From Candidatus Krumholzibacteriia bacterium (GTDB lineage Bacteria; Krumholzibacteriota; Krumholzibacteriia; WVZY01): a stretch of DNA of 39,845 nt. Where the stretch lies: contig JAZGDW010000195.1 of NCBI GenBank assembly GCA_036478295.1, forward strand, positions 1-39,845. The letters are read 5' to 3'. The translations under genes and the position numbers were made by a program. The notes below the pieces were generated by a model. It saw nothing but the letters and a program-made list of their open reading frames with translations. It did no database searches and was not told the origin of the DNA. Shown piece by piece: positions 1 through 39,845 of this stretch; position 1 is the first letter of the stretch; each line of letters starts with the position of its first letter.

Positions 1-104
1 TGGCTACGGCCCCCATTCTGTTCGTGCTGGCGGTATTCCTGGCCACGCGGCTACTCCGCGGAGCGCCCACGTCGAGCGCATCGCAAACCCCACTCCACAA
101 ATAA
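1..104 (+). CDS. 3' end of a truncated CDS, probably a membrane protein
   Basis: Frame from base 3 reads ATAPILFVLAVFLATRLLRGAPTSSASQTPLHK then TAA at 102-104; one hydrophobic helix; convergent with ino1. Confidence 0.5.
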   Translation, partial: ATAPILFVLAVFLATRLLRGAPTSSASQTPLHK

Positions 105-139
105 TGACAGTATGCTGTCATAGTGACAGTATGCTGTCA
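105..139. repeat. Tandem duplication of the 16-bp near-palindrome TGACAGTATGCTGTCA
   Basis: Identical copies at 105-120 and 124-139 separated by TAG; each has arms TGACAG/CTGTCA. Confidence 0.9.
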
Positions 140-155
140 AGTTGGGTTAGGTGCC

Positions 156-1472
156 CTACTCGTAGTACTCGTTGCCGAGATGCGTGATGAGCTCTTCTCC
201 CATCAGGTGGCGTAGCTGGTTCTTGAGCTTCATGAGCTGAATGAACAGGTCGTGTTCCGGGTACAGGCCCGGTGCGGTGATGGGGCTCTTGAAGAAGAAC
301 GACATCCATTCCTGGATCCCCGAGAGCTGCGCCCGCTGGGCGAAATCCATGAACAGCGCGAGATCGAGACAGATCGGGGCGGCGAGGATGCTGTCCCGGC
401 AGAGAAAGTTGATCTTGATCTGCATGGGATAGCCCAGCCAGCCGAAGATGTCGATGTTATCCCACCCTTCCTTGTTATCCCCGCGCGGCGGATAGTAGTT
501 GATCCGTACCTTGTGGTAGAAGTTGCCGTAGAGCTCGGGATAGAGCTTGGGCTGCAGCACGGTGTCTAGCACGGAGAGCTTGCTGACCTCCTTGGTCTTG
601 AACGACTCGGGATCGTCCAGCACCTCGCCGTCCCGGTTGCCGAGAATGTTGGTGGAAAACCAGCCGTTTAGACCGAGCATGCGGGCTTTGAGCCCCGGTG
701 CGATAATCGTCTTCATGAGGGTCTGGCCGGTCTTGAAGTCCTTACCACAGATCGGCGCCCGCATCTCTCGTGCGAGTTCGTCGAGTGCGGGGATGTCGGT
801 GGTGAGATTGGGCGCGCCGTTCGCGTAGGGAATACCCATCGAGAGGGCAGCATAGGCGTACACCATGCTCGGCGGGATGGCCGGGTCGTTGTTGCGGAGT
901 CCTTCCTCGAAGGCCTTTATGCTCTGGTGCACGGGTTGCGGCTCGATGTAGACCTCGGTGCTGCCGCACCAGATCATGACGAGGCGGTCGACGCCCTTCT
1001 CGGTCTTGAAACGCTCGATGTCCTTCTTCAGCGCCTCCGCTTTGTCCCACCAAGTGCCTTCCTTCTTTACGTTGGGGCCGTCGAGCTTTTTTACGTAGCG
1101 GCGATCGAACACGGCGCTCATGGGGTGGATGCCCTCGAGGTAGCCCTTGACGGAATCGAGCAGTTCCTTCTCCAGGACCCCCGCCTTGCGTGCGGCCTCG
1201 TAGCAGTTGTCTTCGTAGATATCCCAGCCGCCGAACTCGATGTCCTTGAGGTCTGCCAGCGGCAAAAAGTCTTTGATCATGGGCGAACGCTCGTCGGTGC
1301 GCTTTCCCAGACGGATGGTGCCCATCTGGGTCAACGAACCGATGGGGCGGCCGATGCCGCGGCGCACGGCCTCCACACCGGCGATAAACGTGGTGGCGAC
1401 CGCTCCCATACCGGGGAGCAGGACGCCGAGCTTGCCTGCGGGTTGCTTGATATCGTTAACGGGGTTTGCCAT
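156..1472 (-). CDS. ino1: myo-inositol-1-phosphate (inositol-3-phosphate) synthase
   Basis: GMGAVATT NAD-binding loop, FGGWD, WCGSTE, ANGAP, GKDFKTGQT, STNILGNRDG, YYPPRGDNKEGWD, CRDSILAAP motifs; SD AAGGAG upstream. Confidence 0.96.
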   Translation of the reverse strand: MANPVNDIKQPAGKLGVLLPGMGAVATTFIAGVEAVRRGIGRPIGSLTQMGTIRLGKRTDERSPMIKDFLPLADLKDIEFGGWDIYEDNCYEAARKAGVLEKELLDSVKGYLEGIHPMSAVFDRRYVKKLDGPNVKKEGTWWDKAEALKKDIERFKTEKGVDRLVMIWCGSTEVYIEPQPVHQSIKAFEEGLRNNDPAIPPSMVYAYAALSMGIPYANGAPNLTTDIPALDELAREMRAPICGKDFKTGQTLMKTIIAPGLKARMLGLNGWFSTNILGNRDGEVLDDPESFKTKEVSKLSVLDTVLQPKLYPELYGNFYHKVRINYYPPRGDNKEGWDNIDIFGWLGYPMQIKINFLCRDSILAAPICLDLALFMDFAQRAQLSGIQEWMSFFFKSPITAPGLYPEHDLFIQLMKLKNQLRHLMGEELITHLGNEYYE

Positions 1473-1527
1473 TTTCTTGCTCCTTACCTGAGAGAAATTT
1501 GCTCCGTCGTATGCAAAATCTGAGGGC

Positions 1528-1556
1528 TTGACGTAACATACCGCATTCGCTACTAT
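1528..1556 (+). promoter_or_regulatory. sigma70-type promoter for lysR-suhB
   Basis: TTGACG-17 nt-TACTAT. Confidence 0.6.
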
Positions 1557-1563
1557 TACTGAA

Positions 1564-1600
1564 ATTTATAATACTTATCTGTAAAATAAGTTATCCTAAT
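1564..1600. promoter_or_regulatory. Two putative LysR T-N11-A boxes
   Basis: ATTTATAATACTTAT (1564-1578) and ATAAGTTATCCTAAT (1586-1600), 22 bp apart, in the AT-rich spacer between divergent ino1 and lysR. Confidence 0.55.
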
Positions 1601-1609
1601 GGACAAACC

Positions 1610-2530
1610 ATGGAGATCCGGCAACTCCGATACTTCCTTTCCACGGTACGGCTGGGCAGCCTGAAGGCGGCGGCCCGCGAGCACTTCGTGACCCAGCCGG
1701 CGGTGAGTATCCAGCTGAAGAAGCTCGAGGCGGAGCTGGGCGAGAAGCTCTACACCCGCCGCGGGCGCCGCGTCGTCGCCACCCAGGCGGGTGACATGGT
1801 CGCCACGCAGGGAGAGGCGATCCTGGGGCGTGTGGATTCGCTGAAGGATTCGATCACACAGTTGACACACGGCCACGCCGGCTACCTCCGGATCGGGAAC
1901 ATCGACGCGGCAAGTATCTACGTCCTGCCCGGCGTGTTTCACGCGTTCCGGCGCAGGTATCCCGGCGTGGATGTGCAGGTGACGGTGGCCGACTCGGATA
2001 CGCTGGTGGCCGCGCTCGAGTCGGGGGCCATCGAGCTGGCCATTGTCACGCTGCCGCTGGGCGGAGAGGGTCTCGAGGTGGTGCCGTTCTACAGGGACCG
2101 CATGCTGCTGGTGGCGAGCCCCCGCCACGAACTGGCCACGAGCCGGCTCGCGCGCCGGCGCCCGCTGCAGGCCGCCTCCGAGGCGGGGCTCATCACCTAT
2201 CCTGCACAGTCCGTGACCCGGCGGCTGCTCGAGAAGGTCTTCATCGATAACGGACTCACCCTCCGCGCTGCCATGGAGATGTCGAGCCCGGAAGCGATCA
2301 AGCGGCTGACCGAAGCGGGAATCGGCGCGAGCATTCTGCCGCGCAAGGTGGTGGTGGACGAGTTGAAGCGCGGCACGCTCAAGAGCATCGCCACCGGCGG
2401 CATCCGTTTCGAGCGCATGCTCGGCGTGGTGCACCGGGGCGTCGAAAAACTTTCCCAACCGGCGTCTATATTTCTTACCATGCTAATGAAGAAACACAAG
2501 ATCAGGACAAATCGAAAGGCGGGGACATGA
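1610..2530 (+). CDS. LysR-family transcriptional regulator
   Basis: N-terminal HTH MEIRQLRYF...AAREHFVTQPAVSIQLKKLEAELGEKL; LysR substrate-binding domain; 306 aa. Confidence 0.95.
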   Translation: MEIRQLRYFLSTVRLGSLKAAAREHFVTQPAVSIQLKKLEAELGEKLYTRRGRRVVATQAGDMVATQGEAILGRVDSLKDSITQLTHGHAGYLRIGNIDAASIYVLPGVFHAFRRRYPGVDVQVTVADSDTLVAALESGAIELAIVTLPLGGEGLEVVPFYRDRMLLVASPRHELATSRLARRRPLQAASEAGLITYPAQSVTRRLLEKVFIDNGLTLRAAMEMSSPEAIKRLTEAGIGASILPRKVVVDELKRGTLKSIATGGIRFERMLGVVHRGVEKLSQPASIFLTMLMKKHKIRTNRKAGT

Positions 2531-3357
2531 AGTACCAAACCGAACTGAAAACGGCGCAAGAGGCGGTTCGCCGCGCGGGCGAGATCATCCGCAAATCCTA
2601 CGCGGCGCTGCGTTCGGACGACGTGTCCGAAAAAAGGGCCAACGACATGGTGACCGTGGTGGATATTGAGTCGCAGCGGAGTACGGTGACCCTGCTACGC
2701 GAGCGGTTCAGGACAGATTTTATTGTTGCGGAAGAAAGTTTCGAAGCGAGCGTCAACCAGGGCATCGCTTCGGATGCCCCGCGCCGTTGGTACATCGATC
2801 CCCTGGACGGAACCACCAACTACATACACGCCTACCCGATGTTCGCAGCGAGTATCGCGCTGCAAGAAGACGGGGAAATGGTGATGGGGGTCACCTACGA
2901 TCCGATGCGTGACGAACTCTTTCACGCGGTGCGGGGCGAAGGCGCGTACATGAACGACGCGCGGATCCGGGTCAGCACGATTTCGAGCAAGGTCCGGACG
3001 CTGCTGGCCACGGGTTTCCCGTTTCGCGCGAGGGAATATCTCGACGAGTACCTGAAGACGTTTCGTTTTTTCTTCAATAACTCGCGTGGCATCCGGCGGG
3101 GGGGCTCGGCCACGCTCGACCTGGCGTACGTGGCCATCGGCCGCGTGGACGCGTTCTGGGAAATGACGCTGAGCCCGTGGGATATGGCCGCCGGCGTGAT
3201 TCTGATCGAGGAGGCCGGCGGCACAGTGACGGATTTCTTCGGTGAGAAGAACTCGCTCGCGAACGGCCACATCGTCGCGACCAATGGCGCGTTCCACGAC
3301 TGGATGTGCGAGCACATCCAGTCAGTGTTTCCCAAAGGGACCGATTTGAGCCTATGA
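2527..3357 (+). CDS. suhB: Inositol monophosphatase (SuhB/ImpA family)
   Basis: WYIDPLDGTTNYIH, RRGGSATLDLAYVAIGR, PWDMAAG motifs; ATGA overlap with lysR stop. Confidence 0.93.
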   Translation: MKYQTELKTAQEAVRRAGEIIRKSYAALRSDDVSEKRANDMVTVVDIESQRSTVTLLRERFRTDFIVAEESFEASVNQGIASDAPRRWYIDPLDGTTNYIHAYPMFAASIALQEDGEMVMGVTYDPMRDELFHAVRGEGAYMNDARIRVSTISSKVRTLLATGFPFRAREYLDEYLKTFRFFFNNSRGIRRGGSATLDLAYVAIGRVDAFWEMTLSPWDMAAGVILIEEAGGTVTDFFGEKNSLANGHIVATNGAFHDWMCEHIQSVFPKGTDLSL

Positions 3358-3392
3358 CAAAAACCCCCGCGGGCTTGCGGTCCGCGGGGGTT
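3358..3392 (-). terminator. Intrinsic terminator between convergent genes
   Basis: Minus strand AACCCCCGCGGAC-CGCAA-GCCCGCGGGGGTTTTTG: GC-rich stem followed by a T run. Confidence 0.8.
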
Positions 3393-3415
3393 CGGGAGGC
3401 CACGGCGTTGCGTGA

Positions 3416-4480
3416 CTAGGAATCGCAGTTCATCGCCCACCGGCCGCGGAAGAATCCGCCGTTGCAGTGGTCGCTCCGCTGCCAGTGTCCCTTCAAACCA
3501 CCCTTGGCGCGGAGGTTTCGGCCCACCCAGCGGCCGGCGAACCATCCGCCGTTAGGAATGGCCGGGTCAGGAGCCCAGCGGCCCTTCATAATCCCTTCGA
3601 AGCGGCCATTGGCGCTGATCATCTTGCCGAAGAAGACCCTTTCGCCGGCGTCGTTCTCGCCGTAGATACCTTTCAAAATACCGTGGATCCTGCCGTCGAC
3701 GGAGGCCCACCTACCGTGGAACACACCACCGGAGCGCTCGGGATGGTTGAACCAGCCACCGTGCAGGAAGCCGTGCGGGCACCCGGCCTGCGGTATCCTG
3801 ACCGCGTTGAACGCGACAGCGTTGCCGTCGGGCAGTGTGATGACCCGGTGCAAACCGGGGAGCTGGTCGAGTGTGAACTCGACCTTGACCGGATCGGTCA
3901 TGAAACGGATGTACGTGGCCGAAGAGTCGATAGTCGAATCCGCCGCGGTCAGCGACGGCCGCGGAATTACCCGCACCAGGATGCCATCAAAGCCACCCCG
4001 CGTAACAGACTTCCACTCGAGTAGATCGCGCTCGGTCCTGGGCAGAATCTCGTCGTTCGGCTCGAAACGGATGATACGCTTGAGCAGGAGGATTCCCGGG
4101 TCCACGCTCAGCGAGCCCGACCAGTCGGTCACATGCGTGAGGGCGGAATCACGTTCGAGGTTGCCCCACGTAATCATAAGAAAGATGCGGTCGCACCCGG
4201 CGCGGTCGGTGACGGCCACGTCGGAGTCGCTCGCGAACGGGTCGTCAAAATCCTGAACCGACTCGTCGCCGTATTCGGCCGCGAGCGCGGGATCGCCGAA
4301 GCCCGGCAGCTCGTCCTTCATGTTGTAGCCGCCGTACGGATCGTTCAGATTGGGACTCTCTTCCCGTGTCATCAAGTCCGCGTTCTCGGTGGCGGGGCTC
4401 TCGGGGGAACGGCAGCCGGCAACCCAAGTCATCGCGACGATGACGAATATCATGAGAAAGAATACCGGTAAGCGTTTCAT
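3416..4480 (-). CDS. Hypothetical lipoprotein with C-terminal G-x-F-x-G-x-W repeats
   Basis: Signal peptide with lipobox-like VAG|C; SD AAAGGAG; eight Gly/aromatic beta-strand-like repeats at the C-terminus. Confidence 0.8.
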   Translation of the reverse strand: MKRLPVFFLMIFVIVAMTWVAGCRSPESPATENADLMTREESPNLNDPYGGYNMKDELPGFGDPALAAEYGDESVQDFDDPFASDSDVAVTDRAGCDRIFLMITWGNLERDSALTHVTDWSGSLSVDPGILLLKRIIRFEPNDEILPRTERDLLEWKSVTRGGFDGILVRVIPRPSLTAADSTIDSSATYIRFMTDPVKVEFTLDQLPGLHRVITLPDGNAVAFNAVRIPQAGCPHGFLHGGWFNHPERSGGVFHGRWASVDGRIHGILKGIYGENDAGERVFFGKMISANGRFEGIMKGRWAPDPAIPNGGWFAGRWVGRNLRAKGGLKGHWQRSDHCNGGFFRGRWAMNCDS

Positions 4481-4540
4481 GGGTGACTCCTTTCAAAGCC
4501 GCTCTCGGTGCGCTGGGACAATTTCTAACGTGATGCGGTT

Positions 4541-4556
4541 TGCAACCTCGATGCCT
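4541..4556 (-). promoter_or_regulatory. sigma54 (-24/-12) promoter for the lipoprotein gene
   Basis: Minus strand AGGCATCGAGGTTGCA (GG-N10-GC), about 60 bp upstream of the ATG. Confidence 0.65.
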
Positions 4557-4583
4557 TTCCCTTTTCTTTTGCCCAGAATTATT

Positions 4584-4610
4584 GTAATCTGCTTAAACAC
4601 AAATGATTAC
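4584..4610. promoter_or_regulatory. Possible IHF-like AT-rich site upstream of the sigma54 promoter
   Basis: GTAATC...ACACAAATGATTAC contains CAAnnnnTTR and inverted GTAATC/GATTAC arms. Confidence 0.4.
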
Positions 4611-4646
4611 GACTACCCACCCGGGCGGTGACGGTCCCGGGCAGCG

Positions 4647-4751
4647 CCCGCCGGTGTCCCTCAACGTACAGTCAAGGGGCTGCGGTGACCCACGAGGGTC
4701 ACCGTGTCCGACCGGGGCGGCCGAATCGCTAAGCAGCCAGAACACCGCGGG
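4647..4751 (-). other. Multi-stem structured element (candidate ncRNA or REP/MITE-like element)
   Basis: Five helices can be drawn on the minus strand, including the perfect hairpin CGGTGACCC-N4-GGGTCACCG at 4683-4704. Confidence 0.45.
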
Positions 4752-4779
4752 CCGGCGCGCACACGAAAGAGGCGTTTCG

Positions 4780-6573
4780 TTGCATCCGAAACCGAAAGGC
4801 CCTGCCGCATCACCAGACCGCGTCGCTGCGGTGCTGGTCACAGCGTTCGTGTGCCTGCTCGCCGTGTTTCCCATACGCAACAACGACATCTGGTGGCACC
4901 TGGCCGTGGGCAGGGAGCTCGTTCAGAGCGGTCGGTTCATCGTCACAGACCCGTTCACCTTCACGCTCGCCGGCACCCCGTGGGTGCCCCACGCGTGGCT
5001 GTCGGGTCTCTTGTTCTACGCGATCCACGCGTGGTCGGCCGAGCTGGGACTGCTGGCGCTGCGCGCCGCGATCGTGGTGACCATCTTCGTGCTGTTGTTA
5101 CGGCTCGTGCGTCGCCTCGGCGTATCGCTCGTCCTGGCAGCGCCCGTGGTCCTGGTAGCCGCCTTGAACGTGCAGGCCCGTTTTATCCTCCGCCCCCATC
5201 TCTTCGAGTACCTGCTGATCCTGCTGATGCTCGGGGCTCTGCTGTCCGCCGGCGAACGCCGGGGTGCGCGTTTCTTCCTCGTGCCGGTCGTGCTCCAACT
5301 GTTGTGGGTGAACCTGCACCCGAGTTTCTACCTGGGTGTCGGTATGGCGGTGTTGTTCTTTGCAGGGGAATGGCTCTCGTCGCGCCTGTCGGCGAAGCTG
5401 CCGGTGCGCGGATTTCTGGCGGGGGCCGCCATCGATTGGAGACGGGTGGGGCTTCTCATCGTACTCCTCGCTGCGGCGTCCTTCGTCAACCCGAGCCCGG
5501 TGGAGTTTGTCACTCAACCGCTGAACGCGGAGCACCGGCAGCTACTGACCGCGTATACGCTGGAGTGGCTTTCGCCCTTCGATGCGGCGATGACGCGGGC
5601 TGCCTTTCATCCCTACTACGAGCTATTGCTGGCCTTCGCGGCGGCGGCATTCCTCTTGTCTTGGCGGCGCCTGCGGCTCTCGTCGCTGCTCATCGTGGGT
5701 CTGTTTGCCGGCCTCTCGCTCACCGCACACCGCTTTCGCGTGGAGTTCGCCCTGGTGGCGGTACCGCTGGCCCTGGACCAGCTCCGCATCTCACCGCTTA
5801 CCGAGCGAATCCGCAAACGCCTCGCGCGCAAGGGGCGGATGAGGTTCGCGCCGCATGTGGCGTGCGTGCTGGCAGCGCTGGCACTGATGGTAACGGCCCG
5901 CGACCGTGTCATCATAGAGGGCGCGGTGAGCGGGCGCTTTCCGCAGGCGGCCTTCGACTTCGTTCGTGACAACGATATTGCCCGGCGCCCGTTTCACGGA
6001 ATCGCCCACGGATCGTACCTCGTGTGGGAACTCTATCCCGAGCGCAAGGCGTTCATCGACGGCCGCAATATCGACGCGGCGCTCTACCGGGAATTCCTGG
6101 CCTGCCAGACGACAACGGCGGCGTTCAATACGACCATCAACAAGTACGACCTGGACGGTTTCATCCTGCCGTCTCCCGAGTTGAGCGACGGGGGCATGCG
6201 CCGGACCCACGACTTTCTCATTCAATCGAAGGGATGGTCGCTCGTCTACATGGACCGCAACGCATACGTCTATGTGAAACGAAACAAGGTCCCGCAAGAG
6301 TGGCTCGAGCGGCACCGCTACGGCCTCTACCATCCCGTAACCTTTGCACGCCTGCGTTTTGCCGCCGAGCACATCGACGCGCTGCGCGGCGAAATCGAGC
6401 GGGCGTCGGCAACCGACCCGCGTTACGCGAGGCCGCTCCTGGACCTGGCGAGCTTACACGCCTCACTCGGTGAGCGGGACCGGGCGCTCGACGCGATCGA
6501 GCGGGTGCTGGCTATCGATGCAGCAAACGCGGAAGCCCGAGCAATGAAGCGTACGATCGCCAGCCGCAGCTAG
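4780..6573 (+). CDS. Polytopic membrane protein (GT-C glycosyltransferase-like) with C-terminal TPR
   Basis: DIWWHLAVG...DPFTF...W..HAWL after TM1, RPHLF, LWVNLH, EWLSP, FIDGR motifs; about 11-12 TM helices; TPR-like tail. Start moved from 4603 to TTG 4780 (GAGG upstream). Confidence 0.7.
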   Translation: MHPKPKGPAASPDRVAAVLVTAFVCLLAVFPIRNNDIWWHLAVGRELVQSGRFIVTDPFTFTLAGTPWVPHAWLSGLLFYAIHAWSAELGLLALRAAIVVTIFVLLLRLVRRLGVSLVLAAPVVLVAALNVQARFILRPHLFEYLLILLMLGALLSAGERRGARFFLVPVVLQLLWVNLHPSFYLGVGMAVLFFAGEWLSSRLSAKLPVRGFLAGAAIDWRRVGLLIVLLAAASFVNPSPVEFVTQPLNAEHRQLLTAYTLEWLSPFDAAMTRAAFHPYYELLLAFAAAAFLLSWRRLRLSSLLIVGLFAGLSLTAHRFRVEFALVAVPLALDQLRISPLTERIRKRLARKGRMRFAPHVACVLAALALMVTARDRVIIEGAVSGRFPQAAFDFVRDNDIARRPFHGIAHGSYLVWELYPERKAFIDGRNIDAALYREFLACQTTTAAFNTTINKYDLDGFILPSPELSDGGMRRTHDFLIQSKGWSLVYMDRNAYVYVKRNKVPQEWLERHRYGLYHPVTFARLRFAAEHIDALRGEIERASATDPRYARPLLDLASLHASLGERDRALDAIERVLAIDAANAEARAMKRTIASRS

Positions 6574-6729
6574 CGTCGCAAGAGCTCTCGCGCGGGTGGC
6601 GCCGACGGGGCCCCCGCACCGCGCTCAGCGGTAGCGAGCACGGGCGGGGTAATCGGTGACAGGACCCGCGTGGCTTAGTGAAAGGAACGGCTGAAGAGCG
6701 GTAGGGGCACTGGCGCGAGGGGTGGGTTT

Positions 6730-6778
6730 GAAAAGACAAGAAGCAGCACATCACTCGACTTGCGCCTCGATGTGCTGC
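6730..6778 (-). terminator. Intrinsic terminator-like hairpin
   Basis: Perfect 10-bp stem GCAGCACATC/GATGTGCTGC (6743-6778) followed on the minus strand by TTCTTGTCTTTTC. Confidence 0.65.
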
Positions 6779-6980
6779 CCTCATCCGGTGGGGACTCCAA
6801 CTTGTTTCAGGTCCTAATCGCGTTTCCCCTTCCTGTGGTCTCGCGATATGGTGATCAATTCGTGTGCGATGTTGAAATATGAAAGAGCCGGTGCCGCCCC
6901 GTCCCAAATAAGTCCCCCCTCTGCGAGGGACTCCCGAAAGCGGTTGCCGCATGTCCACCCAGCAGCGCCGGCTCCCTTCA
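6730..6980 (-). ncRNA. Candidate LysR-regulated small RNA (about 105 nt or about 250 nt)
   Basis: Promoter immediately upstream, long closing stem 6877-6983 with two inner hairpins, terminal hairpin plus U-rich tract, no credible ORF. Confidence 0.55.
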
Positions 6981-6985
6981 TATGT

Positions 6986-7014
6986 ACCATAGCCTTTAGT
7001 TTGGTATAAGTAAA
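6986..7014 (-). promoter_or_regulatory. sigma70-type promoter facing the gene-free region
   Basis: Minus strand TTTACT-17 nt-TATGGT; predicted start near 6979, at the foot of the long stem. Confidence 0.55.
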
Positions 7015-7035
7015 ATACAAAAAATAAAATTGAAG

Positions 7036-7052
7036 TATATAGTTTCTATATA
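7036..7052. promoter_or_regulatory. LysR-type recognition palindrome
   Basis: TATATAG-TTT-CTATATA, a perfect inverted repeat containing T-N11-A, upstream of the lysR gene. Confidence 0.7.
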
Positions 7053-7127
7053 GTATATTCTTCGTGGCGCTCAGTGTATTGTACGCGCGGCCGGCCGGCC
7101 AGTTTCCAACAAAGGGGCTTAAAGACC

Positions 7128-8045
7128 TTGCTGCCGCTGAATTTCAACCATCTATACTATTTCTACGTGGTCGCCAGACGGGGGAGCTTCTCCCAGGCGG
7201 CCGAGGAGCTTCGGGTCTCGCAGTCGGCCATCAGCGTCCAGATCAAGCAATTCGAAGCCTCACTTGGACATACCCTTTTCAACCGCGTCAAGACCGGCGT
7301 GGAGCTCACCGAGTCCGGCGAGGTGGTCTTTCAATACGCCGAGAAGATCTTCAGCGACGTCGACAAGGTGCGGAGCGACCTCGAAGCCATGGAGCACGAC
7401 CTGACGGGCACCATTTCCATCGGCACCGTCAACAGCATCGGCATCTACTTTCTGCCCGAAGTCCTGAAAGAATTCAACGATGAGTATCCGCAAGTCAAAG
7501 TGGGAATTATTTTTAAGTCACCGGCCGAGCTGGTGGCCGGTGTGCGCGGCGGCAAGACCGATTTCGCCATCCTCACCTCCAACCGCCGGTACGCGGGCCT
7601 GACCAGCGTGCCCATCCAGAAGAACAAGATGTTCCTCGTGGCGCCGCCGGATCATCCGCTAGCCGCGCAGGAGCAGATCGCGCTCGCCGATCTGGAGAAG
7701 TACCCGTTTCTGGGCTTCGAGGAGGGGATGGAGACACGGGCGATGATGGACGCTCTCTTCCGGCGCATGTCCCTGAGCATCGAGTACGTGGTGGAGTCCT
7801 CTAACGTGGCCACGATCAAGCATATGGCCATGGCCGGCCTGGGGCTCGCCATTCTGCCGGAAACAGCCGTGGGTCCCGAGATCCGGCAGGGACTCCTCGT
7901 GCGGCCGCCGGTGCCCAGCCTGTACATGGTGCAGGAAATCACCGCCTACCACAAGACGAGCCGGCCCCTGACGCCCACCAAGAGCGAGTTTCTCGCCGGC
8001 ATGCAGCGGCGCCGCACCGGCGGCGCCCGGCGCGCGAAACAATAG
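7128..8045 (+). CDS. LysR-family transcriptional regulator
   Basis: LNFNHLYYFYVVARRGSFSQAAEELRVSQSAISVQIKQFE HTH; start placed at TTG 7128 (AAGGGG upstream) rather than 7074. Confidence 0.93.
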   Translation: MLPLNFNHLYYFYVVARRGSFSQAAEELRVSQSAISVQIKQFEASLGHTLFNRVKTGVELTESGEVVFQYAEKIFSDVDKVRSDLEAMEHDLTGTISIGTVNSIGIYFLPEVLKEFNDEYPQVKVGIIFKSPAELVAGVRGGKTDFAILTSNRRYAGLTSVPIQKNKMFLVAPPDHPLAAQEQIALADLEKYPFLGFEEGMETRAMMDALFRRMSLSIEYVVESSNVATIKHMAMAGLGLAILPETAVGPEIRQGLLVRPPVPSLYMVQEITAYHKTSRPLTPTKSEFLAGMQRRRTGGARRAKQ

Positions 8046-8079
8046 TCTCCCGTCTGGGTTTTGTTCTATACTGACGCCC

Positions 8080-9144
8080 ATGAAAATTCTGCACACTGCC
8101 GATATCCATCTGAGAACCGTCGGCGATGAACGCTGGTGCGCCCTCCTGAGTATTCTGGAACTTGCCAAGGCACACCGCGTCTCGTTAGTCGTTATCAGCG
8201 GCGATCTTTTCGACCGCCAGCTCGACGCCCACAAATTGAAGCCCCCGCTCCGTGACCTGATGCGGTCTCTCGTATTCCCGGTGGTCATTCTGCCGGGCAA
8301 CCACGATGTACTGGCTCTGCGCGACGGAGACGATTACGGAGAGAACGTGACCGTGCTGGCAAGCCACGAGCAACATCTGGACATCGGGGACGTGCGGTTG
8401 TTCGGGCTGCCATTCGAGAAGATTGTGGGGGAAAAAGTGCTGCAGCGGCTGTTGTCGATCAAGAACCGCCGGCGCGATGGCGCGTGCAATATTTTGCTCT
8501 ACCACGGGGAACTGCTCGACCTGAGTTATTCGGGCAAGAGTTTCGGGGACGAGGAGCAGGGCGGCTATATGCCGGTGCGTCTGCCGTTCTTCGACAATCT
8601 CGGTATCGACTACGTCCTCGCCGGGCATTTCCACTCGAACTTCGAGTCGGTGCGCTACAGCGACGGTTACTTCGTGTACCCCGGTTCGCCGGTGTCGGTT
8701 ACGCGGAAGGAGACGGGCATTCGCAAGGTCAATCTTTTCGAAGTGGGCAAGCCCCCACAGGGGGAAATCGTTAGCAGTTTTCATTACCGCGACCTCACCG
8801 TCTATTTGAACCCCTTCTCCATGCAGGATCCGCTGGAGACCATCGAGCGCGCGCTGCGAGACTCCCACCCGGATGCCCGGGTGCAACTGAGCGTGACCGG
8901 ATTCGTGGACCTGCAAATGGCGGGCAGGACGGAAAAGGAATTTACCGCCGCCGTGCGCGAGCTCTTGACGCCCCGTGTCGAACTGGTGTCCGCGCAGTGG
9001 CGGGACATCAGCGAGGTCCGGCGCAACCCCCTCTTTATCCGCTTCCTCGAAAAACTGGAGGAAAGCGGCCAGACCGAGGGGGCCAAAGCGGAACTGCGCC
9101 GGTTGGCCATGGAGAGCATGATGGAGGCTTCGCTTGCGAATTAG
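8080..9144 (+). CDS. Mre11/SbcD (YhaO-like) metallophosphoesterase nuclease
   Basis: HTADIH, SGDLFD, PGNHD, YHG, AGHFH, YPGSP motifs. Confidence 0.9.
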   Translation: MKILHTADIHLRTVGDERWCALLSILELAKAHRVSLVVISGDLFDRQLDAHKLKPPLRDLMRSLVFPVVILPGNHDVLALRDGDDYGENVTVLASHEQHLDIGDVRLFGLPFEKIVGEKVLQRLLSIKNRRRDGACNILLYHGELLDLSYSGKSFGDEEQGGYMPVRLPFFDNLGIDYVLAGHFHSNFESVRYSDGYFVYPGSPVSVTRKETGIRKVNLFEVGKPPQGEIVSSFHYRDLTVYLNPFSMQDPLETIERALRDSHPDARVQLSVTGFVDLQMAGRTEKEFTAAVRELLTPRVELVSAQWRDISEVRRNPLFIRFLEKLEESGQTEGAKAELRRLAMESMMEASLAN

Positions 9145-11557
9145 GGCCATTCGGATCGACCGCTACGGACCGCTGGTGGATTTCAGCGCGGGGGATCTCG
9201 CCAACTTTACGCTGGTCTATGGCGCCAACGAGCAGGGCAAGACGCTGCTGCTCGACGCCATCCTCAAGCTGCTTTTCAAGAAGGACCTCAAGCGCCAGTC
9301 GAAACATTTCAGCAACATCGCGCGCGTCTCCGACCCTCCGGAGGGCTTCCTGGTGCTCGAGCACGACGGGCGCGAGATCAACCTGACGCGCAAGGACTCG
9401 TTGCCGGACCACCTGCCCGTTACGTGGGTCGATTTTCGGAATATCTTCGTCGTGAGGGACAGCGATCTCAGCATGGTGGACGAGAAGGACTACTACGTCG
9501 CCGTGTCGGAAAAGCTCTCCGGGCTGCGCACGTCGGAGATCGAGGACATCAAGCAGGTCTTGCAGACGAAAGGCCGGCTGACCAACCCCGGTTCGGATGC
9601 CGATTTGTCCGACAGCGCCGGAGCGGAGCATGCACTGCGCCGGGTAAAGGCGGCGCTGGAGCTCGCCCGGGAGATCGACAGGAAACTGCCCCTCTTCCAG
9701 AACAGCGGCTTCGATAAGCTGGAGAGAAGACTGGTCGAGGTCAAGGAACGGCTGGCGACCAAGGAGCGTGAACTGAAGATCTTTCGCGAGGCGGAAGTGA
9801 GGGGCACGTACCAGAAGGCACAGGAAGACTTGATCGAGCTCAAGGCGGTTCTGGAATCGCTCGGCGAAATCAGCGAGGTCAACGAGAAGGACCTGGAGAA
9901 ATGGCGCGAACTCGCGCTCGACTGCAAGCGTGACGAAGACGTCATCCGCTCGGTGGAAGAGCAGCGGCGAAACAAAGAGAAGAGGCTCCGGACGGTAAGC
10001 GACGCGTACGCCGAGGCCCGTGCCAAAGTGGAATCGGTCAAGAAGAGCCGGGAAGGGTTCACGGGGGAACTGGAACCCAAACTGAATGAGTGGCAGGTTC
10101 TCAAGCGAACGCGCATCGAGAAACAAACCCACGGCAAGTTCTGGCGCTGGGCCACGCGTCTGTCGGCACTGCTGCTCGTTATCTCGGTCGCTGGAAGTTT
10201 CTTTGTACAGGCGCCCGTATTGTTCGCTTGCCTGGGCCTGTTTCTTCTGCTGACCGTACTGTCGGCCATACAGGTGTACCGGTTGCAGAGGATAGAGGCT
10301 AGGTTCAAAGCGGCCTTCGAAGACCTGCGCGATTCGGCAAGGAGGTTCGGTGTCGAGATCGACTCGCCCGACGATGTCAACCTCGGTACGGTACTCGAGA
10401 AACCCGGTGGCCGGGAACTGGAGCTCGAGCAGCGAAAGCTGCGGGACGCCGATATCGGCAAGAACGTGTTGACCGGCGACCTGTTCTCGCTGGCGCAGCA
10501 GACGCGCATTCACAAGGAAAACCTGAACAAGGTCGAGGACGCGCTCAGCGCTCTCAAAATGGAGTCGGATATCGACACCCTGGAAGACTATCGCAGGGCC
10601 CTGAAAACCAAACGCGACAAAGAAACCCGAGTGAAGTCGCTGCGCTCGATGTTGTCGCGTGTCCTCGGGGGCAAGAAGGACGAAGAACAAATGCTACAAT
10701 TCTGGCAGGGGGAGATAGAGCGGCACCTGTCGGCGGTGCCGGGCACGGGTGGCGCGCAGGAGTACAATCCCGACCTGGTGACGGCGTTCGAGACCGAGAT
10801 CCAGACGCTCAAGAAACAAGCGGTTGAGATAGACGATCAGCTCAACATCGGCCGCAAGGAGCTGCGGGACCTGGAACTGAAAATCACGCACGCCGAAGTG
10901 ATCGAGAGTGACCAAGTGGTCTGCCGCACCATCAGCGACCTCAACGCGTTGAAGCGGGACATGGAGGCTTTTGTCGAGCGCGTGGAGAAGCAAAAAGAAG
11001 ACGCGCAGCAAGTGCTGAGAATCTTCGAAGCGATCGAATCGGAGAACAAATCCAAAGTGGTAGAGCTTTTCGGTGCCGACCGGGCGGTGTCCAGGTATTT
11101 CGCGGACATGACGGGCGGTCGTTACCGGGAAGTCATGTTCGACCCGGTGCACAGCCGTATCAGCGCGCGCGACGCTCGCGGCCAGGTAATAGCCGCCGAG
11201 AAACTTTCCGGTGGCGCCGCCGACCAGCTCTACCTGGCGATTCGACTTTCGGTGGCGCAGGGTGTCATGCAGGGAGCGCGCGGTTTCTTCCTTCTCGACG
11301 ACGCCTTTGTCAAGGCCGACATCGATCGGCTTCACAACCAGCTGGCGCTGCTCAAGACGATTACCGACGACGGCTGGCAGGTTATCTATTTCTCCGCGAA
11401 GAAGGAAGTCCTCGACGCGCTGCAGCCGAATATTGCCACCAACGACGTGCGCGTAATCCACATGCGAAACGTCCTGCTCGAACCCGAGGAACCCCGCCAA
11501 CAGCGGCCGGCCTCGTCGATCGTCGAGCTCTTTCCTGGAGACAAGGGGAACTATTGA
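9134..11557 (+). CDS. SMC/Rad50-like ATPase (YhaN-like) with central transmembrane hairpin
   Basis: Walker A GANEQGKT, long coiled coils, signature LSGGAADQLYLAIRL, Walker B FLLDD; overlaps the nuclease gene by 11 bp. Confidence 0.88.
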   Translation: MRIRAIRIDRYGPLVDFSAGDLANFTLVYGANEQGKTLLLDAILKLLFKKDLKRQSKHFSNIARVSDPPEGFLVLEHDGREINLTRKDSLPDHLPVTWVDFRNIFVVRDSDLSMVDEKDYYVAVSEKLSGLRTSEIEDIKQVLQTKGRLTNPGSDADLSDSAGAEHALRRVKAALELAREIDRKLPLFQNSGFDKLERRLVEVKERLATKERELKIFREAEVRGTYQKAQEDLIELKAVLESLGEISEVNEKDLEKWRELALDCKRDEDVIRSVEEQRRNKEKRLRTVSDAYAEARAKVESVKKSREGFTGELEPKLNEWQVLKRTRIEKQTHGKFWRWATRLSALLLVISVAGSFFVQAPVLFACLGLFLLLTVLSAIQVYRLQRIEARFKAAFEDLRDSARRFGVEIDSPDDVNLGTVLEKPGGRELELEQRKLRDADIGKNVLTGDLFSLAQQTRIHKENLNKVEDALSALKMESDIDTLEDYRRALKTKRDKETRVKSLRSMLSRVLGGKKDEEQMLQFWQGEIERHLSAVPGTGGAQEYNPDLVTAFETEIQTLKKQAVEIDDQLNIGRKELRDLELKITHAEVIESDQVVCRTISDLNALKRDMEAFVERVEKQKEDAQQVLRIFEAIESENKSKVVELFGADRAVSRYFADMTGGRYREVMFDPVHSRISARDARGQVIAAEKLSGGAADQLYLAIRLSVAQGVMQGARGFFLLDDAFVKADIDRLHNQLALLKTITDDGWQVIYFSAKKEVLDALQPNIATNDVRVIHMRNVLLEPEEPRQQRPASSIVELFPGDKGNY

Positions 11558-11582
11558 CAATCAAGTAGTTGCGGCGTATCTT
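11554..11582 (+). promoter_or_regulatory. sigma70 promoter overlapped by a consensus IHF site
   Basis: TTGACA-17 nt-TATCTT; AATCAAGTAGTTG at 11559-11571 matches WATCAANNNNTTR exactly. Confidence 0.7.
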
Positions 11583-11697
11583 CACATGGTGGCAGCCGGA
11601 TCGGCACCACCCTGCCTGATTCGCCCAACCCCTGGAGAAAAGAAAATCGACGGACGCCTCCCCCCACGGCCGCCGTCGAGCGTCGCCTGCAAATCCG

Positions 11698-14600
11698 ATG
11701 CGAATTAGAGACTACTTATATGCAGCCGTCGGTCTGGCGTTTCTGTGCTCCGCTGGGGGGGTCACGGCCTACAACAATCCCCCGCTGAAGTGGAAGACGA
11801 TCAAGACCGAGCACTTCGAGGTCCATTTCCATGAGGGCGCCGAGTGGACGGCGCGCCAGGTAGCTGCGGTGGCCGAGGAGGTGCACGGCCCCATCACCGG
11901 TCTCTACGGTTACGAGCCGGACGTGCCGGTCCATTTCGTCATCCGGGATACGGATGATTATGCGAACGGAGCCGCATACTTTTTCGATAACAAGGTTGAA
12001 ATCTGGGCCACGAACCTCGAGTTCGGATTTCGCGGAACGAGCGAGTGGATCCGCAACGTCGTAACGCACGAGTACACCCACATCGTTTCCATCCAGGCCT
12101 CGGCGCGGATGCCGAGACGCATGCCGGCGATCTATTTTCAACTCATCGGATTCGAAGACGAAAAGCGCTCTGATGTGCTCAACGGTTACCCCAATCACAT
12201 CGTGTCGTATCCGTTCTCTGGCGTACTCATGCCGCCGTGGTTCGCCGAGGGCGTCGCGCAGTACCAGACGCCCGCCAAACGCTACGACTGCTGGGATACA
12301 CACCGCGACATGATACTGCGCTGCGCCGTGCTCGAGGACGAGATGCTTACCTACGACGAGATGAGTTTCTTCGGCAAGTCCAGTTTGAAGAGCGAGCAGG
12401 TCTACGATCACGGCTACGGACTGGTGAACTTCATCGCGGCGCGCTACGGCCCGGGGGCGATAAAGGACATTACTGACGAGCTCAGGTCGCTGAAAAGGCT
12501 CAGTGCCGACGGGGCGCTGCGCAAGGTGACCGGCAAACCGGGCGAGGAGCTCTACCGCGACTGGAAGGCGGACCTCGAGCAGCGTTACGCGGAACAGACC
12601 GGAGGCCTGGCCCGACAAGAGGGCAGGGCGCTTGCCACCGACGGTTTCATGACTATCGCGCCGGTCTTCAGCCACGACGGTTCGAGGATTGCTTTTCTCT
12701 CGAACGAGGGGAGCGAGTTTTCGGGTACGGCCCTCTACGTCGTGGACCGCAGCGGCAAGAACAAGAAAATACTCCGGGGAGGCGTCAGCTCGCGGCCGCA
12801 GTTCTCACCCGACGACAGCCGGCTACTGTATTCGAAGAAGGACAAGGTAGACCGCTACGGCTCGACCGTCAACGACCTCTATGTATACGACTTCACTTCG
12901 AAAAAAGAGAAGCGACTGACCAGGGGTCTGAGGGGCGGAGACCCGGCATATTCCCCGGACGGCACGGAGATTGTCTGCGTCGTCAACGGCGACGGCACGC
13001 ATCGCATGGTTCGCATAAACGCCGACGGCGGCGGGCGGAGAGATCTGTTCACGGGTGTCGAGGGCACACAACTCTACAACCCCCAGTTTTCTCCGGACGG
13101 GAAGCGTGTGCTGTTCGGCATATTTACCAGCGGCACGCGGGACATTGCCTCGATATCCAGCGAGGGCGGGGATTTTCGCTACCACCTGCAGTCACCGAGC
13201 GACGAGCGGGACGCCAGATGGGGACCAACGGGTGAGTCGATCGTATTCGCCTCGGACCGGTCGGGCATCTTCAACATCTACGAGCTCGACCTCGAAGACG
13301 GTTGGATCAAACAGCATACCAGTGTCATCGGTGGCGCGTTCATGCCCGACCTGGCGGGCGCCAGAGGGGACGGCCTCGTCTACTCGCGTTACGGTGCCGG
13401 CGGATACGGTGTCTATTATATCGACCGCCTCTCCGATCCGGTGGCGACCCTGGACCGGGCGGCCTACGCCCGGAGGACAGCGGGACCCTTCGACGAATGC
13501 GGCGCACTGCGTGTGGCACTCGCCCGGGATCGAGGCGCCGCCGGCCGCGAGCTGGCCCGTGCGAGCGGCGCCAGGGAAACGGCCGGTCAGCCGGATGTGG
13601 GGTCATCGTTGTCTGCGGCCCCGCTAGTGGCGGATTCGACGATTACGAAATACAAGGCCGCCTACTCGCCGTTTCAATTCTACCCGCGCTTTGTGCTGTG
13701 GGATGGAACACCGAGATTCGGTCTCTTCATGAGCAGCCTGGAAATGCTGGACGAGCAATCACTCTTTTTGGGCGCGTCGTTCGGAACCGACGCCGAGTAC
13801 GACGCCTTTTTGGACTTTGAGCTCCGGCACCTGTACCCGACACTGTTCGCTAACTTCTTCGTCGTGCGGGAGCGCGATGAATCCAACGGGATCCTCGACA
13901 CCACCCCAACCAGTCCGACATTCGAGAAGACGCTCAACTTCGATCTCCGCTACGACGTGTGGCAGGCGGACCTTGGCCTGCGGTTGGAATTCGGCCCGAG
14001 ATTTTCTGCGACCCGCCAGCATGATCTGGCGCTCTTCTGGACGCACGCCGAGTACAGCGTTAACGTCGTCGTGAAACCGTTCGAACTGGACGGCACGCAG
14101 CTGACGCAGGACGAGGGTGGATGGAAGTACTACATCGCCAACCAGGCCCACCTGCGCTACAACTATCGCAAGCTCTCCCGCGCCGTGGACACCGACATCA
14201 ATCCCCGCGGCGGCCGCGCGGTGACGTTTTCGGCCATGCGGGCGTTCGACGAGCTGTTCGAGAACGGGCAGTTCGACTACGGCTTCCGCCCCAACTTTAC
14301 CAAGAACCATTTCAATCAATTCACCATCGACTGGCGCGAATTCATCGGGCTGCCCTATTTGCGGCACTCGCTGAGGCTGCGCTTCTACGGGTCCCTGATC
14401 GATGAAAACGTGTCCGATTTCTTCTGGTTCTACCTCGGTGGGCGCGACGGCCTTCGCGGGTACACCTACTACAGTCTCGGTGGACGGAGGGGAGCCCTGG
14501 CGAGCGCGACCTATCGTTTTCCGATCAAGAGAAACATCAACAAGCAGTTCCTCCACCTCTACTTCAGGGATCTCTACGGCAGCATTTTCTTCGAAACGGC

Positions 14601-14835
14601 GAATGCATGGAACGAGAGCAAGTTCAAGACCCACGACTACAGGAGCTCCGTCGGTTACGAGCTGCGCCTGAGCCTGGGCTCGTACTACCTCTTTCCCACC
14701 GCAATCAGCCTCGTGTCTGCTTATTCGCTGGATCCGGTGTCGTTCGTCGATCCGGGTTTCAGCATCCCCGTCGTCATCACGCAGGACCGAGGTTTCAGCT
14801 ACTATTTCACGCTTGGTTTCGGCTTCGATCGCTAG
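11698..14835 (+). CDS. Exported protein: gluzincin-like peptidase, TolB/PD40 beta-propeller and Omp85-like beta-barrel
   Basis: Signal peptide; WKTIKTEHFEVHF; HEYTH...WFAEG; repeated P-x-FSPDG units; LGGRDGLRGY loop motif; terminal FTLGFGF strand. Confidence 0.8.
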   Translation: MRIRDYLYAAVGLAFLCSAGGVTAYNNPPLKWKTIKTEHFEVHFHEGAEWTARQVAAVAEEVHGPITGLYGYEPDVPVHFVIRDTDDYANGAAYFFDNKVEIWATNLEFGFRGTSEWIRNVVTHEYTHIVSIQASARMPRRMPAIYFQLIGFEDEKRSDVLNGYPNHIVSYPFSGVLMPPWFAEGVAQYQTPAKRYDCWDTHRDMILRCAVLEDEMLTYDEMSFFGKSSLKSEQVYDHGYGLVNFIAARYGPGAIKDITDELRSLKRLSADGALRKVTGKPGEELYRDWKADLEQRYAEQTGGLARQEGRALATDGFMTIAPVFSHDGSRIAFLSNEGSEFSGTALYVVDRSGKNKKILRGGVSSRPQFSPDDSRLLYSKKDKVDRYGSTVNDLYVYDFTSKKEKRLTRGLRGGDPAYSPDGTEIVCVVNGDGTHRMVRINADGGGRRDLFTGVEGTQLYNPQFSPDGKRVLFGIFTSGTRDIASISSEGGDFRYHLQSPSDERDARWGPTGESIVFASDRSGIFNIYELDLEDGWIKQHTSVIGGAFMPDLAGARGDGLVYSRYGAGGYGVYYIDRLSDPVATLDRAAYARRTAGPFDECGALRVALARDRGAAGRELARASGARETAGQPDVGSSLSAAPLVADSTITKYKAAYSPFQFYPRFVLWDGTPRFGLFMSSLEMLDEQSLFLGASFGTDAEYDAFLDFELRHLYPTLFANFFVVRERDESNGILDTTPTSPTFEKTLNFDLRYDVWQADLGLRLEFGPRFSATRQHDLALFWTHAEYSVNVVVKPFELDGTQLTQDEGGWKYYIANQAHLRYNYRKLSRAVDTDINPRGGRAVTFSAMRAFDELFENGQFDYGFRPNFTKNHFNQFTIDWREFIGLPYLRHSLRLRFYGSLIDENVSDFFWFYLGGRDGLRGYTYYSLGGRRGALASATYRFPIKRNINKQFLHLYFRDLYGSIFFETANAWNESKFKTHDYRSSVGYELRLSLGSYYLFPTAISLVSAYSLDPVSFVDPGFSIPVVITQDRGFSYYFTLGFGFDR

Positions 14836-14869
14836 ACGATGGGGCTACCGTTTCTTTGGAGGACAGGGA

Positions 14870-15388
14870 TTGACACGTTCCCACAAGAAGCCCCGCAGCA
14901 AGGCGCAGATGGCCTCCGCATACCGCGAGGCAGGTCACGCCGTGGCCGCGCTGGACGCGGGCATCATGCTCATGCCCGTGTCCATTTTTGCCAACGGACC
15001 TGGGGCGGGCAGGAACGTCTGGAACCAGGCGCTGCGTAACGTCGACTTCGAGTGGGTGCAGGGTGCGGACTCGCGTTCGCTGGTCGAGCGCCTAGCCACC
15101 GTGGTCATGGCCGGCCCGGTCGCGCAGCGTGCGTTTGCCTCCGGTGAACCGCAGGGCGCGGTGTGCAAGAAACGTGTCGGCGAGGTGAAGCGGCTGCTGA
15201 AGGCGATTCCGGGGGCCGGATACGCGGAGGCTTTCGAGCGCATCGAGAATCAGTTGCGGAGGTTCTTTGCGAGAAGGGACGTCGGCCACACAGTGGACGC
15301 GTTGAGCCGCAGCCTGCTCTTGCAAGGCACCCTGCCCGGGGACGATGTGGTGACGATCATTGAACGAAACCTTGCACCCCGCCGGTAA
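14870..15388 (+). CDS. Stand-alone peptidase M41 (FtsH protease)-like domain with degenerate zinc motif
   Basis: AYREAGHAVAA versus canonical AYHEAGHA; MAGPVAQ; LLLQGTLPGDDV resembles the FtsH C-terminal L..ETL.G motif; TTG start after GGAG/AGGGA. Confidence 0.65.
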   Translation: MTRSHKKPRSKAQMASAYREAGHAVAALDAGIMLMPVSIFANGPGAGRNVWNQALRNVDFEWVQGADSRSLVERLATVVMAGPVAQRAFASGEPQGAVCKKRVGEVKRLLKAIPGAGYAEAFERIENQLRRFFARRDVGHTVDALSRSLLLQGTLPGDDVVTIIERNLAPRR

Positions 15389-15454
15389 CGCCAGTCAGCC
15401 TTACGGACACATCGAATTGGCCGGTAGCGCGTCCGCTCGTTCATCCCCGGTCCA

Positions 15455-15943
15455 TCACGTGTCGATCTTCTTCAACTTGACCCGCAGGTCCTTGCGCGCC
15501 TGAACGCGTTGCTTCGCGTTCTCGTATCGTCGTTTCTCGTCCTTGGACTGCGGATCCAACGCCGTCACCTTCTTCGGCATGCCTTCGCGGTCGAGCTGAA
15601 CGAACGTCAAGTAGGCCGTCGTGGTCCGCACCTCCTCTCCCGTCACCGGGTCTTCCTTGTTGACCCGCACACCCACCTCCATCGAGGTGGTTCCGACGTA
15701 GTTTACGCTGGCCTTCAACACGACGTGGTCGCCCACGTGGATCGGCGCCTTGAAGGAGATCTTGTCGATACTTGCCGTGACCACAACTCCCTGGCAGTGC
15801 CGCTGCGCCGCCATGGCGGCGACCATGTCGATCCATGACATGATGACACCGCCGAACGCCGTGCCGAACGAGTTGACCTGGTGCGGGGCTAGTATGTAAC
15901 GGGTTTCGATGGCGCTTTCGGCCGGGGTCTTCGTTCTGGACAT
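15455..15943 (-). CDS. Acyl-CoA thioesterase (hot-dog fold, YciA-like)
   Basis: NSFGTAFGGVIMSWID, VVTASIDKISFKAPI, VGTTSMEVGV. Confidence 0.92.
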   Translation of the reverse strand: MSRTKTPAESAIETRYILAPHQVNSFGTAFGGVIMSWIDMVAAMAAQRHCQGVVVTASIDKISFKAPIHVGDHVVLKASVNYVGTTSMEVGVRVNKEDPVTGEEVRTTTAYLTFVQLDREGMPKKVTALDPQSKDEKRRYENAKQRVQARKDLRVKLKKIDT

Positions 15944-16034
15944 GACGGGATTGTAAGGGGCGGGGACGCGTTTGTCGACTGCGGTGTGACGGGGGGATGC
16001 GGCCGGCGTTCGCGGTGCCCGGTACCGCCGTGGC

Positions 16035-17453
16035 TCAACTCTTGGCCGTTACGGCCTGGCGGACCAGGTCCTGCGGCCGGATGTTGTGCTTGGCCAGCTT
16101 ATAGCGAAGCGCCCCGCGGCTCATCCCGAGCAGCTGAGACGCCCGCAGGACGTTTCCGCCGGTCTGGACCAGCGTTGCCTCGATGACCTTTTTCTCAATT
16201 TTGTCGAGACTGATTCCCTCCGCGGGCATTTTGACCACGAAGTCGTCGTAGTCCTTCGAGAACGAGATGAGGTGCGGGTCCGGCCGCTTGCGGATGGGCA
16301 GGATGTCCTTTTTTATGACTGCGTCGCGGCTGAGCAGGACCGCCCGTTCGATGACGTTGATCAGTTCACGAACGTTCCCCGGCCACCGGTATTCGCGCAG
16401 GAGCGACTGCGCATCGGGTGAGAAGTGAAGGTACGGTTTTCTGAATTGTTTTTTGTAATGCCCGAGGTAGTAGGTGGCGATCATATCGATATCTTCTTTG
16501 CGTTCGCGAAGGGGCGGTATCGCGATCTCGACCACGTTGAGACGGTAATACAGGTCCTCGCGGAACCGACGCTCCGTGACTTCCTCGCGGATATCCCGGT
16601 TGGTCGCCGCCACGACGCGCACGTCCACCTCGATGGGCTGTGCCCCGCCCAGGCGGCGCAGGGTCTTCGTGTCCAGAAACTTGAGCAGCTTGGCCTGCGT
16701 CTGTGTGTCGATTTCGGTGATTTCATCCAGAAACAAAGTGCCGCGGTCGGCGAGTTCGATCAGGCCGATCTTGCGCTCCTTCGCATCGGTGAACGCACCG
16801 GGCTCGTAGCCGAACAACTCGCTCTCCAGGAGGTTCGGCGGCAGCGCGGCGCAGTTTATCTCGATGAAGGGTCCGTCGGATCGATCACTTTGCTGGTGGA
16901 TGGTTTCTGCGAACAGACTTTTTCCCGTTCCCGTCTCGCCGAGAAGAAGAACCGAGGTGCTCACGCTGGTGGCGACCCGTTCGATCAGGGACATCACGTC
17001 TTTGATGGCGTTACTACGGCCGATGACATCGCTGACGCGCGACGATTTCTGTGAGCCCCTGAGGTACTCGTCCCGCCGCTTCCGTCGCTGCATCTGGGAG
17101 AGGACCTTGTTGAGCAGCGTGAGAAAGGCAGATTCCTCCACAGGTTTGAGCAGATACGCGCGCGCCTCCAGGTTCAGTATATCGGTCCCCAGTGCCTGTG
17201 TGTCCTGGGGCGTGCACAGGATGACCTGGGCCCGAGGGGACAGCGAGCGAATGCGGGCAAGCCGGGCCTGGATATCTGTCATGTCCATGTCGCCGTCGGA
17301 GAGACCGACGACGACGATGTCGATCCTGGAGCGGCCGGTGTCGAGTTCACCCTGGTCCATGACGCGTACGGGATGGGAGAGCTTTTTTATGAAGCGTTCG
17401 ATGTGCTGCCTGTCGAGATCGTTCTGTTCGATAACGTAGATTGCAAATTCCAT
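16035..17453 (-). CDS. sigma54-dependent activator (NtrC-like) with atypical receiver domain
   Basis: GETGTGKS, ESELFG, GAFTDA, FLDEI, FREDLYYRL, WPGNVREL, Fis-type HTH. Confidence 0.93.
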   Translation of the reverse strand: MEFAIYVIEQNDLDRQHIERFIKKLSHPVRVMDQGELDTGRSRIDIVVVGLSDGDMDMTDIQARLARIRSLSPRAQVILCTPQDTQALGTDILNLEARAYLLKPVEESAFLTLLNKVLSQMQRRKRRDEYLRGSQKSSRVSDVIGRSNAIKDVMSLIERVATSVSTSVLLLGETGTGKSLFAETIHQQSDRSDGPFIEINCAALPPNLLESELFGYEPGAFTDAKERKIGLIELADRGTLFLDEITEIDTQTQAKLLKFLDTKTLRRLGGAQPIEVDVRVVAATNRDIREEVTERRFREDLYYRLNVVEIAIPPLRERKEDIDMIATYYLGHYKKQFRKPYLHFSPDAQSLLREYRWPGNVRELINVIERAVLLSRDAVIKKDILPIRKRPDPHLISFSKDYDDFVVKMPAEGISLDKIEKKVIEATLVQTGGNVLRASQLLGMSRGALRYKLAKHNIRPQDLVRQAVTAKS

Positions 17454-17482
17454 GATGCAGCCCCAAATGGATGTCTGTAAGA

Positions 17483-17498
17483 GGGGTTCATGAACCCC
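17483..17498. repeat. Perfect 16-bp palindrome in the activator leader
   Basis: GGGGTTCATGAACCCC. Confidence 0.7.
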
Positions 17499-17564
17499 CC
17501 CATGGCCTTATTTTTCCTTATCGCTCCGCAACGGGCCGGAGCGTCAAAGTTCCCACGGGTATCG

Positions 17565-17580
17565 TGCAAATCTCGTGCCC
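17565..17580 (-). promoter_or_regulatory. sigma54 promoter upstream of the activator gene
   Basis: Minus strand GGGCACGAGATTTGCA versus consensus TGGCACGNNNNTTGCA. Confidence 0.7.
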
Positions 17581-17704
17581 CGCCGTGGCGACGGATCCTT
17601 GGCCGGCAATCCGGGCGGGTTAATGCTTGAAATGGGCTGCTGCGATACGATAGATTCTAGAAACCCACGTATTTCTCAGCTCGTTTACGAAAGGCTGCTC
17701 ACTC

Positions 17705-19810
17705 ATGAAACCCATGGTCGTCGCCCGTGTCTCCGTTGTGCTCGGCTTGCTTTTTCTCGGTTCCTGCGGTTCGGACGATCCCGTCGCGCCGGGCCGCTGC
17801 CTAGTGCAACCAGCCACCGTTGATTTTGATACTGTTGCCGTTGGAACCTTCCAAGAACGGACCTTTACGGTGGAAAACGTTGGCGGCGGCGCACTCTCGG
17901 GTACCATTTCGATTTCTGGCAGTCTCCCGTGTAACGATGTTTCGATCACGAGCGGCGCTGGCGCTTTTAATCTAGGCGGCGGAGAGAGGTTGGCGGTGGT
18001 AGTCCGCTTCAGTCCGTCCTCGGCGGGTGAGATAAGTTGCGCCATTGAGTCCGCGCAGTGCGGCAGTGTCGCTATCACGGGAGTTGCACCCGGTTGTAAC
18101 GTCCAGCCCACGCTTGTGGACTTTGGTGATGTTTTTGTAGGAACGACTAAAGCAATGACGTTCGCAATCCAGAATTTTGGTCCTAACGCTGTCAGTGGAA
18201 CAGCCACAGTCCCGCCGAACTGCAGTGATTTCGGTATTGACGCTGGAACGGAGACGTACAATATCAACCCCGGGGAGACCCACGATGTCACGATTCGTTT
18301 TACCCCCCAAACAACCGGGGTTAGCCCAACTTGCACCGTAGATGCTGGGTCCGGTTGTGGCACCGTGGCATTGGTGGGGAATGCGGTATCGTTCAACGTT
18401 GGCGATGTAATCACGTTTGATGAGCCAACAAGCTTCGATTTTGCGCTCCCAGCTCAAACCGGTAACGAAGAATATGTGCTGATCCCGTTCTCCGCTTCGG
18501 GTGGAGCGCTGGCCAATTTTGCTTACACAGTAACTCCGGCAAGCGTTGTCAAAACCCAAGCGTCTCTGGACGCCCGATCCAGATCGCCTTACGACCGGAA
18601 GAATTTCCCCATGGAGTTCGAACTCGATATCCGGCGGCAGGCGACCGATTACATCGAGAGATACGGTAAAGGCAAGCGGCCGTTCGACAGGGCCCCCGCC
18701 GCGCCGGCACCGGCACCGACTCGGAGTTTTCGAGTGCTCACGTGCACGAACTGCAGCTCCGTGGACCCCGCCAGCTTCAAGACTGTAACCGCCGATCTCA
18801 AGTACGATGGGGGCAAGCGGGTACTCATCTACGCCGACATCAACCAGCCGGCGAACAGCTTCACCCAGGCCGACTACGACGCCTTCGGCATGCAGTTCGA
18901 CAACCAGATCTTTTTGACCAACAGTACATTTTTCGGCCCCACTACCGATATCGACAGCGACAATCGTGTCGCCATTCTCTTCACACCGGAGGTCAACCTG
19001 CTGACACCGGCGGGCACGACACAGACCCAGGGATTCATATCCGGATTTTTTCTGTTGAACGACCTCGCACCGAATCTGGTGCCCGCCGGGACTTCGAACG
19101 GGATGGAAATCTTCTATGTGATGGTCCCCGATCCGGGAAACGAATTCGGGAACACGTTCCCCAAGGGTCTCGTGACGACGATTATTCCCGGGACGCTCGC
19201 CCACGAGCTCGAGCACATGATCAGTTTCGGCTTTCGCCTCTTCAACTTCGGGAGTGCCTCGCTGCAGGTCACCTGGCTGGAAGAGGGCATGGCCCACATG
19301 GCCGAGGACCTCAACGGCTTTGACAAGAGCAATATCGACCGCGCGGGCGTCTATCTCGGTGACCCCGGTGACGTTTCTATCATAGGCGGCGACACGCTCG
19401 GCCAGCGCGGCGGCATTTTCCTGTTTCTCCGCTATTTTGGCGACCAGTTGGGCACGGGGATATACAAATCGATTCTGCAGAGCAGTTGCATAGGGCGAGC
19501 GTGTGTTCAGAACGTCACCGGCGTGGACTTCTTTGACTCGGTGGCTGATTTTCTGGCGACGCTGTATCTTAGTGACCGCGGCATAACGGCGGACCCGAAG
19601 TACAACTATTCCTCGTTCGATTTGCAGAGGGATTTCTCTCCGCTTCTGGTCGCCGCTCGTACAATCGCCGATGGCCCCATCAGCGGAAACGTCCGAAACG
19701 CCGCGGGCGACTTCTATTCAATGTCGGCTTTTCCCCCCCTCGGTTCGAGGTTCGATGTTACGGGTAACCTAAACGGTCGAATCCGCGTCGTTGCGATTCG
19801 CGTGAAATAA
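17705..19810 (+). CDS. Lipoprotein with two Ig-like (ASH/choice-of-anchor D-like) repeats and an M30-like zinc metallopeptidase
   Basis: Lipobox LGS|C; repeats CLVQPATVDFDTVAVG and CNVQPTLVDFGDVFVG; DIDSDNRVAILFT; TLAHELEHMI...WLEEGMAH. Confidence 0.8.
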   Translation: MKPMVVARVSVVLGLLFLGSCGSDDPVAPGRCLVQPATVDFDTVAVGTFQERTFTVENVGGGALSGTISISGSLPCNDVSITSGAGAFNLGGGERLAVVVRFSPSSAGEISCAIESAQCGSVAITGVAPGCNVQPTLVDFGDVFVGTTKAMTFAIQNFGPNAVSGTATVPPNCSDFGIDAGTETYNINPGETHDVTIRFTPQTTGVSPTCTVDAGSGCGTVALVGNAVSFNVGDVITFDEPTSFDFALPAQTGNEEYVLIPFSASGGALANFAYTVTPASVVKTQASLDARSRSPYDRKNFPMEFELDIRRQATDYIERYGKGKRPFDRAPAAPAPAPTRSFRVLTCTNCSSVDPASFKTVTADLKYDGGKRVLIYADINQPANSFTQADYDAFGMQFDNQIFLTNSTFFGPTTDIDSDNRVAILFTPEVNLLTPAGTTQTQGFISGFFLLNDLAPNLVPAGTSNGMEIFYVMVPDPGNEFGNTFPKGLVTTIIPGTLAHELEHMISFGFRLFNFGSASLQVTWLEEGMAHMAEDLNGFDKSNIDRAGVYLGDPGDVSIIGGDTLGQRGGIFLFLRYFGDQLGTGIYKSILQSSCIGRACVQNVTGVDFFDSVADFLATLYLSDRGITADPKYNYSSFDLQRDFSPLLVAARTIADGPISGNVRNAAGDFYSMSAFPPLGSRFDVTGNLNGRIRVVAIRVK

Positions 19811-19844
19811 CCGGTGCCGAAGGCGGCTGATTAGAGGTGGGTCG

Positions 19845-20402
19845 ATGACATTACGCACAGTCGTGGCAGGATCGGCGCTGTTGATGCTTCTCGCCGTGGC
19901 GGGCTGCGGTGGCAACGCCGCCCGCGGTGGGGACAAAGACGATGGCACGGTGACCGTGATTGGTCAGCTGTCCCGTCGCGGCGGCACGCCGTTCTCGATG
20001 GTGCTACTGCAGGCGAGGGACGGCATGTCGTACTGGATTCAATCCACGGCCCTGGGTGACGAGCTGCGCCAGCTCGTGGGGATGGAGGTCGCCGTCACCG
20101 GCCGGCTGGTGCGGAACGACGAAGGCGAAAACATCCTGATGGTCCAGTATTACTACCTGCTGCGCCTGCCCTCCGGTGAAAAGCCGGTAGTCGGTATCGT
20201 GCGCACGCGCAGCGGCGGGCCCGTGTGGGTATTCGATGACAACAACGTGCACTGGAGCCTGCAGGGCGATTTTGTCGACGTGCTGAGGAGTTTCGCCGGC
20301 GCGAAAGTATGGGTGACCGGTGTCGTTCAAAAAAAACTCAACGTGGGACAGGGCGCCGTGCGCACTCTCCTCGTCACCGAATACGGCGTCATCCGCCCGT
20401 GA
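19845..20402 (+). CDS. Hypothetical lipoprotein with two small OB-fold-like repeats
   Basis: Lipobox VAG|C; repeated units L..LVGMEVAVTG and L..FAGAKVWVTG; SD GAGGTG. Confidence 0.75.
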   Translation: MTLRTVVAGSALLMLLAVAGCGGNAARGGDKDDGTVTVIGQLSRRGGTPFSMVLLQARDGMSYWIQSTALGDELRQLVGMEVAVTGRLVRNDEGENILMVQYYYLLRLPSGEKPVVGIVRTRSGGPVWVFDDNNVHWSLQGDFVDVLRSFAGAKVWVTGVVQKKLNVGQGAVRTLLVTEYGVIRP

Positions 20403-20458
20403 CCCACACGACAGCACGCCGTGACGTGCGACCCCGTCCGATGCCGGGTACGCGGCGG

Positions 20459-20478
20459 GTTGTCAAGTTGTTGCCAAC
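20459..20478. promoter_or_regulatory. Candidate upstream activator sequence
   Basis: GTTGTCAA-GTTG-TTGCCAAC imperfect inverted repeat about 185 bp upstream of the sigma54 motif. Confidence 0.4.
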
Positions 20479-20642
20479 TCGCGGGAGTCATAAGGGCACT
20501 CTAACAGACTCGCACCGTGCGGCGTCTCTCCACTCCATTACCCGAGGTCGTTGCCGCGACCGCCCTACCCCGGCCACCCGAACAACCCCAATGTAATAAC
20601 CTGGTGTAGTTACATAGCTTGTGTATTGCAGCCCGCAGCAGT

Positions 20643-20659
20643 CTGGCACCATTGTTGCG
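20643..20659 (+). promoter_or_regulatory. sigma54 promoter
   Basis: CTGGCACCATTGTTGCG, near-consensus GG-N10-GC. Confidence 0.75.
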
Positions 20660-20723
20660 AACATGCCCCACCATGACGTGCGCGCGTAACGTGCGTCGGT
20701 TCCCGAACACAGACCGGACAGCA

Positions 20724-21731
20724 TTGGACACCCCGTCTCTCGAATTCGACCCGCCCATTGTGGGTACGTCACCGTCGCTGATGCGCCTGAAGCGGCTCAT
20801 CGTGCGACTCGCCGACTCGCCGGTGAGCGTGCTCGTCACCGGGGAAAGCGGCACCGGCAAGGAGGTGGTGGCCCGCAATCTTCACTCGCGCGGGGATAAA
20901 CCAACGAGCGCGTTCGTTCCCATCAACTGCGCGGCGCTGAACCCCGGCGTGCTCGAGAGCGAGCTCTTTGGACACGGCCGCGGATCGTTCACCGGTGCGA
21001 TCCGCGCACACATCGGCCTGTTCGAGCAGGCCGACGGCGGCACTATATTTCTCGATGAAATCAGTGAAATCCCGCCATCCGTCCAGGCGAAGCTTCTGCG
21101 TGTATTGCAGGACCGGGAAGTGCGTCCCATGGGTTCCTCTGTCGTGCGGCGGATAGACGTGCGGGTCATCGCGGCCACCAACGTAAACCTCGAGCAGCGG
21201 GTCAAGGACGGGTCGTTCCGCCTGGACCTCTTCTACCGGCTGGCCGTGGTAGAGCTGAATATCGCCCCGCTGCGCGAGCGCCTGTCGGATATCCCGGAGC
21301 TCATCGAGTATTTCTTCGAGACAAGGGGCTCAGCGACCCCTGCGGTGTCGGACGATGCGCTCCGCGTGCTCACGCAATACCACTGGCCCGGCAACGTTCG
21401 TGAGCTGCAAAACGAACTGGAGCGCATCGTTGCCTTTTACCGCGGCGTCCGAGAAATAACACCGGACATGCTCTCCAGGCGCGTGCACGGGCGCGTCGTC
21501 GACGACACACTCGATGTTAAACTGCTCTACGACGCGCCGCTGCCGCAGGCGGTCGGCTACCTGGAGGAAAACCTGCTTCGCAAGACGCTTGCCCAGACCA
21601 ACTGGAACAAGTCCGAGTCAGCACGACAACTTGGTCTCTCCCGCCAGGGTCTGTTGAAAAAGATCAAGCGCTACGGGATTTCCAACCAGCCGGATGTCCC
21701 GATCGTGCGACAGGGCGACGCCACGGAGTAA
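20724..21731 (+). CDS. sigma54-dependent activator lacking an N-terminal sensor domain
   Basis: GESGTGKE, ESELFG, GSFTGA, FLDEI, FRLDLFYRL, WPGNVREL, HTH. Start uncertain (20673, 20691 or 20724), placed downstream of the promoter. Confidence 0.9.
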   Translation: MDTPSLEFDPPIVGTSPSLMRLKRLIVRLADSPVSVLVTGESGTGKEVVARNLHSRGDKPTSAFVPINCAALNPGVLESELFGHGRGSFTGAIRAHIGLFEQADGGTIFLDEISEIPPSVQAKLLRVLQDREVRPMGSSVVRRIDVRVIAATNVNLEQRVKDGSFRLDLFYRLAVVELNIAPLRERLSDIPELIEYFFETRGSATPAVSDDALRVLTQYHWPGNVRELQNELERIVAFYRGVREITPDMLSRRVHGRVVDDTLDVKLLYDAPLPQAVGYLEENLLRKTLAQTNWNKSESARQLGLSRQGLLKKIKRYGISNQPDVPIVRQGDATE

Positions 21732-21750
21732 GCGGACACCTGCAAAACCT

Positions 21751-21778
21751 TTGCAATTATCCCGGTTTCATATACCAT
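21751..21778 (+). promoter_or_regulatory. sigma70-type promoter for the oxidoreductase-lnt operon
   Basis: TTGCAA-16 nt-TACCAT. Confidence 0.45.
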
Positions 21779-21857
21779 GCTGGGTGACAAGAGGATACCG
21801 GCATGCCCGCTGGGTTCGCACTCAACGACGGTCACGGTGAGGGTGGTGGAGCAAACA

Positions 21858-22874
21858 ATGGCAAGGAAAAAAGTACGAGTGGCGGTTGTCGGTGGCGGCA
21901 ACGTCGCTCAGATTGCACACTTGCCCGCGTACAAGCAGCATCCGGATGTCGAGCTCGTTGCGCTCGTTGAGGAAAACGCGGTGAAGCGGAAACGATTGGC
22001 CCAGCAATACGGATTCAAGAGCGACTACTACGATCTGACAAAGATGCTCAAGAACGAAGAAATCGACGCCGTCGACATCTGCACACCCAACTACCTGCAC
22101 GCCCCGATGGCGATTGCCGCTTTGCGTTCCGGCCATCACGTGCTGTGCGAAAAACCGCTGGCGCGTAACGCGGCCGAGGCGCAGAAGATGGTGGACACGG
22201 CGAAGAAGAGCAAGAAGATGCTCATGGTGGCGATGAACAACCGTTTTCGCCGTGACGTCGAAGTCCTTCAGAAGTTCATCAAGCGCGGCGAGCTCGGTGA
22301 GGTGCAGCTGGTGAAAGCCGGTTGGCGGCGCATCGTACAGGAGTGGCGTGACAGAGACTGGTTCACGGACCAGCAGAAATCAGGCGGGGGCGCGCTGCTC
22401 GACCTCGGTACGCCGAAGATGGACCTGGCTATCTGGATTGCCGGCCTGAAGAACCCGACACGCGTGTCGTGCAGTATCTTCGGCCGTTCCGGCAAGCGAG
22501 GCGTCGAGGATTCCGCCTGTGCCATGGTCCATTTCGACGGCGGCAGCTGCCTGATTCTCGAAGTCACCTGGAACCTGCTCGAGTCGAAAGACCAGACGTT
22601 TCTTCAGGTTTACGGGAGCAGGGGCGGCGCCAACCTGCGGCCGCTCAGCATCCACAAGGCGATGCACGGTCAGCTGGTAAACGTCACCCCGGAGCTGGAA
22701 GGCGGCCGCAACTATTACAAGGAAAGCTATCGCCGCGAAATCGATCATTTCATCGACTGCGTCAAGAAGAACACAAAGCCGCTGACCACGGGCGAAGAGG
22801 CGTTGTCCGTCCTGAAAATCCTGGATGCGATGTACAAGTCCGCTGCGAGCGGTCGCGAGGTTTCTGTTTCGTGA
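21858..22874 (+). CDS. Gfo/Idh/MocA family oxidoreductase
   Basis: VAVVGGGNVA, ICTPNYLH, VLCEKP, SGGGALLDLG; ATG 21858 after GGAG. Confidence 0.93.
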   Translation: MARKKVRVAVVGGGNVAQIAHLPAYKQHPDVELVALVEENAVKRKRLAQQYGFKSDYYDLTKMLKNEEIDAVDICTPNYLHAPMAIAALRSGHHVLCEKPLARNAAEAQKMVDTAKKSKKMLMVAMNNRFRRDVEVLQKFIKRGELGEVQLVKAGWRRIVQEWRDRDWFTDQQKSGGGALLDLGTPKMDLAIWIAGLKNPTRVSCSIFGRSGKRGVEDSACAMVHFDGGSCLILEVTWNLLESKDQTFLQVYGSRGGANLRPLSIHKAMHGQLVNVTPELEGGRNYYKESYRREIDHFIDCVKKNTKPLTTGEEALSVLKILDAMYKSAASGREVSVS

Positions 22875-24448
22875 AATGGATAGCACCGCGAAGGTGGTTT
22901 CCCCCGCTTCCACTCGTGCTGCCCGCCGTGGTATCGGGCGTGTTGCTCACACTCGCCTACCCTCCGCGATCCCTCGGTTTCATAAGCTTCGTGGCGCTGG
23001 TTCCGCTCACCGTCGCCTGTTATCGCCGTGACTACGCGAAGAGCGCGTTTTTCAAGGCCGGTTACCTGTTCGGTATCGCGTTCTTTCTCGGCCACCTGTG
23101 GTGGATCGTCTTCCTTTCGGCCTCGTCCAGCATCACCGTGCCATGGCTGATGGTGCCCGCGCTGGTGACGCTGGTGTTGTACGTGTCGCTCTACCCGGCG
23201 CTCTTTCTCCTGTTGCTGAGATCGCTCGGCAGGCGAAGCCTGTTGGCGGCGATCGTTCTGGGGCCGCCCCTGTGGATGATGACGGAAATAGTACGGTCCG
23301 CGGGGGAACTGGGGTTTTCATGGGGAGCGCTGGGTTATTCGCTGGTCGGCTATCCCGTGTTCATACAGGGCGCGGCCGTGGTCGGCGTCTTCGGCATGGG
23401 GGCGGTGATCGTCCTCGTGAACATGTTGTGGAGCTACGCCATCGCAGCGCGAGGCGCGCGCCGGCGAGTGACGGCTCTCGTCCTCGGCACGGCGGTCGTC
23501 GTGGGGCTGGCGATTTACGGTGACGAAGAAATCCGCCGGTTCGACAACGCCACGACGGTAACAACACACCGCGTCGCTGTCGTGCAACCCAACGTCGATC
23601 TCAGCATCAAGTGGGAACCGGCCTACAGGGATTCAACGTTCCGGTTAATAGAACGTCTCACGCGCCAGTCGGCGTTGCTGGGACCGGAGCTCATCGTCTT
23701 TCCAGAGACATGCGCCCCGGTTTTTATTCGCCAGGATACGAAATTCAGGATGGGACTGTCGGGAATGGCACAGGAGCTCGAAGTGGGCATATTCATCGGT
23801 TTCCTCTATGGCTCCTACAGGGGAGCAGGCCGGCCGCGCGGGATATACAACTCGTCCGGTCTTTTCTATCCGCACGGCGGGCTCGCCGTTTACAACAAGA
23901 ATCATCTTCTGCCGTTTGGCGAGGCGATTCCGCTCGCCTGGAAATTTCCCGTTCTCAAAAAAATCAACTTTGGCCAGGCAAACTTCGATCCGGGCGATCC
24001 GAAACCGCCCATAGACTCCCCGGTCGGCGAACTGGCGCCGCTCATCTGCTTCGAGTCGATCTTCACCGGCATATCACGCCGCGCCGTGTCCCAGGGGGCC
24101 GATGTGCTGCTCAATATAACCAACGACGGCTGGTTTGGCCGGACCCCCGGTTCGTTTCAGCACGCCGACATGGCGATCTACCGGGCCGTGGAAAACGGGC
24201 GTTACCTTTTGCGCAGCGCCAATACCGGCATCTCGATGATCGTCGATCCGAAGGGGAGGGTGGTGACCTCGCTGGGACTCGAAGAACAGGGCATCCTGGT
24301 CGAGAACATCCGCGAGATTGAGGGGAAAACCTTGTATACACGCATCGGAGACGTGTGGCTGGTGGTGTCCGCGGCACTTCTCATTATCGTCGGCACGCTC
24401 GTCGGTCGAATCTCTCATCCCGCGTCGGGGGCGAAGTTCAGCTTGTAA
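22871..24448 (+). CDS. lnt: Apolipoprotein N-acyltransferase
   Basis: Multi-TM N-terminus, VVQPNV, VFPET, YNKNHLLPFGE, ICFES, NITNDGWFG, RAVENGR, RSANTGIS; GTGA overlap with the upstream stop. Confidence 0.95.
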   Translation: MKWIAPRRWFPPLPLVLPAVVSGVLLTLAYPPRSLGFISFVALVPLTVACYRRDYAKSAFFKAGYLFGIAFFLGHLWWIVFLSASSSITVPWLMVPALVTLVLYVSLYPALFLLLLRSLGRRSLLAAIVLGPPLWMMTEIVRSAGELGFSWGALGYSLVGYPVFIQGAAVVGVFGMGAVIVLVNMLWSYAIAARGARRRVTALVLGTAVVVGLAIYGDEEIRRFDNATTVTTHRVAVVQPNVDLSIKWEPAYRDSTFRLIERLTRQSALLGPELIVFPETCAPVFIRQDTKFRMGLSGMAQELEVGIFIGFLYGSYRGAGRPRGIYNSSGLFYPHGGLAVYNKNHLLPFGEAIPLAWKFPVLKKINFGQANFDPGDPKPPIDSPVGELAPLICFESIFTGISRRAVSQGADVLLNITNDGWFGRTPGSFQHADMAIYRAVENGRYLLRSANTGISMIVDPKGRVVTSLGLEEQGILVENIREIEGKTLYTRIGDVWLVVSAALLIIVGTLVGRISHPASGAKFSL

Positions 24449-24495
24449 ATCGGGGCGACGGAGCTTATCATGGCTCTCGAATCGGGGTTATCGTC

Positions 24496-24861
24496 ATGAT
24501 TATTTCGTTACTCAAATCAAAGATTCACCGCGCGACCGTAACCGGCGTGGACGTGGGCTACGAGGGCAGCATCGTCATCGACGCTGACTTGATGGACGAA
24601 GTTGGCATCTACCCGTTCGAAAAGGTCCTCGTCGCCAATCTCAAAACGGGTGTGCGTTTCGAGACGTACGTCCTTGCGGGAGAACGCGGCTCGGGCGCGA
24701 TCAAGCTGAACGGCGCGACCGCGCACCTGGGCAAGGTAGAAGACCGGATCATCATCTTCGCGTTCACGGAGATGCCCGCATCGGAAGCCGAATCGTTTTC
24801 CCCTAAAATCATCCAACTCGACGAAAAGAACCAGGTCGTCCGCAGATCCTTTGCACGATAA
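24496..24861 (+). CDS. panD: Aspartate 1-decarboxylase
   Basis: LKSKIHRATVT, YEG|SI autocleavage site, RFETY, LNGATAH. Confidence 0.96.
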   Translation: MIISLLKSKIHRATVTGVDVGYEGSIVIDADLMDEVGIYPFEKVLVANLKTGVRFETYVLAGERGSGAIKLNGATAHLGKVEDRIIIFAFTEMPASEAESFSPKIIQLDEKNQVVRRSFAR

Positions 24862-26078
24862 TGGCTGACGTCGGCACGCAAAAACTCTATCTGCAGGATT
24901 CATATACCGTTTCTTTCGACGCTGTGCTCGTGATGTGCGAGCCGCTCTCTGGCGGAGGATTCCGGGCCGTCCTGGACAAGTCGTACTTCTATCCCGAATC
25001 CGGTGGCCAGCTGGCGGATCGCGGTTGCATTTCGAATGTGGACGTAACCGACGTCCACGAAGACCACGTCGGCCGGGTCCACCACCACGTCGAGCGAGAG
25101 ATCGAACCGGGCGCGGTGAGTTGTACCGTTGATTGGGAGAGACGTTTCGATCACATGCAACAGCACACGGGCCAGCACGTCCTTTCCCGGGCTTTCATTG
25201 AAATCGCCGGCATGGACACGGTCTCGTTCCACATGGGTGTCGCGTCGTGTACCATCGATGTCGAAGGAGGAGCCCTCGCCGACAACGTCGTGCGAGAGGC
25301 GGAAGAGCTGGCCAATTCCATCATCTGGGAAAACCGAGGGGTGAAGATCCGAACCGTTTCACCCGCCGAGGTGCAGGAACCGTTGTTGCGCAAATCGCTG
25401 CCCGAGGGCGTTAACGAGGTCAGGCTAGTCGAAGTCGACGGGTTCGACGTCATCGGCTGTTGCGGCACGCATGTGCGCAGTACCGGAGAGCTCGGCGTGC
25501 TCAAGATACTAAGGTACGAAAAAGCCAAGGGCGCGAACCGGGTTCACTTCAGAGTGGGCAGGCGGGCGCTGCACGATTATTCTTTGAAGCACGACATTGT
25601 AAAACTTCTTTCCAATCGCTTTACCACCTCGCCCGGTTCGCTGGTGGAGAAAGTCGAGAAGATTCACGCAGAGGGTCAGAGTCACCGAAAGGAAGCCCAG
25701 AAACTCGCCAGGAAACTCGTCACCTTCGAGGCGGGATCGCTGCTGGAAAAGGCCAAGGTACACAACGGGTGCAAGCTGGTCGCCGAAGTGCTGGGCGACG
25801 CGAGCGAGGAGCATCTAAGTCTCCTCTCCGCCGAGCTGAAGAAGAAAAAGGGTACGGTCAGTATCCTCGCCCTGGCGAAGGGCCTGGTGCTGTGCAACGC
25901 GGCGGGAGACGTCGACATCGATTTTACGGAGCCGGTGATCGAGCGGGTCAAGAGCATGGGGGGCAGCGGTGGAGGTAAGGGCCGATTTGCCAAGGTAATG
26001 CTGCCAAAGGAAGTGCCGGCCGCCGGGTTTGTCGAGGAGATACTCGGTGTGATCAAGCGCAAGGTAAAGCGAGTTTGA
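24861..26078 (+). CDS. Alanyl-tRNA editing protein (AlaX-L type) with DHHA1-like tail
   Basis: FYPESGGQLADRG, RRFDHMQQHTGQH, CCGTHV zinc motifs, GGSGGG tail. Confidence 0.9.
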   Translation: MADVGTQKLYLQDSYTVSFDAVLVMCEPLSGGGFRAVLDKSYFYPESGGQLADRGCISNVDVTDVHEDHVGRVHHHVEREIEPGAVSCTVDWERRFDHMQQHTGQHVLSRAFIEIAGMDTVSFHMGVASCTIDVEGGALADNVVREAEELANSIIWENRGVKIRTVSPAEVQEPLLRKSLPEGVNEVRLVEVDGFDVIGCCGTHVRSTGELGVLKILRYEKAKGANRVHFRVGRRALHDYSLKHDIVKLLSNRFTTSPGSLVEKVEKIHAEGQSHRKEAQKLARKLVTFEAGSLLEKAKVHNGCKLVAEVLGDASEEHLSLLSAELKKKKGTVSILALAKGLVLCNAAGDVDIDFTEPVIERVKSMGGSGGGKGRFAKVMLPKEVPAAGFVEEILGVIKRKVKRV

Positions 26079-26105
26079 CACCGTAAAAGACCGCGGAGAG
26101 CTACG

Positions 26106-27401
26106 ATGAAACTCCACTGGAAAATAGGAATCGGGATGGTCGCCGGCGTGGCGGTCGGTCTGCTGATCAACGAGTCGGTTGTGGTCGGGGGGGGCGTCGG
26201 GCGCGTGCTGGGAAATCTCGCGTTTGTCAGGCGCTTCTTTGCCGGTGTCATCGACCCCATGCTGGGGCCGGTCGGGTCGATTTTCATCAGCTTGTTGAAG
26301 ATGCTCATCGTTCCGCTGATTGTCGCATCGATGGTTGTCGGTGTGGCGAAAGTCGGGGATATCCGCAAGCTCGGTGGGTTGGGAGGCCGGACGTTTCTTT
26401 TCTATATTCTCACGACCTTTGCCTCGGTTTTTGTCGGCCTGGTCGCGGTGAACGTGATCAAGCCCGGAGCCGGGGCCCCGCTTCTCGTCGGTGAGGTGCC
26501 CGACGCGGCGAAGACCGTTGTCGGTTTCTGGGACGTGATTCTCAATATGGTGCCGGACAACCCAGTAAAGGCGATGGCCAACATGGACATCCTGCCGCTC
26601 ATCGTGTTTTCACTTTTTCTGGGCGCGGTGCTGACTACCATCGGCGACAAGGCCAAACCGATGATCAATTTCTTCGAGAGCCTCAACGCTGCCATGATGA
26701 AAATGGCGGATATCGTGATCAGGTTGACGCCCATCGGTGTTTTCGCCCTGCTGGCACGGGTGGTTGCCGAGACCGGCCCCGGGATTTTTGCCAACCTGGG
26801 CAAGTACATGCTGACGGTGATTGTGGGGCTCATGATACACGCGCTGATCACGCTGCCCCTGCTTCTCAGGTACATCGCGCGGGCCAACCCCAAGAAATAC
26901 GTCGGGAAAATGGCGCCGGCGTTGACCACGGCATTCTCCACCGCCTCGAGCAGCGCCACGCTCCCCTTGACGATTGATTGCGTTCAGGACAGGGCGGGTG
27001 TCTCGCGCCGCGTGTCGAGTTTTGTGCTGCCCATCGGGGCCACGATCAACATGGACGGCACGGCGCTGTACGAATCGGTCGCGGCGGTCTTTATCGCGCA
27101 GGCTTATGGTATCGACCTGTCGCTCACCCAGCAGGTGATTGTCTTCCTGACGGCGACGCTGGCCGCTGTGGGGGCCGCAGGTATACCGAGTGCCGGACTC
27201 GTAACGATGGCCATTGTTCTGAACGCTGTCGGGTTGCCGCTGGAGGGTATCGGCATAATTCTCGCCGTCGACCGCCTGCTGGACATGTGCCGCACAACGG
27301 TCAACGTCTGGGGTGACACCGTCGGGTGCGCGGTGGTCTCGCGGCTCGAAGGCGAAGAGCTCCCCATGGACCTCAGGAACATCAGCCCCACAACGGTGTA
27401 A
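26106..27401 (+). CDS. Dicarboxylate/amino acid:cation symporter (GltP/DctA family)
   Basis: AFSTASSSATLP, LPIGATINMDGTALY, AVDRLLDMCRTTVNVWGD. Confidence 0.95.
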   Translation: MKLHWKIGIGMVAGVAVGLLINESVVVGGGVGRVLGNLAFVRRFFAGVIDPMLGPVGSIFISLLKMLIVPLIVASMVVGVAKVGDIRKLGGLGGRTFLFYILTTFASVFVGLVAVNVIKPGAGAPLLVGEVPDAAKTVVGFWDVILNMVPDNPVKAMANMDILPLIVFSLFLGAVLTTIGDKAKPMINFFESLNAAMMKMADIVIRLTPIGVFALLARVVAETGPGIFANLGKYMLTVIVGLMIHALITLPLLLRYIARANPKKYVGKMAPALTTAFSTASSSATLPLTIDCVQDRAGVSRRVSSFVLPIGATINMDGTALYESVAAVFIAQAYGIDLSLTQQVIVFLTATLAAVGAAGIPSAGLVTMAIVLNAVGLPLEGIGIILAVDRLLDMCRTTVNVWGDTVGCAVVSRLEGEELPMDLRNISPTTV

Positions 27402-27448
27402 CATTTGGCGAGTGAAACTACGCTTTTGAGCAGCAGAGATAAGAGATC

Positions 27449-28750
27449 ATGGTCAAGCGACGTTTGACAGCGTACGGTACGGGTGTTGCGCTTCTCGCAG
27501 CGCTTCTCATACCGGCGTGTGGTAAAAAGCAAGTGCCTCGCGGCGTCAATCTGCTCGTGAATTCCTCGTTCGAGGATATGGCGGGTGGCATCCCCCGGGG
27601 CTGGCAGCTGGACAACTTTCGCGGCCTGAGCAACCAGAAGGCCGCACTGTACGGGGTGCACGACTCGCTAGCTTACGATGGCGGGCAGTCGTTTTATTTC
27701 GAGGCGGACCCCGATACGAGGCGGTTCTTCCGTCTGTCCCAGGAAGTCGACGTGGGAGACGCGAGGCGGGTGCGCGTCCGGGCGGCTAAGCGGACCCTCG
27801 ATGTGAAAGTGTATTCGGGACAGTACCCCCAGGCAGGAATCGCCCTCACCTTCTACGACGAGAATCGCGCGCGCTTCAGCTCCGAGCGGTTCGCCGACGT
27901 GCGCCTCGGACTGGATCTCGGCACGACGGACGGCTGGGCGCCACGGGACAAGATTTTCCCAGTGCCGGCAAACACCCGCTACGTCGTGGTGCACTGCGTT
28001 TTGGGTATGTCCGGACGAGTCTGGTTCGACAATGTCACGTTAGAGATTGTCGAAGGATTGCCCTGGAAAAGCAGGTCTGACGGCGTGTTCACCCACTACT
28101 GGTTGCCGGAGAAGGATTACCCTGAAGGCTCGATCGAGTATCAGCGTCAGCTCCACGACCAGTATGCTACGCGCCTCGGCATCCCGGAGGAGGCCAGGCG
28201 GGGGATATCGTACTATTTTTACCCCGACACAACGGCCCTGCGCAAGGCGCTCGGCGTAAAGGGCAGCATCAAGGTTTACTACGGCGCTCGCGAAATCCAT
28301 TCGATCGACCCGGTCGACGATCACGAAATCGTGCATTTGTTGACGGATGTGTACGGTCGCCTGCCGCACGTTCTGGGTGAGGGGACCGCGTACTACTTGC
28401 AGGGCGAGATTAATGGCAAGCCCGTTCAGCCGCAGGCGCAGGAGCTACTGCTGGCGAAAAAAATTCCGGTGCTGGAAGGAATGTTCGATCCCGGGAATCT
28501 GTCCAGGCTGGACGCGAACATGGCGATAATTGCCGGTGCCTCGTTCGTGGGATATCTGATCGAGTACGGCGGCACGGAGAGGTTCATCGAACTGCATCGT
28601 GAGTTGGGTACGGTGGCCACGAAAACGTTTGCACAGGGTTTCGAGACAGTCTACCAGGGGTCGTTCGCGGAAGCGGAAAGAGTTTGGCGACTGAAACTGG
28701 CGTCGGCGGACTTCAGCAAGTTTCAAGGGCAGCAGGAAGAAAAGCAATGA
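27449..28750 (+). CDS. Lipoprotein with CBM4/9-like beta-sandwich and HExxH peptidase-like domain
   Basis: Lipobox IPA|C; NLLVNSSFE...GRVWFDNVTL; HEIVH...LGEGTA. Confidence 0.7.
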   Translation: MVKRRLTAYGTGVALLAALLIPACGKKQVPRGVNLLVNSSFEDMAGGIPRGWQLDNFRGLSNQKAALYGVHDSLAYDGGQSFYFEADPDTRRFFRLSQEVDVGDARRVRVRAAKRTLDVKVYSGQYPQAGIALTFYDENRARFSSERFADVRLGLDLGTTDGWAPRDKIFPVPANTRYVVVHCVLGMSGRVWFDNVTLEIVEGLPWKSRSDGVFTHYWLPEKDYPEGSIEYQRQLHDQYATRLGIPEEARRGISYYFYPDTTALRKALGVKGSIKVYYGAREIHSIDPVDDHEIVHLLTDVYGRLPHVLGEGTAYYLQGEINGKPVQPQAQELLLAKKIPVLEGMFDPGNLSRLDANMAIIAGASFVGYLIEYGGTERFIELHRELGTVATKTFAQGFETVYQGSFAEAERVWRLKLASADFSKFQGQQEEKQ

Positions 28751-29271
28751 GTGCCGGATCCTTCGAGTTTTGCCCGCTGTGCGGAAACGGCCTGGAGAAA
28801 CGCCGCCCGGAGAACGAGGACAGGATTCGCAAAGTCTGCCACGCCTGCGGATACATTCATTATGAGAACCCCACCCCCGCAGCCGGCGTCGTCGTTATCG
28901 AGAACGACAGGGTGCTGCTGGTAAAGCGCAAGTTCGAGCCGCGCGCGGGCCTGTGGACGCTGCCCGCCGGGTTCGTCGAATCCGGCGAGGACGTGGATGC
29001 CTGCGCGGTGCGGGAGGCGAAGGAGGAAACGAACCTCGACGTCGAAGTAATCCGGCTCTTCAACGTCTACTCTGCGTTCGACGACCCCCGGGCGTCCGTG
29101 GTGCTGATACTCTACCTGTGCCGGTCCACGGGCGGCGAACTGAGGTGCGGCGACGACGCCAGCGATGCCCGCTATTTCGAACTGGAGCGGCTTCTCGACG
29201 GAATTGCGTTCCGGGCCCACCGGGCCGCCTTGCGCGACATAGCAACGCAGCACGCCGAGGGGCTTCTGTAA
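28747..29271 (+). CDS. Nudix hydrolase with N-terminal zinc ribbon
   Basis: FCPLCG...CHACG, Nudix box GFVESGEDVDACAVREAKEETNL; ATGA overlap. Confidence 0.92.
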   Translation: MSAGSFEFCPLCGNGLEKRRPENEDRIRKVCHACGYIHYENPTPAAGVVVIENDRVLLVKRKFEPRAGLWTLPAGFVESGEDVDACAVREAKEETNLDVEVIRLFNVYSAFDDPRASVVLILYLCRSTGGELRCGDDASDARYFELERLLDGIAFRAHRAALRDIATQHAEGLL

Positions 29272-29286
29272 CCGGCGGTGGCCACG

Positions 29287-31275
29287 TTAGTCCATTATCT
29301 TCACCTGGAACTTGTCTCCCTGGTGGATCTTGTCGACGACGTCCATACCTTTGGTCACGCGGCCGAAGATCGTGTAGCGCCCGTCGAGTTGAGGTTGCGG
29401 TGAGTGAGTAATGAAGAACTGGGTTCCACCGGTGTCCTTTCCCGAGTGCGCGATTCCGACCGCTCCCCGACCGTAGTGAAAGTGGTTGAATTCCGAACGG
29501 ATGTAGTAACCATCGTCTCCCCATCCGTCACCCCGCGGACATCCACCCTGGACAACGAAGTTGGGTACCACCCTGTGGAAGGTTTTGCCATCGTAAGAAC
29601 CCTTCCTCGCCAGCTTGATGAAGTTGGCCACCGTCTGCGTCGCGTCGTCACCGAACAATTCTATTTCAATAGTTCCGTACTTGCAGCGGATGATGGCGCG
29701 CTTCTCTCCCATGGGAAGGGAGAGGGCGACTTTCCTCGAGATATCGAGATCCCTTTCATAAAAATGCCGGTCACCAGGGATCTCGGGAATCTCGACTTCG
29801 ATACGTTCCAGCAGCTTCTTGCCGGCCGTGCGGATGCGCTTGTCCCCGTCGTCAAGTGCGCCCCGCGCGAGGCTCTCGGCCTCGGCGACCTTCATTGCGG
29901 TCAGTACACTGAGAATCTTCAACCGCACATCCTTGTCCTCACGGTCGTTGCGCATTTCGTAACGAGCGATCAACGATGGGATCGCCTTCTTGTCTCCGAT
30001 CTCGCCGAGGGCGGTCACGCTCTCGGTGGCGACAACCCAGTCCGAGTCGTTGAGTTTCTGCAAGAGGACGGCCGAAACATCGTCGTACTTGAAATGACCC
30101 AACGCTCTCACCGCGGCGGCGCGGACAAGCTTGTCCGGATCGTCGCTTGCCGTGGTGAGCAGAAAGTCGAGCTGCTTGTTGTCACCGGCGAGACCGTAGG
30201 CTTTCATCGTCGCCAGCCGGACGATGGGTTCGCTGTCATTGAGCCCGCTCGACAAGAACACGACGGACTGTTTGCCGAGAACCTTCGCCAGTGACTTGAA
30301 GGATTCCGCACGAATCACCCGGTCGCTGTCGAGAATCGACTGCGCGAGGTAATCCTTGGCGCCCTTGTCACCGACAGCCCCCATTGTCATTACCGCCGCG
30401 TGCCTGACGTGGTGCGATGGATGCTTCTCCATGAGTCGGCCGAGGGGCTCGACGACCTTCTTCTCCTGTTTGTTCTCGAGAATGGAAGCGAGTGCGTTCA
30501 TCGTGTTGATCAGCACTCTCTCATTTGTGTCACCAAGTAGCTCGATGAGCTTTTCGACGGCGTCGTCGGCTTTTTGCTTGCCCAGCGTCCGAGCGGCGTA
30601 CGCCCGAATGACCGGAGCGTCATGTTCGAGAAGCGAGAGAATCCGGTTCGTCACCCTTTTCGACGGGACCTTCTCCAGTGCGTAGATCGCGCGCCACACT
30701 ACCTTGTCGTCCCCATCATTGGTCGCCAGCAGCAGAGCGTCGGTCACCCGCTCGTCGCCGGCGTGGCCCAGTCCCATGACGGCCGCCGCGCGCACCTTGC
30801 CCTGAAACGCGTGGGCCATTTCGGTCAGCGCGTCGATCGCCTGCTCGCCCCCGATCTTGCCCAGCGCTTCGGCGATGACCACGCGCAAGTCGGGGTGTGC
30901 GCCCCGGGCGAACTCGGCGAGCTTGGGCGCGGACGCTTGCGAGCCAATCTGTCCCAGCGCGAAGACGGTCTCACGCACTACGCGCATGTCCGGGTCATTG
31001 AGCAGCGGATGCAGATGCGGCGCATCCTGGGGGTCCTGGATGCGGCCGATAACCTCGACGCATCGCAGGCGCACCAGCGGGCTGTCCGATGTGAGGTACT
31101 TGAAGAGGCGGCCGTCGTTCGTTACCCGGCCGTCCTCGAGCAGGGCCAGGTTGAGCAGCGTGGCGCGACCGCTGGACGTGGCCAGCAGGGCCTGGTAGCG
31201 ACTCTTGCCGAGGGCGGCGGAGGCGATCGCGAGGATTGCCAGCGTGCATACCACAAACTCGAAACGTTTCGTCAT
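29287..31275 (-). CDS. Exported HEAT-repeat protein with C-terminal cyclophilin-type PPIase
   Basis: Signal peptide; many VR..A..ALG repeats; [39 protein letters not shown]. Confidence 0.92.
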
Positions 31276-31514
31276 CGTTGTATAAGTCCTTGTCAAATAG
31301 TTAGTTCTTCCTCAAGTCCGGCCGGCGGACCGAGACACGCCTGCACTATTTCATGCGAATCTCGCCTCTGTCAACAGCTTGTTGGCCTGTGTCGGCCCCG
31401 GCGGCGAGCGCGATCCGGGTATACGGCCTGCGGGGGACGCACCGGGAGCAAAACCGACTCTGTTACAGTGGGTTATGCACTCGCCTGCACCGACACCCAA
31501 GCGTGAGGCGTTTG

Positions 31515-31544
31515 TTGACAGCCTTTTTGCCCCTGTGTTACGGT
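31515..31544 (+). promoter_or_regulatory. sigma70-type promoter for the asd operon
   Basis: TTGACA-18 nt-TACGGT with TG extension; TATAAT also at 31561-31566. Confidence 0.45.
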
Positions 31545-31607
31545 GCCGAACAGAAGCGTCTATAATCTCTATTACTTAGCCTGCGACAACGAGTTCCGGA
31601 GAAAATC

Positions 31608-32615
31608 ATGTCGGCACCCGGACGACGACCCGTAGCCGTGATCGGCGCGACCGGTATGGTCGGACAGGCCATGACACAAGTCCTGGAGGAGCGGGGTTTT
31701 CCCGTCGCCGAGTACGTGCCGGTGGCCACCGAAGGCTCGAGCGGGCGCAAGATCGACGCGTTCGGCCGCTCGTGGGTAATCCGCGGCACGGCCGGCCTGG
31801 ATTTCGGCGGCATCGGCTACTGTTTCTTCACCGCGGGCGCGGCCGTGAGCCGCGAGCTGATTCCGTCGGCGGTCGCGAAGGGCTGCCGGGTCGTTGACAA
31901 CACAACGGCGTTTCGCATGGATGCCGGCGTTCCGCTGGTAGTTCCCGAAATCAACGGCAGGCGTGTCACGCCGGACACTCCGCTCGTGTCGTGTCCGAAC
32001 TGCACGACCATCAACCTGGTGATGACACTGGCGCCCATCGCGCAGCTCGCGTCGCTGAAGCGTGTGGTTGTGACGGCCTTTCAATCCGTGTCCGGAGCGG
32101 GAAGAAAAGCGCTGGACGAGCTCGATCATCAGATCGAGGCGGACTGCAAGAACCAGGCTCCGCGGACGCAAACATTCGATAAACCCATCGCCTTCAACTG
32201 TATCCCCCAGATCGGAGAAATCACTCCGTCGGGTTACTCCGCCGAAGAAGAAAAAATCATAGAAGAGACCCGGAAGATACTCGAGATGCCATCGCTCGAC
32301 GTCGTTCCGACGTCGGTGCGGGTTCCGATCCGGGTCGGACACGCGCTGTCGGTCAACGTCGAACTCGCAGGTGCGGTGGAACTCGACGACCTCAAGGCAC
32401 TGTGGAACAGGTCCGACGGGCTAACGTATTCTGACGAGCCGCCGACACCCCTCGAGGTGGCGGGTGGGGACACGGTGGTGGTCGGCCGCCTGAGAAGAGA
32501 CGGGACGCGCCCCCATGCGTTCAGTTACTGGGCGGTCGGCGATAATCTGAGAAAAGGTGCTGCCACGAATTCGGTTCAGATCGCGGAGCTGCTCCTCGCA
32601 TGCGAATCGGTATGA
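31608..32615 (+). CDS. asd: Aspartate-semialdehyde dehydrogenase
   Basis: GATGMVG, VDNTTAFRM, VPEIN, PNCTT, QSVSGAG, AFNCIP, DNLRKGAATN. Confidence 0.95.
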   Translation: MSAPGRRPVAVIGATGMVGQAMTQVLEERGFPVAEYVPVATEGSSGRKIDAFGRSWVIRGTAGLDFGGIGYCFFTAGAAVSRELIPSAVAKGCRVVDNTTAFRMDAGVPLVVPEINGRRVTPDTPLVSCPNCTTINLVMTLAPIAQLASLKRVVVTAFQSVSGAGRKALDELDHQIEADCKNQAPRTQTFDKPIAFNCIPQIGEITPSGYSAEEEKIIEETRKILEMPSLDVVPTSVRVPIRVGHALSVNVELAGAVELDDLKALWNRSDGLTYSDEPPTPLEVAGGDTVVVGRLRRDGTRPHAFSYWAVGDNLRKGAATNSVQIAELLLACESV

Positions 32616-33379
32616 CTTTAGACCCCGAACTGGTGGGAAAGCGGTCGCCGTATGCGGCTGCGGATCCTCGTTTCCTTATCGTGCTCTTCATATTGATCGT
32701 CGTCTTCAGCTTCATCGTGCGCAGCACGGAGGGTCTCCTGCTCATACTCTCGTATCTGCTGGTGATTCACCGGCTGGCGCGGTTGTCTCTGAGGCGGTTG
32801 GCCCGTCGCACGCGGGACATGATGGTCCTCCTGGCCCTGGTCGTCGCCGTAAACGCGGTCCTGGTGAAGGGGAGTCCGTTGCCGCCGCCACTTTCCTTTC
32901 TGTCGCGTGAAGGATTGGCGGCGGGTATTTTTTATGGACTGCGGGCGCTGACGGTGTATTACGCCCTGATCGTTTTTCTATCTATTGCCTCACAAGAGGC
33001 CATTGCGAAGGGCATTGCCGCACTGCTGCTGCCGTTCTCGGAACCGCTCGCCCGACGGGCCGCCTTGTATGGTTTTTTGACGATAGGGTTTCTACCCGTG
33101 TTCGCCGACGAAATCGAGCGCATTCGTGTCGCCCAGCGGTTTCGCGGAGGCGGGCTGCACGGGGGGTTCGCCCGCAGGACGGCGGCGGTACGGTTGCTCT
33201 TTGTACCGCTCGTAGTTTCCGCGATCCATCGCTCCGGACACCTGGCCACGGCGGTCGAGGTCCGCGGGATCCGGTCGTCGATTACGCGCTTGCTGAATAC
33301 CCCGAGACCGGGTCACCGGGACTTGGTTTTCGCCGCTGTGACACTGGCGCTGCTCGTGGGGGCGAGTTCAATCGGCTGA
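32612..33379 (+). CDS. ecfT: ECF transporter transmembrane component T (CbiQ/EcfT family)
   Basis: DPR start motif, 5-6 TMs, FLPVFADEIERIRVAQRFRG and LATAVEVRG Arg motifs; ATGA overlap with asd. Confidence 0.82.
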   Translation: MTLDPELVGKRSPYAAADPRFLIVLFILIVVFSFIVRSTEGLLLILSYLLVIHRLARLSLRRLARRTRDMMVLLALVVAVNAVLVKGSPLPPPLSFLSREGLAAGIFYGLRALTVYYALIVFLSIASQEAIAKGIAALLLPFSEPLARRAALYGFLTIGFLPVFADEIERIRVAQRFRGGGLHGGFARRTAAVRLLFVPLVVSAIHRSGHLATAVEVRGIRSSITRLLNTPRPGHRDLVFAAVTLALLVGASSIG

Positions 33380-33400
33380 GCCGCGGCCGGGTATGGTGCC

Positions 33401-34135
33401 ATGCAAAATTTTAGAATGTTGGTGGAATACGACGGTACCGATTTTCACGGGTGGCAGCGGCAGCCTGGGCTGCGCACCGTGCAGGGAACAATGGAGGAAG
33501 CGCTCGCCGGTACTGTCGGTAAGAGCGTCCAGATAAACGGCGCCGGACGCACCGACACCGGGGTCCACGCGCTCGGCCAGGCCTGCAACGTGGTACTCGA
33601 AACGGATCTCACACCGGCGCAGCTCAAAGGCGCGATCGGCGGCAGGCTGCCCGGGGACATCCAGGTGTACCGCGTCGAAGAAGTGGACATGAAATTTCAC
33701 GCCCGTTTCAGCGCGAAGAGCAGGCGGTACTCCTATTACTTGCGCACCGAGCCTACGGCGATCTGGCGCCGGTTCGCCCACGTCGTGACCGCCCCGCTGA
33801 ATGTCGATGACATGGCAGCGGCGGCGGCACACCTTTTGGGTGAGCGAGACTTCACGAGTTTGACGCCGACGCGCTCGGCAGGGTCCCCGACCGTCTGCAA
33901 CGTGCTGGAGGCAGCCGTCGAACGGCACGACGAGGTCGTCTCGATCACTGTGGAAGCGGACCATTTCCTCCACCACATGGTACGGGTGATTGCGGGCACC
34001 TTGATCGAGGTCGGTCGCGGCAGGTATCCGGCGGAACATCTCGAGGAGATCTTGTGTAAAAAGGACAGGGCGGCGGCGGGCCCCACGATTCCTCCAAACG
34101 GGCTGTTTCTCACCGGGGTTCGCTACGACGACTAG
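33401..34135 (+). CDS. truA: tRNA pseudouridine(38-40) synthase
   Basis: EYDGTDFHGWQRQ, GAGRTDTGVHA, FHARFSA, FLHHMVR. Confidence 0.96.
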   Translation: MQNFRMLVEYDGTDFHGWQRQPGLRTVQGTMEEALAGTVGKSVQINGAGRTDTGVHALGQACNVVLETDLTPAQLKGAIGGRLPGDIQVYRVEEVDMKFHARFSAKSRRYSYYLRTEPTAIWRRFAHVVTAPLNVDDMAAAAAHLLGERDFTSLTPTRSAGSPTVCNVLEAAVERHDEVVSITVEADHFLHHMVRVIAGTLIEVGRGRYPAEHLEEILCKKDRAAAGPTIPPNGLFLTGVRYDD

Positions 34136-34142
34136 ATTCGAC

Positions 34143-34171
34143 TTGGCTCGCGGTGGGTGATTACCTATTAT
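34143..34171 (+). promoter_or_regulatory. sigma70-type promoter for htrA
   Basis: TTGGCT-17 nt-TATTAT. Confidence 0.5.
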
Positions 34172-34282
34172 TAAAGTTCCCCGGTGCCGCGTCGAACAAG
34201 CGGCACTCGCATCCCTGAAAAGGGCCGCCACCGCGTACCGGAATGGGCCACCCCGGCGCCACACGAATTACGGAGAAGACCC

Positions 34283-35500
34283 ATGAACGTCATTGAAACA
34301 CGCCGCCGATTCGGGCCGCTGCCCTACGTGTTCGGGGCGGTGCTGGGCGTTTCGCTCGGGCTCATCATTATCTCCGGTGTGCTGTTCTTCAGGAGTTCCC
34401 GGAGTACCGAAGGCGCCGAAGCGCTGCCGTCGCAGGCCCGGCTCCAACCGGTGGCGACCCAGTCGATCGGAGAGAGCCGGCGGAATGCCATCGTCATCGC
34501 GACGGAACGGGTTACCCCCGCCGTAGTCAGTGTCACCTCCCGGTACCGGCAGGTGGTGCGCGCGAACCCGTTCAGGTCACGGAGACTCGACTGGTTTTCG
34601 CTCTTCTTCGGCCCTGGCGAAACCTACGAGCGCCAGGTGTCCTCGCTGGGTTCTGGCGTCGTCATCAGCCCGGACGGGTTCATCCTGACGAACGACCATG
34701 TCGTCCGTAACGCCGAGGAGATCCTGGTCACACTATCGGATGGCACGACAGTGCAAGCCAAAGCGGTCGAACACGCCCCCGACTACGACATCGCCCTGAT
34801 CAAGATAGACAGTGAGAACCTGGCGTTCGCCGAACTCGGGGACTCTGATGACCTCTTCGTCGGTGAGTGGGCCATCGCCATCGGGCAGCCGTTCGGGCAA
34901 CTGCTGAACGATACTCAGTCGACGGTTACCGTCGGCGTCATCAGCGCCCTGCATCGCGACGTCAAGCAGAGCTCGAATAGCGATCAGGTTTTCAAAGACA
35001 TGATCCAGACGGATGCGGCGATCAACCCCGGCAACAGTGGAGGCCCCCTCATCAATTCCCGCGGCGAAGTCATCGGAATCAACACGTTTATCTTCAGCGC
35101 CGGCAACGGTGGCAACCTGGGGATGGGCTTCGCCATCCCGATCAACCGCGGCAAGTGGGTCCTGGAAGAGTTCAAGAACTACGGCCGTGTGCGCGCCATC
35201 TGGGTCGGGCTCGTCGTGCGCGACATTACGCCGGAGTTGGCCGCGGGTCTCGACCTGAAGGTGAGCCGGGGGCTGCTCGTACGCGAAATCGAGGAAGGGG
35301 CCCCCGCCGACAAGGCGGGGTTGAAGGCCGGTGATCTCATCGTGGCGGTGAACGGCCAAAAGGTGAGAACCCGGAAGGAGGCCAACCACATCATTTTTGG
35401 ATCGAAGATTGGGGACGAATTGGTTTTCGATATCAACCGGCGCGGCAAGAACAAGGTTGTCAAGTTGAAGCTGGCGGAGAGACCCGACGACAGGATATGA
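34283..35500 (+). CDS. HtrA/DegS-like serine protease, N-terminal TM anchor, one PDZ domain
   Basis: LGSGVVI, TNDHVV, DIAL, IQTDAAINPGNSGGPL; ATG 34283 after GGAG. Confidence 0.93.
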   Translation: MNVIETRRRFGPLPYVFGAVLGVSLGLIIISGVLFFRSSRSTEGAEALPSQARLQPVATQSIGESRRNAIVIATERVTPAVVSVTSRYRQVVRANPFRSRRLDWFSLFFGPGETYERQVSSLGSGVVISPDGFILTNDHVVRNAEEILVTLSDGTTVQAKAVEHAPDYDIALIKIDSENLAFAELGDSDDLFVGEWAIAIGQPFGQLLNDTQSTVTVGVISALHRDVKQSSNSDQVFKDMIQTDAAINPGNSGGPLINSRGEVIGINTFIFSAGNGGNLGMGFAIPINRGKWVLEEFKNYGRVRAIWVGLVVRDITPELAAGLDLKVSRGLLVREIEEGAPADKAGLKAGDLIVAVNGQKVRTRKEANHIIFGSKIGDELVFDINRRGKNKVVKLKLAERPDDRI

Positions 35501-35531
35501 CCGAGATCTTCGCCGCGGAAACGGAGAACAG

Positions 35532-36821
<1,290 letters not shown>

Positions 36822-36897
36822 CTCGATCGGCGCTCGACCATGGACCTTCACACGTCGCGGCATTGCCAGCGGCGTATGTGTTTTATTGCTGATAATT

Positions 36898-39273
36898 ATG
36901 GACGGCATACGCAAAGAAGAAACGATCGCGCTGGATGACCCGCAAGACGCCGGGCTGAAGCGCTACCTCGCACGGCAGAACATCAGCCTCAAGCCCAACG
37001 AGCTCGGGTGCATCCGGTCGCTCCTCGGCCGCGACCCGACACCGGTAGAACTGCACATTTTCAACGTCATGTGGAGCGAGCACTGCTCGTACAAGAGCTC
37101 AAAGGCACTTCTGCGATCGCTGCTGCCCACCGAGGCAGCCCATGTCGTTCTGGGTCCCGGCGAGGATGCCGGCATCATCCGTTTCTACGAAAAGGACAAG
37201 CGGCACCATTGCCTGGTGCTTGCCCACGAGAGTCACAACCACCCGTCACAGGTCTTGCCAGTGGAAGGCGCGGCTACCGGTATCGGAGGTATCGTTCGCG
37301 ACGTGTACTGCATGGGAGCGGAGGTCATCGGCTGCCTCGACCCGTTGCGTTTCGGAGACCCGGATGGACCCAACGCAAACCGGGTACGGGCCATCGTGCG
37401 GGGTGTCGTGGACGGCATCGCCCAGTACGGCAACGCCCTCGGTGTGCCGAACTATGGCGGTGACACGTATTTTGACGCCAGCTTCGACGACAACTGCCTT
37501 GTCAACGTCGTTGCCCTGGGGGTGGTGGCGGAGGAGGACATCGTGCGCAGCCGGGCGCCGGAGAACGCGAAGCGAGAAGTGCACGACATCGTGCTCATCG
37601 GCAAGCCGACGGACGCCTCGGGGTTCGGTGGTGCGGCGTTCGCTTCGGCACGTCTCAGTGGGGACGAGGTCGAGGAGCGTCAGGAGGCGGTGCAGATCCC
37701 CGATCCGTTCCTGAAACGGGTCCTTGCCGAGGCCACCCGCGTGGTGCTCGCCGAAGCGAAACAAAATTCGATCGATATCGGTTTCAAGGATCTCGGGGCG
37801 GGCGGTATCAGCTGTGTGGTATCCGAGATGGCTCAGGCGGGGGGCGTGGGCGCCGTGGTCGATCTCTCGGCGGTGAACAAATCGTCGGCGCAGCTTGCTG
37901 CAGAGGTGATCGCGTGTTCGGAAACCCAGGAACGTTACGCGATGATCGTACCGCAGGGTTTTACAAAGAGAGTGTGCGAGATCTACAACGAGGAATTCGA
38001 CCTGCCGCACCTGTACTCGGGCGCGGGCGCCTACGTCATCGGGCACACTACGCCGGAAAAGCGTTTCAAGCTGAAATCCGGTGAGAGTCTCGTGTGTGAC
38101 GCAGGCGTCGATGCGATTACGACTGGTATCGAATACGAGCGCGAAAAAAAGCCGCGTGCATCGAGGGGTTACACGTCACCGTTGGAATTAACGTCGCGAC
38201 TGGCGACGGAAGAAGCCCTGATGAGTCTTCTTTCATCCTGGAACGTCGCGGACAAGTCGATTCTCTTTCGGCACTATGACTCCGAGGTGCGGGGCAGGGC
38301 GGTGCTCAGGCCGGGTGAGGCAGACGCGGCCGTTGCGATCTTCATGCCGGGGGAGAGCGTGGGTGTTGCGGTGGCGGTCGGTGGCAACTCGAACCTGGGC
38401 CGGGTCGATCCCTATCTCGGCGGCGTGTGGGCCGTGCTGGAGGCGGTTAGAAATGTCGCCTGCGTCGGTGGGCTTGCGCTGGCGGTGACCGATTGTCTGA
38501 ACTACGGGGATCCCGAAGATCCCCATGTCTTCTGGGACTTCACGGAAGGCGTGAGGGGAGTTGGAGACGCGTGTCGCGATCTGCACCTGATCGATGAGAC
38601 GGAGGTACTACCCGTTGTCTCGGGTAACGTTTCCTTCTACAACCAGAGCGGCAACGGCGATCCGATCGCGCCCACGCCGATCGTCGCGTGCGCTGGGCGG
38701 GTGGACGACGTCAGTGTCTCGCGGGGCCTGGGTTTCAAAAAGGACGGTTCGCGGGTAGTTCTTCTCGGCGGGCTGCACGAGCGGCTTGGCGGCAGCGAAT
38801 ACGCCAGGCTCTTTGCCGCCGGGCAGTGGTTCGAGCCGCCGCGTCCGGATTTCACCGCGGAGAACGCGATGTTACGCGCGCTCCTCGACGGGTTCGCGGA
38901 GAAAGCCGTGCTGGCGGCGCACGACATCGGGCACGGCGGCGTGCTGGTGACCCTGGCCGAGATGGTGATAAAAAGCGCGCCGTTCGACCTCGGGTGCCGT
39001 ATCGATTTCAGCGCTGGTTTTTCCGGAGCGGCGCCGGCGGACGCGTATCTGTTCAGCGAGTACGGCGGCATCGTGGTCGAAGTGGACGGGGATCGCTGGC
39101 CGGTGCTGGAAAAGATCCTCCAGCGGTGCGGGGCTCTCTGGCACGAGTTGGGCGAGACAACCGGCGACGGCCGCTTGCGCGTAAGCCTGCCGCGTGACAC
39201 CATCGAGCTTTCCATCGTGGAACTCGACGGGGCGAGCCGCGCGCACGGCAAGTGCAACCAGCTGTTCGCCTGA
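36898..39273 (+). CDS. purL: FGAM synthase subunit PurL (small type)
   Basis: MWSEHCSYKSS, ESHNHPS, GAATGIGGIVRD, DLGAGG, SETQER, DCLNYGDP, SGNVSFYN. Confidence 0.96.
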   Translation: MDGIRKEETIALDDPQDAGLKRYLARQNISLKPNELGCIRSLLGRDPTPVELHIFNVMWSEHCSYKSSKALLRSLLPTEAAHVVLGPGEDAGIIRFYEKDKRHHCLVLAHESHNHPSQVLPVEGAATGIGGIVRDVYCMGAEVIGCLDPLRFGDPDGPNANRVRAIVRGVVDGIAQYGNALGVPNYGGDTYFDASFDDNCLVNVVALGVVAEEDIVRSRAPENAKREVHDIVLIGKPTDASGFGGAAFASARLSGDEVEERQEAVQIPDPFLKRVLAEATRVVLAEAKQNSIDIGFKDLGAGGISCVVSEMAQAGGVGAVVDLSAVNKSSAQLAAEVIACSETQERYAMIVPQGFTKRVCEIYNEEFDLPHLYSGAGAYVIGHTTPEKRFKLKSGESLVCDAGVDAITTGIEYEREKKPRASRGYTSPLELTSRLATEEALMSLLSSWNVADKSILFRHYDSEVRGRAVLRPGEADAAVAIFMPGESVGVAVAVGGNSNLGRVDPYLGGVWAVLEAVRNVACVGGLALAVTDCLNYGDPEDPHVFWDFTEGVRGVGDACRDLHLIDETEVLPVVSGNVSFYNQSGNGDPIAPTPIVACAGRVDDVSVSRGLGFKKDGSRVVLLGGLHERLGGSEYARLFAAGQWFEPPRPDFTAENAMLRALLDGFAEKAVLAAHDIGHGGVLVTLAEMVIKSAPFDLGCRIDFSAGFSGAAPADAYLFSEYGGIVVEVDGDRWPVLEKILQRCGALWHELGETTGDGRLRVSLPRDTIELSIVELDGASRAHGKCNQLFA

Positions 39274-39282
39274 GGATGTCGC

Positions 39283-39845
39283 ATGAAGCATAAAGTTACC
39301 GTGATTCAGTTTCCGGGCGTCAACTGCGAGTACGAAACGGTACGCGTGCTCGACGCGGCCGGTCTATGCGGACGCGTCGTCCGCTGGAACGAAACGGGCG
39401 GCGCGATCAAGAACTCGGCGGCCGTCATCCTGCCGGGCGGATTCTCGTACCAGGATCGCGTCCGCGCCGGTGTTATCGCGGCCAAGGACCGCATCATGGA
39501 CGATGTGCTGGACGCCGCCGCTCGGGGCGTCCCCATCCTTGGTATCTGCAACGGCGCGCAGGTCCTCGTCGAGGCGGGAGCGGTGACAGGACTCTTGCCC
39601 GGGGACATCGACCTGGCACTCGCGCCGAACAGAATGCCGGACCGCAGCGGTTATTATTGCAACTGGATCCGACTCAAGAAGGGTCCCGCCCCATGTGTCT
39701 TTACCGAATTCTTGTCGGATACCCATGCGGACAACGGGACGATCCCGATCCCCATGGCGCACGGAGAGGGGCGTTTCGTGACAGCATCCGCCGACGGTGA
39801 CCGCCGCTTGCAATCGGGAGACGGGGTGGCGCTCTATTATGCGGC
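39283..39845 (+). CDS. purQ: FGAM synthase glutaminase subunit PurQ, truncated by the window end
   Basis: Not in the ORF track; hand translation gives MKHKVTVIQFPGVNCE...LPGGFSYQD...GICNGAQVL...IPMAHGEGRF; SD GAGG. Confidence 0.93.
   Translation, partial: MKHKVTVIQFPGVNCEYETVRVLDAAGLCGRVVRWNETGGAIKNSAAVILPGGFSYQDRVRAGVIAAKDRIMDDVLDAAARGVPILGICNGAQVLVEAGAVTGLLPGDIDLALAPNRMPDRSGYYCNWIRLKKGPAPCVFTEFLSDTHADNGTIPIPMAHGEGRFVTASADGDRRLQSGDGVALYYA

Follow-up and report, generated by a model that had tools for sequence, protein, structure and literature searches.

The window analyzed here, a 39,845-nucleotide stretch of DNA from Candidatus Krumholzibacteriia bacterium (GCA_036478295.1, contig JAZGDW010000195.1), carries a gene for a LysR-type regulator and, divergent from it on the minus strand, a predicted structured RNA preceded by a predicted promoter and several T-N11-A boxes (Table 1). 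A first-pass annotation, made by eye, had read this gap as a LysR-small RNA module, a reading that the comparisons with related genomes described below support. It had also seen no credible coding sequence in the gap, and this holds; the AUG at 6952 opens a frame of 146 codons, but the length of that frame is not conserved.

Table 1. Features of the lysR-RNA locus (positions in the window; box centers relative to the predicted RNA start at 6979).
Feature	Position	Strand	Remarks
lysR gene	7128..8045	+	Pfam HTH_1 and LysR_substrate; likely TTG start at 7128 (own gene call)
T-N11-A box, center -65, predicted high-affinity regulatory site	7037..7051	-	30/30 loci; 27/28 metagenome loci
T-N11-A box, center -52	7024..7038	-	30/30 loci; 27/28 metagenome loci
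T-N11-A box, center -43, predicted activation sub-site	7015..7029	-	30/30 loci; 28/28 metagenome loci
T-N11-A box, center -34, overlapping the -35 hexamer	7006..7020	-	31/31 loci; 28/28 metagenome loci
Predicted sigma-70 promoter	6986..7014	-	-35 TTTACT (7014-7009), 17-nt spacer, -10 TATGGT (6991-6986)
Predicted small RNA, about 250 nt here	6730..6979	-	Ends predicted; start-to-seed 142-187 nt in relatives
5' domain with long closing stem P1	6881..6979	-	P1 arms 6979-6962 and 6897-6881; variable loop region inside
Motif A	6940..6959	-	Purine-rich run, AUG at 6952, small hairpin GCGG-CAA-CCGC (6950-6940)
Genus-specific inner hairpin	6911..6932	-	In G000 and G001 only; different inserts in other relatives
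Motif B, purine-rich, CAGGAAGGGGAAACGCGA here	6818..6835	-	CAGGA in 51/54, CGCGA in 34/54
Motif D, invariant C-rich, GUCCCCACCGG, candidate seed	6785..6795	-	Beside the terminator
Predicted intrinsic terminator hairpin and U-rich tail	6730..6783	-	10-bp core 6778-6769 with 6752-6743

Orthologues of the regulator scoring at least 303 bits are found in 32 of the 36 genomes of the order, with scores of at most 153 bits in 115 genomes of other orders, and by these scores the protein is a member of an order-restricted orthologue group. Its nearest named relatives (65-88% identity) come from Ca. Krumholzibacteriia and Ca. Latescibacterota. Among its best 25 NCBIfam matches no family lies above the cut-off, the top score being that of a selenium-associated LysR (176 against a cut-off of 250). 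A structure model (pLDDT 87) matches the folds of CcmR, OxyR, CysB, and others at 20-26% identity. Neither these fold matches nor the NCBIfam scores name a ligand, and a conserved cysteine is absent from the alignment of the orthologues. Beyond lysR in the window (8080-11557) lie genes for an SbcD-like phosphoesterase and then an SMC/AAA-type ATPase; the phosphoesterase also follows lysR in L054, L150, L151, and L153, and an RmuC gene is found downstream in L050 and L052. A second LysR gene of the window (1610-2530) is divergent from the gene for myo-inositol-1-phosphate synthase (156-1472) and runs into that for inositol monophosphatase (2527-3357), and the stretch 156-3357 is likely a compact LysR-controlled inositol synthesis unit.

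Four T-N11-A boxes separate the lysR coding region from the predicted start of the RNA. The outermost coincides with a perfect palindrome noted in the first-pass annotation (TATATAG-TTT-CTATATA, 7036-7052), whose center at 7044 lies at -65 from 6979 as read from the sequence. Regulators of the LysR family bind a regulatory site near -65, with more sites near the promoter (PMC11495319), and the proposal of such a site at a divergent promoter agrees with the presence of the -65 box in every genome locus scored. The -65, -52, and -43 boxes were scored in 30 loci, one further locus having fallen outside the promoter rule of the script, and all four boxes occur together in 27 of 28 metagenome loci. 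At other offsets upstream of the -35 box the frequency of T-N11-A is at most 0.42, despite the AT-richness of the region; three offsets on the -35 box itself reach 0.68-0.81. Across much of the large genus the lysR start codon and the -65 box share bases, which fits self-repression, and the overlap also constrains those bases. An operator matrix scores 49 at the locus. Every other score in G000, and all those in 2.4 Mb of G015, stay below 8, the one exception being this locus read on its opposite strand. Because the matrix finds no second site in G000 or in these 2.4 Mb, the RNA looks like the dedicated target of this LysR, and is likely its only one.

The promoter that had been proposed for the minus strand, TTTACT-17-TATGGT, stands at 7014-6986 as far as conservation is concerned, with 17-nt spacing and a TANNNT -10 element in 31 of 31 loci and a -35 element of the form TTTACN in 26 of them. 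It is not listed by a consensus scan, agreeing with 8 of 12 consensus positions and falling below the threshold, so that the promoter call rests on conservation. Stem P1 begins at, or a few bases from, the predicted +1 in the 31 loci. A promoter under the scan threshold would also be compatible with an element that is untranscribed and conserved for DNA-level features only. This reading is extremely improbable given the strand-asymmetric, G-U-tolerant stems, the spaced -35 and -10 elements, and the compensating terminator, all kept across two families. Three RNA runs from the same study gave no contig over the RNA, a result that is neutral as to transcription.

Folding of the minus strand from 6730 to 6985 yields -101.5 kcal/mol, an energy that none of 200 shuffles reaches (z = -3.71). 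The minus strand had been favored on the strength of G-U pairing, in accord with the fold of the 5' domain (-53.6 on the minus strand vs. -40.2 on the plus strand) and with one-sided G-C/G-U changes in relatives. The long stem said to rise from 6979 is likewise borne out, both of its arms being readable in the sequence and relatives showing compensatory changes: two-sided changes affect 9 of 13 P1 pairs, and 96.9% of cells are paired (38 of 52 sequences), against 25-47% for slid versions of the whole 5' structure. Both inner hairpins are present where they had been placed, but the second (6932-6911) is confined to G000 and G001. The first forms part of motif A, which retains GGCARCC in 52 of 54 distinct sequences and AUG or GUG in 50 of 54, and in which a tree-aware test finds no significant covariation.

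The start codon in motif A bears on a reading in which the 5' domain is a translation-start module, with ribosomes on the AUG in the P1 loop reading M-R-Q-P and thereby opening P1 or soaking up 30S subunits, the peptide past the fourth codon being irrelevant. AUG or GUG followed by CGG-CAR-CCR occurs in 50 of 54 sequences, and the changes between CAA and CAG, CCG and CCA, and AUG and GUG preserve the reading. A GGA-rich run precedes the start codon in most second-family sequences, and in 14 of 16 first-family cases the distance from the AUG to the 3' arm of P1 is a multiple of three. The module is nevertheless improbable, as open reading frames range from 6 to more than 76 codons in all three frames, G003, G005, G008, and G010 have no start codon yet keep a small hairpin, and several first-family sequences lack a Shine-Dalgarno-like run. 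The frame lengths and phases, with the missing start codon in 4 of 54 sequences, also led to the rejection of a protein gene or dual-function small RNA.

At the 3' end, the 10-bp terminator hairpin assigned to 6743-6778 is present with a U-rich tail to 6730. Two-sided changes occur in 11 of 12 terminator pairs, and the U-tail is weak in one genus. An earlier 3' end, near 6875, had been suggested as well and is unsupported, as the U-rich run there is not conserved in relatives. A home-made tree-aware covariation test places 3 of 36 proposed pairs at E < 0.05 (one in P1, two in the terminator). Its all-against-all version finds no significant pair, including any long-range pair between the 5' and 3' domains, and ranks two of the proposed pairs at the top (E 0.35 and 0.55). 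Too little variation exists in the small CAR hairpin, and in a possible helix of motif B with the C-rich motif, for a covariation test.

Motif D is the most conserved part of the RNA, with CCCCACC(A/G)G in 54 of 54 sequences and GUCCCCACC in 53 of 54; a pattern containing motif D had served to select 21 of the 54, but not the 33 genome sequences. The predicted unpaired probability along CCCCACC runs from 0.30 to 0.90, the first two C's being mostly paired (0.30, 0.37). Motif B is able to pair with this candidate seed, although none of the seven pairs shows a two-sided change and one is broken by an A-C mismatch in 24 of 38 sequences. Additional C-rich loops occur in one family (CCUAGUCC in 33 of 54 sequences), and AGUCCC is repeated in part of one genus. 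A separate loop, CAUCAYCCAA, lies in the P1 loop of one subclade (L005, L006, L007, L003, L163, L165, and kin; 13 of 54 sequences); it is complementary to a G-rich site with a start codon and is a possible second, clade-specific seed.

Motif D also has counterparts in other RNAs of these genomes. The sequence CCCCACCA is the 3' end of tRNA-Val(CAC) in G000 and G015, and GUCCCCACC recurs in sense in 23 of the 29 FMN riboswitches of the order, where 11-12 nt of the P2 arm are identical to motif D. The FMN riboswitch (RF00050) is the best profile match among the housekeeping RNAs (4 bits; 0 of 150 shuffles). These likenesses would suit a processed or mimic RNA, either one whose motif B-seed helix forms an acceptor-like stem ending in A-C-C and cut by RNase P, or one whose motif descends from, or imitates, the P2 arm of the FMN riboswitch. 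Either form carries very little probability: the B-D helix has no two-sided change and its A-C mismatch recurs, ACC is followed by G in some first-family sequences, and where the small RNA retains G, 6 FMN copies carry U or A, so that it does not covary with the riboswitch. Covariance models yield no match in either direction (model R1 has none on the FMN riboswitch), and 30 of 36 order genomes have one complete FMN riboswitch of their own (G000:C5:15128-15250; L393-L421). A complement of the seed is found in 16S rRNA with one G-U pair, and 20 of 504 permutations (4%) equal it in 16S; when the 23S region is included, 56 of 504 do as well. A 13-mer common in sense to the RNA and the 16S rRNA of G015 was set aside after it showed no covariation in G002. 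None of the likenesses to the FMN riboswitch, the tRNA 3' end, and the 16S stretch covaries.

Whether the element acts in cis can be judged from the next gene. In the window and 4 of 12 annotated relatives this gene is convergent; in the other 8 it is co-oriented and has an FGE-sulfatase domain. The co-oriented arrangement, together with the terminator at the end of the element and its weak U-tail in one genus, would fit a leader or riboswitch of the FGE-sulfatase gene. Such a role is highly improbable, for the element is fully kept where the next gene is convergent, no Rfam riboswitch matches, and a second hairpin and a separate promoter-like element, identified by eye, precede the FGE gene in the large genus; riboswitches and cis leaders in general were rejected as unlikely on the convergent cases. 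In L139-L147 a second GC-rich hairpin (with a U-run in several) lies 30-200 bases past the small RNA terminator and is followed by conserved CCGACTCCATAA and TTTAC and then the FGE-sulfatase gene; the hairpin is likely a second terminator, and CCGACTCCATAA/TTTAC the promoter or operator of the FGE gene itself.

The element is divergent from a lysR orthologue in all 31 genome loci with upstream DNA (34 lysR loci were inspected, the other 3 stopping at a contig edge), and the structural conservation looked for beside orthologous lysR genes is thus found, with compensatory changes in both P1 and the terminator. A covariance model of the 3' domain recovers one strong copy in 33 of 36 order genomes, which makes the RNA single-copy; two of these copies are in genomes whose lysR contigs are broken, and in the 3 genomes with no strong match the lysR orthologue is absent or cut by a contig end. 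Outside the order (114 genomes) this model has one weak match, to a gene end with a terminator. The 5'-domain model finds the element in 23 of 27 genomes of the order and in none of 123 others. As a single genus supplies 17 of the 36 order genomes, such tallies overstate how independent the observations are. The layout, the boxes, the spacing of the promoter, the stems, and the motif are all conserved, and the RNA and lysR are jointly distributed.

A motif scan of metagenomes gave 66 matches. In 28 of them, with scores of 71-87 bits, the promoter and a divergent lysR orthologue are both present. The remaining 38, with neither lysR nor promoter and at most 14.4 bits, were dropped as chance; three of them (L167, L179, L214) share a near-identical stretch that ends 41-58 bases from the contig end and is unrelated to the RNA. 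Viral contigs had no match to the 3'-domain pattern. Weak model matches occur in G060, G021, G022, G168, G033, and G007; the first four were inspected and rejected as gene ends with terminator hairpins. Eisenbacteria relatives of lysR (40-42% identity) have no RNA beside them and instead have a co-oriented oxidoreductase gene upstream. A genome-wide repeat had been named as an alternative identity; the RNA itself is not one, but a repeat is present in the gap outside it (6586-6676). This intergenic sequence of about 85-90 bases forms a long hairpin on both strands and is REP-like, with copies in genomes of both families and 33 profile matches in G000, of which 11 lie no more than 150 bases from where a contig ends.

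Comparison with Rfam assigns the RNA to no family, there being nothing at gathering score in the window and chance matches only at E up to 10, both over 6400-7300 and in the loci of 8 relatives. The earlier failure to match it by eye to SRP, 6S, tmRNA, tRNA, or a riboswitch is in keeping with this result and with canonical copies elsewhere. A housekeeping role was rejected because tmRNA, 6S, SRP, and RNase P RNA sit at other places in the genome, and profiles of 6S, SRP, and plain or permuted RNase P RNA give no match to the element. Hfq and ProQ were each found in 0 of 5 genomes searched, and KhpA/B and RRM proteins, possible helpers, in 5 of 5. CsrA is found in 0 of the 36 order genomes, and a CsrA sponge was rejected on this count.

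CsrB-type sponges carry their motifs repeated in hairpin loops. In another reading the LysR-controlled RNA would serve as a scaffold or decoy that binds protein, with motifs A, B, and D recognized by KhpA/B, an RRM protein, a cold-shock protein, or the like instead of pairing as seeds. Conservation of these motifs in sequence without covariation is consistent with such a role, as are the KhpA/B and RRM proteins of all 5 genomes and the lack of a complementary target in the screen of G000 and G015 described below. The role is rendered unlikely because CsrA, the usual sponge target, was not found in the 36 order genomes and because the hairpin loops do not carry the motifs in multiple copies, AGUCCC in part of one genus excepted. 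A more elaborate form, to which we assign a low probability, is a LysR-triggered two-domain decoy of the gene-expression machinery that, in response to a metabolic signal, would sequester 30S subunits or else a conserved RNA-binding protein rather than act as a pairing small RNA. In this form a locked stem of the 5' domain would hold the start codon and the fixed M-R-Q-P opening, and the 3' domain would present the invariant C-rich arm, which is complementary to a conserved stretch of 16S rRNA and tRNA-3'-end-like.

Pairing targets were sought among 1150 orthologue pairs between G000 and 75% of G015 (own gene calls). No pair shares a 7-, 8-, or 9-mer seed complement in the -60 to +30 region (0.6 expected from permuted 7-mers), an energy ranking with five RNA segments gives no excess of shared top ranks in the two genomes, and GGGGA is shared by 7 pairs (5.9 expected), which is chance level. 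The lone conserved non-coding GGUGGGG in G000 and G015 is the antisense of tRNA-Val. Candidates from single genomes (trmD-, meaB-, and livH-like by sequence reading) were not among the sites shared in the two-genome screen and were discarded, and a shared 9-mer complement inside a gene read as UDP-glucose dehydrogenase was taken as chance because it falls on a conserved V-G-T peptide. The screen, which covers two genomes with imperfect starts and no accessibility term, makes pairing less likely.

LysR-small RNA pairs are known from proteobacteria that use Hfq. The first-pass annotation had invoked GcvA/GcvB and OxyR/OxyS, and the likeness holds for gene layout only; Hfq and a target were not found. 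OxyR/OxyS is a divergent pair with several spaced half-sites. The LysR protein described here reaches 107 bits on the OxyR model (cut-off 329) and has no conserved cysteine, and the RNA has no Rfam match. GcvB is similar in length to the Krumholzibacteria RNA and has a G/U-rich seed, whereas the conserved motif here is C-rich and Hfq is found in 0 of 5 genomes. The GcvB gene is divergent from that of its activating LysR, with sites upstream of the promoter and a Rho-independent terminator (PMC1557403). The divergent LysR-RNA layout, upstream boxes, and intrinsic terminator recur here, the last judged by conservation, but the RNA matches no Rfam family, and the GcvA model, whose cut-off is 288 bits, gives the LysR protein 120. 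In Vibrio cholerae, QrrT activates the dedicated non-coding RNA QrrX from an adjacent LysR gene by promoter binding (PMC9732341). The adjacency of a LysR gene and a dedicated RNA is the same, activation by LysR being presumed for the Krumholzibacteria pair; QrrX, unlike the present RNA, is an Hfq-dependent sponge of known small RNAs, and here Hfq was not found and Rfam gives no match. The layout thus has precedent in the GcvA/GcvB and QrrT/QrrX kind, and the RNA belongs to neither family by Rfam or Hfq.

Similar in anatomy is the UCCC class of Firmicutes (RsaE/RoxS), whose members act without Hfq, combine a hairpin at the 5' end and a terminator with a conserved C-rich motif, and block ribosome-binding sites (PMC2790875). 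Shared features are the 5' stem, the C-rich motif beside the terminator, and the failure to find Hfq. Differences are the phylum, the lack of an Rfam match, the adjacent LysR in place of the known RsaE regulators, and Shine-Dalgarno pairing, which was not found in the 1150 pairs of the two genomes. Motif D and the C-rich loops resemble UCCC-class anatomy, and seed pairing is taken as the likeliest mechanism.

That the element is an RNA gene under LysR control is thus highly probable, the four conserved boxes and the co-occurrence with lysR pointing to that regulator, and it is likely transcribed as a small RNA of 200-250 nt that LysR would activate. Tentatively, at somewhat less than an even chance, the RNA may act in trans and independently of Hfq, through base pairing between its invariant C-rich motif and other RNAs at G-rich sites. 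A LysR tetramer would occupy the -65 box and the -43/-34 boxes and would repress its own gene; binding of an effector would shift the tetramer, as in the sliding-dimer model, and switch on the RNA. The transcript would be protected by its 5' stem, motif B might partly mask the seed, and the partner would be an mRNA ribosome-binding site or another small RNA. As LysR seems to have no other target, the RNA probably carries its entire output.

To our knowledge, regulatory RNAs of uncultured candidate phyla have been little described. Among the matches listed, literature on the taxon and on LysR with a divergent small RNA contains no description of this RNA, no paper listed for the taxon with RNA terms carries the taxon name, and Latescibacter with structured RNA gives one unrelated paper. 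Two motif-discovery papers do not mention LysR in their main text, and supplementary motif lists could bear on novelty. The order-wide structured RNA gene and its dedicated LysR are apparently undescribed. The pair persists throughout an order whose genomes yielded no Hfq, ProQ, or CsrA (0 of 5, 0 of 5, and 0 of 36 genomes), and the covariance model, defined operator, and invariant motif offer a handle on small RNA action with KhpA/B, RRM proteins, or no chaperone. As a minor observation, a cold-shock-domain gene (G000:C279:25317-25529 and L313:13338-13565; orthologue-level matches in 32 of 36 genomes) has a likely UUG start and, in both copies, the ribosome-binding site GGGGGAY, a weak 6-7 bp partner of the seed.
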